Source: a virus. Taken from it: DNA of 39,791 nucleotides. The notes under the pieces are model-generated. The model saw nothing but the letters and a program-made list of their open reading frames with translations, did not search any database and was not told the origin of the DNA. Position numbers and translations under genes: made by a program. The stretch lies in IMG/VR virus record IMGVR_UViG_3300030049_000004; one strand, written 5' to 3'. Below are positions 1 through 39,791 of this stretch, one piece after another; position 1 is the stretch's first letter, and each line of letters begins with the position of its first letter.

Positions 1-127
1 TACCCGACGAACTATTAAAGCTTATTGAAAATAACATACGTCACGTCATGTATGACGCTAACAAAAACTCATTTGCTTATGAGATTTACAAAGACTTGTT
101 GTCTGGTGGATTCTCAGTCGGCAAGGT
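1..127. repeat. Terminal direct repeat copy 1 (equals 39665-39791); circularisation or terminal-redundancy overlap
   Basis: Read base by base: tacccgacgaactattaaagc...ctcagtcggcaaggt occurs at both window ends, 127/127 identical. Confidence 0.97.
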
Positions 128-1901
128 CTGGACTGAGTATGCTAATCCCATGGCGATGGAGCAAGTGATACGTTGGGCGCGCGTGTTTGATCCAACTTTG
201 TGCGGATTTGACCCATTAGCAAGATCTAGTCATAAAGGGGATGGAGCGTACAGCTTTGAATTGTTTCCTATGCTGCAAGAAGATTTTGAGTTGATGTACC
301 CTGATTTGCGTGTTGAGGAGCTAGAGTATCTTCGCGATATTGAGGGATTCAGTTGGACTTATGAGGACTCTCAGCAACGCAAGACTATTCTTGTTGGCGA
401 GTATTACGAAAAGAAGAAGCGCAAAGTTAAAATAGTTAAGCTTGCTAATGGATCTACGATGCCATTGAGTGATTATAATAAACTTGCTAAGAAGTGGGTT
501 GAATTGAATGTACTTGAGCAAATGCCTGTAATTACTGCTCGACGTACTACTGAGCTTGAGACTATTTGTTATTATAAGATTATTGGTTGCAAAGTTCTTG
601 AATATCGCGAAACAGACTTTACATTTTTGCCCCATGTATTCTTTGATGGCCATTCAATTATATTGTCTCGTGGTGAGTCTAGTTCGCAGTCTTATCAAAT
701 GACAAGGCCTTATGTTTATCATGCTAAAGGCATTCAGGATTTAAAAAACTTTGCGGGTCAGACATTGGCCAATTATCTCCAAAATCAGGTGCAACATAAG
801 TTTATCGTGAAGAAAGAGGCTATTCCACAAGAGAAAGATTATTTGTCTGCTCTGACTAACCCGCAGCGGGCTAGTACGCTTGTTGTGAATGCTTTTTATG
901 AAAACGATCCTCAGCAAGCAATTCCCGATCCAATTCGTGAAGTGGTTAACATGCCTGCGCCTCCAGAGGTTATGGCGGCGTTTCAAGTTACCGATCCAAC
1001 CACACAGACTATTCTTGGCAGTTATGCGAGTAATAATGGACAAAATGAAAATGACGCGTCGGGTAAAGCGGTTATTGCCACTCAAAGTGCTGGCAATGCT
1101 GCGGCTATGCCTTACGTAGTTGGCTATCTTGCTGGTCTTAATCAAATGGGCATTATCCATACAAACCTCATGCCTAAATATGTAGTTGAGAAAGGACGCA
1201 AGCTTCCAACCATGAACAATGCGGGTGATAGAGACTATCAAGAGGTTAATGGTGATCAGTCTCCTAAACTTGATTATGGTGAGCATGCCTTGAATGTTTG
1301 TATTGAGGCAGGTGTTAACTTTCAGGTGCAAAAGAGCGAGGCATTGCAACAAATAACAGCACTTATGCAGGCGTCACAAGAGTTTGCACAGTTCATGAAT
1401 GACGATGAGACATTGCCCATTTTGGTTGATAACTTAACCATTTATGGTTCTGACAGACTAAAAGAAGCTGTGCCTAAGTGGATCCAGAAGAAAGCGCAAA
1501 TGCAGCAACAAGCACAACAGATGCAACAAGAACAGATGAAAAACGATCCAAACATGATTCGCGCTCAAACTGAAATGATGAAGGTTCAACAGAAAGGCCA
1601 GCAAGATCAAGTTGAAAATCAAATTGCTATTGCTAAATTACAAGTTGAGAAGGAGTTGGCTCAAGCCAAGCTGATGGAAGCCGAGGCGAAGATATCAGCG
1701 GCTCAAGTTGATCAGGTTATTCGACTTGAAGAGGGTGAGACAAGCCGCTTTAATCACTCGATTGATAATGCCACCAAAATTGCGGAGTTAGAGTTTAAAG
1801 AACATCAAAAAGGTATCGACTTACACAATCAACACTTGAAGCATGTTGAATTGCATCATAATATTGAACAAGCAAATAAGCCGGAGAAAACAAATGAGTG
1901 A
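1..1901 (+). CDS. Portal protein, 3' portion (5'-partial here; full gene = 39382..39664 joined to 1..1901, 727 aa)
   Basis: Frame is open from nt 3 (..PDELLKLIENNIRHVMYDANK..) and continuous with the ORF starting at ATG 39382 through the overlap. Sits directly after large terminase, about 700 aa, with a long Gln/Glu/Lys-rich helical C-terminal tail (KKAQMQQQAQQMQQEQMK..) as in P22-type portals. Assigned by position, size and composition. Confidence 0.85.
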   Translation, partial: PDELLKLIENNIRHVMYDANKNSFAYEIYKDLLSGGFSVGKVWTEYANPMAMEQVIRWARVFDPTLCGFDPLARSSHKGDGAYSFELFPMLQEDFELMYPDLRVEELEYLRDIEGFSWTYEDSQQRKTILVGEYYEKKKRKVKIVKLANGSTMPLSDYNKLAKKWVELNVLEQMPVITARRTTELETICYYKIIGCKVLEYRETDFTFLPHVFFDGHSIILSRGESSSQSYQMTRPYVYHAKGIQDLKNFAGQTLANYLQNQVQHKFIVKKEAIPQEKDYLSALTNPQRASTLVVNAFYENDPQQAIPDPIREVVNMPAPPEVMAAFQVTDPTTQTILGSYASNNGQNENDASGKAVIATQSAGNAAAMPYVVGYLAGLNQMGIIHTNLMPKYVVEKGRKLPTMNNAGDRDYQEVNGDQSPKLDYGEHALNVCIEAGVNFQVQKSEALQQITALMQASQEFAQFMNDDETLPILVDNLTIYGSDRLKEAVPKWIQKKAQMQQQAQQMQQEQMKNDPNMIRAQTEMMKVQQKGQQDQVENQIAIAKLQVEKELAQAKLMEAEAKISAAQVDQVIRLEEGETSRFNHSIDNATKIAELEFKEHQKGIDLHNQHLKHVELHHNIEQANKPEKTNE

Positions 1902-2082
1902 TCCAAAATACAGAATTACTGAGCATCATCTTGATACCAAGCATGGCATTGCACGATTAGAGCGGGATGGATTTTCACGTGAGACCATAATGAAATCCAT
2001 GTATAACCTTACTCCTGGTGTGGATCAACGGGAGCGAACTAAAATTGTTAAGGAATTATTCAATCGCAAGGGTGAATGCTAA
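1894..2082 (+). CDS. Hypothetical protein, 62 aa
   Basis: ATG 1894 preceded by GGAG (1883-1886); overlaps the portal stop. The ORF-track start at 1843 lies inside the portal gene. Confidence 0.55.
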   Translation: MSDPKYRITEHHLDTKHGIARLERDGFSRETIMKSMYNLTPGVDQRERTKIVKELFNRKGEC

Positions 2083-2280
2083 ATGATTCTGCAGCTAGAC
2101 CCTCCATTGCCAATGACAACTCCAAAAGGTGCGGCCATTGCACATTTTCTCATTGACTATGGCATGGAGTCTCACTTATATTGGGTATGTTTCATTACTG
2201 AGACTGGTGAATGCTGGACTTATGCAAATCCACATGTTCGCATTGAACAGAACATTACTTTAGACAGAATATTAAAATGA
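2083..2280 (+). CDS. Hypothetical protein, 65 aa
   Basis: ATG immediately after the preceding TAA, with an AGGGTG SD-like motif upstream; same strand as the head module. Confidence 0.55.
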   Translation: MILQLDPPLPMTTPKGAAIAHFLIDYGMESHLYWVCFITETGECWTYANPHVRIEQNITLDRILK

Positions 2281-2675
2281 ATCAATATTTACGATGGAGT
2301 CCTGAGACAGGGCGAATAACTGGAGAAATGAATTATGGCAAAAGAAATGAAGATGAAGAAAGAAATGAAAAAGCCAAAGAAAGAGAAGCATATGGATGCA
2401 AAAGAAGACATGAAAATGTTGAAAAAGAAAGTCAAAAAAGGTTGTTTAAAATAATGCCAAAATTTATCAAGCAATATCAAAATATCATTCATTCCAATGA
2501 TGCAATTAAACTGGGGGAATCAGAGGTTGAAGAAGCCACAGGTAAAATACTTGCCATTTATCTTAATGACATTGTTGAGACGGTGATGTCCACTCCTGAT
2601 AAAGCGTACCTTATTCAGTGGGCTATTAGTGAATTAGATGATGATGAGGTTAAAGATGCCATTAAAGAAAGCTAA
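2277..2675 (+). CDS. Hypothetical protein, 132 aa (gene model ambiguous)
   Basis: ATGA overlap with the preceding stop. An alternative model is 2335..2454 (39 aa, Lys/Met-rich, GGAG upstream) plus 2454..2675 joined by TAATG. Confidence 0.4.
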   Translation: MNQYLRWSPETGRITGEMNYGKRNEDEERNEKAKEREAYGCKRRHENVEKESQKRLFKIMPKFIKQYQNIIHSNDAIKLGESEVEEATGKILAIYLNDIVETVMSTPDKAYLIQWAISELDDDEVKDAIKES

Positions 2676-2793
2676 GCCAGGAACGAAAGGTTTTGGTGAA
2701 AATATAGCTACTGAAATGAAAGCCGGAAAAAAACAATCACAAGCAATCGCTATTGCATACAGTGTTGCTAAAGAGAAGAAGAAAAAGAAATGA
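2656..2793 (+). CDS. Small basic protein, 45 aa (MPLKKAKPGTKGFGENIATEMKAGKKQSQAIAIAYSVAKEKKKKK)
   Basis: Not in the ORF track (under 60 aa). The ..GK..SQAIAIAYS.A.. motif resembles a widespread short basic phage/bacterial protein family. Overlaps its neighbours at both ends. Confidence 0.5.
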   Translation: MPLKKAKPGTKGFGENIATEMKAGKKQSQAIAIAYSVAKEKKKKK

Positions 2794-2927
2794 GCGCTCT
2801 AATATATTTACCCGGTAATTCCACGACAAACGATTTAATCATGGCGCTTAAACAAATTGAAGCATTAGTGATATCTCTTCGTGAGCGCATTGATATATTA
2901 GAGAAAAACAAAAAGCACAAAGCTTGA
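2790..2927 (+). CDS. Hypothetical protein, 45 aa
   Basis: ATGA overlap with the preceding ORF; helical heptad-like sequence (LKQIEALVISLRERIDILEKNKK). Confidence 0.4.
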   Translation: MSALIYLPGNSTTNDLIMALKQIEALVISLRERIDILEKNKKHKA

Positions 2928-3053
2928 CTTATTAGGACATAAACCTAATAATTAGCACATCTACGCCGCCATTCGATAACCTGGCCGACACTTTGCAGCG
3001 ATATTGCATTGATCTTACGGTGACACCGATAACTAGTCAAAAGGTGAAGATTT

Positions 3054-3785
3054 ATGACTGATGGTTTAGACACTGATTTGCAGGAAGAAGCACCTGTTGA
3101 GCCAGCAATGAACGATGGTGTTGCCGAAGAAGCGTTAGATAAAGCAACGGTATCAAAAATTGTCGCGCGTGAGCGTGCGAAGGCTTATGAGAAAGGCAAA
3201 CAGGAGGCATTAATGCAGCAACAACAAGAACAGCAACCACCCGTGCAACAAGCACCCCAACCTGCGGCGCAGACGTTTGGTGGGATTCAACAGGCTCCGC
3301 AAATGAGTCATGAAGATATCCAGAAGATGATTGCTGAACATGTTCCGCATTATTTGCAAGCACAAGCTGACGAATATAAAAACAAGCAATTTGTTGATAG
3401 TTTCGTTGGTAAAATGCAGGCGGCCGAAAAGCAATATCCTGGGCTTGAGAAGAAGCTTGAAGATTTGGACTTTAGTAAACCTGGTACCCAAGCATTGGTG
3501 CAAATGGCCAATAACATGGATAATACTGGCGATATTATGAATGAGTTGATAGATAATCCTGAGAAAATGGGTGTTTTATTGAATCTAATTCACGAACAGC
3601 CGAAACTTGCTCAGCAACGTATGAGCAGTCTTGGTAATTCGATAAAAACCAATCAAGAGGCTTTGAATCAGTCACAATCAGCACAAGAACCCATCGGACA
3701 GCTTAAATCTTCAGTAAATGCTGGAGTTGATGATCACAATTTGTCCGTGAAAGATCTGAAGAAGCTGCTAAGACAGCCTCGATAA
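3054..3785 (+). CDS. Scaffolding protein (by position)
   Basis: 243 aa, Gln/Ala/Glu/Lys-rich with no Cys or Trp (..QQQQEQQPPVQQAPQPAAQ..), AAGGTGA SD, immediately 5' of the coat gene. Confidence 0.6.
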   Translation: MTDGLDTDLQEEAPVEPAMNDGVAEEALDKATVSKIVARERAKAYEKGKQEALMQQQQEQQPPVQQAPQPAAQTFGGIQQAPQMSHEDIQKMIAEHVPHYLQAQADEYKNKQFVDSFVGKMQAAEKQYPGLEKKLEDLDFSKPGTQALVQMANNMDNTGDIMNELIDNPEKMGVLLNLIHEQPKLAQQRMSSLGNSIKTNQEALNQSQSAQEPIGQLKSSVNAGVDDHNLSVKDLKKLLRQPR

Positions 3786-3810
3786 TCGACACGTAGACAT
3801 GGTGCTCTCA

Positions 3811-3829
3811 CTCCAAACTATTTTTGGAG
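3811..3829 (+). promoter_or_regulatory. Hairpin that pairs the coat-gene Shine-Dalgarno
   Basis: CTCCAAA-ctatt-TTTGGAG, 7-bp perfect stem. The 3' arm contains the GGAG that serves the GTG 3839 start. Confidence 0.45.
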
Positions 3830-3838
3830 TCTTATATC

Positions 3839-5173
3839 GTGTCTACCACACCTAATAACGTCCTACAGAACGTACAGCTATACATTAAATCCGAACTAGC
3901 TTGGCTAGATAACGAATTTTGGGGTATAGCGAATGCAAATAAATCTTTAGTAGAATTCAACGACAAGAAAGGTAACTTGGGCGATACAATCACCTTTGAT
4001 ACCACTCCACGTTACATATCTTATGATGGTTTGGTTATTACTCAACAGCCTTCAGTTCAACGTCTGCAATCTTTGATTTGCTCTCAGGCTAAAAACGTTG
4101 CCGCAGGTTACACTGATGAACAGTTCATTTTCAATATTCGTGATTATATGGATCGCTTTGGTGAAGCCGCTGCGATGGAAATTGGTACAGCAATTGAATC
4201 TGACGTGTTGTTGAATATTGTTTCTGGTGTTGTTGGTAACGATCCAAAATCACCTGAATATCAATTGTCTCAAGTTAACAGTGGGCCTTTCCGTTTCTTT
4301 GGCGATGGCGTTACACCAATCAACTCATTTACTCAATTAGCACAAGCTTGGGCTAACTTTGATGCATTCGGTGCTGCTCGTACTAAAAAACGTGGCGTAT
4401 TGCCGATTGATATCGTTCCAGCAATTGTTGGTACTGGTATGAATCAATTTTCTCCTGATCGTGCTAATGAAACTGCTGAAACTTGGAAAGTAGGTCGATT
4501 TGGCGGCATGGCAGTTGATTGGTCTGTATCCAACTTACTGCCTCTTCATGTTTCTGGAACAATTGGCGATGCTGCTGCTCCTAATAATGTGATGACAGTA
4601 GTTAGTGTTAGCGATCCAACTGGTGCAAATGTAATATCTATTACATTCCAAACCACAGGTGATAACAATGATGCCAACGCGATTAAAGCTGGCGATTTGT
4701 TTGAATTCAATGATGGTGTAAGTGGTTATCCTAACATGCGCTTTTTGACATTTGTTGGTCATAAAGTTACACGTCAAAAAGTTCAGTTCCGTGCCATTGC
4801 GAATGCTGCTACAGGTTCAGGTGGTTTGGTTACTGTTCAAATACAAACTATTAATGGTGTGGGTTTAGTATGGGCACAAAACCAAAACCAGAATTTGAAT
4901 AACACTATTCAAGCTGGTATGACTGTAACCCCTACTCCTTCTCATCAAGCTGGCTGGATGGATGCTGGTAATAGTTTCTACTTGGCAATGCCAAAACTCC
5001 CAGATAACGACCCATACAAAACTGTTTACTTCAAAGACAAAGAGTCTGGTGCCTCGCTGCGTCACTATTGGGGTGCTCAATTCGGCTTGGATAATCGCGC
5101 TTATGTTCGCGATTGTACTTGGGGCTCGACGCTCGTTGCAGAAGACTCCATGCGAATCATAATCCCCATGTAA
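3839..5173 (+). CDS. Major capsid (coat) protein, 444 aa
   Basis: GTG 3839 with GGAG 9 nt upstream (the ORF track uses TTG 3824). Largest non-fibre structural ORF, directly after scaffold. Size fits P22-type coats. Followed by a 10-bp-stem hairpin. Confidence 0.75.
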   Translation: MSTTPNNVLQNVQLYIKSELAWLDNEFWGIANANKSLVEFNDKKGNLGDTITFDTTPRYISYDGLVITQQPSVQRLQSLICSQAKNVAAGYTDEQFIFNIRDYMDRFGEAAAMEIGTAIESDVLLNIVSGVVGNDPKSPEYQLSQVNSGPFRFFGDGVTPINSFTQLAQAWANFDAFGAARTKKRGVLPIDIVPAIVGTGMNQFSPDRANETAETWKVGRFGGMAVDWSVSNLLPLHVSGTIGDAAAPNNVMTVVSVSDPTGANVISITFQTTGDNNDANAIKAGDLFEFNDGVSGYPNMRFLTFVGHKVTRQKVQFRAIANAATGSGGLVTVQIQTINGVGLVWAQNQNQNLNNTIQAGMTVTPTPSHQAGWMDAGNSFYLAMPKLPDNDPYKTVYFKDKESGASLRHYWGAQFGLDNRAYVRDCTWGSTLVAEDSMRIIIPM

Positions 5174-5184
5174 GGTCTATGTTT

Positions 5185-5221
5185 CCTGTGTTATAATGTA
5201 GCTTGTACAAAATAACACAGG
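5185..5221 (+). promoter_or_regulatory. 10-bp inverted repeat containing an extended -10 (TGtTATAAT, 5189-5197) upstream of the HNH gene
   Basis: CCTGTGTTAT-17 nt-ATAACACAGG. The 5' arm carries TGnTATAAT and the 3' arm runs into the HNH SD (AGGGG). Confidence 0.35.
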
Positions 5222-5228
5222 GGATTGA

Positions 5229-5927
5229 ATGAGTAGCTTAATATGTGCGTGTGGAAAAGAGAAGCAATCGACACAGAAAAAAATTTGTGATGATTGTCGC
5301 AAAGAGAACAAGAAAGAAAAGAACAGGCGAGATGCTAAAGCCTATCGAGAAAGGTATGGTTCAGTTGTTAAGCGCGGTATTTATTGCAGTATGTGCAAAG
5401 GCGTTAAAGAGCATCAAGAGCGAGGATATTGTTTAGCATGTGAGCGAGAAAGGTGGAAGGATAGAAATAAACCTGATTGCGCAACTTGCGGAGCAATAAA
5501 AGAAAATCCTAGGGATGCTTATTGCAATGAATGTAAACGCGAAAAAAATAGAATCAAAAGCATCGAGGAAGGTCGAAGAGAAAGAAATACACCTGGACTT
5601 GGAAGAAAAACAACTTGTTCAATATGCGGCAAAGAAAAAGAAGCAAATTATTTGAATGAAAGTTGTTGCCAAGCATGCAAGATGTTAAGAAAAAAATTAA
5701 GTCGATCAGGGCGTAATGAAGAACAGATATTAAAAGAAAATGTTAGAAGACTTACATGGATGAAAATTTCCGACGGAACTATAGTTAGGAAACCATGCGA
5801 AGTTTGTGGCACAGATAAAGATGTTGAAGCGCATCATGATGATTACAACAAACCACTTGAAGTAAGATGGCTTTGTCGTAAACATCATAGAGAGCACCAC
5901 AATAACGAAAAGAATAAGGAAACATAA
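5229..5927 (+). CDS. HNH endonuclease with four N-terminal zinc-ribbon repeats (free-standing, homing type)
   Basis: C-terminus CEVCG..EAHHDDYNKPLEVRWLCRKHHREHH is an HNH motif. The N-terminus has four CxxC-x(10-13)-CxxC units, each followed by basic KEK/RER tracts. Inserted between coat and downstream virion genes. Confidence 0.8.
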   Translation: MSSLICACGKEKQSTQKKICDDCRKENKKEKNRRDAKAYRERYGSVVKRGIYCSMCKGVKEHQERGYCLACERERWKDRNKPDCATCGAIKENPRDAYCNECKREKNRIKSIEEGRRERNTPGLGRKTTCSICGKEKEANYLNESCCQACKMLRKKLSRSGRNEEQILKENVRRLTWMKISDGTIVRKPCEVCGTDKDVEAHHDDYNKPLEVRWLCRKHHREHHNNEKNKET

Positions 5928-5929
5928 AA

Positions 5930-6727
5930 ATGGCAACCACTACACCAGTTGGACAAGAAAGCAGTATTTCCTATGGCGCGTACCCTTTTACTTATGCCAA
6001 TGGCTTACAAATTAGTTTAGATGCAACCACACCATTAACTCAGTTAGATATCAGCGCAGGTGTAACGATTGATTCTACAGATACATTTCAGATGATCAAT
6101 CCAAGCACTATTGTTATCAATGGTTTGGCAAAAGGTTTAAACGGATTGGATACTGGAACTTTAGCAGCAGCTACAGTTTATTCAGTTTATTTGATTTCCG
6201 ATCCTGTTTCACTACAGCCTATCGGTGGGATGCTTTCATTGGCAGGTCCATTATCAGCAGTTGGTCCTTTAATGCCTTTTAGCTACAGCGCATATCGCTT
6301 AATTGGCTATGTGACCACAGCTGCGGGTGCCGCAACATTTCTGCCTGGATATTGGACAGCTGGAAGCAGTGGTTTCCGCTTGTTTATGTATGATGCGCCT
6401 CTTGCCACAGCCGTTACTGCAGGCACATCAACTTCATATGCAAATGTGAATTTGTATTCAGCTGTTCCAAACATGAATAATGTTCCTGTTCTAGTTAATA
6501 GTGTATTTACACCAACAGCTGCTGGAAGTGCGTTGAATTTGCAACCGGGAAATGCTACAGGGGCAGCAAGGACAGTATTAGGTCAGGTTGCCGCTGTTGT
6601 GGTTAACAGTGTAAGTACTGTATTAGCGCAAACAGTTACTATCAGCACTATTCCTTCACCAGTTGTTAATTACAAAGTAGTTGGCTCTGTTGCGGTTAAC
6701 GTTGAAGGTTACTACTGGGCAATTTAA
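5930..6727 (+). CDS. Virion structural protein, function unknown (265 aa)
   Basis: AAGGAA SD; Thr/Ala/Val/Ser/Gly-rich, beta-type composition; lies between coat and adaptor. Confidence 0.45.
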   Translation: MATTTPVGQESSISYGAYPFTYANGLQISLDATTPLTQLDISAGVTIDSTDTFQMINPSTIVINGLAKGLNGLDTGTLAAATVYSVYLISDPVSLQPIGGMLSLAGPLSAVGPLMPFSYSAYRLIGYVTTAAGAATFLPGYWTAGSSGFRLFMYDAPLATAVTAGTSTSYANVNLYSAVPNMNNVPVLVNSVFTPTAAGSALNLQPGNATGAARTVLGQVAAVVVNSVSTVLAQTVTISTIPSPVVNYKVVGSVAVNVEGYYWAI

Positions 6728-6737
6728 GGAGTAAATC

Positions 6738-7445
6738 ATGGCTTACACAGCGTTACAGTTAATCACGCGTGCGTATTACTTGTCACAAATCGTAAGCCGT
6801 GAATTGCAGGTCGTTTCTGGCTCACAAGTCACTGACGGCCTGTATCTATTGAATGCGATTCTAGATTCTAAAGGGTCGGATTTGCGTGAGATACCTTATT
6901 ATACTGAATATTTTTTTGATACCGTACAAGGTCAAGAGCTCTATTATATCCCGGGTCTTACCTCCGTTGATTCAATGACATTCAATATTGGACCTGTTCG
7001 ATATGCCATGAATGAGGAAACCCGTGTGGGTTACTTCGGTCAATACCGTATTGACAACGTGCAATCCTTACCTTTTCAATATCGCATGGAGCGCACATTA
7101 GGCGGCATGAACGTCTATATGTATTTTGTTCCTGCTGATGTATATCAGATGAAGATTTGGGGCAAGTTTGAATTGAGTGAGGTTACTCTTCAGACTGACT
7201 TAAGTTTAAGTTTGGATTTGTATTATATAGAATTTCTTCGTCATGAATTGGCTATGTATCTCGCTAATGAATATGGTGCAACTTTACCTGATGGCGTTAT
7301 GCAGCAATATAAGATTCTTGAGAAGAAGGTTATGGATGTTAGTCCTGCAGATTTGTCTTTGCATAACTTGAATTACTTTGGGAATAGTGAAGTGGGATTG
7401 GATTGGCAAATTTTGAATCTCTCTGGCGGGTGGTTACCGTACTAA
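6738..7445 (+). CDS. Head-to-tail adaptor candidate (P22 gp4-like position)
   Basis: TAAGGAG SD. The N-terminus QLITRAYYLSQIVSRELQVVSGSQVTDGLYLLNAILD resembles the N-terminal helix pattern of P22 gp4-type adaptors, and the gene precedes the gp10-like hub. From memory only. Confidence 0.4.
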   Translation: MAYTALQLITRAYYLSQIVSRELQVVSGSQVTDGLYLLNAILDSKGSDLREIPYYTEYFFDTVQGQELYYIPGLTSVDSMTFNIGPVRYAMNEETRVGYFGQYRIDNVQSLPFQYRMERTLGGMNVYMYFVPADVYQMKIWGKFELSEVTLQTDLSLSLDLYYIEFLRHELAMYLANEYGATLPDGVMQQYKILEKKVMDVSPADLSLHNLNYFGNSEVGLDWQILNLSGGWLPY

Positions 7446-7499
7446 GAAATAGGTGGATATTTGCCATAAATAATGATATTATCTTCTTTTTAATGGCAG

Positions 7500-8168
7500 A
7501 TGATAATGTTAGAAATAATAAAGATATGTAAAAAACATGGTAAATTAACAGAAGAACTTGTTTATCGAAGTAAAGATAAGAAATATTCTTCTGGATATGC
7601 TTTGAAATGTAAAAAATGTTGTTATGAGGCCATTAGAAAACGTCCTTGTAAGGTTCATGGTGTAATATCAGATGATGATCGCGTTGAATCTGGTGGATGC
7701 AGGGTTTGTGCTCATAATAAGATGAAAAAAATGAATGATAGACGAAACAATAATCGTCCAGAATTTAATGAAAAAATGAGATTAAAGAAAGAAGCTAATC
7801 CAGAATGGTGGAAGCAGGTTAAAAAACAAGAATACGATAGATTAGTAGATCGAGTTGGCAATGATGCTCTTTGTGAGTCACAGAAAGCTAAAAAATTTGA
7901 TTTAACAATCGAAGAATTTAGAAAAATGTTTGAAGAGCAAAAGAATCTCTGTGCTATATGTAATCAGCCTGAGACTAGAATATTTACAGGTCGTGGTGCG
8001 AATGCTGGGAGGATGAAAGTGGCTAAATTATGTGTTGATCATTGTCATTCTAGTGGAAAAATTAGAGGTCTGTTATGTCATGACTGTAATACATCCATTG
8101 GCAAGATGAAGGATGACGTGGATAGGCTGCAATCAGCAATAAATTATCTTAACAAGCACAAGGACTAA
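7500..8168 (+). CDS. Endonuclease VII-type (T4 gp49-like HNH) homing endonuclease with N-terminal zinc ribbons
   Basis: CAICNQ..-x-..LCVDHCHSSGKIRGLLCHDCNTSIGKM is the Endonuclease_7 signature. Free-standing between adaptor and hub. Paralogue of 25241..25972. Confidence 0.75.
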   Translation: MIMLEIIKICKKHGKLTEELVYRSKDKKYSSGYALKCKKCCYEAIRKRPCKVHGVISDDDRVESGGCRVCAHNKMKKMNDRRNNNRPEFNEKMRLKKEANPEWWKQVKKQEYDRLVDRVGNDALCESQKAKKFDLTIEEFRKMFEEQKNLCAICNQPETRIFTGRGANAGRMKVAKLCVDHCHSSGKIRGLLCHDCNTSIGKMKDDVDRLQSAINYLNKHKD

Positions 8169-8169
8169 A

Positions 8170-9813
8170 ATGGCTTTCCCATCCCCAGCCCCAATGTCAT
8201 CTGTAAATCCGCAAGAGATACCATTACCTATGGCTGGAGGAAATACGTTTGGTCGCTATAACAAAATATCTGACTCTCAGACTTGGAATATGATTGTTTC
8301 AGATGGCGCTTTAGTAGATTATGCTGGTTATCAAAACGTATTTCCGTCGCCCTTGGTAGCGAATGGAGTGGGTCGTGGTATATATTCCAGTAATAACGGT
8401 CAGATAATGATTGCGGTGATTGGTTCGGCTGTTTATTCAATTGCTACCGATCTCGTTGCTACACCAGTTCCAAATGGAGTGCTACAAACATCTGTTGGTG
8501 ATGTATTTATATCAGAAAACAATGCATCTGAGATAGCAATCACAGATAGTTCTTTTTTGTATGTATACAATTACGCAAACAATACTTTTGAGCAATCGAT
8601 TTATAGTAATGTATCCCCGTTGCCCACGCCTGCACCAGTTGGATTTTTCTATGTTCCTTTTGTGTCACCAGGATATGTATCATTTCAATTGGGCCGACTA
8701 ATTATTGCCGATACTAGTAGTCAAAATTGGTACTTGTCTGGAATTAATGCAGCAACACAATGGGATATTAAAGATGTAAACAACCAAGCTTATTTTGGTG
8801 CATTAGATCTGAAACCAGATAAAGCGCAGGCTGCCCTACCATTTCCTGGTTCTGGTAATAGTTTGGTATTATTTGGCCGCACAGTTATGGAGTCATGGCA
8901 AAATGTTGGTAATGCTATTTTTCCATATCAAAGAGCTAGCACATTTAACGTAGATTATGGCGTATTGAATGCGTCCAGTATTGCTGCTTTAGATTCATAT
9001 ATCGTTTGGTTGTCAGCAAATGAACAAGGTGGGGCCACTTTGATGATCATAAAAGGCTCCGGTGCACGTGAAGAACCTATTTCTACCGATGGTATTGATT
9101 TTAAGTTGGCAAACATCAGTGATCCTACCAATTGCACGGGATTTCTGATGCGTCAAGACGGACATTTGCTGTATCAGTTCACTTTTCCAACTGATAATCT
9201 AAGTTATGTTTATGATTTTAACACCAAGTTATTTTTCACTGTTAGTGATGAAAATCAGAATTATCACATAGCTCGAAATACTGTATTTTTTAACAATGAC
9301 TATTATTTTGTTTCATTGAACGACGGCAATCTTTATACATTTGGCACGCAGTTTACTAACTTGCAATATTCTGCGACAAATATTCAGCAGATGCCTAGAT
9401 TCAGAATTTGTCCGCCAATACGTTTACCTAGTCAGCGAATGTTTATCTGTAAGAGTGTGGCATTTACTATTGAGAATGGACAACCTAACGTTCAAAAACA
9501 AGCTGAAGCAGATGTATTTCTGGTAACTCAGGACGGTAATTTTTTGATAACACAAAATAATAATTTTCTAGTGGGAGCTGAAACACAAACCGTCTATGGT
9601 GAAGGAACTGAATGTATTGATTTGCGAGTGTCACGTGATGGTGGCGAGACCTTCAGTAGTGCGTTACGATATCAGATGAATCCTACCGGTAAGCGCAAGA
9701 GTCGATTAATATTTCAGCGCCTTGGCCAGCAAAATGATTTAACCATTTTGATTCAGTTTATTGGATATGGACGATTTGTTGCATTCGATGGAATTGTTGA
9801 GGCATATTCATGA
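8170..9813 (+). CDS. Tail hub / packaged-DNA stabilisation protein (P22 gp10-like)
   Basis: 547 aa, AAGGA SD. The N-terminal ..GVGRGIYSSNNGQIMIAVIGSAVY.. and C-terminal ..SRDGGETFS..KRKSRLIFQRLGQ.. patterns recall P22 gp10. Position fits the P22 gene order. Confidence 0.5.
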   Translation: MAFPSPAPMSSVNPQEIPLPMAGGNTFGRYNKISDSQTWNMIVSDGALVDYAGYQNVFPSPLVANGVGRGIYSSNNGQIMIAVIGSAVYSIATDLVATPVPNGVLQTSVGDVFISENNASEIAITDSSFLYVYNYANNTFEQSIYSNVSPLPTPAPVGFFYVPFVSPGYVSFQLGRLIIADTSSQNWYLSGINAATQWDIKDVNNQAYFGALDLKPDKAQAALPFPGSGNSLVLFGRTVMESWQNVGNAIFPYQRASTFNVDYGVLNASSIAALDSYIVWLSANEQGGATLMIIKGSGAREEPISTDGIDFKLANISDPTNCTGFLMRQDGHLLYQFTFPTDNLSYVYDFNTKLFFTVSDENQNYHIARNTVFFNNDYYFVSLNDGNLYTFGTQFTNLQYSATNIQQMPRFRICPPIRLPSQRMFICKSVAFTIENGQPNVQKQAEADVFLVTQDGNFLITQNNNFLVGAETQTVYGEGTECIDLRVSRDGGETFSSALRYQMNPTGKRKSRLIFQRLGQQNDLTILIQFIGYGRFVAFDGIVEAYS

Positions 9814-10166
9814 CAGTACAACAACCCCAGCAGATACGGGTCCCCAACTTGCCACTTGGTCCGATGGTGGATGATAAGGGTAACCCCACGGCATCTGAGA
9901 TCACTTTTCGTCAAACGTTGATTAGTGGTTTACAACAGAATTTTGGCAATGAAGGATTGGTTGCACCTAGCCAACAAAATACCACATCACCAAACAATGC
10001 TGTCTTGACCATTCAGAATAATCAGGTCGTAAATCCTGCAACAGGTGAGCTACAATACACTTGCCAGGGAGGAACCCTTGTTTATGACAGCACAAACAAT
10101 AATCTATTGGTCTGTATATTGGCCTCAGATGGTACTCCAACCTTTCATATCGTGAATGTCACGTAA
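9810..10166 (+). CDS. Virion-associated hypothetical protein, 118 aa
   Basis: ATGA overlap with the hub gene; in the tail/ejection module. Confidence 0.5.
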   Translation: MTVQQPQQIRVPNLPLGPMVDDKGNPTASEITFRQTLISGLQQNFGNEGLVAPSQQNTTSPNNAVLTIQNNQVVNPATGELQYTCQGGTLVYDSTNNNLLVCILASDGTPTFHIVNVT

Positions 10167-10175
10167 GGAATTACT

Positions 10176-10796
10176 ATGTCTTGGTTAAGCAATGCATTTG
10201 GTGGGAACAAGAATCCCAATACGGAGGCCAATAATTATTTAAATCAAATACCGGGTCAGGTTAAACCATATTACGATCCTTACATTAATGCTGGAAAAGA
10301 TAGTCTTGATAAGTTAACAAAGCATTATGGGGATTTGACGGATAATCCAGGCAAAGTATTTAGTGATTTAGGCGCAGGTTATACTCAATCTCCGGGCTAT
10401 GCTGCGACTCTTAGAGAGGCGTTGGCAGGTGCTAATAATGCTGCTGCTTTAGGTGGTGGTGGTGGTTTGGGTACTGCTGGCCATCAGCAATATGCGGCTG
10501 GTGCTGCTGGGGATGTTGCCAACAAAGATTTTGAACAGTATATAAATCACATTTTGGGATTGCATACTGAAGGAGTTCAGGGGGAGCAAGGCATTGAGAA
10601 TCAAGGTTATGGAGCCAGCAAAGATTATGCTTCCATGATTGCTCAGTTGCTTAATGCTCAGGGAACGAATGCTGCTAATACCGCATCGGGGCAGAATCAG
10701 CAGCATGGGCAGAATTGGAGTAATTTGTTTAGCAGTTTGGGATCGCTTGGTTCTTGGGGCGCAAATAAATTTTTTCCTAATAATCCAGCACAATAA
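10176..10796 (+). CDS. Gly/Ala/Gln/Asn-rich internal virion (ejection-type) protein candidate
   Basis: TAAGGA SD; low-complexity GGGGG/AAGAAG tracts; position equivalent to podovirus ejection proteins. Confidence 0.45.
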   Translation: MSWLSNAFGGNKNPNTEANNYLNQIPGQVKPYYDPYINAGKDSLDKLTKHYGDLTDNPGKVFSDLGAGYTQSPGYAATLREALAGANNAAALGGGGGLGTAGHQQYAAGAAGDVANKDFEQYINHILGLHTEGVQGEQGIENQGYGASKDYASMIAQLLNAQGTNAANTASGQNQQHGQNWSNLFSSLGSLGSWGANKFFPNNPAQ

Positions 10797-10807
10797 GGAG
10801 TATAAAA

Positions 10808-11761
10808 ATGCCATTTAACATACAGCCTTTTAACTTCAAGTTGACTGGAAAAGATTTGGGTGCGTTTGATTTGGCTGATGCATTGCATAAGGGTTTCGGA
10901 AACTACAAGGGGTATGTAGAAGCGAAGAATGCTCCCCAGAAAGCCGAGGCTGAAATTCAAGAGCTTCAAGGACGTGCTCAGAAAAATTTAATGATGAGCA
11001 AGCTGCTTGAATCATTGAGTGGTGGTGGTGGAGAAGGCATGAATTTTGGCGGAGAAAATGGCAATTTAAAAGCTGCTGTCATCCAAGGTTTGACTGGTAT
11101 CAATCCTTATTTGCGCTCTCCTGAACAGCAACAAAATCTCAGAATTAAAGGCGCGACTGAGCAAGCTGCTAATAAAGCGAATCTTACAACTGGATTATCA
11201 GATGTTGCTCGTGAAGAATTGCAAAACACTGTATCCATGCCTAAAGAATACACAGGAACGGGCGCGAGCTATAATTTATTAAAAGATAGGTATGCTGCTC
11301 AAAATGGAGATGAATCAGCTAAAGAAAGACTAATTAAAGCTGCTGTAGCTGAGCGTTTAGTCCCTGAATATGCTGGCTTTCAATTGATGTCTCAAGGCCA
11401 GAGAGGTACTGTCCCTGCTCTTAAGCATCAACAAGAAGCTATTCGCCAAGGCTGGGGAAATGCTAGTCATTTAATTACCAATAACTTACCTCCTGAATTA
11501 CAAAAAGAAGTTGAGAGAAGGCATAATGAAGCGGTAAAAAATGTTAATCGGGTTAGAGAGGATTTTTTGAAAAACAATGGTCAGAGATCATCCTCTCCTA
11601 TTAAAAGTGGTCCACCATCAAAAAAATTCAAATGGTCCGATATACAACATACAGCTCAACAACGCGGCATAACTGAAAATGATGTTATTGAAAAGTTAGC
11701 CAAGAAAGCTGGTGTTAATGTTGATGAATTTATGAGTATGGTTGAGCATCAAGGAGAATAG
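10808..11761 (+). CDS. Internal virion (ejection-type) protein candidate, 317 aa
   Basis: TAAGGAG SD; helical, charged; position. Confidence 0.45.
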   Translation: MPFNIQPFNFKLTGKDLGAFDLADALHKGFGNYKGYVEAKNAPQKAEAEIQELQGRAQKNLMMSKLLESLSGGGGEGMNFGGENGNLKAAVIQGLTGINPYLRSPEQQQNLRIKGATEQAANKANLTTGLSDVAREELQNTVSMPKEYTGTGASYNLLKDRYAAQNGDESAKERLIKAAVAERLVPEYAGFQLMSQGQRGTVPALKHQQEAIRQGWGNASHLITNNLPPELQKEVERRHNEAVKNVNRVREDFLKNNGQRSSSPIKSGPPSKKFKWSDIQHTAQQRGITENDVIEKLAKKAGVNVDEFMSMVEHQGE

Positions 11762-11762
11762 T

Positions 11763-12848
11763 ATGGCTATTGATTTATTGGCGGATGAAGATCAACAATC
11801 AGGCCCTATTGATTTGCTTGCTCATGAAGGCCCTATTGCGCCCAAACAACCCGAACAAACCTTTGGTACAAAACTGCCTATTAATGTTAAAGCAGGACTG
11901 GCTAATGCTTTTACAGGATTAGCCAATATACCATATGAATTGGGTAAAGTTGTATCTACAACTAATTTTGGAAGGTTATTGGGTGGTAAGTTCTATCCAA
12001 GTCCAGAAGAAGTTCAACAAAGACAGAAAACTGCTGAAATGATCCCACATTTTGGCGAGCATGATTTTGGTAAAGAATTAGGCTTAACTGGACAGCCGAC
12101 ATTAAGTGACAAAGCCATTCAATTAGGAACTGAATTTGCAGTGCCTTTAGGTTATGGAATAAAAGGCCTAAAAACAGCTATAAAAGCCATTCCTGCTATA
12201 ACTACAAAAGGCATAAGCAAGGAAGTATTAGCAGCAAATGATTTAGCAAAGCAAAAATATGGAAAACTTTATAATAAATTATTTCAAGAAGCAGAAACCA
12301 AAGGCATAAAAAACCTCGAAAAGCCTAAGATTAATTTTTCTTTGATTGAAAAAAATTCTTTACCAAAATATCATACAGCATTAAAAGAATTCAAAATCAA
12401 TCCTACCGTTGAAAATGCTCATAAAGCTCAAAGTGACTTAGGAAAATTACAGCGAGCCATGGAAAAATCAAACACGGTCAATCCTTTAACATCTAGTCAA
12501 CATAAGACTTATCGAGAAATTGTAGATGCTAAAAATAAGATCAAAGAATCCATGTTTAAAGGCCATCCTGAGCTTTCTGAGCGATACAACAAGATAACTC
12601 ATGGATATAAATCTGATGTAATCCCATACTCAACAAATAAAGCGTTGAATTTATATAAAAATGGCGAACTAACTGAAAAGAAATTATTGCAAAGATTAAA
12701 AAATAATGATGCCTTTATGTTATCTGTTGGCAAAGAACATCCTGGAATAAAAATAAATCAAGCATTAAAAAGCAAAATAGCAAAGAAGGCTATAGGGTCG
12801 GTTTTGACTGGCGTTGGGTTTAAAAAAGGATGGGATATCACACACTAA
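11763..12848 (+). CDS. Internal virion (ejection-type) protein candidate, 361 aa
   Basis: ATG 11763 with AAGGAG 6 nt upstream (the ORF-track TTG 11742 start lies inside the previous gene). Lys-rich C-terminal half. Confidence 0.45.
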   Translation: MAIDLLADEDQQSGPIDLLAHEGPIAPKQPEQTFGTKLPINVKAGLANAFTGLANIPYELGKVVSTTNFGRLLGGKFYPSPEEVQQRQKTAEMIPHFGEHDFGKELGLTGQPTLSDKAIQLGTEFAVPLGYGIKGLKTAIKAIPAITTKGISKEVLAANDLAKQKYGKLYNKLFQEAETKGIKNLEKPKINFSLIEKNSLPKYHTALKEFKINPTVENAHKAQSDLGKLQRAMEKSNTVNPLTSSQHKTYREIVDAKNKIKESMFKGHPELSERYNKITHGYKSDVIPYSTNKALNLYKNGELTEKKLLQRLKNNDAFMLSVGKEHPGIKINQALKSKIAKKAIGSVLTGVGFKKGWDITH

Positions 12849-12913
12849 CAATCGCAATTACAATCACACATTAATGACAAACCAAATAAAATTAAAATAA
12901 TACTGCAAATCAT
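12845..12913 (-). CDS. Tiny hydrophobic, Cys-rich peptide, 22 aa (MICSIILILFGLSLMCDCNCDC)
   Basis: Hand translation of the minus strand: GGAG 6 nt upstream of the ATG, one hydrophobic helix, then CDCNCDC. Antisense to the late operon. Confidence 0.3.
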   Translation of the reverse strand: MICSIILILFGLSLMCDCNCDC

Positions 12914-13047
12914 AATAGACTCCAAAAAACAAAACAAAATCTGACAAGGATGTCAAATCACCTACAAATTCTTACCCGTTAAGCAGCCCTTCATGAAAGT
13001 AAATTCTGTATTAATCGCATTGATTCTTTGAATCATCTCGTAAATAA

Positions 13048-13128
13048 TTAACTAGTAGCCCAATGTAAAATAGCTCCGCAAATCAATATAAATGCAATTT
13101 CAAGAATCATAACCATCCCCACATGCAT
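13048..13128 (-). CDS. Tiny hydrophobic peptide, 20-26 aa (..MILEIAFILICGAILHWATS)
   Basis: Minus-strand ORF with three in-frame ATGs (13128, 13116, 13110). The GGGGA SD for ATG 13110 lies in the 3' arm of the 13115-13150 hairpin. Confidence 0.25.
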   Translation of the reverse strand: MHVGMVMILEIAFILICGAILHWATS

Positions 13129-13150
13129 AAAATTAAAACTCAGTGGGGAT
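13115..13150. other. 8-bp GC-rich inverted repeat (ATCCCCAC-20 nt-GTGGGGAT)
   Basis: Perfect arms at 13115-13122 and 13143-13150. Could terminate the plus-strand late transcript and/or occlude the minus-strand peptide start region. Confidence 0.4.
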
Positions 13151-13202
13151 ATTATTGCATATTGTATTACACGGTGTAAAGAGTTAATCAAAATATATCT
13201 AC

Positions 13203-13230
13203 TTGAATAAATCATCAAAAAGCGTATGAT
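13203..13230 (+). promoter_or_regulatory. Candidate sigma70 promoter for the fibre cluster (TTGAAT-16-TATGAT)
   Basis: -35 at 13203-13208 and -10 at 13225-13230, 30 nt upstream of ATG 13260. Confidence 0.4.
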
Positions 13231-13259
13231 TTAATCCATTAGTTCAATGTGGATGAACC

Positions 13260-14981
13260 ATGTCTCTTCCAAGTAATTCTTATTACCCTTTGTTTCCCAT
13301 ACAAGAAACCATATTTGATTCTATAACAGGATTGGCATTGGCAGACGGTTCAGTCTATTTCTACCGACAAAATGCACCATCCGTTATGAAAGATGTGTAT
13401 CAAAGAACATTAAATCCTGACAACACATTTACTTATGCTGTCTTGCCTAATCCATTGGTATTGTCGGCCATTGGTACATTTGTAGATGATAATGGCAATA
13501 ATATTATTCCATTTTTATGGCCCTTTGTTGGTTCTCCATCTGCAACCCCACCGTCTACAGATGTAGATTTGTATTATATAGCGGTAGTCGCATCCGGTGG
13601 CTCAGAAGATTCTCCAGAATTCACGGTAGATGCATGGCCTCCAGAAGTATCAGGTGGTTCATCCACATCTGACAACTTCATTAGTTCAGATAATGTTATA
13701 TCCAATCCGCAATTTGCAGTTATCAACTATCCATCTCCTTACACATTTACTGTGTCTGGAACGGCTACTAATCAGATTGCACCGGATTGGAATATTATTA
13801 CTACAGGAGCTGGAACGGTAACTATTAATCAAGTTGCAGTTACCGATACAGCAGTTCCAGGATTGCCTGCGTTTGCTTTAAATATTACCTCTAGTGGAAT
13901 AACGGCATTATTGCTCAGTCAAACGATTGCAATGAGCCCACGTATTCTTGAAAATGGATATGCATCAGGTACATTCGTTGTCGAATCCCAAACTTCTTTG
14001 TCACCTACTATTACCATGAACTTTGTGCCTTCCAATCCTGCATTAACATCATTGGAAGTTGTATCTGGCAGTGCGGTTGAAGGAGGTTATACCGCATATT
14101 ATGGCAACGTGGATTTATCAAGTTTAACAAAGAATCCTGATTCTGGTTCAGTTGGATATGTAAACATACAGATATCTATTCCTGTCAGTGCAAATATCAA
14201 TATTAGTTGCATTCAATTATTGTCCGTTCCAGATGATGCGACACTTCCAGTTTATATTCAGGAAACTACGCCAAGACAAATTGATCATCTTTATCATGAT
14301 GCTTATCCTATCGTTCCCGTGGGAACTGTGATTGATTTTGGTGGATTTGCAGCCCCTGCGCATTACTTGTTAGGCAATGGAGCTGCTTATAGTCGGGTTA
14401 CATATAATCAATTATATCGAGCTATGACACTGATTCAGTCGATAACTGAATTGTCTACAACAACATTCACAGTTACTAGCGCGGCGCAACTTGGTTTAGG
14501 TATGTTTGTTGAAGGAACTGGAATTCTGGTTGGAACTTATATTACTGACATTTCTGGAACTACAATTACTGTCAATCAAGCCACCACATCGACAGGAACT
14601 TTTTCAGCTACTTTTTATGCTGCTGGACAAGGCGATGGCTCTACGACTTTCAATGTTTATAATCTTGCGGGAATAGTAATTGCCGGAGCTGGTGGAAATC
14701 TGATAGCTTTATCTCCATTGCTTGATACTCTCGGGCAGTCGGGTGGAGCTTCAACAGCAACGTTAGCTATCAACAATATGCCTGCCCATAATCATTCCAC
14801 ACCAACAGCATCTACAGCGCCTATTTCTTCATTAGGGATATCTGGGCCGTCTGCTGGATCTAGCATGTTTATGGTTGCTGGGGGAAGTACAACTGTTTCT
14901 GTTGGATCACAAGGATCAGGAACTCCTTTTGGTATCGTTCAAGCAACAACAATTTTATATAAATATATCCGATACGAATAA
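13260..14981 (+). CDS. Tail fibre protein with C-terminal tail-collar-type domain
   Basis: 573 aa. The C-terminus ..YNLAGIVIAGAGGN..GGASTATLAINNMPAHNHS.. matches the phage tail-collar signature (..G.GG...L....MP.H.H). Confidence 0.7.
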   Translation: MSLPSNSYYPLFPIQETIFDSITGLALADGSVYFYRQNAPSVMKDVYQRTLNPDNTFTYAVLPNPLVLSAIGTFVDDNGNNIIPFLWPFVGSPSATPPSTDVDLYYIAVVASGGSEDSPEFTVDAWPPEVSGGSSTSDNFISSDNVISNPQFAVINYPSPYTFTVSGTATNQIAPDWNIITTGAGTVTINQVAVTDTAVPGLPAFALNITSSGITALLLSQTIAMSPRILENGYASGTFVVESQTSLSPTITMNFVPSNPALTSLEVVSGSAVEGGYTAYYGNVDLSSLTKNPDSGSVGYVNIQISIPVSANINISCIQLLSVPDDATLPVYIQETTPRQIDHLYHDAYPIVPVGTVIDFGGFAAPAHYLLGNGAAYSRVTYNQLYRAMTLIQSITELSTTTFTVTSAAQLGLGMFVEGTGILVGTYITDISGTTITVNQATTSTGTFSATFYAAGQGDGSTTFNVYNLAGIVIAGAGGNLIALSPLLDTLGQSGGASTATLAINNMPAHNHSTPTASTAPISSLGISGPSAGSSMFMVAGGSTTVSVGSQGSGTPFGIVQATTILYKYIRYE

Positions 14982-14997
14982 TAACCAAGGACACAAA

Positions 14998-15729
14998 ATG
15001 CCAATATTAAATATTCAGTCATCATCAGTAGGTTTAACAGGAACATTGCCCAGTGTCGCTTATATCCAGACCTCTGATACAGAGGCTCAAGTATTGGCAA
15101 CTGGTTATCTTAATCAAGCCGTACAAAGTGGTCTAGCAGCATTCTCTTTGCCATGCATGTGTTGTGTAAGCACCCAAACATCATCCAGTGCAAGCGCTGC
15201 TGTTGGCTGGTATGAACTATCCTATGTGGCCAACTCCGGTGTCCCACAACAAGGCAACTGGTCTCTTGTATCAACCGTATCTCCGGGCAACGTTATTCTT
15301 CCCACAATTGTTGGTCAATTATCACAATTTGCAGACGTGGATGGAACGCTCGAAGATTCTGGTATTTTATTTTCCAATGTCGTGGTAAAAAATGCCGTTA
15401 ATACATTGGCTTCTGGTGCATCAATTGTAGCAAATAAAGTTAACGGAACAGAAGCTACCAATGCTGTTACAGCAAGCGGAATGGCTGGTGTTATTACCAC
15501 TTCATCTTTGACTACAGCAGGCGCTTCCAGCTATGCCATTACATGGACCAATACATTTATATCTGCGACATCTGTGGTATTGGTAACAATTGCTGGTGGT
15601 ACAAATACTACAGAAAATATAACCATCAAAGTTGCTCCGGGTGCTGGTTCAGCGACATTAACCATTTATAACAACACAGCAGCCACAGCACTTAATGGCA
15701 CAATCCTGATTAGCTACTTAGTATTTTAA
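14998..15729 (+). CDS. Tail/fibre-associated protein, 243 aa
   Basis: ATG 14998 after AAGGACA (the ORF-track start 14875 overlaps the preceding gene); Ser/Thr/Ala/Val-rich. Confidence 0.5.
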   Translation: MPILNIQSSSVGLTGTLPSVAYIQTSDTEAQVLATGYLNQAVQSGLAAFSLPCMCCVSTQTSSSASAAVGWYELSYVANSGVPQQGNWSLVSTVSPGNVILPTIVGQLSQFADVDGTLEDSGILFSNVVVKNAVNTLASGASIVANKVNGTEATNAVTASGMAGVITTSSLTTAGASSYAITWTNTFISATSVVLVTIAGGTNTTENITIKVAPGAGSATLTIYNNTAATALNGTILISYLVF

Positions 15730-15740
15730 GAAGGTAGATT

Positions 15741-16226
15741 ATGTCTAACGAGAGATTTAATAATTTACCAACTGCTGTACCGCAATTAACAGATATAATC
15801 TGTGCGGTACAAGGCTATGAATCATCATCCGTTCTAGGCACATCTGTTCAAGAGACATTAGCAGATGTTTTGACATTGGTTCCTGCTCTCGGCCTTAATT
15901 TTACAACAGTAACCACAGAAATAACCACGATGATAGTTAATTATATTTATTTTGTTAATTATTCTAGTGGATTAGCAACATTAACATTGCCTGCAACCAG
16001 TTCTGTTGGACAAGTTCTTTATATTATGGGCGGCAGTGTTGATGGATGGATTGTGACTCAGAATGCCGGTCAACAAATCATAATTGGAAGCAGACAAACC
16101 ACTATTGGAGGAAGCGGGGAAATTTCTTCAACAAATCAATTTGATTCGCTTCAATTGATTTGCACTGTTGCAAATACAACGTGGCAGACTCCGTGCGGAC
16201 CACAAGGCGACATAACTATCGTTTAA
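15741..16226 (+). CDS. Tail/fibre-associated protein, 161 aa
   Basis: GAAGGTAG SD. The N-terminus NLPTAVPQLTDIICAVQG resembles fibre N-terminal attachment motifs. Confidence 0.5.
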   Translation: MSNERFNNLPTAVPQLTDIICAVQGYESSSVLGTSVQETLADVLTLVPALGLNFTTVTTEITTMIVNYIYFVNYSSGLATLTLPATSSVGQVLYIMGGSVDGWIVTQNAGQQIIIGSRQTTIGGSGEISSTNQFDSLQLICTVANTTWQTPCGPQGDITIV

Positions 16227-16237
16227 TGAGGAAAAAA

Positions 16238-16594
16238 ATGTCAACTAAATTCAATTTAACAAAAGATATTGCAGGTTACAATGGTTTTGGCATTTCATTC
16301 TCATTGGATGGAGAAGGCACTTCATTGGCTGCAAATGCTGAGCAAAATTTTACTGTTCCGTCTAATTATCGAAACTGGATTGCTATATTTTCTTATACTC
16401 CAGGAGCAAATATTTGGGTTGATGGTATTAATACTGCCGTAGTTCCAGGCACAACATTTTCAGCGACAACGGCCGAATTAAATCCTTCTGCACGTGCTGT
16501 AGTAGCAGGACAAAAATTGAGTTTCATTACTGCCGATACGTCTACTCCATGGGTTAGTGTGAAGCTTTTGATTATTAATCCTTATGTGAATTAA
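16238..16594 (+). CDS. Tail/fibre-associated protein, 118 aa
   Basis: ATG 16238 after GAGGAAAAAA (the ORF-track start 16160 overlaps the previous gene). Confidence 0.5.
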   Translation: MSTKFNLTKDIAGYNGFGISFSLDGEGTSLAANAEQNFTVPSNYRNWIAIFSYTPGANIWVDGINTAVVPGTTFSATTAELNPSARAVVAGQKLSFITADTSTPWVSVKLLIINPYVN

Positions 16595-16596
16595 TT

Positions 16597-16773
16597 ATGA
16601 GCATATACAATGGGGTTCCTAGCTATGGGATAGTTCAAAATCCTTTGACTGACTCGCCTTATGTTCAGGAATTGGATGTTGGCTTTGCAACTCCGCCACA
16701 AGTTAATGTTTTATTGGAAACTAATTTTAGTCCATTGCTTTTGACTACAGGTCAATATTTAGAATTAGCCTAA
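16597..16773 (+). CDS. Hypothetical protein, 58 aa (MSIYNGVPSYGIVQNPLTDSPYVQELDVGF..)
   Basis: Hand-translated, below the ORF-track cutoff; fills the gap between two fibre-cluster genes. Confidence 0.4.
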   Translation: MSIYNGVPSYGIVQNPLTDSPYVQELDVGFATPPQVNVLLETNFSPLLLTTGQYLELA

Positions 16774-16782
16774 GGAATAATT

Positions 16783-19026
16783 ATGTCGCAGACATTAGAT
16801 CAAATATACATGTCCAACCCTTCTACAACAATGTTAAGTGCCGATCTATTATATTTAGTTCACTCGCCATACACATCCGGAACAGACTCTGCCATTACTT
16901 ATGCAAATTTTGCAGCAGCTGTGGGAATCAGCAACGTATCAAGCATTACTGGAACAGCAAACGAAATTATAGCCAGCTCATCAACGGGCGCTGTGACGCT
17001 TAGTCTTCCGCAGGCGATTGCTACGAGCAGTTCGCCAACTTTTGCAGGATTGCAGTTAGGAACAAGCGCTTTAACTTTAGGTGGTTCTTTAACAACATCC
17101 GGCGCATTCTCCTCTACATTTACAATGACAGGCGCCACTAATGTCACATTCCCTACTAGTGGAACACTATCTACTACGACAGGAACTGTTACAAGTGTGA
17201 GCGGAACCTCGAATCAAATTACATCCACGGGCGGTACAACGCCCGTGATTGCAATAGCATCCACGTATATTGGTCAAACCTCAATCACCACGCTAGGAAC
17301 GATTGCGACAGGTGTGTGGCAGGGAACATTGATTGGGCCTACTTATGGTGGAACGGGCGTAAACAACGGCTCTAACACGATAACATTGGCTGGCAACCTA
17401 GCTACATCGGGTGCTTTTGCCTCTACGTTTACTATGACTGGAGCAACCAGTGTCACATTCCCCACAAGCGGAACACTTTTAACGAGTGCTGGTGCAGTTA
17501 CATCCATTACAGGAACTGCTAACCAAGTTATTGCATCTTCATCAACTGGTGCTGTGACATTAAGTTTGCCTCAATCCATAGCAAGTACAAGTTCGCCAAC
17601 TTTTGCAGCACTGACGTTAACTGCAGCATTAACAGTTCCTAATGGTGGTACAGGTTTGGCGGCTACTGTTGCAAATCAAATTTTATACAGCTCAGCAACC
17701 AATACTATTGCAGGATTAAGTGCTTTGGCAAATGGTGTTTTAATCACTAATAACAGCAGTGTTCCTTCATTATTGGCAAATAGTGGTACCGCTGGCTGGG
17801 TATTGACTGCAAATAGCGGTGCTCCTCCATCTTGGCAGGCAGTCGCTTCATCTGGTATCACTACAGTCGGTGACGTTACATCTGGATCCGTAGCATTCAA
17901 TGGTACAGCAGGAACAACGCTAACGAGTACAACTGTTGGTCTAACATTGACAACAGCTAGCAATAGCAGTGGTGTTGGCGCTCCAATCAATGTTACCGCA
18001 GGAGCCACAAGTAACGCGGGAAGTAATGGTGGATTAATAACACTCACATCCGGGACAGGAAACACATCTGGAAGCGGAGGCATGATTTCTATTCTTGCTG
18101 GTACAAGTGGGAATTCAAGTGGCTCTGGTGGTGGAATTAATATTACAGCGGGGAACACCAATGGTTCATCAACAGGTTTTGGTGGGACAATAAATATAAC
18201 CAGCGGACTTTCTTCAACTTCAAGTCGAGCTGGTGGTGCAATAAATATCACGACAGGAGCGGGGAATGGTCTTGGCGGAACTTTAACATTACTCACCGGG
18301 AAAGGTTCGGGAACTAATTCTGGTGGTCCGTTAAATATAACAACTGGTACTGGAGGAACTGGAGCCGGAACTGGAGCAGGCGGTCCTATAGCCATAACAC
18401 CCGGTCTAGGCGGATCAACAAGCGGTGCAGGAGGATCATTAACCATAAATAGTGGATCTTCTCAGACAAGTGGTGTTGGCGGAGCATTGAACATTACTGG
18501 TGGCGCTGCCGTAGGTACAAATCAAAATGGCACCAATATTATAATTACTGCTCCTACATCAACAGGTACAGGAACGCCTTCACAAATACAGCTTCTGGCC
18601 GATGCGTCAGGCGGAACAACTGGAACAGCGGCTGCAACATCGGTGCCTCGTCTAGTATTGAACGGAACAGCGGCTCTAACAAGTGCATCTGCTGTCACGA
18701 TTGTAACGCCTACGATTGCCTCTGGCTCTATGGTTGGTGGCGTAATCCATTATACCGTTGAAGCTACTGACGGCACAGATTATCAGTGCACCTCAGGCAT
18801 AATGGCTTATGCAATCACGAACAAAGCAGGCACGATATCAGGAACAGCAACGATAATTGGTACGGAAGTGTCTAATCATACAGTCGGAACTTTGGTGGAT
18901 ACGTTTGCGGTGACGGCTGCAGGATTGATACAAATAACATCCACATCCGTTGGGATTACGCCATCACGATATCGCGTCACATTTTCTGTGATAAGTAATT
19001 CACAACAAGCAATAGTTGTTGCCTAA
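16783..19026 (+). CDS. Tail fibre/spike protein A: modular repeats plus Gly-rich beta-helix-like repeat array
   Basis: 747 aa, TAAGGA SD. Three copies of the ..GT(A/S)N(E/Q)I(I/T)(A/S)S..TG..(V/I).. module and two of ..[22 protein letters not shown]... About ten GGx(I/L)(N/T)(I/L)T units at 18028-18555. Confidence 0.7.
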   Translation: MSQTLDQIYMSNPSTTMLSADLLYLVHSPYTSGTDSAITYANFAAAVGISNVSSITGTANEIIASSSTGAVTLSLPQAIATSSSPTFAGLQLGTSALTLGGSLTTSGAFSSTFTMTGATNVTFPTSGTLSTTTGTVTSVSGTSNQITSTGGTTPVIAIASTYIGQTSITTLGTIATGVWQGTLIGPTYGGTGVNNGSNTITLAGNLATSGAFASTFTMTGATSVTFPTSGTLLTSAGAVTSITGTANQVIASSSTGAVTLSLPQSIASTSSPTFAALTLTAALTVPNGGTGLAATVANQILYSSATNTIAGLSALANGVLITNNSSVPSLLANSGTAGWVLTANSGAPPSWQAVASSGITTVGDVTSGSVAFNGTAGTTLTSTTVGLTLTTASNSSGVGAPINVTAGATSNAGSNGGLITLTSGTGNTSGSGGMISILAGTSGNSSGSGGGINITAGNTNGSSTGFGGTINITSGLSSTSSRAGGAINITTGAGNGLGGTLTLLTGKGSGTNSGGPLNITTGTGGTGAGTGAGGPIAITPGLGGSTSGAGGSLTINSGSSQTSGVGGALNITGGAAVGTNQNGTNIIITAPTSTGTGTPSQIQLLADASGGTTGTAAATSVPRLVLNGTAALTSASAVTIVTPTIASGSMVGGVIHYTVEATDGTDYQCTSGIMAYAITNKAGTISGTATIIGTEVSNHTVGTLVDTFAVTAAGLIQITSTSVGITPSRYRVTFSVISNSQQAIVVA

Positions 19027-19041
19027 TAACGAAGGATAATT

Positions 19042-21669
19042 ATGACGACTCAAAATAGTGTTGGCACATCGCTCTCTGGTCAGTCTGGAACGGGTAATTT
19101 TGTTGGATCAGATTCTCCTTCGTTAATAACTGCTACTTTAAATACACCTGCATCAGGTATTCTCACGAATTGTACTGGTTTACCCCTAACAACAGGGGTA
19201 ACCGGTAATTTATCAGTAGGAAACCTTAATAGTGGCACCAGTGCTTCGAGCACGACTTATTGGGCAGGAAATGGCATATGGTCTGTACCTGCAGGCACCG
19301 GCGTAACCAGTGTCTCAGGAACTTCAAATCGAATCACATCTACTGGCGGAACAACGCCAGTAATTGATATTTCCCAAAGTTACGTAGGCCAGACATCAAT
19401 TACTACTCTGGGCACAATTGGGACAGGAACATGGCAGGCATCTGTCGTACAACCTACCTATGGCGGCCTAGGCACAGGAATAGCGCCCACTGCCGGACAA
19501 ATACCGATTGGATTAACAGGCGGAACATATGCACCAGCGGCTATCAATTCTGGCACAAACATTCTGGTAGGAAATGCTTCGGGTTCAATCACGATTAATT
19601 TCTCTGGCAATCTGCCCGTTACAAATCTAAATTCTGGCACAAGTGCATCCGGCACGACCTTCTGGCGCGGTGATGGCACATGGGGAACGCCAGCGGGAAC
19701 GGGCGTAACAAGTGTTTCCGGCACATCTAACAGAGTTACATCCACAGGTGGAATTACTCCAGTCATAGACATATCTGCGTCTTATGTTGGCCAGAGTTCG
19801 ATAACCACGCTAGGTACGATTGGTACCGGCGTATGGAACGGAACATTGATTGGCCCTACTTATGGCGGCACCGGCGTAAATAACGGCTCTAATACGCTGA
19901 CATTGGCGGGAACTCTTTCAACATCGGGCGCATTTGCTTCTACGTTTACTATGACGGGTGCAACAAATGTTACCTTCCCCACAAGCGGAACACTTTTAAC
20001 TTCGGCTGGCGCAGTTACATCCATCACTGGCACTGCCAATCAGGTGATTGCTTCTGCTAGCACTGGGACTGTTACCCTTAGTTTGCCGCAGAGTATTGCA
20101 ACAAGTAGTGCAGTTCAGTTTAATACTGTAAGACTTAATGCATCTAATATTTTGGACTCAAATGGTAATATAGCAGCTTCATTCCCCGCCACCTCTTCGG
20201 CAGTTAATTATTTTGTATTAAATAATGCAGCGGGGGTTTCTAATCCAAGCTTATCTCCTGCTGGAATACCAACTGACCTTGGCATTAACTTCACTGCCAA
20301 AGGTCTAGGTGTTTTTAATTTATCCACTACTGCTGCAACGAATCAATTTATAATGTTTACTGGTTCTGGTTATCAGCATACTAGCGCATTCTCATTGCCT
20401 TCAGCCGCTAGTACTAGTGTATACACCTTCCCAGATGCGAGCGGAACAGTTGCATTGACCTCTGGAGTTGTATCATCTATCGCAGGAACGTCCAATCAAA
20501 TCGCAGCATCAGCATCAACTGGCGCAGTTACATTATCCTTGGTTAGCAATCCTATTTTACCAGGTACAGGAGGCGTTCAATTGCCGGGTGGAACGACTGC
20601 TCAGCGTGCAGGAGGAGCAGGTACGATTCGGCTTAATACTCAGACATCATTATTTGAAAGTACAGTTGATGGCTCAACATGGGCTACGATAGAAACGAGC
20701 GCGGTAGGCGTGACTTCGGTGGCCGGGACGGCTAATGAAATCTTAGTTAATGGTACTACCGGAAGTGGACAAACAGGAGCGCTTACGCTTACATTGCCTC
20801 AGGCTATTGATACTACCAGTTCACCTACGTTTGCTAGCCCAACATTTACAGGTAATGCTGTGCTCGGAACTCCTGCATCCGCCACGTTAACGAATGCTAT
20901 AGGACTTCCTTTAACGACTGGCGTGAGTGGCAATTTACCTGTGACTAATCTTAATAGCGGAACTGGAGCATCTAGCACCACTTACTGGTCTGGATCAGGC
21001 ACATGGACTACTCCAGTTGGTTCATCATTTTCAATTAATGTCCAAACATTTTCAGCAACTGGAACTTATACGCCTACGTCAGGAATGGTCTATTGCATCA
21101 TTGAATGTTGGGGCGGTGGTGCTGGTGGAGGGGGCATAGCTGGATCATCTATACAGGGAGGAGGTGGTGGTGGTGGACAAGCCGGAGGTTATTCTAGGAA
21201 ATTTGCATCTGCGACTACAATTGGAGCATCTAAAACCGTAACTATAGGAGGAGCTGGAAATGGTTCAGGAGGAAATGTTACTGGAGGAGCAGGAGGAAAT
21301 ACTTCAGTAAGCACAATTTGCGTCGCATTAGGTGGAGCTGGAGGAGGAGGATCAGGAGGAGCTGGAGCTATTGGTGGATATTTAATATCTTTATCAGGAG
21401 CTGTAGGTGACATTACTTCCGTGGGAATGGGTGGATTGTCTTCAATAGGAGGAAACACTTCTGTTTATGGAAATTCTGGTCAAGGTGGATCTTCATTAAT
21501 TGGATCAGGTGGAACAGGTATAAATTCTATTGCTACATCTGGAGCTACTGGATCCAATGCTACTGGATTCGCATCTGGAGGCGCAGGAGCAGCTGCAAAT
21601 GGGACAACATCATCTTTTTCTGGTGGTAATGGAACTGGAGGATATGTAGTAATTACAGAATTCATTTAA
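19042..21669 (+). CDS. Tail fibre protein B: modular repeats plus C-terminal glycine-rich domain
   Basis: 875 aa, GAAGGA SD. Five copies of the GT(A/S)N module and three of NLNSGT(S/G)AS.TT(Y/F)W.G.G.W. About 80% nt identity to fibre A over about 400 nt. C-terminus [32 protein letters not shown]. Confidence 0.7.
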
Positions 21670-21751
21670 GGACAAAATCATGCCTCTAATCAAAAGTATG
21701 AAATTTCAAAGAAAATGGTTAAAAGATAATAATTAAATCTATAATTGATAA

Positions 21752-21913
21752 TCAGGATATGTAAATGCAATTATTACTAGTCCTTCTGCAACTTATTCTT
21801 ATGCTGTAGGAACTGCGGGAACTGCGGGAACTGCGGGAACTGCGGGAACAGGCGGTAGTGCCGGTGGAGCAGGCGGCTCAGGCTACATTGTTATCAGAGA
21901 GTATTATCAATAA
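21752..21913 (+). pseudogene. Orphan 3' end of a glycine-rich fibre gene (no start codon)
   Basis: Frame opens right after TAA 21749-51 with no ATG/GTG/TTG. Reads SGYVNAIITSPSATYSYAVG(TAG)x4TGGSAGGAGGSGYIVIREYYQ*, and its end parallels fibre B ..[15 protein letters not shown]. Confidence 0.55.
21809..21844 (+). repeat. Perfect tandem repeat GGAACTGCG x4
   Basis: Read directly: ggaactgcg ggaactgcg ggaactgcg ggaactgcg, followed by ggaac. Confidence 0.95.
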
Positions 21914-21929
21914 CTATGCTACCATAAAC

Positions 21930-21953
21930 TGCCCCTGACGTTGAGCAGGGGCA
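21930..21953 (+). terminator. GC-rich hairpin after the orphan fibre fragment
   Basis: TGCCCCTG-acgttgag-CAGGGGCA, perfect 8-bp stem followed by TTAACTC (weak U tract). Confidence 0.5.
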
Positions 21954-21976
21954 TTAACTCAACAAGGAATATAATC

Positions 21977-22243
21977 ATGTCAGAATTATCAACTTTTGTA
22001 GCATCTATGGAAGCACGTATCAAAGAATACGAAACCGCAATTGCAACGTCCCTTGCAAATCACAACGGCCTTCTAGGCGCATTGGCTGAACTAAAAAATG
22101 TTCTAACTATTGCTGCACCTGTTGTAGAAGCATTAGTTCCAAGCGCATCGGCCATTATTAATACAGTGGAAAATGTGGTAAATGATGTGGATAATGCTGT
22201 AGAACCTGCTGTTTCTGGTGCTACGGGTGCCGCTGCAGAATAG
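21977..22243 (+). CDS. Ala-rich helical hypothetical protein, 88 aa
   Basis: ATG 21977 after AAGGAA (the ORF-track TTG 21941 start lies in the hairpin). Bracketed by two terminator-like hairpins. Confidence 0.55.
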   Translation: MSELSTFVASMEARIKEYETAIATSLANHNGLLGALAELKNVLTIAAPVVEALVPSASAIINTVENVVNDVDNAVEPAVSGATGAAAE

Positions 22244-22273
22244 TTCACAATTGATTCATGCTTTAAACACAGG

Positions 22274-22301
22274 CTTACGCACAGGATTATTTGTGCGTAA
22301 G
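22274..22301 (+). terminator. Rho-independent terminator candidate at the end of the structural operon
   Basis: CTTACGCACA-ggattatt-TGTGCGTAAG, perfect 10-bp stem followed by TTGTTG. Confidence 0.6.
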
Positions 22302-22475
22302 TTGTTGATGATCAAATCTTATTCAAGATTATACATAAAACAAGCCACGCTTATAATAACAATAGTATTACTTCTTAAGATCTAATATTATAATAACTGA
22401 TGGCCTCCATTCCATCACTCCTAGTCAGTCAGTACAGCTCTTGTCATCCGCAAGGGCTGTTCTCAAAGGGATATC

Positions 22476-22643
22476 ATGAAGTTATTTATTGTCTTATTAA
22501 TGTTAATGTTTGGTGCCTTTTCCAGTTTACTGTTACATTATTCAAAACATCCCACGCATTCTGTAGTTGTATACCAATCTGAGGTTGATAACGATGATGG
22601 CTATGTTCAAATCCCTGTGGAGCCGATTATTTATGCAAACTAG
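22476..22643 (+). CDS. Small N-terminally anchored membrane or secreted protein, 55 aa (holin candidate by position only)
   Basis: Hand-translated MKLFIVLLMLMFGAFSSLLLHYSKH.. followed by an acidic tail; AAAGGGA SD. Ends overlapping the lysozyme start. Preferred over ORF-track 22400..22582. Confidence 0.4.
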   Translation: MKLFIVLLMLMFGAFSSLLLHYSKHPTHSVVVYQSEVDNDDGYVQIPVEPIIYAN

Positions 22644-23100
22644 TGTCAAGGGGGTTATAGCTCCGAGCGCTGTTCCTGATGAGATGTTAATTGGTTGTCT
22701 TGGTGCACATGAAGGCATAAAACAATTTGGTTATCTTGATTCAGACAAAAACATGACTATTGGTTGCGGTAGATGTATCCAAGAAGGTGTTGGTCGTGGA
22801 TTAAGTGTTGATGAGATTTTTTATCTTCTTAAAAATGATATTGCATATTTTCGTTTACAACTTCAGGTTTATGATTGGTATAAGATTCAAGACCAAGTGC
22901 GTGCAGATGCTTTGGTTGAGCTCGCATTTAACATGGGTATTTCGCATTTACTTGAGTTTGCCGATATGTTGTACGCATTAAAAAGAAAGTCGTATCCTGA
23001 GGCTGCTAAGGCGCTTCTAGCTAGCAAGTGGGCGGAACAAGTGGGACCGATAAGAAGCAAGGATTTAGCTTACAGGATTTTAAATGGCCGTTACACTTGA
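22633..23100 (+). CDS. T4-type lysozyme (glycoside hydrolase 24) endolysin
   Basis: HEGIKQFGYLDSDKNMTIGCGR reproduces the T4 lysozyme E-x8-D-x5-T spacing ([21 protein letters not shown]). Start uncertain: ATG 22633, 22594 or ORF-track 22567. Confidence 0.75.
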   Translation: MQTSVKGVIAPSAVPDEMLIGCLGAHEGIKQFGYLDSDKNMTIGCGRCIQEGVGRGLSVDEIFYLLKNDIAYFRLQLQVYDWYKIQDQVRADALVELAFNMGISHLLEFADMLYALKRKSYPEAAKALLASKWAEQVGPIRSKDLAYRILNGRYT

Positions 23101-23431
23101 AGACATTGAACAAATAAAAATTATCGAATGGATAAAGCAATGCTCAGATTTGCCAGTAATCCACATTGCAAATCAACGGAAAACATCTGCTCAACATGGT
23201 GCTCTTTTAAAGCGCATGGGTGTAAGAGCAGGCGCTGCCGACTTGTTTTTACCTCGTAGTAATGGCATTCATTCTGGCTTATGGATTGAATTAAAAACCT
23301 TATCTGGCAAGCCAACTAAATTACAGTTAGATTTTTTAGTTGATATGATCAAAGAAGGCTATTCGGCCAAAGTATGTTATGGCGCTGAGCATGCGATTGA
23401 CTTGATTAAAAAATTCTATAATATGGCATAA
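23084..23431 (+). CDS. VRR-NUC domain nuclease
   Basis: ..GAADLFLPRSNGIHSGLWIELKT..KLQLDFL.. gives the D..E.K PD-(D/E)xK core in the VRR-NUC arrangement; 115 aa. Confidence 0.7.
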   Translation: MAVTLEDIEQIKIIEWIKQCSDLPVIHIANQRKTSAQHGALLKRMGVRAGAADLFLPRSNGIHSGLWIELKTLSGKPTKLQLDFLVDMIKEGYSAKVCYGAEHAIDLIKKFYNMA

Positions 23432-23565
23432 GCCCAAACAGCTAAATAAGAGCCCTTCAAGCCTCTATACTTATGCTCAAATCGTGAGGGCCTTCTGATT
23501 CCCATCGAGAGGGTCATCATTGATGATCATATGCGCAAGACGCTGCCGATGGGATCTTAATTGTA

Positions 23566-25248
23566 TCAATCAAACACCTTCTTAATAATCCGATAATATC
23601 CGTCATCACTCAAAGTACATACCAACGTATGCGGTGTTTTGATATAATGCGATTCAATTAATTCACGCATTTTGTTGATATTGGATAAATGCATATAAAA
23701 TTGGCTGGCATTATCGACGTGTGGTCTCAAAAATTTGGCGTAAAGTATATTTTTATTCTTTGGTGTATTAGTGTAGTAGCTTTCAAATACCCTGTGAGCG
23801 CCACAGTCGTACGATATATTTATTATCGGCAACAATGTAGTGCCCATTGGAACAACGCTGTATCGGGCCTCAGTGACGGTTAAAGTGTATGTTTCAGCTT
23901 TGATTCGCTTTAGTTTTGCATTTGGGTCGATGAGTTCGGCTTGGCATGATCGGCACATTCTTGCGCACTGATCATTTTTTGTTCTACAATTAGGGCATTC
24001 TCGCCAATCAAAAAAGTGATCACATCTTTTGTCATCGACAATACCTCGGCACCTCCTTGCCATAAGAGAGTTATTGCAGCCGCAAGTAAAACATGGTATC
24101 GGGTAATCTTCTTCTTTTTCATTTTCTTTTGGCCTAAGAGCTTCATTAATTATTAAATTATCTATATCTTGATGTCTAGTTAAATTACCAGCAAAATCCA
24201 AAATAAGTGCATTTTTTTTTGAATCATGCAGTCGAAGAGCGCGACCTATTCCTTGAACATATAATACCAGAGATTCCGTAGGCCTCAACCATATTGTTGT
24301 GCAGAAATTTGGCACGTCAATGCCTGTCATCAAACAATTGACGCTGATCAAGTATTTTATTTCATTATTGCGAGCCATGGTTAATATTTTGTGACGTTCT
24401 TTTTCTGGAGTGTCACCTGTAATAATGTATGCTGACCCTTGAGGTAATGCTGCTAAGGCTTCATCGCAGTGCTTTTTACTACTGCAAAACACAAATGCAC
24501 CGTTTCTGTCCGCCATGACTTGATTTGCTTCTTGTAATATTTCCCATGTTAAACGCTTGTTTTTGTCAACGACTGCCTGTAGTTCAGTAGTGTTGAATTT
24601 GCCGGCTTTCATTCTGACCGAGCTAAAATCAAAAGATTGTGTTTCAGGATAACCATAAACCGGTCTTGCTAAGAAATTATTTTCGATTAACCATGACGTG
24701 GTTATATTGGCTACGCGCGACTTAAACAAGCATGAGTCACCAACAATATCATTTCCAGAGCCTCTGAAATCTGTGCCCGTTAAGCCGAGTAGCCGCATGG
24801 GTTGATACTCTTGCTTATAGTGTCTTAGTATTCTCATGAATTGCGAATCATGAGCTGTATAATTAATTGAATGAGCCTCGTCTACAACCACTATATTGAA
24901 AATAATGTCTTTAATGGGGTGATTGTTCTTGATAGCTGCAATGATTGACTGAGGCGTTGCGAATATAATATTCGTATCGAATTCTTTTTTGTTTAATGAT
25001 GCACAGAAAACTGATGGATTGCCTCCTAATCGTTTAAATGTTTCTGAATTATTTCGTACGAGCTCTGAGCTGTTGACAAGGCATAATGCGCGTTTATTTT
25101 TAAGTTCAAGTTCGCGCATCATACTTCCAATCATGACCGATTTTCCGCTGCCCACACTAGAAACAAACAGAACAGGATCATCATTTTTCTTTAATGCTAC
25201 CCATGCCTCATTGATCCCTGTTTTTTGATAATCCCTTAATTTAAACAT
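23566..25248 (-). CDS. Superfamily 2 DNA helicase (DEAH) with C-terminal zinc ribbons
   Basis: Walker A SVGSGKS, motif II VVVDEAHS, helicase-C motifs (LMTGIDVP, QGIGRALR). C-terminal CFTCGC..C..C and CPNC..C..C clusters. Confidence 0.85.
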   Translation of the reverse strand: MFKLRDYQKTGINEAWVALKKNDDPVLFVSSVGSGKSVMIGSMMRELELKNKRALCLVNSSELVRNNSETFKRLGGNPSVFCASLNKKEFDTNIIFATPQSIIAAIKNNHPIKDIIFNIVVVDEAHSINYTAHDSQFMRILRHYKQEYQPMRLLGLTGTDFRGSGNDIVGDSCLFKSRVANITTSWLIENNFLARPVYGYPETQSFDFSSVRMKAGKFNTTELQAVVDKNKRLTWEILQEANQVMADRNGAFVFCSSKKHCDEALAALPQGSAYIITGDTPEKERHKILTMARNNEIKYLISVNCLMTGIDVPNFCTTIWLRPTESLVLYVQGIGRALRLHDSKKNALILDFAGNLTRHQDIDNLIINEALRPKENEKEEDYPIPCFTCGCNNSLMARRCRGIVDDKRCDHFFDWRECPNCRTKNDQCARMCRSCQAELIDPNAKLKRIKAETYTLTVTEARYSVVPMGTTLLPIINISYDCGAHRVFESYYTNTPKNKNILYAKFLRPHVDNASQFYMHLSNINKMRELIESHYIKTPHTLVCTLSDDGYYRIIKKVFD

Positions 25249-25972
25249 TTTTTTTCAAATAATTAATTGCCCGCTCTAAGATGGTGCAAGAATCTTGTAA
25301 TAATCCAATTCCAGAATTGCATTTTGTACACAACAACCCTCTAATATGACCTTTTTTATGACAATGGTCGACGGAAAGTTTTGATAAGGTTCCTTTTACC
25401 ATTCTTGATTCTGGTTTAGAGCATATAGCGCAGACATTTTTCTGTTTCATAAGTAATTTATCAAAATCCACTCTATTTATAATGCATCGAGTAGAAACAC
25501 TTGTATTGTCTTTTATTTTTTCATTAATTATTTTTTCACAGGATTTGCATAGAGGATTTTTTCTTTTTATGCCTCCTGCATTAAACATTGAAATGCATTT
25601 ATTTGTTTTGCAAACAAAACATGTTAGAACTTTATTATTATTACTTCTAAACCTAAATCTTTCTTCTCGAATTTGATGATATTTTGATTTTTGACAGTCG
25701 CTGCATTTGTTTCTATGGCCATCAGAACTTGAAAAACATTTAACGAAATTTGAAATATCCTTTTCAATAAAACATCCTCTGCAATATTTTTTATCAATGA
25801 CAATTTTTTCTTTTAGTGTCTGGTTTTCTTTTCTACGCTGAACAACATATTTTTTGTTATATTGAGAATGACAATATTTGCACTTACTGTCATAACCACT
25901 TTTTCGTTGGTTGTTTTTTGTGAAATCAGTTATTTCTTTTATTTCTTTACAAACACGACATATCTTGGCCAT
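25241..25972 (-). CDS. Endonuclease VII-type homing endonuclease with N-terminal zinc ribbons (paralogue of 7500..8168)
   Basis: CAICSKPE..LSVDHCHKKGHIRGLLCTKCNSGIG; strong GGAGGGG SD; N-terminal CRVC..CKYC, CRGC, CSDC, CFVC..CKSC. Confidence 0.75.
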   Translation of the reverse strand: MAKICRVCKEIKEITDFTKNNQRKSGYDSKCKYCHSQYNKKYVVQRRKENQTLKEKIVIDKKYCRGCFIEKDISNFVKCFSSSDGHRNKCSDCQKSKYHQIREERFRFRSNNNKVLTCFVCKTNKCISMFNAGGIKRKNPLCKSCEKIINEKIKDNTSVSTRCIINRVDFDKLLMKQKNVCAICSKPESRMVKGTLSKLSVDHCHKKGHIRGLLCTKCNSGIGLLQDSCTILERAINYLKKNV

Positions 25973-25999
25973 AACCCCTCCATCAAGGCATCAAAAAGG

Positions 26000-26053
26000 A
26001 TCCAAACCAACATGTGATGAGCATGTATTCACTCCGTCGAGCTAGGTTTGGAT
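26000..26053. repeat. 9-bp inverted repeat (ATCCAAACC-36 nt-GGTTTGGAT) between two endonuclease genes
   Basis: Read directly; an inner ACATG..CATGT pair sits in the loop. Confidence 0.5.
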
Positions 26054-26063
26054 AAACATTATA

Positions 26064-26546
26064 TCACAATCTCGAATATTCCTCTTTCGCTTTCAGATAG
26101 GCTGCGTGGGCTTCTTCGGGGGTGTTGTGCCAGCTAATATATTTGTACTTCTTCCCCAACCAAAGACGAGCCGCAAATCGTTTGTTGTCTTGATAGACCC
26201 CTTTTAAACCATGTTTATTTTTTACTTGCAGGTCACATTGCTTCATCATCTGCGAGTGGTCTACAGATTTTAAATTCTCTATTCTATAATTAGTTGGGTT
26301 GCCATCAATTTCAATTAAATAATCTGGTTTTATTTTATGATGATATAAATAAATCAAATGACCATAAGACCAATTGTATTTTTTGTTTTTTACGCGAAAT
26401 GAAACCGAGAATAATAATTTCTTACTGTTTCCGTTAATGGAGCCATAAATTGTCGTGTTGCATTTTCTTCGTATCAACTCACCATCCCGATACACATAAT
26501 TCTCATGCAAATAATCATAAATCAACTCAACTTCGGCTTCTGTCAT
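26064..26546 (-). CDS. HNH_3-like / AP2-domain homing endonuclease-like protein
   Basis: ..IEIDGNPTNYRIENLKSV.. is an HNH_3-type core with the usual His missing. The C-terminus GLKGVYQDNKRFAARLWLGKKYKYISWHNTPEEAHAAYLKA is an AP2 DNA-binding domain. Confidence 0.6.
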   Translation of the reverse strand: MTEAEVELIYDYLHENYVYRDGELIRRKCNTTIYGSINGNSKKLLFSVSFRVKNKKYNWSYGHLIYLYHHKIKPDYLIEIDGNPTNYRIENLKSVDHSQMMKQCDLQVKNKHGLKGVYQDNKRFAARLWLGKKYKYISWHNTPEEAHAAYLKAKEEYSRL

Positions 26547-26887
26547 TTTCGAACACTCTCCACAGCTCTTTGTATCTTATCAATAGCAATACCTCCAGCA
26601 CAGGGTGCCGCCTGTATTTTAGGTCTAAGCATCTTCCGAAACACATTCTCAACAATCGCATACATCTCAGGCGAACTACGTTCTTCTTTATTGGTATCAG
26701 CATGGTGTCGACCAGGACGAAGATTAATCTTCGGATTTTTTTCCCATTCCAAATAAGCCATAGAAGCCTCTTCAATAGTATCAAAATATCCTAAGTAATG
26801 ACCTTTTCGATCAATCCATCCGATAGCACAATATCTGTCGCCTTTTTTATAAACACCCTTAAATCCTGTTTGGTTGGGACGGCTCAC
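26543..26887 (-). CDS. AP2-domain protein (truncated homing-endonuclease-like)
   Basis: GTG start overlapping the upstream stop. GFKGVYKKGDRYCAIGWIDRKGHYLGYFDTIEEASMAYLEW is an AP2 domain. Confidence 0.55.
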   Translation of the reverse strand: MSRPNQTGFKGVYKKGDRYCAIGWIDRKGHYLGYFDTIEEASMAYLEWEKNPKINLRPGRHHADTNKEERSSPEMYAIVENVFRKMLRPKIQAAPCAGGIAIDKIQRAVESVRK

Positions 26888-27129
26888 TTATATTCATCCT
26901 CAACGATAGATTGATAAGTCTCTAAATTCATATTTTTAATTTGCTCTTGAATAATTGACATTTCTGCTTTTAATTTTTTAATGTTAACCATCATCAAAAA
27001 TAAATCTTTATTATAAAAATAATCTTTAAAAACAATATGAAAATGTGAATAAAGAATAATCATCAAAGCAATTGATGAAGCAGCTCCACCAAGCATTCCA
27101 ATTAAAAATACATCCATTTCAGTCAGCAT
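26884..27129 (-). CDS. Single-pass membrane protein with coiled-coil C-terminus
   Basis: ..MDVFLIGMLGGAASSIALMIILY.. transmembrane segment followed by KKLKAEMSIIQEQIKNMNLE. Start at 27129 or 27117 (the ORF-track 27165 start lies inside the upstream gene). Confidence 0.45.
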   Translation of the reverse strand: MLTEMDVFLIGMLGGAASSIALMIILYSHFHIVFKDYFYNKDLFLMMVNIKKLKAEMSIIQEQIKNMNLETYQSIVEDEYK

Positions 27130-27766
27130 GGCAAATTTTCCTATATGAACACATATTGCACACAAAAAATATAGGGTTCTTATTTATTTTTTCAGGGGCT
27201 TCTGTAGCCATTGCAATCTTTCGTGCCTTTTCGCGCAGCTCATGATAATAAATATCATCATAAGTCACCCATTCGTGATGAAGCTCAGATGTGTTTTTAT
27301 CTATTGCTAACAAAACACCGCGCGAATAACCAGCCATCCCCATGTAAGCCTGTAATTGCGCGTAATAGCTTTCCCGCCATGCAATTAATCCTTTAGATTT
27401 AAAGCTTGAAAATGAAGCTGTATTAGCGGTTTTAATCTCAACAATGGCAATGGGTTCTGCTTTAGACAAGAGAATGGCATCACAGTGACCTTGAAACAAT
27501 GGAAAAGAAGCATCTCGCAATGGCTTATCACGAACAATATGCAATCCAGCCTGCTCCATATAATCCAATAGCATTCCCTCGAGACGCTTGCCAATATCAA
27601 AGGTGGTCTTTAAACTAGGTGACGGCTTTGAGGATTCGGCTCCTTTGAAGCCGTACCATATTGCGCGATCACATTTATTCCCTATACTGCTTGCGCCAAT
27701 GTAATGACGCTTTGCGTCTAGCGGAGATTCAGCTATTGTTTTTGTTATTATTGCCGACAGATCCAT
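27119..27766 (-). CDS. Cas4/RecB-family PD-(D/E)xK exonuclease with 4-Cys cluster
   Basis: HCD..VEIK core, QLQAY motif, one N-terminal Cys (NKCDRA) plus C-terminal CNMCSYRKIC (C-x2-C-x5-C), as in Cas4-type Fe-S nucleases. Confidence 0.75.
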   Translation of the reverse strand: MDLSAIITKTIAESPLDAKRHYIGASSIGNKCDRAIWYGFKGAESSKPSPSLKTTFDIGKRLEGMLLDYMEQAGLHIVRDKPLRDASFPLFQGHCDAILLSKAEPIAIVEIKTANTASFSSFKSKGLIAWRESYYAQLQAYMGMAGYSRGVLLAIDKNTSELHHEWVTYDDIYYHELREKARKIAMATEAPEKINKNPIFFVCNMCSYRKICHAD

Positions 27767-27818
27767 TGTGATTCCTTATTAAATTAGTGCTGGTTTACGT
27801 CCAGCAACGTCACTCATA

Positions 27819-28391
27819 TCAGAACGGTAAATCATCGCCAATATCCGGCATCTTATTAGCATTACGCTGCAGTGCACTGTCAGTAGGATGGCGAACAACT
27901 TCAGCCTTTATGCCTGTTTCAGTGGCAATAGAGCCAGAAACGTGAACTTCACGGACAAAGTTGCCTTGCATCATCCCGCCATCAGCTTTAGGCATAGACC
28001 ATTCACCAACTTTAATGGAAACAATCTTATTTATCATAAATCCAAGTTCAATATCATTAGGGGCTTCATTATGGGTAGGCTTGAATTCACATAGCTGCAT
28101 GATTAATTTAAGCATATTCAAATTGCGTTGTATTTGCTCTGGCTTTCCATCAAAGCATTTTATTTTCAACGCCACTTCACGCGACTTGAAATCACCGTCA
28201 AGCAGTTTGAAATTAACATTGTAAAATTTATCAGTAGTTCCGGTGTGTTTATTCTCTTTTTCAACTAGATTAAAGTTTTTAATCATTGCTGATGCAATGG
28301 TTCCTTCTGGCAATATGGTGAAGTCGCCGACAAAGGCATCTTCTGGTTTACCACTTGGTAATTCGCCCGTTCCCGAGGTCCAAAAACTCAT
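27819..28391 (-). CDS. DUF669-like protein (putative ssDNA-binding partner of the ATPase)
   Basis: ..FTILPEGTIASAMIKN..K..FYNVNFKLLDG.. pattern, and the gene order ATPase-DUF669-nuclease-helicase typical of this module. Confidence 0.55.
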   Translation of the reverse strand: MSFWTSGTGELPSGKPEDAFVGDFTILPEGTIASAMIKNFNLVEKENKHTGTTDKFYNVNFKLLDGDFKSREVALKIKCFDGKPEQIQRNLNMLKLIMQLCEFKPTHNEAPNDIELGFMINKIVSIKVGEWSMPKADGGMMQGNFVREVHVSGSIATETGIKAEVVRHPTDSALQRNANKMPDIGDDLPF

Positions 28392-28392
28392 T

Positions 28393-29157
28393 CTATTTCT
28401 CCTGATTAAAATACGGTATATGTTTTGCTATTTCATCGAAAGACATCTTTATCTCTGATGGCATATTAAATCGGTTTTTACTGACATGCCCATCTGATAC
28501 TCCAGCCATGATGACTCTGTCATTTGTGCTTCGAACAAGCGTTCTTCCGCTATCAGTCTCACTAGTAAATGACTTCAGTCGACAGAAGAAAACCCCGTCA
28601 ACATCATCGACGTAAACAGCGCGGCTTTTCTCATGATTCATAATGATTGAATAAATATCAAAATCCTCAGCATCAGGGGCTTTGTGTTTGATCACCCCAA
28701 TATGAGCTACGTAAATCACGCAAATACCGCGCTCTTTGAACTTATCCATCAAACCCTTGAATGCAGCATGGATTGAGGCAGCTTTCAGATATCCAGCTCC
28801 GTAGCCGCCACAAGCAGCCGTCAGCGTGGATGGCTTTACGCCATTTTTACCGATCGGTTCACCTTCAAGAATATACTCAACAATTAGCTGGTCAAGCTTG
28901 CTAATGCTATCAATGACAATGGTTTTAAATGGAATCTCTTCGAGCGCCAACAACGCTTTGATGTTTTTCCATATTTCATTGAATGATAAGGCTATTGGTA
29001 ATGCTTGAATCCCCGGAAGCTCATTATCTTCAGTAAGCACAAATAATGGTGAAGGGAAGTGACTGGCAAGCGTGGATTTTCCAACCCCAGGCTTGCCATA
29101 AAGTGTAATTCGTGGAGCACCAGGCTGCGTGGTGATCACACTATCTAAAATACTCAT
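28393..29157 (-). CDS. RecA-like AAA_24-type ATPase
   Basis: Walker A YGKPGVGKSTLA, Walker B TIVIDSIS. ATG 29157 shares its A with the upstream stop (the ORF track extends to TTG 29166). Confidence 0.75.
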   Translation of the reverse strand: MSILDSVITTQPGAPRITLYGKPGVGKSTLASHFPSPLFVLTEDNELPGIQALPIALSFNEIWKNIKALLALEEIPFKTIVIDSISKLDQLIVEYILEGEPIGKNGVKPSTLTAACGGYGAGYLKAASIHAAFKGLMDKFKERGICVIYVAHIGVIKHKAPDAEDFDIYSIIMNHEKSRAVYVDDVDGVFFCRLKSFTSETDSGRTLVRSTNDRVIMAGVSDGHVSKNRFNMPSEIKMSFDEIAKHIPYFNQEK

Positions 29158-29279
29158 CAGCAGCAATCCTCAACATACAACCCAGCAGACTTAGGGGTAT
29201 CAATCTCGATTGTCTCTGGTTTGTAATTGTTGGTACAGGCGCCCAAGAGCACCATAATTAGTAAAAATCCATATTTCAT
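29157..29279 (-). CDS. Small lipoprotein, 40 aa (MKYGFLLIMVLLGACTNNYKPETIEIDTPKSAGLYVEDCC)
   Basis: Hand-translated. Signal peptide plus lipobox L-G-A-C (Cys15). Start is 1 nt after the upstream TAA and its stop overlaps the ATPase ATG. Confidence 0.5.
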   Translation of the reverse strand: MKYGFLLIMVLLGACTNNYKPETIEIDTPKSAGLYVEDCC

Positions 29280-29280
29280 A

Positions 29281-29706
29281 TTAGTTGGCACTCGTAATTA
29301 GCACGTTAAGTTTAGATGGTTTTTTGCTCACCATCGTTGCGATCAGCTCCAATTCTTCAGCGCTAGCGTATTTCTCTGCATCACGAAGAGTAGCTTTATC
29401 GATATCAAACGATATACGTTGTTTGACGAAATTGAAACATTGAGGTAATCGTCCAGCTGATATTTGATATTCTTCTTTATTTAAACTGTAGATATAGCCG
29501 GTTTTGGCTGTTATCTTCCACTTTCCAACCGTGTAGGATTTGCTGCCATCATCAGTATGATTGAGTAATTCAGCAACACGTGGCTCAAGCGCTTCCTTAA
29601 TTCTTTTTAGCTCGGCAAGTTGGAAATTTATGTTATTCAGCGTGGACACCAAGTCTTGTAATTCATTATCACGGGCTTCTTCAGGACTGTATTGATATTC
29701 GTTCAT
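29281..29706 (-). CDS. First gene of the leftward replication operon; coiled-coil protein (Gp157-like?)
   Basis: 141 aa, GAGG SD, N-terminal coiled coil (LQDLVSTLNNINFQLAELKRIKEALEPRVAELL). Family guess is weak. Confidence 0.4.
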   Translation of the reverse strand: MNEYQYSPEEARDNELQDLVSTLNNINFQLAELKRIKEALEPRVAELLNHTDDGSKSYTVGKWKITAKTGYIYSLNKEEYQISAGRLPQCFNFVKQRISFDIDKATLRDAEKYASAEELELIATMVSKKPSKLNVLITSAN

Positions 29707-29748
29707 GTGTTGCTACCTCTTCAATTGCGACGGTAATGTCGTGAGGCC

Positions 29749-29777
29749 ATTATATTTCACCTTGTAATTTATTGCAA
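29749..29777 (-). promoter_or_regulatory. Consensus sigma70 promoter for the leftward replication operon (TTGCAA-17-TATAAT)
   Basis: Minus strand: TTGCAA (29777-29772), 17-nt spacer, TATAAT (29754-29749), 43 nt upstream of ATG 29706. Confidence 0.6.
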
Positions 29778-29789
29778 CATGAATTACAA
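29762..29789. promoter_or_regulatory. Operator-like dyad TTGTAATT-12 nt-AATTACAA centred on the shared -35
   Basis: Perfect 8-bp arms at 29762-29769 and 29782-29789. Confidence 0.4.
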
Positions 29790-29801
29790 TTAATTTTTAA
29801 T
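29772..29801 (+). promoter_or_regulatory. Candidate rightward promoter sharing the palindromic -35 (TTGCAA-18-TTTAAT)
   Basis: The same TTGCAA hexamer (its own reverse complement), with TTTAAT at 29796-29801, just upstream of the Cro-like gene. Confidence 0.4.
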
Positions 29802-29809
29802 TAATTTGG

Positions 29810-30010
29810 ATGATTATGTTACTAGATGAAGTGATTAAACATTACGGCAGTAAGCTCAAACTATCGAAGGCGGTTGGTATTGCGATATCTGTTCCGCATG
29901 TCTGGGCATTCCGTGGCTACATACCTATTGAAGCTCAGCATAAGATTGAAGATCATTCCCGCGGTCATTTAAAAGCTGATTATGCACATGCAAGGAGAAG
30001 GTGTTGCTAA
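29810..30010 (+). CDS. Cro/YdaS-like helix-turn-helix regulator
   Basis: 66 aa. ..GSKLKLSKAVGIAISVPHVWAFRGYIP.. fits the Cro/YdaS-type HTH pattern. First gene of the rightward block, opposite a divergent promoter. Confidence 0.55.
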   Translation: MIMLLDEVIKHYGSKLKLSKAVGIAISVPHVWAFRGYIPIEAQHKIEDHSRGHLKADYAHARRRCC

Positions 30011-30189
30011 GTATTAGCGAAAAGGAGGAGCTCGAGCGTTTACGACGTTATGCGTCTAATATTATTAGCAACCCATATGACAGAGCTTTTTTTAATCTTC
30101 AGAAGTTGATTGACCAAACGCCTTCGTCCTCTCCTTTTAATGTGATTGCTATGGCTATTATGGAATTAAAAAGGCAAATTGATAAATGA
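30001..30189 (+). CDS. Hypothetical protein, 62 aa
   Basis: GTG 30001 (or TTG 30004) after AAGGAG; overlaps the Cro-like stop. Confidence 0.5.
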   Translation: MLLSISEKEELERLRRYASNIISNPYDRAFFNLQKLIDQTPSSSPFNVIAMAIMELKRQIDK

Positions 30190-30305
30190 AATGGCTTACT
30201 TTATTAATTGGGATGATTATCTTGTTGGGTTTATTAGCACTTCGCTTTCTGCCATTTTTAGTGGTAGCTTATATCATCGTACATTTTCTTCAAAAATGGT
30301 GGTAG
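30186..30305 (+). CDS. Small hydrophobic membrane peptide, 39 aa (MKWLTLLIGMIILLGLLALRFLPFLVVAYIIVHFLQKWW)
   Basis: Hand-translated; ATGA overlap with the preceding stop; two hydrophobic segments. Confidence 0.45.
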   Translation: MKWLTLLIGMIILLGLLALRFLPFLVVAYIIVHFLQKWW

Positions 30306-30308
30306 AGC

Positions 30309-30728
30309 ATGGTCATGATAAATGTAAAAGAGGCGATCGAGGATCGAGTTCGATATGAGCATGCGGCAGAAACCTCCACATTAAAAGAGCGCGCAGCCGA
30401 TATTGTAGCTGAATTCGGTGGTAGCTGGACTTTTATCGCATCATTCAGTGTATTTGTTGTTGTTTGGGTGGTATTGAACTGCCTTTCTCATGCGATCGAT
30501 CCCTATCCATACATCTTACTCAATCTGATTTTAAGCTGCTTGAGCGTCTTCCAAGCGCCATTCATTCTGATGTCTCAGAATAGAATGGCGCATATTGATC
30601 GTCGACGTGCTGAAGAGGATTATAAAATCAATCTGAAAGCCGAACTTGAGATCCAATCTCTTCACGAGAAACTTGATGCTTTGTCTCGGCGACTGGCGTC
30701 ATTGCCTGAGTTTGTGACGGCTCTATAA
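30309..30728 (+). CDS. DUF1003-family membrane protein
   Basis: ..GSWTFIASFSVFVVVWVVLN..IDPYPYILLNLILSCLSVFQAPFILMSQNRMAHIDRRRAEEDYKINLKAELEI.. matches the DUF1003 signature (DPYPF.LLN..LS...A.QAP.I.MSQNR). Confidence 0.7.
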   Translation: MVMINVKEAIEDRVRYEHAAETSTLKERAADIVAEFGGSWTFIASFSVFVVVWVVLNCLSHAIDPYPYILLNLILSCLSVFQAPFILMSQNRMAHIDRRRAEEDYKINLKAELEIQSLHEKLDALSRRLASLPEFVTAL

Positions 30729-30735
30729 CATCTGA

Positions 30736-30765
30736 TGTGGTTTTTCTCTGACAGAAGAACCCACA
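30736..30765 (+). terminator. Terminator-like hairpin after the DUF1003 gene
   Basis: TGTGGTTTTTCT-ctgac-AGAAGAA(c)CCACA, about 12 bp with one bulge. The T tract (TCTTTT) lies 8 nt downstream. Confidence 0.4.
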
Positions 30766-30888
30766 ATGATATCTTTTGGTGCCCGCATCGACTTTAAAAG
30801 TAGTTGAAGTTGAATTGTGTACTGGATTATGTTCCATGATGAAATCCTCAGTTAGTGGATGTCATGATCAGTTTAACATGGATTTAGA

Positions 30889-30917
30889 TTGATCTAATAG
30901 TGTTTAAAATGTAGAAT
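30889..30917 (+). promoter_or_regulatory. Candidate sigma70 promoter (TTGATC-17-TAGAAT)
   Basis: -35 at 30889-30894 and -10 at 30912-30917. The predicted start falls at the foot of the 30921-30952 hairpin. Confidence 0.35.
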
Positions 30918-30920
30918 GAT

Positions 30921-30952
30921 TGGCTCAAAGGTATATCAGTACCTATGAGCCA
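30921..30952 (+). other. Strong hairpin in the 390-nt non-coding region upstream of the replication gene
   Basis: TGGCTCAAAGGTA-tatcag-TACCTATGAGCCA, 12 of 13 positions paired. Confidence 0.5.
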
Positions 30953-31120
30953 GAGGGCGTAGCCCGTTGGCAATTTCAACCTGCGACAACAGGCGAAACA
31001 TGCAGATATATTATACATACCGCGTTCAAAAGTCAAGTATTAATTTAAATAAATCTATGTCATTGTTATGGCAGGGATTTTATCGTCTGAATTTTCATAA
31101 GCTCACAAGGATAGAAAGTC

Positions 31121-32299
31121 ATGAATCATTATTTTGATGTAGATGTAGCAACAAAATATAGCGTTAATATAGCAATCTTTTTAAATAACTTGGCGCATTG
31201 GACAGTTGTTAATATCGCCAACCGTAAAAACTATTATGATTTTAGGTATTGGACTTATAACAGTCGACGAGCCTTCTTGGAATTATTCCCTTACTGGACT
31301 GATGATCAACTTCGCACAGTGATTTTAAATGCGATTAAATCCGACTTAGTGATCGAAGGTTGTTATAATTCCAAAGGCTATGATCGCACAAAATGGTATT
31401 CACTTTCTGATAAAGCCTTGGCTCTTTACAAGATCAACCCAATAGCTCCAACTGATCAAGAATCAAGCAAAAACGAACCATTAGAACTTCCCAATTCAAG
31501 CCCAGCCTCATTTGGGAAAAATCCCAATTCGACCTGGGAGAAATCCCCAATGGACCTGGGAGAAATCCCCAATGCATTGGGGAAAAATCCCCAACCTATA
31601 CCAAATAGTATTCCAGATGATAAACCAAATACTACTACTACAAGAGATCAAATTTTGAACAAAAATCCTGACCCTGAACCGGTAGTAGTATTTACTGATT
31701 CTTTAACTTCAACCCCTAAGGTCAACCCCTTAATTCCGATTAACAGGATTGTGGCTACGACTGACATCGAGCTATTAACCGCATATCGTTCCAGACCGAT
31801 CTTTTCTGAAAACATTCTTTGTGAAGATGATTTTCTTTCTGCGTGTGATTCCATGATTAAAGACAGGGGCGATATGCCATTGCGAGGACGCATCAAAGGG
31901 ATTGTAGGATGGATTTTGACCGGTAATTTTGAGGAGCCAAAAGAATGGGCACGAGAGCAACGTAATATAAAAAACAGAGCCAAAGGTGAAGCGAATATGC
32001 TTTTACAAGAACAGGCGACGCGCAAAAAAGCCCCTATTACTACAAAATCAAAAACAAAAGAAGAATGCATGAAGGAAATAATGGAAAATGCATTGAAAGA
32101 TAAAAAAGAAACGATTATTGAGCCGATTTACAAAGAATCTACTTTTGATAAAAATAGTAAAAATTTAAAAAAGCAGTATAAAAAAATAGATCCTCCAGAA
32201 AATGAACAAGAAATGATGTTTCAACCCGATATGAACTTAATCGAAGAAGATAAAAAAGAGGAAGAAGAGCTACCTGAAGTATGGGAAGCTAGATTATAA
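31121..32299 (+). CDS. Replication initiator (lambda O-like organisation, origin inside the gene)
   Basis: 392 aa. Conserved-looking N-terminal domain (..NIAIFLNNLAHWTV..RYWTYNSRRAFLELFPYWTDDQLRTVI..), a central linker encoded by four iterons, and a charged C-terminus. Function inferred from architecture. Confidence 0.6.
   Translation: MNHYFDVDVATKYSVNIAIFLNNLAHWTVVNIANRKNYYDFRYWTYNSRRAFLELFPYWTDDQLRTVILNAIKSDLVIEGCYNSKGYDRTKWYSLSDKALALYKINPIAPTDQESSKNEPLELPNSSPASFGKNPNSTWEKSPMDLGEIPNALGKNPQPIPNSIPDDKPNTTTTRDQILNKNPDPEPVVVFTDSLTSTPKVNPLIPINRIVATTDIELLTAYRSRPIFSENILCEDDFLSACDSMIKDRGDMPLRGRIKGIVGWILTGNFEEPKEWAREQRNIKNRAKGEANMLLQEQATRKKAPITTKSKTKEECMKEIMENALKDKKETIIEPIYKESTFDKNSKNLKKQYKKIDPPENEQEMMFQPDMNLIEEDKKEEEELPEVWEARL
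31512..31594. repeat. Four iterons at about 22-bp spacing, each an internal palindrome; candidate origin of replication
   Basis: TTGGGAAAAATCCCAA (31512), CTGGGAGAAATCCCCAA (31534 and 31556, inside an exact 22-bp tandem duplication 31531-31574), TTGGGGAAAAATCCCCAA (31577). An AT-rich stretch follows. Confidence 0.8.
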
Positions 32300-32306
32300 T
32301 CACTCC

Positions 32307-32383
32307 GCGTGGGTACCTCAGCTGGTTAGAGGGGATGGCTTAAAACGCCGGTCAAGTCGCCAGTTCGATTCTGGTCCCACGCA
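32307..32383 (+). tRNA. tRNA gene with non-canonical (3 nt too long) anticodon arm; anticodon not confidently assignable
   Basis: Hand fold: acceptor GCGTGGG/CCCACGC + A; D arm CCTC-AGCTGGTTA-GAGG; T arm GCCAG-TTCGATT-CTGGT; 5-nt variable loop AAGTC. The anticodon region GGATGGCTTAAAACGCCGGTC folds as a 6-bp stem with a bulged G and loop TTAAAAC. Confidence 0.7.
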
Positions 32384-32407
32384 CTTAATCTACATTTAGG
32401 ATTCAAA

Positions 32408-32623
32408 ATGACAAGACACAGAGGCACAGTAAAATGGTTTAACGAAAGCAAAGGATATGGATTTATCACTAACAATGACCGTGACTACTTCGTTCACATT
32501 AAAGCAATAAAAGACAAAGTTGTTCCTGTTCAAGGACAGCATGTAACATTCATCCCAAAACCTGGCACCAAAGGCGAGCAGGCGGGGGATGTTGAGGTGA
32601 TTGAGGCTGATGGCAATAGGTAG
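32408..32623 (+). CDS. Cold-shock domain protein (CspA family)
   Basis: GTVKWFNESKGYGFIT..DYFVHI.. carries the RNP1 (KGYGFI) and RNP2 (YFVHI) motifs; 71 aa; AGGA SD. Confidence 0.9.
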   Translation: MTRHRGTVKWFNESKGYGFITNNDRDYFVHIKAIKDKVVPVQGQHVTFIPKPGTKGEQAGDVEVIEADGNR

Positions 32624-32646
32624 TGGCGGGTTAAGTTTTGATTGGC

Positions 32647-32814
32647 TTAAATCGCGTTTAAATCGGTTTCGTTCTCGGCTTTGGTGATTTTGATATGCGC
32701 AGGCGCATCAATGGACATTTTAATTTGTGTCTCACTGATAGAAATTACTTTGATTTTAATTTCTGTACCATTGATAAAGATACGCTCATTTAGGCGTCTA
32801 GTTAAACTCAGCAT
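32647..32814 (-). CDS. csrA: CsrA/RsmA-family RNA-binding regulator homologue, 55 aa
   Basis: MLSLTRRLNERIFINGTEIKIKVISISETQIKMSIDAPAHIKITKAE.. aligns with CsrA [46 protein letters not shown]. AGGAG lies 5 nt upstream of ATG 32814. The ORF-track N-terminal extension to 32895 is rejected. Confidence 0.8.
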   Translation of the reverse strand: MLSLTRRLNERIFINGTEIKIKVISISETQIKMSIDAPAHIKITKAENETDLNAI

Positions 32815-32825
32815 GATTACTCCTG

Positions 32826-32990
32826 TTATAAAGTTAAATAAAGTTTTTTTTCTGATTGCCATTTCTTTTGCACTCGAGCAGTACAGGAGCGACAACAGGT
32901 AGTATATTTTTTATTTCCTTCACGAGTCATTTTATACATTCTATATTGATTAATTGGTTTTTCAATAAGGCATGTTGTGCATAAAATCAT
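32826..32990 (-). CDS. Stand-alone zinc-ribbon protein, 54 aa (MILCTTCLIEKPINQYRMYKMTREGNKKYTTCCRSCTARVQKKWQSEKKLYLTL)
   Basis: Hand-translated. ATGA overlap with the upstream stop. CxxC-x23-CxxC like the N-terminal modules of the two Endo VII genes. Contains an A8 run (32844-32851). Confidence 0.5.
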   Translation of the reverse strand: MILCTTCLIEKPINQYRMYKMTREGNKKYTTCCRSCTARVQKKWQSEKKLYLTL

Positions 32991-33289
32991 CTCCTCTTCC
33001 CTTTATATTTATGTGTATCACAATTATTATACTGATCACATTTAATGAACCAACGATACTCATGATGATGCGACTCAGCGCTGCAAGTTGTGGTGAACGT
33101 TTGCATCCATGGTGTCATCATGCCAGCGTAATGTTGATTATATCTAACCCATGTTTGTTTGGCGTATACTTCGCATTGTTCGGCTGTATCAGCTTTGTAT
33201 CGCATGTTCCATTGGTGCGCCTCTTTTGGTTGAGAGGGTGATTGCAAAAGGACGATTAACATCCATGCGCCTGATGTTGCTCCTAACAT
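32987..33289 (-). CDS. Hypothetical early protein, 100 aa
   Basis: AAGGA SD 6 nt upstream; co-directional with the early operon. Preferred over the overlapping plus-strand ORF 32972..33241. Confidence 0.5.
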   Translation of the reverse strand: MLGATSGAWMLIVLLQSPSQPKEAHQWNMRYKADTAEQCEVYAKQTWVRYNQHYAGMMTPWMQTFTTTCSAESHHHEYRWFIKCDQYNNCDTHKYKGKRR

Positions 33290-33303
33290 TTTTTATCCTT
33301 GTT

Positions 33304-33771
33304 TTAAATGTATCGTAATTTGGTTGCTATTGCGTCGGTTATTTCCTGGGCTAACATTTCTGGATAGACTTCTAGGTATTCACAGATCTCCATATTGATG
33401 TGCAAATGATTTTCTATCGTCTCCAGTATCGTGTCCTTTATGCTGAATCCATTGATGGTATAGTCCATATTGGTTAGGTTTGATGGTATCGTGCCGGTTG
33501 CTGCGTTTCCGGATAATGAGATAGATTTTGGCATGGAATAATGACACTCATCTTTAATCTCTCCTTGGCATTCTTCTCCGCATTTTAAACAGTCACGGGT
33601 ATTGTACTCATCATCCCAGCATATCCATTCATGATCACAATAGTTGTCGATTAGGGATTGGATTTTGTGTATCAAAGGATTAGGTTCAACCATGCATTCA
33701 ATGCCATAGATTCGATCCCATAGACTTGCCAATAGTTCTTTTAACTCTTCTTTCGTGAAGTCATTCATCAT
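33304..33771 (-). CDS. Hypothetical early protein (MNDFTKEE family), about 155 aa
   Basis: Start at ATGATG 33771/33768 after AAGGGGG. The N-terminus MMNDFTKEELKEL is paralogous to that of the next gene upstream. Contains CLKCGEEC. Confidence 0.5.
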   Translation of the reverse strand: MMNDFTKEELKELLASLWDRIYGIECMVEPNPLIHKIQSLIDNYCDHEWICWDDEYNTRDCLKCGEECQGEIKDECHYSMPKSISLSGNAATGTIPSNLTNMDYTINGFSIKDTILETIENHLHINMEICEYLEVYPEMLAQEITDAIATKLRYI

Positions 33772-33931
33772 CACCCCCTTCTGGGCAATACATTGGTTTG
33801 CCATAACTATCAAGTCTCGCTTTCAGTTTGTCTCTCAGTACATAAGACGAATCAGGTTCGTGATACTCCTCGATTGCCCAAGTAATCATTTGCCATAATG
33901 TATGAATTTCTTTTTTCGTGAAGTTATTCAT
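33761..33931 (-). CDS. Hypothetical early protein (MNNFTKKE family), 56 aa
   Basis: Internal Met chosen by paralogy (MNNFTKKEIHTLW versus MNDFTKEELKEL). The ORF-track start 33988 remains possible. Confidence 0.45.
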   Translation of the reverse strand: MNNFTKKEIHTLWQMITWAIEEYHEPDSSYVLRDKLKARLDSYGKPMYCPEGGDDE

Positions 33932-34010
33932 GATAACAACCAAAGCGTTACGCAAACGATTAAAGTACAAGCAATGACTGTTTTGCATATATTTTCTATG
34001 TCTTCACTAT

Positions 34011-34193
34011 TCATCTGTAAAACTCTCCGCAATGAATACATTTAAATCGTGGGGGATTGGTCAAATAACAATTTCCATCCGCATGATGTTCATGTGATTT
34101 TAGTTTAGAGAAATCATATTTATTTATGAAGTTCTCAAGACTTGTTATTCTTTGCTCCAAGCGCAAAAACATGTTGATAACATCAGATTTCAT
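34011..34193 (-). CDS. Hypothetical early zinc-ribbon protein, 60 aa (ends ..FKCIHCGEFYR)
   Basis: ATGA overlap with the upstream stop. The C-terminal motif is shared with 34190..34876. Confidence 0.5.
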   Translation of the reverse strand: MKSDVINMFLRLEQRITSLENFINKYDFSKLKSHEHHADGNCYLTNPPRFKCIHCGEFYR

Positions 34194-34876
34194 CTGTAGA
34201 ATTCTCCGCATTTAATGCACTTAAATTTATAACCATCATCTTCTTTTTTAAATTGATTCCAATCGGTTTCATGCTTGCATTCAATTTGTAATCCGCATTC
34301 TCCGCAATCACCATATTTACTCATTAATTCATGCTCACATTCTTCACGATTACCCAGCTTTGCGCCGGAGACGTTGCAGTATTCGCTATCTTCAAAGTTT
34401 GAACGCATAAATCCTATCCCATAATTTAGAGCGTCTTCCGATGCTTTTTTGTATGCCTCATTGAATGAGGTCTTCCATTCGCCGCTTAATATTTGTTCAT
34501 TCCTCAATTCTTGCCAATATTCAATCTGGGATTCGATTAATTGGGCTTTGGTGGGGTATATTTTTAATCCGCCTTCAGTGCATTCCTTGTATTGTTCAAG
34601 AGTAAATTGATGGTCTGAAATATCCATGTCACCATTAACGAACCATCCATGAATTAATTCCGGCTCTGGCTGGGTTAATTCTTTCAATCTAGCAACCAAG
34701 GCATCAACTGAATCAAAAGTATTGTGAGGCAACCTGTCACCAGACAAGATATACTCAATTGTTGGTTTATTATCGTATACATGATTAAAGTTGTAGCGTT
34801 CAATGCTGATTCTCGTATAACCAGCGGTTTTAGCCGTATATTGGTCTGCAAGCTCATAAGCCAATTCAATACTCAT
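34190..34876 (-). CDS. Hypothetical early protein, 228 aa (ends ..FKCIKCGEFYR)
   Basis: ATGA overlap at its start; acidic; C-terminal Cys clusters (CEHE..CGECGLQIEC..CIKCGEFYR). Confidence 0.55.
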   Translation of the reverse strand: MSIELAYELADQYTAKTAGYTRISIERYNFNHVYDNKPTIEYILSGDRLPHNTFDSVDALVARLKELTQPEPELIHGWFVNGDMDISDHQFTLEQYKECTEGGLKIYPTKAQLIESQIEYWQELRNEQILSGEWKTSFNEAYKKASEDALNYGIGFMRSNFEDSEYCNVSGAKLGNREECEHELMSKYGDCGECGLQIECKHETDWNQFKKEDDGYKFKCIKCGEFYR

Positions 34877-35073
34877 AACAATTTCTCCAAGTCAGATGCC
34901 ATTTGAACAATGCTGTCTGCAATTTCTTCAAGCGATAGGTTTGACTCATATATATCAAACGGGATGACGTCATCCCAGTCATTTAATAACGTTTCGATAA
35001 TCGTATCAAAATTCATATCTGGATTGTATTTTTGAAGATAATGATTGACCGCAAATTGCTGGTATTTATTCAT
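34873..35073 (-). CDS. Highly acidic early protein, 66 aa
   Basis: By hand count 13 Asp/Glu versus 3 Lys and no Arg. First gene after the internal consensus promoter; AACAGGAG SD. Confidence 0.55.
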   Translation of the reverse strand: MNKYQQFAVNHYLQKYNPDMNFDTIIETLLNDWDDVIPFDIYESNLSLEEIADSIVQMASDLEKLL

Positions 35074-35099
35074 TTAAAACTCCTGTTGGTTATGCCTGT

Positions 35100-35128
35100 A
35101 TTATATTACATCGTGCAATGAATTGCAA
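35100..35128 (-). promoter_or_regulatory. Consensus sigma70 early promoter (TTGCAA-17-TATAAT), internal copy
   Basis: Minus strand: TTGCAA (35128-35123), ttcattgcacgatgtaa, TATAAT (35105-35100). Lies in the 3' end of ORF 35101..35316. Confidence 0.65.
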
Positions 35129-35316
35129 TGCTTTAATGGAAATTCTGATTGTTTGTATAGACTGATCGCGTGAGCCAGGTTTGTTAATCCATATTCTAAG
35201 TCTTCAATTTCTTCGTAGTTTAATACGGTGGTTCTACCGTTTAAGGTGATGTAGGTTAACGGCTCTATATATTTTATGTTTAATTTGAAGTTTTTGGTTA
35301 GGTCGGTCAGGTTCAT
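35101..35316 (-). CDS. Hypothetical early protein, 71 aa
   Basis: ATGA overlap with the upstream gene. Its last about 10 codons coincide with the promoter. Confidence 0.5.
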   Translation of the reverse strand: MNLTDLTKNFKLNIKYIEPLTYITLNGRTTVLNYEEIEDLEYGLTNLAHAISLYKQSEFPLKHCNSLHDVI

Positions 35317-35513
35317 GATTGCTCCAGCTTCAATGGCTCGGGTTTCAATTCAATATTATTGTCTATTGCATAAGCGCTTAACGTATGAAAATTATCATAA
35401 CCATACCATCGTGATACTAGATGCAGGAGCTTGTTGTATGATGCTTTATCGTCATATTGTTCGAGTACGTTCTGCATCTTTCTTGCTATTGCTTTTACGT
35501 CTTGGATGGCCAT
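35313..35513 (-). CDS. Hypothetical early protein, 66 aa
   Basis: TAATG junction with the upstream small ORF; co-directional. Confidence 0.5.
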   Translation of the reverse strand: MAIQDVKAIARKMQNVLEQYDDKASYNKLLHLVSRWYGYDNFHTLSAYAIDNNIELKPEPLKLEQS

Positions 35514-35674
35514 TATTCTTCATTCCAGTCTGATATAGCTATTCGTCCATCTTTGCGTGCTTCTAGTTCGGTTGCAAAGTCATTGCCGCTTTCTGCTACT
35601 GAGTCGCCTACGTAGTTTTCTATTGACCATGCCCATAGGCCGTTGTATTCGGATACTTTTAGTTTGTAGTTCAC
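35513..35674 (-). CDS. Hypothetical first early protein, 53 aa (GTG start)
   Basis: Hand-translated (M)NYKLKVSEYNGLWAWSIENYVGDSVAESGNDFATELEARKDGRIAISDWNEE. AACAGGAG SD 6 nt upstream of GTG 35674. Confidence 0.4.
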   Translation of the reverse strand: MNYKLKVSEYNGLWAWSIENYVGDSVAESGNDFATELEARKDGRIAISDWNEE

Positions 35675-35707
35675 TTTTAACTCCTGTTATGTTGTTTTGA
35701 TGTGGTA

Positions 35708-35736
35708 ATTATATTGCACGGCGTAATGAATTGCAA
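35708..35736 (-). promoter_or_regulatory. Consensus sigma70 early promoter (TTGCAA-17-TATAAT), leftmost-operon start
   Basis: Minus strand: TTGCAA (35736-35731), ttcattacgccgtgcaa, TATAAT (35713-35708). About 34 nt upstream of GTG 35674. Confidence 0.65.
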
Positions 35737-35891
35737 GGGATTGATGAGGAATATGAGTTTTTTGTAGTGAATTGCTGTGGTAAAGATGTGTGCAGCACCT
35801 CTTTAGTCCTGTTGATTGCCTGTGGACAGGGGTTGTGATACCATCGTTCACAGTTACACACAGCTTTATCAACAGTTCTTGTGGATTAATA

Positions 35892-36008
35892 ATGTTTGAG
35901 TTCGAGCGATACGTGCATGATGTAAACAACAGAGAGCTGTTATCGGCTTATCTATATCGTGTTGCGTTGCGTATTGATGTATTGAAGGTGATTCATGGCA
36001 TTAGTTAG
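35892..36008 (+). CDS. Possible small leader ORF, 38 aa
   Basis: ATG 35892 with weak GTGGA upstream; overlaps the start of 35995..36258. Could equally be non-coding. Confidence 0.25.
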   Translation: MFEFERYVHDVNNRELLSAYLYRVALRIDVLKVIHGIS

Positions 36009-36258
36009 ATGTAACCGTTGCGTTGGTACGGGTGAGATTATGGGTGGTGGCATGATGATGCAGGATTGCGTTGCGTGTGATGGCAGTGGAAAGATTTCTG
36101 ATGATCCGGCTGTTGTTGATCCTGTTTCCGTAGTTAACCTTGATAGATGCAGTAAAACATATAAAGAAGCTATAAATGGGATCATGAATTTGCGTAGCTG
36201 CGATAAAGACGAGGCTGTGCGGGTTTTTGATGATGAATTTTCTAAGCTTGATGCGTGA
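35995..36258 (+). CDS. DnaJ-type CxxCxGxG zinc-finger protein
   Basis: CNRCVGTG and CVACDGSG motifs; AAGGTG SD; 87 aa. Confidence 0.6.
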   Translation: MALVRCNRCVGTGEIMGGGMMMQDCVACDGSGKISDDPAVVDPVSVVNLDRCSKTYKEAINGIMNLRSCDKDEAVRVFDDEFSKLDA

Positions 36259-37427
36259 TGAACCCTCCGAATTATAAGCAAATTTCAATCGATTTAATCA
36301 AAAATTACTCACAAAATTCACGAACACATTCTGATGATCAGGTGCAACAAGTAGTTAATTCGATCAGGGAATATGGCTTTACGAATCCTATTTTAATCGA
36401 TGAAAACAACGTTATTATTGCGGGTCATTGTCGCGTTGAGGCAGCCAAGCGTTTAGCGTTGACTCAGCTGCCTTGCGTTATATTAGCGCATTTATCCGAA
36501 ACACAAAAGCGCGCCTATGTTATTGCAGATAACAAGTTGGCGTTAAATGCTGGTTGGGACTTGGAAGTGTTACGTGCTGAGTTTGATTTATTACGTGATG
36601 ATGATTTTAATATTGAGCTGACGGGTTTTACGCTGGATGAATTGTGTGAATTATTGCCTGATGCGGAACCCGAGGTTCTTTGTGATGAGGATGATTGCCC
36701 CGATGTGCCTGATGAGCCTGTCACGAAGCTTGGTGATGTTTGGTTGTTGGGTGAGCATCGTTTGATGTGTGGTGATAGCACTAATATTGAGTCAGTTGAA
36801 AAACTCATGGAGAGTTTTAGTGCTCACATGGTATTTACTGATCCGCCATACGGTGTTAATTATCAATCCAATATGCGCACAAAAACAAAAAAATTCGATG
36901 TATTAGCGAATGATGATGTATTTTTAGATATCGCGCCTGTAATTGAATACCTATCAAAAGGCTGGGTATTTATTTGGACAAGCTGGAAAGTGCAAACCAA
37001 ATGGATTGATCAATTTAAATCATTTGGCTATCCATCTAATATGATAATTTGGCATAAACCGGGTGGCGGGATTGGTGATTTAAAAAAGACATTCTCAAGT
37101 GATTATGAGGTTGGGTTGGTTTGGCACCGTGATGCCGCGCTATGCGGTAAGCGCATTGGGTCGGTCTGGACAATCAATAAAGACGGCGCAATGACTTATG
37201 TCCACCCCACACAGAAGCCTGTTGCATTAGCTTCGGAAGCATTAGATAAGTGTACTAAAATTGGTGATTATATTCTTGACCTTTTCGGCGGCTCAGGCTC
37301 AACCCTAATCGCATGTGAAAAGCTAAAACGCAAATGCTTTATGATGGAGCTTGACCCAAAATATTGTGACGTTATAATTAAGCGATACGAACAATACACT
37401 GGCAAAAAAGCCGTTTTGGAGCAATGA
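36258..37427 (+). CDS. ParB-like nuclease domain fused to an N6A/N4C DNA methyltransferase
   Basis: N-terminus ..NSRTHSDDQVQQVVNSIREYGFTNPILIDENNVIIAGHCRVEAAKRL.. (ParB/Srx fold). DPPY motif (VFTDPPYGVNY) and AdoMet motif (LDLFGGSGSTLIA). ATG 36258 or GTG 36255. Confidence 0.85.
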   Translation: MNPPNYKQISIDLIKNYSQNSRTHSDDQVQQVVNSIREYGFTNPILIDENNVIIAGHCRVEAAKRLALTQLPCVILAHLSETQKRAYVIADNKLALNAGWDLEVLRAEFDLLRDDDFNIELTGFTLDELCELLPDAEPEVLCDEDDCPDVPDEPVTKLGDVWLLGEHRLMCGDSTNIESVEKLMESFSAHMVFTDPPYGVNYQSNMRTKTKKFDVLANDDVFLDIAPVIEYLSKGWVFIWTSWKVQTKWIDQFKSFGYPSNMIIWHKPGGGIGDLKKTFSSDYEVGLVWHRDAALCGKRIGSVWTINKDGAMTYVHPTQKPVALASEALDKCTKIGDYILDLFGGSGSTLIACEKLKRKCFMMELDPKYCDVIIKRYEQYTGKKAVLEQ

Positions 37428-37795
37428 TGGGATTACCCGGTGTAGCACATGTGCCAACAGACAAAACTAAAGCTGAGGTCGCTGCTCTATTAAGTTTCGG
37501 TAATACTCAAGCCGAAATATGCTCATATCTTGATATTACTGACAAAACATTCAATAAGCATTATGAGCATGAGATTCGTACTGCTGTAGTTCGCGCTAAT
37601 GCAGGTGTTGCACGTAAACTTTACAATAAAGCCATGGTTAATGATGATTTGCAAGCTCAGATATTTTGGCTTAAGACGCGAGCTCGGTGGCGCACTGCAG
37701 ATGTCCCTGAAGACAAGCAAGATGCATCTGACACCCTCAACAAAATACAAGCATTGGTTGCGGATTTAAATAAGACTAATGTAAGTGATATTTAA
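37424..37795 (+). CDS. Small terminase subunit candidate (HTH)
   Basis: 123 aa, immediately 5' of large terminase. N-terminal HTH-like ..AEVAALLSFGNTQAEICSYLDITDKTFNKHY.. Confidence 0.5.
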   Translation: MMGLPGVAHVPTDKTKAEVAALLSFGNTQAEICSYLDITDKTFNKHYEHEIRTAVVRANAGVARKLYNKAMVNDDLQAQIFWLKTRARWRTADVPEDKQDASDTLNKIQALVADLNKTNVSDI

Positions 37796-37862
37796 CAGTT
37801 TATGAGGTCGACTGTGGCACAGATCATAAATCCTGTAGTTAGCCCTAGCAGGTGCCTCACCA

Positions 37863-39395
37863 ATGAATGACCAAGAACACGCCCAACTAATCAGCGACCT
37901 ACAATCCTCATTCTTTCTATTCGTACGTACATTCTATCCAATACTTACCGGTCGTGACTTTATTATTAGCAACCCACACGGTCGTGAGTCACACATCATT
38001 ACAGTGAGCCGTGAGCTCGTTAAATGCGCCAATCTTGAGACATTGAAGCTTGTCATTAACATTCCACCGGGTCATGGTAAGTCAACTCTATTGGCGTTCT
38101 GGACGGCTTGGTGCTTGGCTAAGAATCCTGATAGCCGCTTTCTTTACATATCCTATTCACAAACCCTTGCGGCATCACATACGGATACGATTAGACGTAT
38201 ATTGATGATGCGGGAATTTAAGGAGTTATTTGGTGTCGAACTTAGACCAGATAGCAAAGCAAAAGACTATTTTCAAACAACTGCAGGCGGCGCTGTTGGA
38301 GCATTTGGTAGTGCTGGAGCGATTACTGGACGAGATGCTGGATTGCCAGGACTTGATAGATTCTCAGGTGCTCTCATTCTTGACGACCCACACAAACCTG
38401 ATGAAGTCTATAGTGATACGATTAGAGAAAAAGTTATACAAAATTATCGAGATACAATTCAACAGCGCGCACGTGGAATAAACGTCCCCTTCATTATGAT
38501 AGGCCAGCGCTTACACGAGGCAGACTTAGCAGCCTACTTACTAAACGGTGAAGATGGCCACGAATGGCGTCGCGTAATATTAAAATCAATTGACGAGGCA
38601 GGCAATGCGTTATATCCAGAAGCGTTTCCACTATCCATGTTACGTATTCGCCAGGAGAAAGATATCTATGTGTTTGCTTCGCAGCACCAACAAGACCCAC
38701 AGCCTGCGGGTGGCTCATTATTTAAAATGGACTGGTTTATTAAACTCGATTTTGAACCACCAATCACTGTTACATTTATTACAGCAGATACCGCAGAAAC
38801 CGACAAATCCTACAATGATGCAACGGTTTTTAGCTTCTGGGGCTTATATGAAATTGAAACGATGGGTAGAAAGACCGGAGAATACGGACTCCACTGGATA
38901 GATTGCCAAGAGTTACGAATAGAACCTAAGGATTTAAAAGAGGCCTTTATGGATTTCTACGGTGATTGCATGCGTCATAAAGTTCCCCCTAAAGTCGCAT
39001 TTATTGAACGTAAGTCTACTGGCGTAACACTAACCAGCGTATTATCAGATTTAAGGGGGCTTAGTGTGCGTGGAATAGAGCGTTCACGTGCCTCCGGTAG
39101 CAAGACGCAGCGTTTTCTAACTACTCAGCCATATGTTGCAGCTAGGCAGATATCATTTAACAACGATGCCAAGCATGCTAGTATGTGTATCAATCACATG
39201 TCTAAAATTACGGCAAATGATAGTCATCGTCACGACGATATTGCAGATACCCTTTGCGATGCTGTCAAAATCGCACTCATTGACAAGTCAATCCAACGCA
39301 ACATTACACAAAATGACACATTATCTGCTACTATTATGAGACCTCAACTTGAACGTCTACAAATAGAGAGCGATTTATATTATGGCGGACAATAA
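37863..39395 (+). CDS. terL: Large terminase subunit
   Basis: Walker A IPPGHGKST, Walker B ALILDDPH, C-terminal nuclease-type acidic motifs (ITADTAETDK.., ..HDDIADTLCDA). 510 aa. Its stop overlaps the portal ATG. Confidence 0.85.
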   Translation: MNDQEHAQLISDLQSSFFLFVRTFYPILTGRDFIISNPHGRESHIITVSRELVKCANLETLKLVINIPPGHGKSTLLAFWTAWCLAKNPDSRFLYISYSQTLAASHTDTIRRILMMREFKELFGVELRPDSKAKDYFQTTAGGAVGAFGSAGAITGRDAGLPGLDRFSGALILDDPHKPDEVYSDTIREKVIQNYRDTIQQRARGINVPFIMIGQRLHEADLAAYLLNGEDGHEWRRVILKSIDEAGNALYPEAFPLSMLRIRQEKDIYVFASQHQQDPQPAGGSLFKMDWFIKLDFEPPITVTFITADTAETDKSYNDATVFSFWGLYEIETMGRKTGEYGLHWIDCQELRIEPKDLKEAFMDFYGDCMRHKVPPKVAFIERKSTGVTLTSVLSDLRGLSVRGIERSRASGSKTQRFLTTQPYVAARQISFNNDAKHASMCINHMSKITANDSHRHDDIADTLCDAVKIALIDKSIQRNITQNDTLSATIMRPQLERLQIESDLYYGGQ

Positions 39396-39791
39396 AGAAT
39401 ATTATAGCATCGAGAATCTCTCACGCATCAAACGCAATATCGCTACATCTTATTTGTACTTTGAAGACAATTACAAGCGGTTTAGAGACTTTCGCAGGTT
39501 TGTGTTTTGTGAATCGGTCACTGAAGACCAGCGTTCCATGCTTCGTAGACTTAATCGACCGGCTACGGAATTCAACATTTTAGAGGCGTTTATTAGTCGA
39601 TTGCTGGGTGAGTTCAGCAAGCAAGAGCCATCGATTGTTGTATCACCAGCTGAGGACGCGCCAATACCCGACGAACTATTAAAGCTTATTGAAAATAACA
39701 TACGTCACGTCATGTATGACGCTAACAAAAACTCATTTGCTTATGAGATTTACAAAGACTTGTTGTCTGGTGGATTCTCAGTCGGCAAGGT
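39382..39791 (+). CDS. Portal protein, 5' portion (3'-partial at window end; continues at nt 128 via the overlap)
   Basis: ATG 39382 (ATGGCGGACAATAA overlaps the terL stop). MADNKEYYSIENLSRIKRNIATSYLYFEDNYKRFRDFRRFVF.. runs in frame into the 127-bp repeat. Confidence 0.8.
   Translation, partial: MADNKEYYSIENLSRIKRNIATSYLYFEDNYKRFRDFRRFVFCESVTEDQRSMLRRLNRPATEFNILEAFISRLLGEFSKQEPSIVVSPAEDAPIPDELLKLIENNIRHVMYDANKNSFAYEIYKDLLSGGFSVGK
39665..39791. repeat. Terminal direct repeat copy 2 (equals 1-127)
   Basis: 127/127 identical to the window start. Confidence 0.97.

Follow-up and report, generated by a model that had tools for sequence, protein, structure and literature searches.

A candidate moron-type accessory cassette encoding a predicted 20-aa membrane peptide between the ejection-protein and tail-fibre genes of an uncultured P22-like podophage

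In phage P22, the slot between gene 16 and gene 9 holds sieA and immI (PMC8022706); SieA blocks DNA entry, and escape mutations have been found in gp16 and gp20 (PMC10883804). Between relatives, this slot varies greatly (PMC8022706, PMC10883804). In the P22-like Salmonella prophage BTP1, the junction between the injection gene and the tailspike gene gives rise to STnc6030, a 786-nt leftward transcript that excludes BTP1; this transcript has been called non-coding because it contains no ORF above 60 aa, and has been interpreted as an antisense RNA (PMC7067206). The ejection-tailspike slot is thus the home of P22-like anti-superinfection functions, and most of its contents, especially ORFs of fewer than 30 codons, have never been annotated. 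Here we analyse this slot in an uncultured virus (IMG/VR record IMGVR_UViG_3300030049_000004; the whole stretch of 39,791 nt is referred to as the window). A first-pass annotation of the window had pointed to three mini-ORFs on the minus strand (here pep1, pep2, and pep3) within an otherwise rightward late operon, and had proposed a type I toxin or small membrane-toxin locus, with superinfection exclusion or a recombination scar among the alternatives.

Bases 1-127 of the window are repeated at 39665-39791, which indicates a complete phage-type assembly. In the rightward virion block, portal and coat genes are followed by genes for a gp10-type 'Hc3' stabilisation protein and, next, a PHROG 'DNA ejection' protein; after these come two more virion genes and then the tail-fibre genes. 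Judged by this gene content, the virion module is of the P22 type and the phage is an uncultured P22-like podophage. The island under study is bordered on the left by the last ejection-protein-like virion gene (11742..12848, plus strand; 368 aa), located 3' of the gp10-type Hc3 gene and the PHROG 'DNA ejection' gene, and on the right by a tail-fibre gene (13260..14981, plus strand) that matches PHROG tail and tail-fibre families and carries a Pfam Collar domain. The 411-nt gap between the two (12849-13259) is, as initially described, AT-rich and devoid of plus-strand ORFs of at least 30 aa; its GC content is 30.2% vs 40.0% for the genome, and the final 600 nt of the 368-aa gene are as AT-rich as the island. 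A scan of the proteins encoded by a subset of the ORFs revealed neither an integrase nor a CI-type repressor; a role as a prophage-expressed gene is thus unsupported, and expression of the island would have to be early.

Relatives of the locus were collected by several routes. L001 was found by a protein search of metagenomic and viral contigs with the 368-aa gene; L016/L063, L045, L064/L069, and L066 were found by scanning for exact matches to the 15-16 nt that are best conserved in the leader described below; and L053, on a 38.9-kb contig, was added with a profile of a 78-90-aa protein family. Most 15-mer and pattern matches were due to chance, including for example those in a conserved gut-bacterial gene. 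No cultured relatives were identified among GenBank phages, either by blastn of the region or by tblastn of the coat protein and the 78-aa protein, and a scan of the genome collection with the leader pattern yielded a single chance match, in an archaeal MAG, and no prophage or host. With regard to divergence, the homologue of the 368-aa gene in L001 shows 58% identity and the coat protein of L064 shares 65% identity with that of the window, and neighbouring virion proteins across the seven contigs show 21-65% identity; the ejection-like proteins form two subfamilies with a mutual identity of only 21-23%, and the set of loci is hence deeply diverged. Comparison with related genomes had been suggested as a way to establish whether the island is an indel; the island is missing in five of eight more distant relatives examined (L056, L057, L059, L091, and L092), in each of which the homologue of the 368-aa gene is immediately followed by the next long ORF, and it is thus an indel relative to several of the more distant relatives.

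A unit consisting of promoter, leader, start codon, and inverted repeat was found in seven independent metagenomic phage contigs, and is always linked to and convergent with the last ejection-like gene, either directly, as for the leftward cassette and the 368-aa gene (11742..12848) in the window, or across one gene (L063). In L001, L045, L053, and L066, it is located at the 3' end of each homologue of the 368-aa gene. In L001, L063, and L064, the entire block from gp10 to the ejection gene lies in the opposite orientation to the coat-protein block, and the cassette is still found at the ejection gene, which argues for linkage to that gene. The unit consists of a -35 element (TTGCGC, TTGCAA, or TTTACA), a 17-18-nt spacer, a TG-extended -10 element, and the motif CCCC-A-C, followed by a loop of ~20 nt beginning with CTGAGTT, by GTGGGGAT, and, 5-7 nt on, by ATG; the alignment columns that are invariant across the seven loci are the TT of the -35, the TG, A2 and T6 of the -10, the CAC, and the G-run, which is the Shine-Dalgarno (SD) sequence. 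In the window, the predicted promoter is of the sigma-70 type with an extended -10 (13151..13180, minus strand; TTTACA-18 nt-TG-n-AATAAT; 10 of 12 positions matched), and the conserved promoter geometry predicts a transcription start at 13144 (minus strand), at the invariant A of CCCC-A-C, 7 nt after the -10.

The ORF that follows this unit differs among loci. It is a 20-codon ORF (pep3) in the window, a 21-codon ORF in both L001 and L066, a 25-codon ORF in L045, a 45-codon ORF in L053, where the leader has diverged, a 71-aa two-helix protein in L064/L069, and an 87-aa protein with an N-terminal helix and a coiled coil in L016/L063. Every one of these cargos includes at least one hydrophobic helix, and the SD-to-ATG geometry is kept in all loci. 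As all cargos are small membrane proteins and differ between loci, the unit behaves as a portable expression cassette with exchangeable cargo, and we are highly confident that this cassette is real and homologous across the relatives. Two other readings of the conserved sequence were rejected: a multi-copy phage-polymerase promoter, as both the leader motif and a covariance model built from it are found in a single copy in the window; and a shared repressor operator, as the palindrome at 13167-13179 is about as frequent as chance predicts (3 found vs 2.7 expected) and its look-alikes sit at different promoter positions.

The inverted repeat of the unit (13109..13155, minus strand) has a perfect 8-bp core (13115-13122 / 13143-13150). 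This core had been reported to hold the SD and start region of the third mini-ORF, which our analysis confirmed; the repeat is present in all seven loci and has a single copy in the window. Its 5' arm consists of the -10 and discriminator, while its 3' arm contains the SD (13116-13120) and the start codon, and in several loci the stem is long enough to take in both the -10 hexamer and, opposite it, the start codon. Folding yielded a hairpin of -15.5 kcal/mol in the window, only when the 5' arm is transcribed, and hairpins of -16 to -24 kcal/mol in L001, L045, L064, and L066; weak hairpins were obtained for L063 and L053 (z of -0.8 and -0.9, respectively). In L053, pairing is kept with both arms changed (TAACAT with ATGTTG, CTCGCA with TGCGGAG), covariation that comes from one diverged locus. 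Since the predicted start at 13144 is downstream of the 5' arm, the cassette's own transcript is predicted to leave the SD free, and when transcripts from the predicted start were folded for the seven loci, the SD was not systematically paired. We infer that only transcripts arriving from upstream would have their ribosome site hidden by the hairpin; if transcription began further upstream than the predicted start at 13144, the hairpin would be part of every transcript. A gate of this kind would make sense in L063 and L064, where the cassette is located directly downstream of the coat-to-EndoVII operon.

The third mini-ORF, pep3 (13048..13110, minus strand, with its stop at 13048-13050), is the conserved cargo in the window and is predicted to encode a 20-aa, single-helix hydrophobic peptide with a mean hydropathy of 2.35 over the first 16 residues. 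The same leader, with the same SD-ATG spacing, precedes hydrophobic ORFs of 20-25 codons in L001, L045, and L066 and of 45 codons in L053. pep3 is colinear with the L001 peptide, from which it differs in length by one codon; in both, position 4/5 is acidic, position 12/13 is a Gly, and position 17/18 is aromatic. Across loci, mean column identity is 28% and the peptides have little in common beyond hydrophobicity. When each locus was shuffled using its own nucleotides, a 16-codon frame that was both open and equally hydrophobic was rare (0.3-4% per locus; joint P 0.003-0.04); the combined Fisher P is ~6e-6 with the loci treated as independent and shared ancestry ignored. In L001, L045, and L066, the peptide frame ends 4-12 nt from the stop of the convergent gene. 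Searches of Pfam (E up to 10) yielded zero families for any of the peptides or for the 45- and 71-aa cargos. We consider it more likely than not that pep3 is a translated micro-protein. A T-rich strand, such as this one, favours hydrophobic codons.

By contrast with pep3, the second mini-ORF, pep2 (12962..13036, minus strand), is almost certainly a gene stump rather than a peptide gene, i.e., the last 24 codons of a 5'-truncated gene for a 78-90-aa protein with a transmembrane segment and a coiled coil. It shares 22 of 24 amino acids with the C-terminus of the 87-aa ORF in L016/L063, from which its codons differ by 14 synonymous and 2 replacement differences, one of the latter at an invariant W; in the alignment of the 78-90-aa family (A2), the invariant C-terminal motif is INTEFTFMKGW..GKN, and pep2 has this motif with the W changed to C. 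The 14 synonymous vs 2 replacement differences suggest that the truncation is recent relative to the divergence of the sequences. Besides these 24 codons, ~5 upstream codons are left, while the N-terminal helix and the coiled coil are gone, and pep2 is not hydrophobic. DNA of the window and of L063 can be aligned in two blocks, one from the promoter through the leader to ATGATT (79% identity) and one covering the 3' end of the 87-aa gene and the hairpin that follows (76% identity), which are separated by 68 unrelated nt in the window vs 183 nt in L063. The suggestion that the island is a recombination scar thus holds for part of it, which is a recombination or deletion scar. We also considered that an internal deletion in the 87-aa gene might have left pep3 as its N-terminus, and rejected this possibility because there is no DNA homology between the two blocks and pep3 is colinear with the L001 peptide instead. 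For the 87-aa family, PHROG and Pfam searches gave weak hints only (Rz-like, E 0.011; XhlA-like, 0.048), and the Atlas search gave leads only (Mu releasin-like, 0.89).

An intrinsic-terminator-like element (12921..12959, minus strand), consisting of a hairpin (12938-12959) and a U-run, was inherited together with the pep2 stump. The short stem at 12942-12955 and the U-run on the minus strand had already been recognised in the first-pass annotation, and both are conserved in L063. The 15-nt core is identical to that of L063 and the outer pairs covary (U:A and U.G to C:G), with hairpin energies of -8.7 and -12.7 kcal/mol in the window-L063 comparison; the wobble pair fits a minus-strand RNA. We predict that stem and U-run were the terminator of the former 78-90-aa gene and now end the pep3 transcript.

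The remaining mini-ORF, pep1 (12845..12913, minus strand), is a 22-codon hydrophobic ORF with a Cys-rich tail and is not supported as a gene. Its ATG is indeed preceded at 6 nt by GGAG, as had been described; however, pep1 lies downstream of the terminator at 12921..12959, no promoter was found for it, no relative has a homologue, and its hydrophobicity is within the expectation for a sequence with 56% T (P 0.10), such that pep1 is most likely a chance ORF. The Cys-rich tail is the product of a TGY-RAT hexamer repeat. With regard to the promoter proposed ahead of the tail-fibre gene (13203..13230, plus strand; TTGAAT-16-TATGAT), the sequence is present and matches at 9 of 12 positions, but matches of this quality occur in the region at background frequency (11 found vs 8.2 +/- 3.3 in shuffles). 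All three minus-strand mini-ORFs exist as reported; of these, pep3 alone is conserved as a peptide gene, and it is also the one to which the description as hydrophobic applies beyond what a T-rich sequence gives by chance. Conservation in relatives extends to pep3 with its promoter and inverted repeat and to the stem with its U-run, while pep1 has no counterpart.

The reading that we favour, although by no means with certainty, is that the island represents a moron-type accessory cassette in a variable slot between the ejection-protein and tail-fibre genes. The island is an insertion between genes that are adjacent in relatives, has its own predicted promoter and terminator, and deviates in GC content; absence in distant relatives, an own promoter and terminator, and deviant composition together correspond to the classical description of a moron. 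Under the proposed mechanism, the host-type promoter at 13151-13180 (minus strand) would start a ~220-nt transcript at ~13144, which would encode the 20-aa membrane peptide pep3, cross the pep2 stump, and end at the terminator hairpin of the stump. As the inverted repeat brings the SD and start codon into pairing with the -10 and discriminator, and the predicted start is inside the repeat, transcripts from the cassette's own promoter would be translatable, while those entering from upstream would fold back and hide the ribosome site. pep3 would in this way be made independently of the late operon and may act at the inner membrane, where its most likely role would be exclusion of superinfecting relatives, similar to P22 sieA or the BTP1 STnc6030 locus. 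Superinfection exclusion had also been listed among the initial alternatives, and the slot does correspond to the sieA/immI position of P22-like phages (PMC8022706). This function is suggested by position, by linkage to the ejection gene, and by the membrane localisation of the cargos, which are membrane proteins without exception; on these grounds, we put it forward tentatively, as a possibility that we regard as less likely than not. It is a bolder, and in our judgement unlikely, proposition that a portable promoter with a fold-back leader, tied to the last ejection gene even through an inversion of the genome, licenses exchangeable tiny membrane proteins for translation from its own promoter alone and that the 20-25-aa peptides represent a new class of micro-proteins that keep the DNA of related phages from entering. 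If this were true, exclusion transcripts regarded as non-coding, such as STnc6030, may act via unannotated micro-peptides.

Among other explanations, the one that survives best is that the island is a decaying cassette without a function of its own, in which sequence is kept as a bidirectional promoter or RNA-end hairpin for the neighbouring genes and the short ORFs are leftovers of deleted cargo. pep2 certainly is such a stump, an opposite-strand promoter-like site overlaps the leader in L001, L045, and L066, the hairpin is located just after the coat-to-EndoVII operon in L064 and L063, and a strand rich in T gives hydrophobic ORFs that are no rarity. We nevertheless give this explanation little credence, since four highly diverged lineages retain an open hydrophobic frame of 60-75 nt with an SD at the proper distance from its ATG, in three of which it ends within ~12 nt of the stop of the convergent gene, and since functionless DNA of this length should tend to disappear or be broken up.

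Rather improbable, in our assessment, is an RNA-based function, in which a leftward antisense transcript would pair with the late mRNA at the ejection-fibre junction and modulate or exclude late-gene expression of incoming relatives. Position and orientation match those of STnc6030, for which the lack of ORFs above 60 aa led to a non-coding classification (PMC7067206), the peptide sequences are poorly conserved, and in L001, L045, and L066, which have no terminator before the ejection gene, the transcript would run antisense into the 3' end of that gene. In the window, by contrast, the transcript should stop at 12921-12959, ~75 nt short of the ejection gene; furthermore, the SD-to-ATG geometry is conserved in all loci and the same leader heads ORFs of 71 and 87 aa, which argues that it is a translation start.

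Finally, the type I toxin-antitoxin locus that was initially proposed, in which one or more hydrophobic peptides would depolarise the membrane and be held off by an SD-occluding leader and an antisense RNA, is highly improbable. In its favour, pep3 is under 60 aa and resembles Ibs- and TisB-class toxins in size and hydrophobicity, the inverted repeat covers the SD, promoter-like sites for an RNA antisense to the peptide ORF occur 25-65 nt past the stop in three of the five peptide loci (the window, L001, and L045), and the message of the late operon runs antisense to the cassette over its full length. Against it, the conserved promoter starts inside the repeat, so that the primary transcript is predicted to be open with its SD free; the antisense-strand sites are at non-homologous positions, are absent in L066 and L053, and have a density near background; no antitoxin RNA family in Rfam and no toxin family in Pfam was matched; the same leader drives ordinary small membrane proteins; and the three supposed toxins include a stump and an unsupported ORF. 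A short hydrophobic ORF with a nearby hairpin is therefore not automatically a type I toxin, and gene stumps can be misread as peptides. What the locus appears to offer instead is a micro-peptide gene that very divergent uncultured phages have retained together with the signals for its expression, and signals that would form a reusable cassette with a start inside a hairpin, which provides a testable model for membrane-active accessory proteins expressed apart from the surrounding late operon.

Compared to described systems, the cassette resembles P22 sieA and immI in that it occupies the same late-operon slot by the last ejection gene, has its own (predicted) promoter, is directed against the late message, and would yield a membrane product. 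Unlike SieA, which has 162-164 aa and three helices, pep3 has 20 aa and no Pfam similarity, and the sizes are incompatible; in addition, mnt, arc, ant, and signs of lysogeny are absent here among the proteins scanned. With STnc6030 it shares a leftward transcript, predicted here, between the injection gene and the tailspike or fibre gene, as well as the presence of only small ORFs, whereas STnc6030 has 786 nt and overlaps both flanking genes, and the unit described here would have ~220 nt, be terminated before the ejection gene, and have a clear translation start. Lambdoid morons, e.g., HK97 gp15 and lambda bor and lom, are likewise extra genes between neighbours that are adjacent in relatives, with their own promoter and terminator, deviant composition, and an envelope protein as product; the cassette differs from these in that its cargo in the window has only 20 aa and in that promoter and leader form a conserved portable unit behind which cargo is exchanged. 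With regard to its leader, the closest design is the 'fold-back inhibition' of the IS10 transposase, where transcription starts inside an inverted repeat whose 3' arm has the ribosome site, and where only read-through transcripts are silenced; IS10 is a transposon, while the cassette is a phage accessory gene for which the same design is read from sequence. Type I toxins of the Ibs/Sib, TisB/IstR, and Hok/Sok kinds, for which a closed primary transcript is typical, share with the cassette a tiny, single-helix hydrophobic peptide and a structured SD region; the cassette differs from these in that no antitoxin RNA or family match was found and in that the predicted start leaves out the occluding arm, such that its start-inside-hairpin design is predicted to be the reverse of type I toxin leaders.

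Compared with window 3824-12848, the metagenomic and viral relatives L001, L063 and L064/L069 carry the gene block between the gp10-type gene and the ejection genes, both included, in inverted orientation with respect to the block that runs from the coat gene to the EndoVII gene, so that the cassette in these contigs is the point at which two late operons meet head to head. The cassette has nevertheless kept its attachment to the ejection gene in all three, despite the inversion; the coat proteins of the window and of L064 are 65% identical. In the window, an imperfect hexamer repeat, TGY-RAT, of three and a half units (12849-12871, minus strand) directly abuts the stop codon of the 368-aa gene, the last ejection-protein-like gene, and encodes the Cys-Asp/Asn tail of pep1, a minus-strand ORF.

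With regard to the leader (13116-13122 in the window), a GGA motif lies inside the Shine-Dalgarno sequence in six of the seven loci. The window also has a CsrA-like gene, near 32.6-33.0 kb. Judged from sequence, control of the cassette by CsrA is conceivable. On the strand opposite the peptide, there is a promoter-like site whose -35 falls within the loop of the hairpin and whose -10 overlaps the cassette -10 (about 5110-5150 in L001, 1225-1265 in L045 and 330-370 in L066); the window copy has a poor -35. As this site is directed away from the peptide, what is conserved may be a pair of promoters arranged back to back. Elsewhere in the window, two near-consensus minus-strand promoters (TTGCAA, 17 nt, TATAAT; 35085-35125 and 35700-35740) belong to a 55-nt direct repeat (family D8), and a small leftward gene lies downstream of each promoter. 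An exact terminal repeat of 127 nt (1-127 and 39665-39791) marks the window as a complete assembly of the circular type, 39,664 bp in size.

Several small envelope proteins are gathered in the slot of the cassette. Plus-strand genes that diverge from the cassette encode a 56-aa XhlA/holin-like protein in L016 (751-921; Pfam XhlA, E 9e-5) and, in L001 (5229-5598), a 58-aa signal-peptide protein and a 96-aa protein with a coiled coil and a C-terminal helix. An uncharacterised phage family of 78-90 aa, whose members combine an N-terminal helix and a coiled coil with the invariant C-terminal motif INTEFTFMKGW..GKN, is represented in L016 (369-632, minus strand), L045 (906-1178, minus strand) and L053 (4989-5225, plus strand) as well as by proteins P0002-P0004; its genes occur in both orientations and at varying positions near the junction. 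Only weak hints link this family to lysis proteins, namely Rz-like, XhlA-like and Mu releasin-like proteins.
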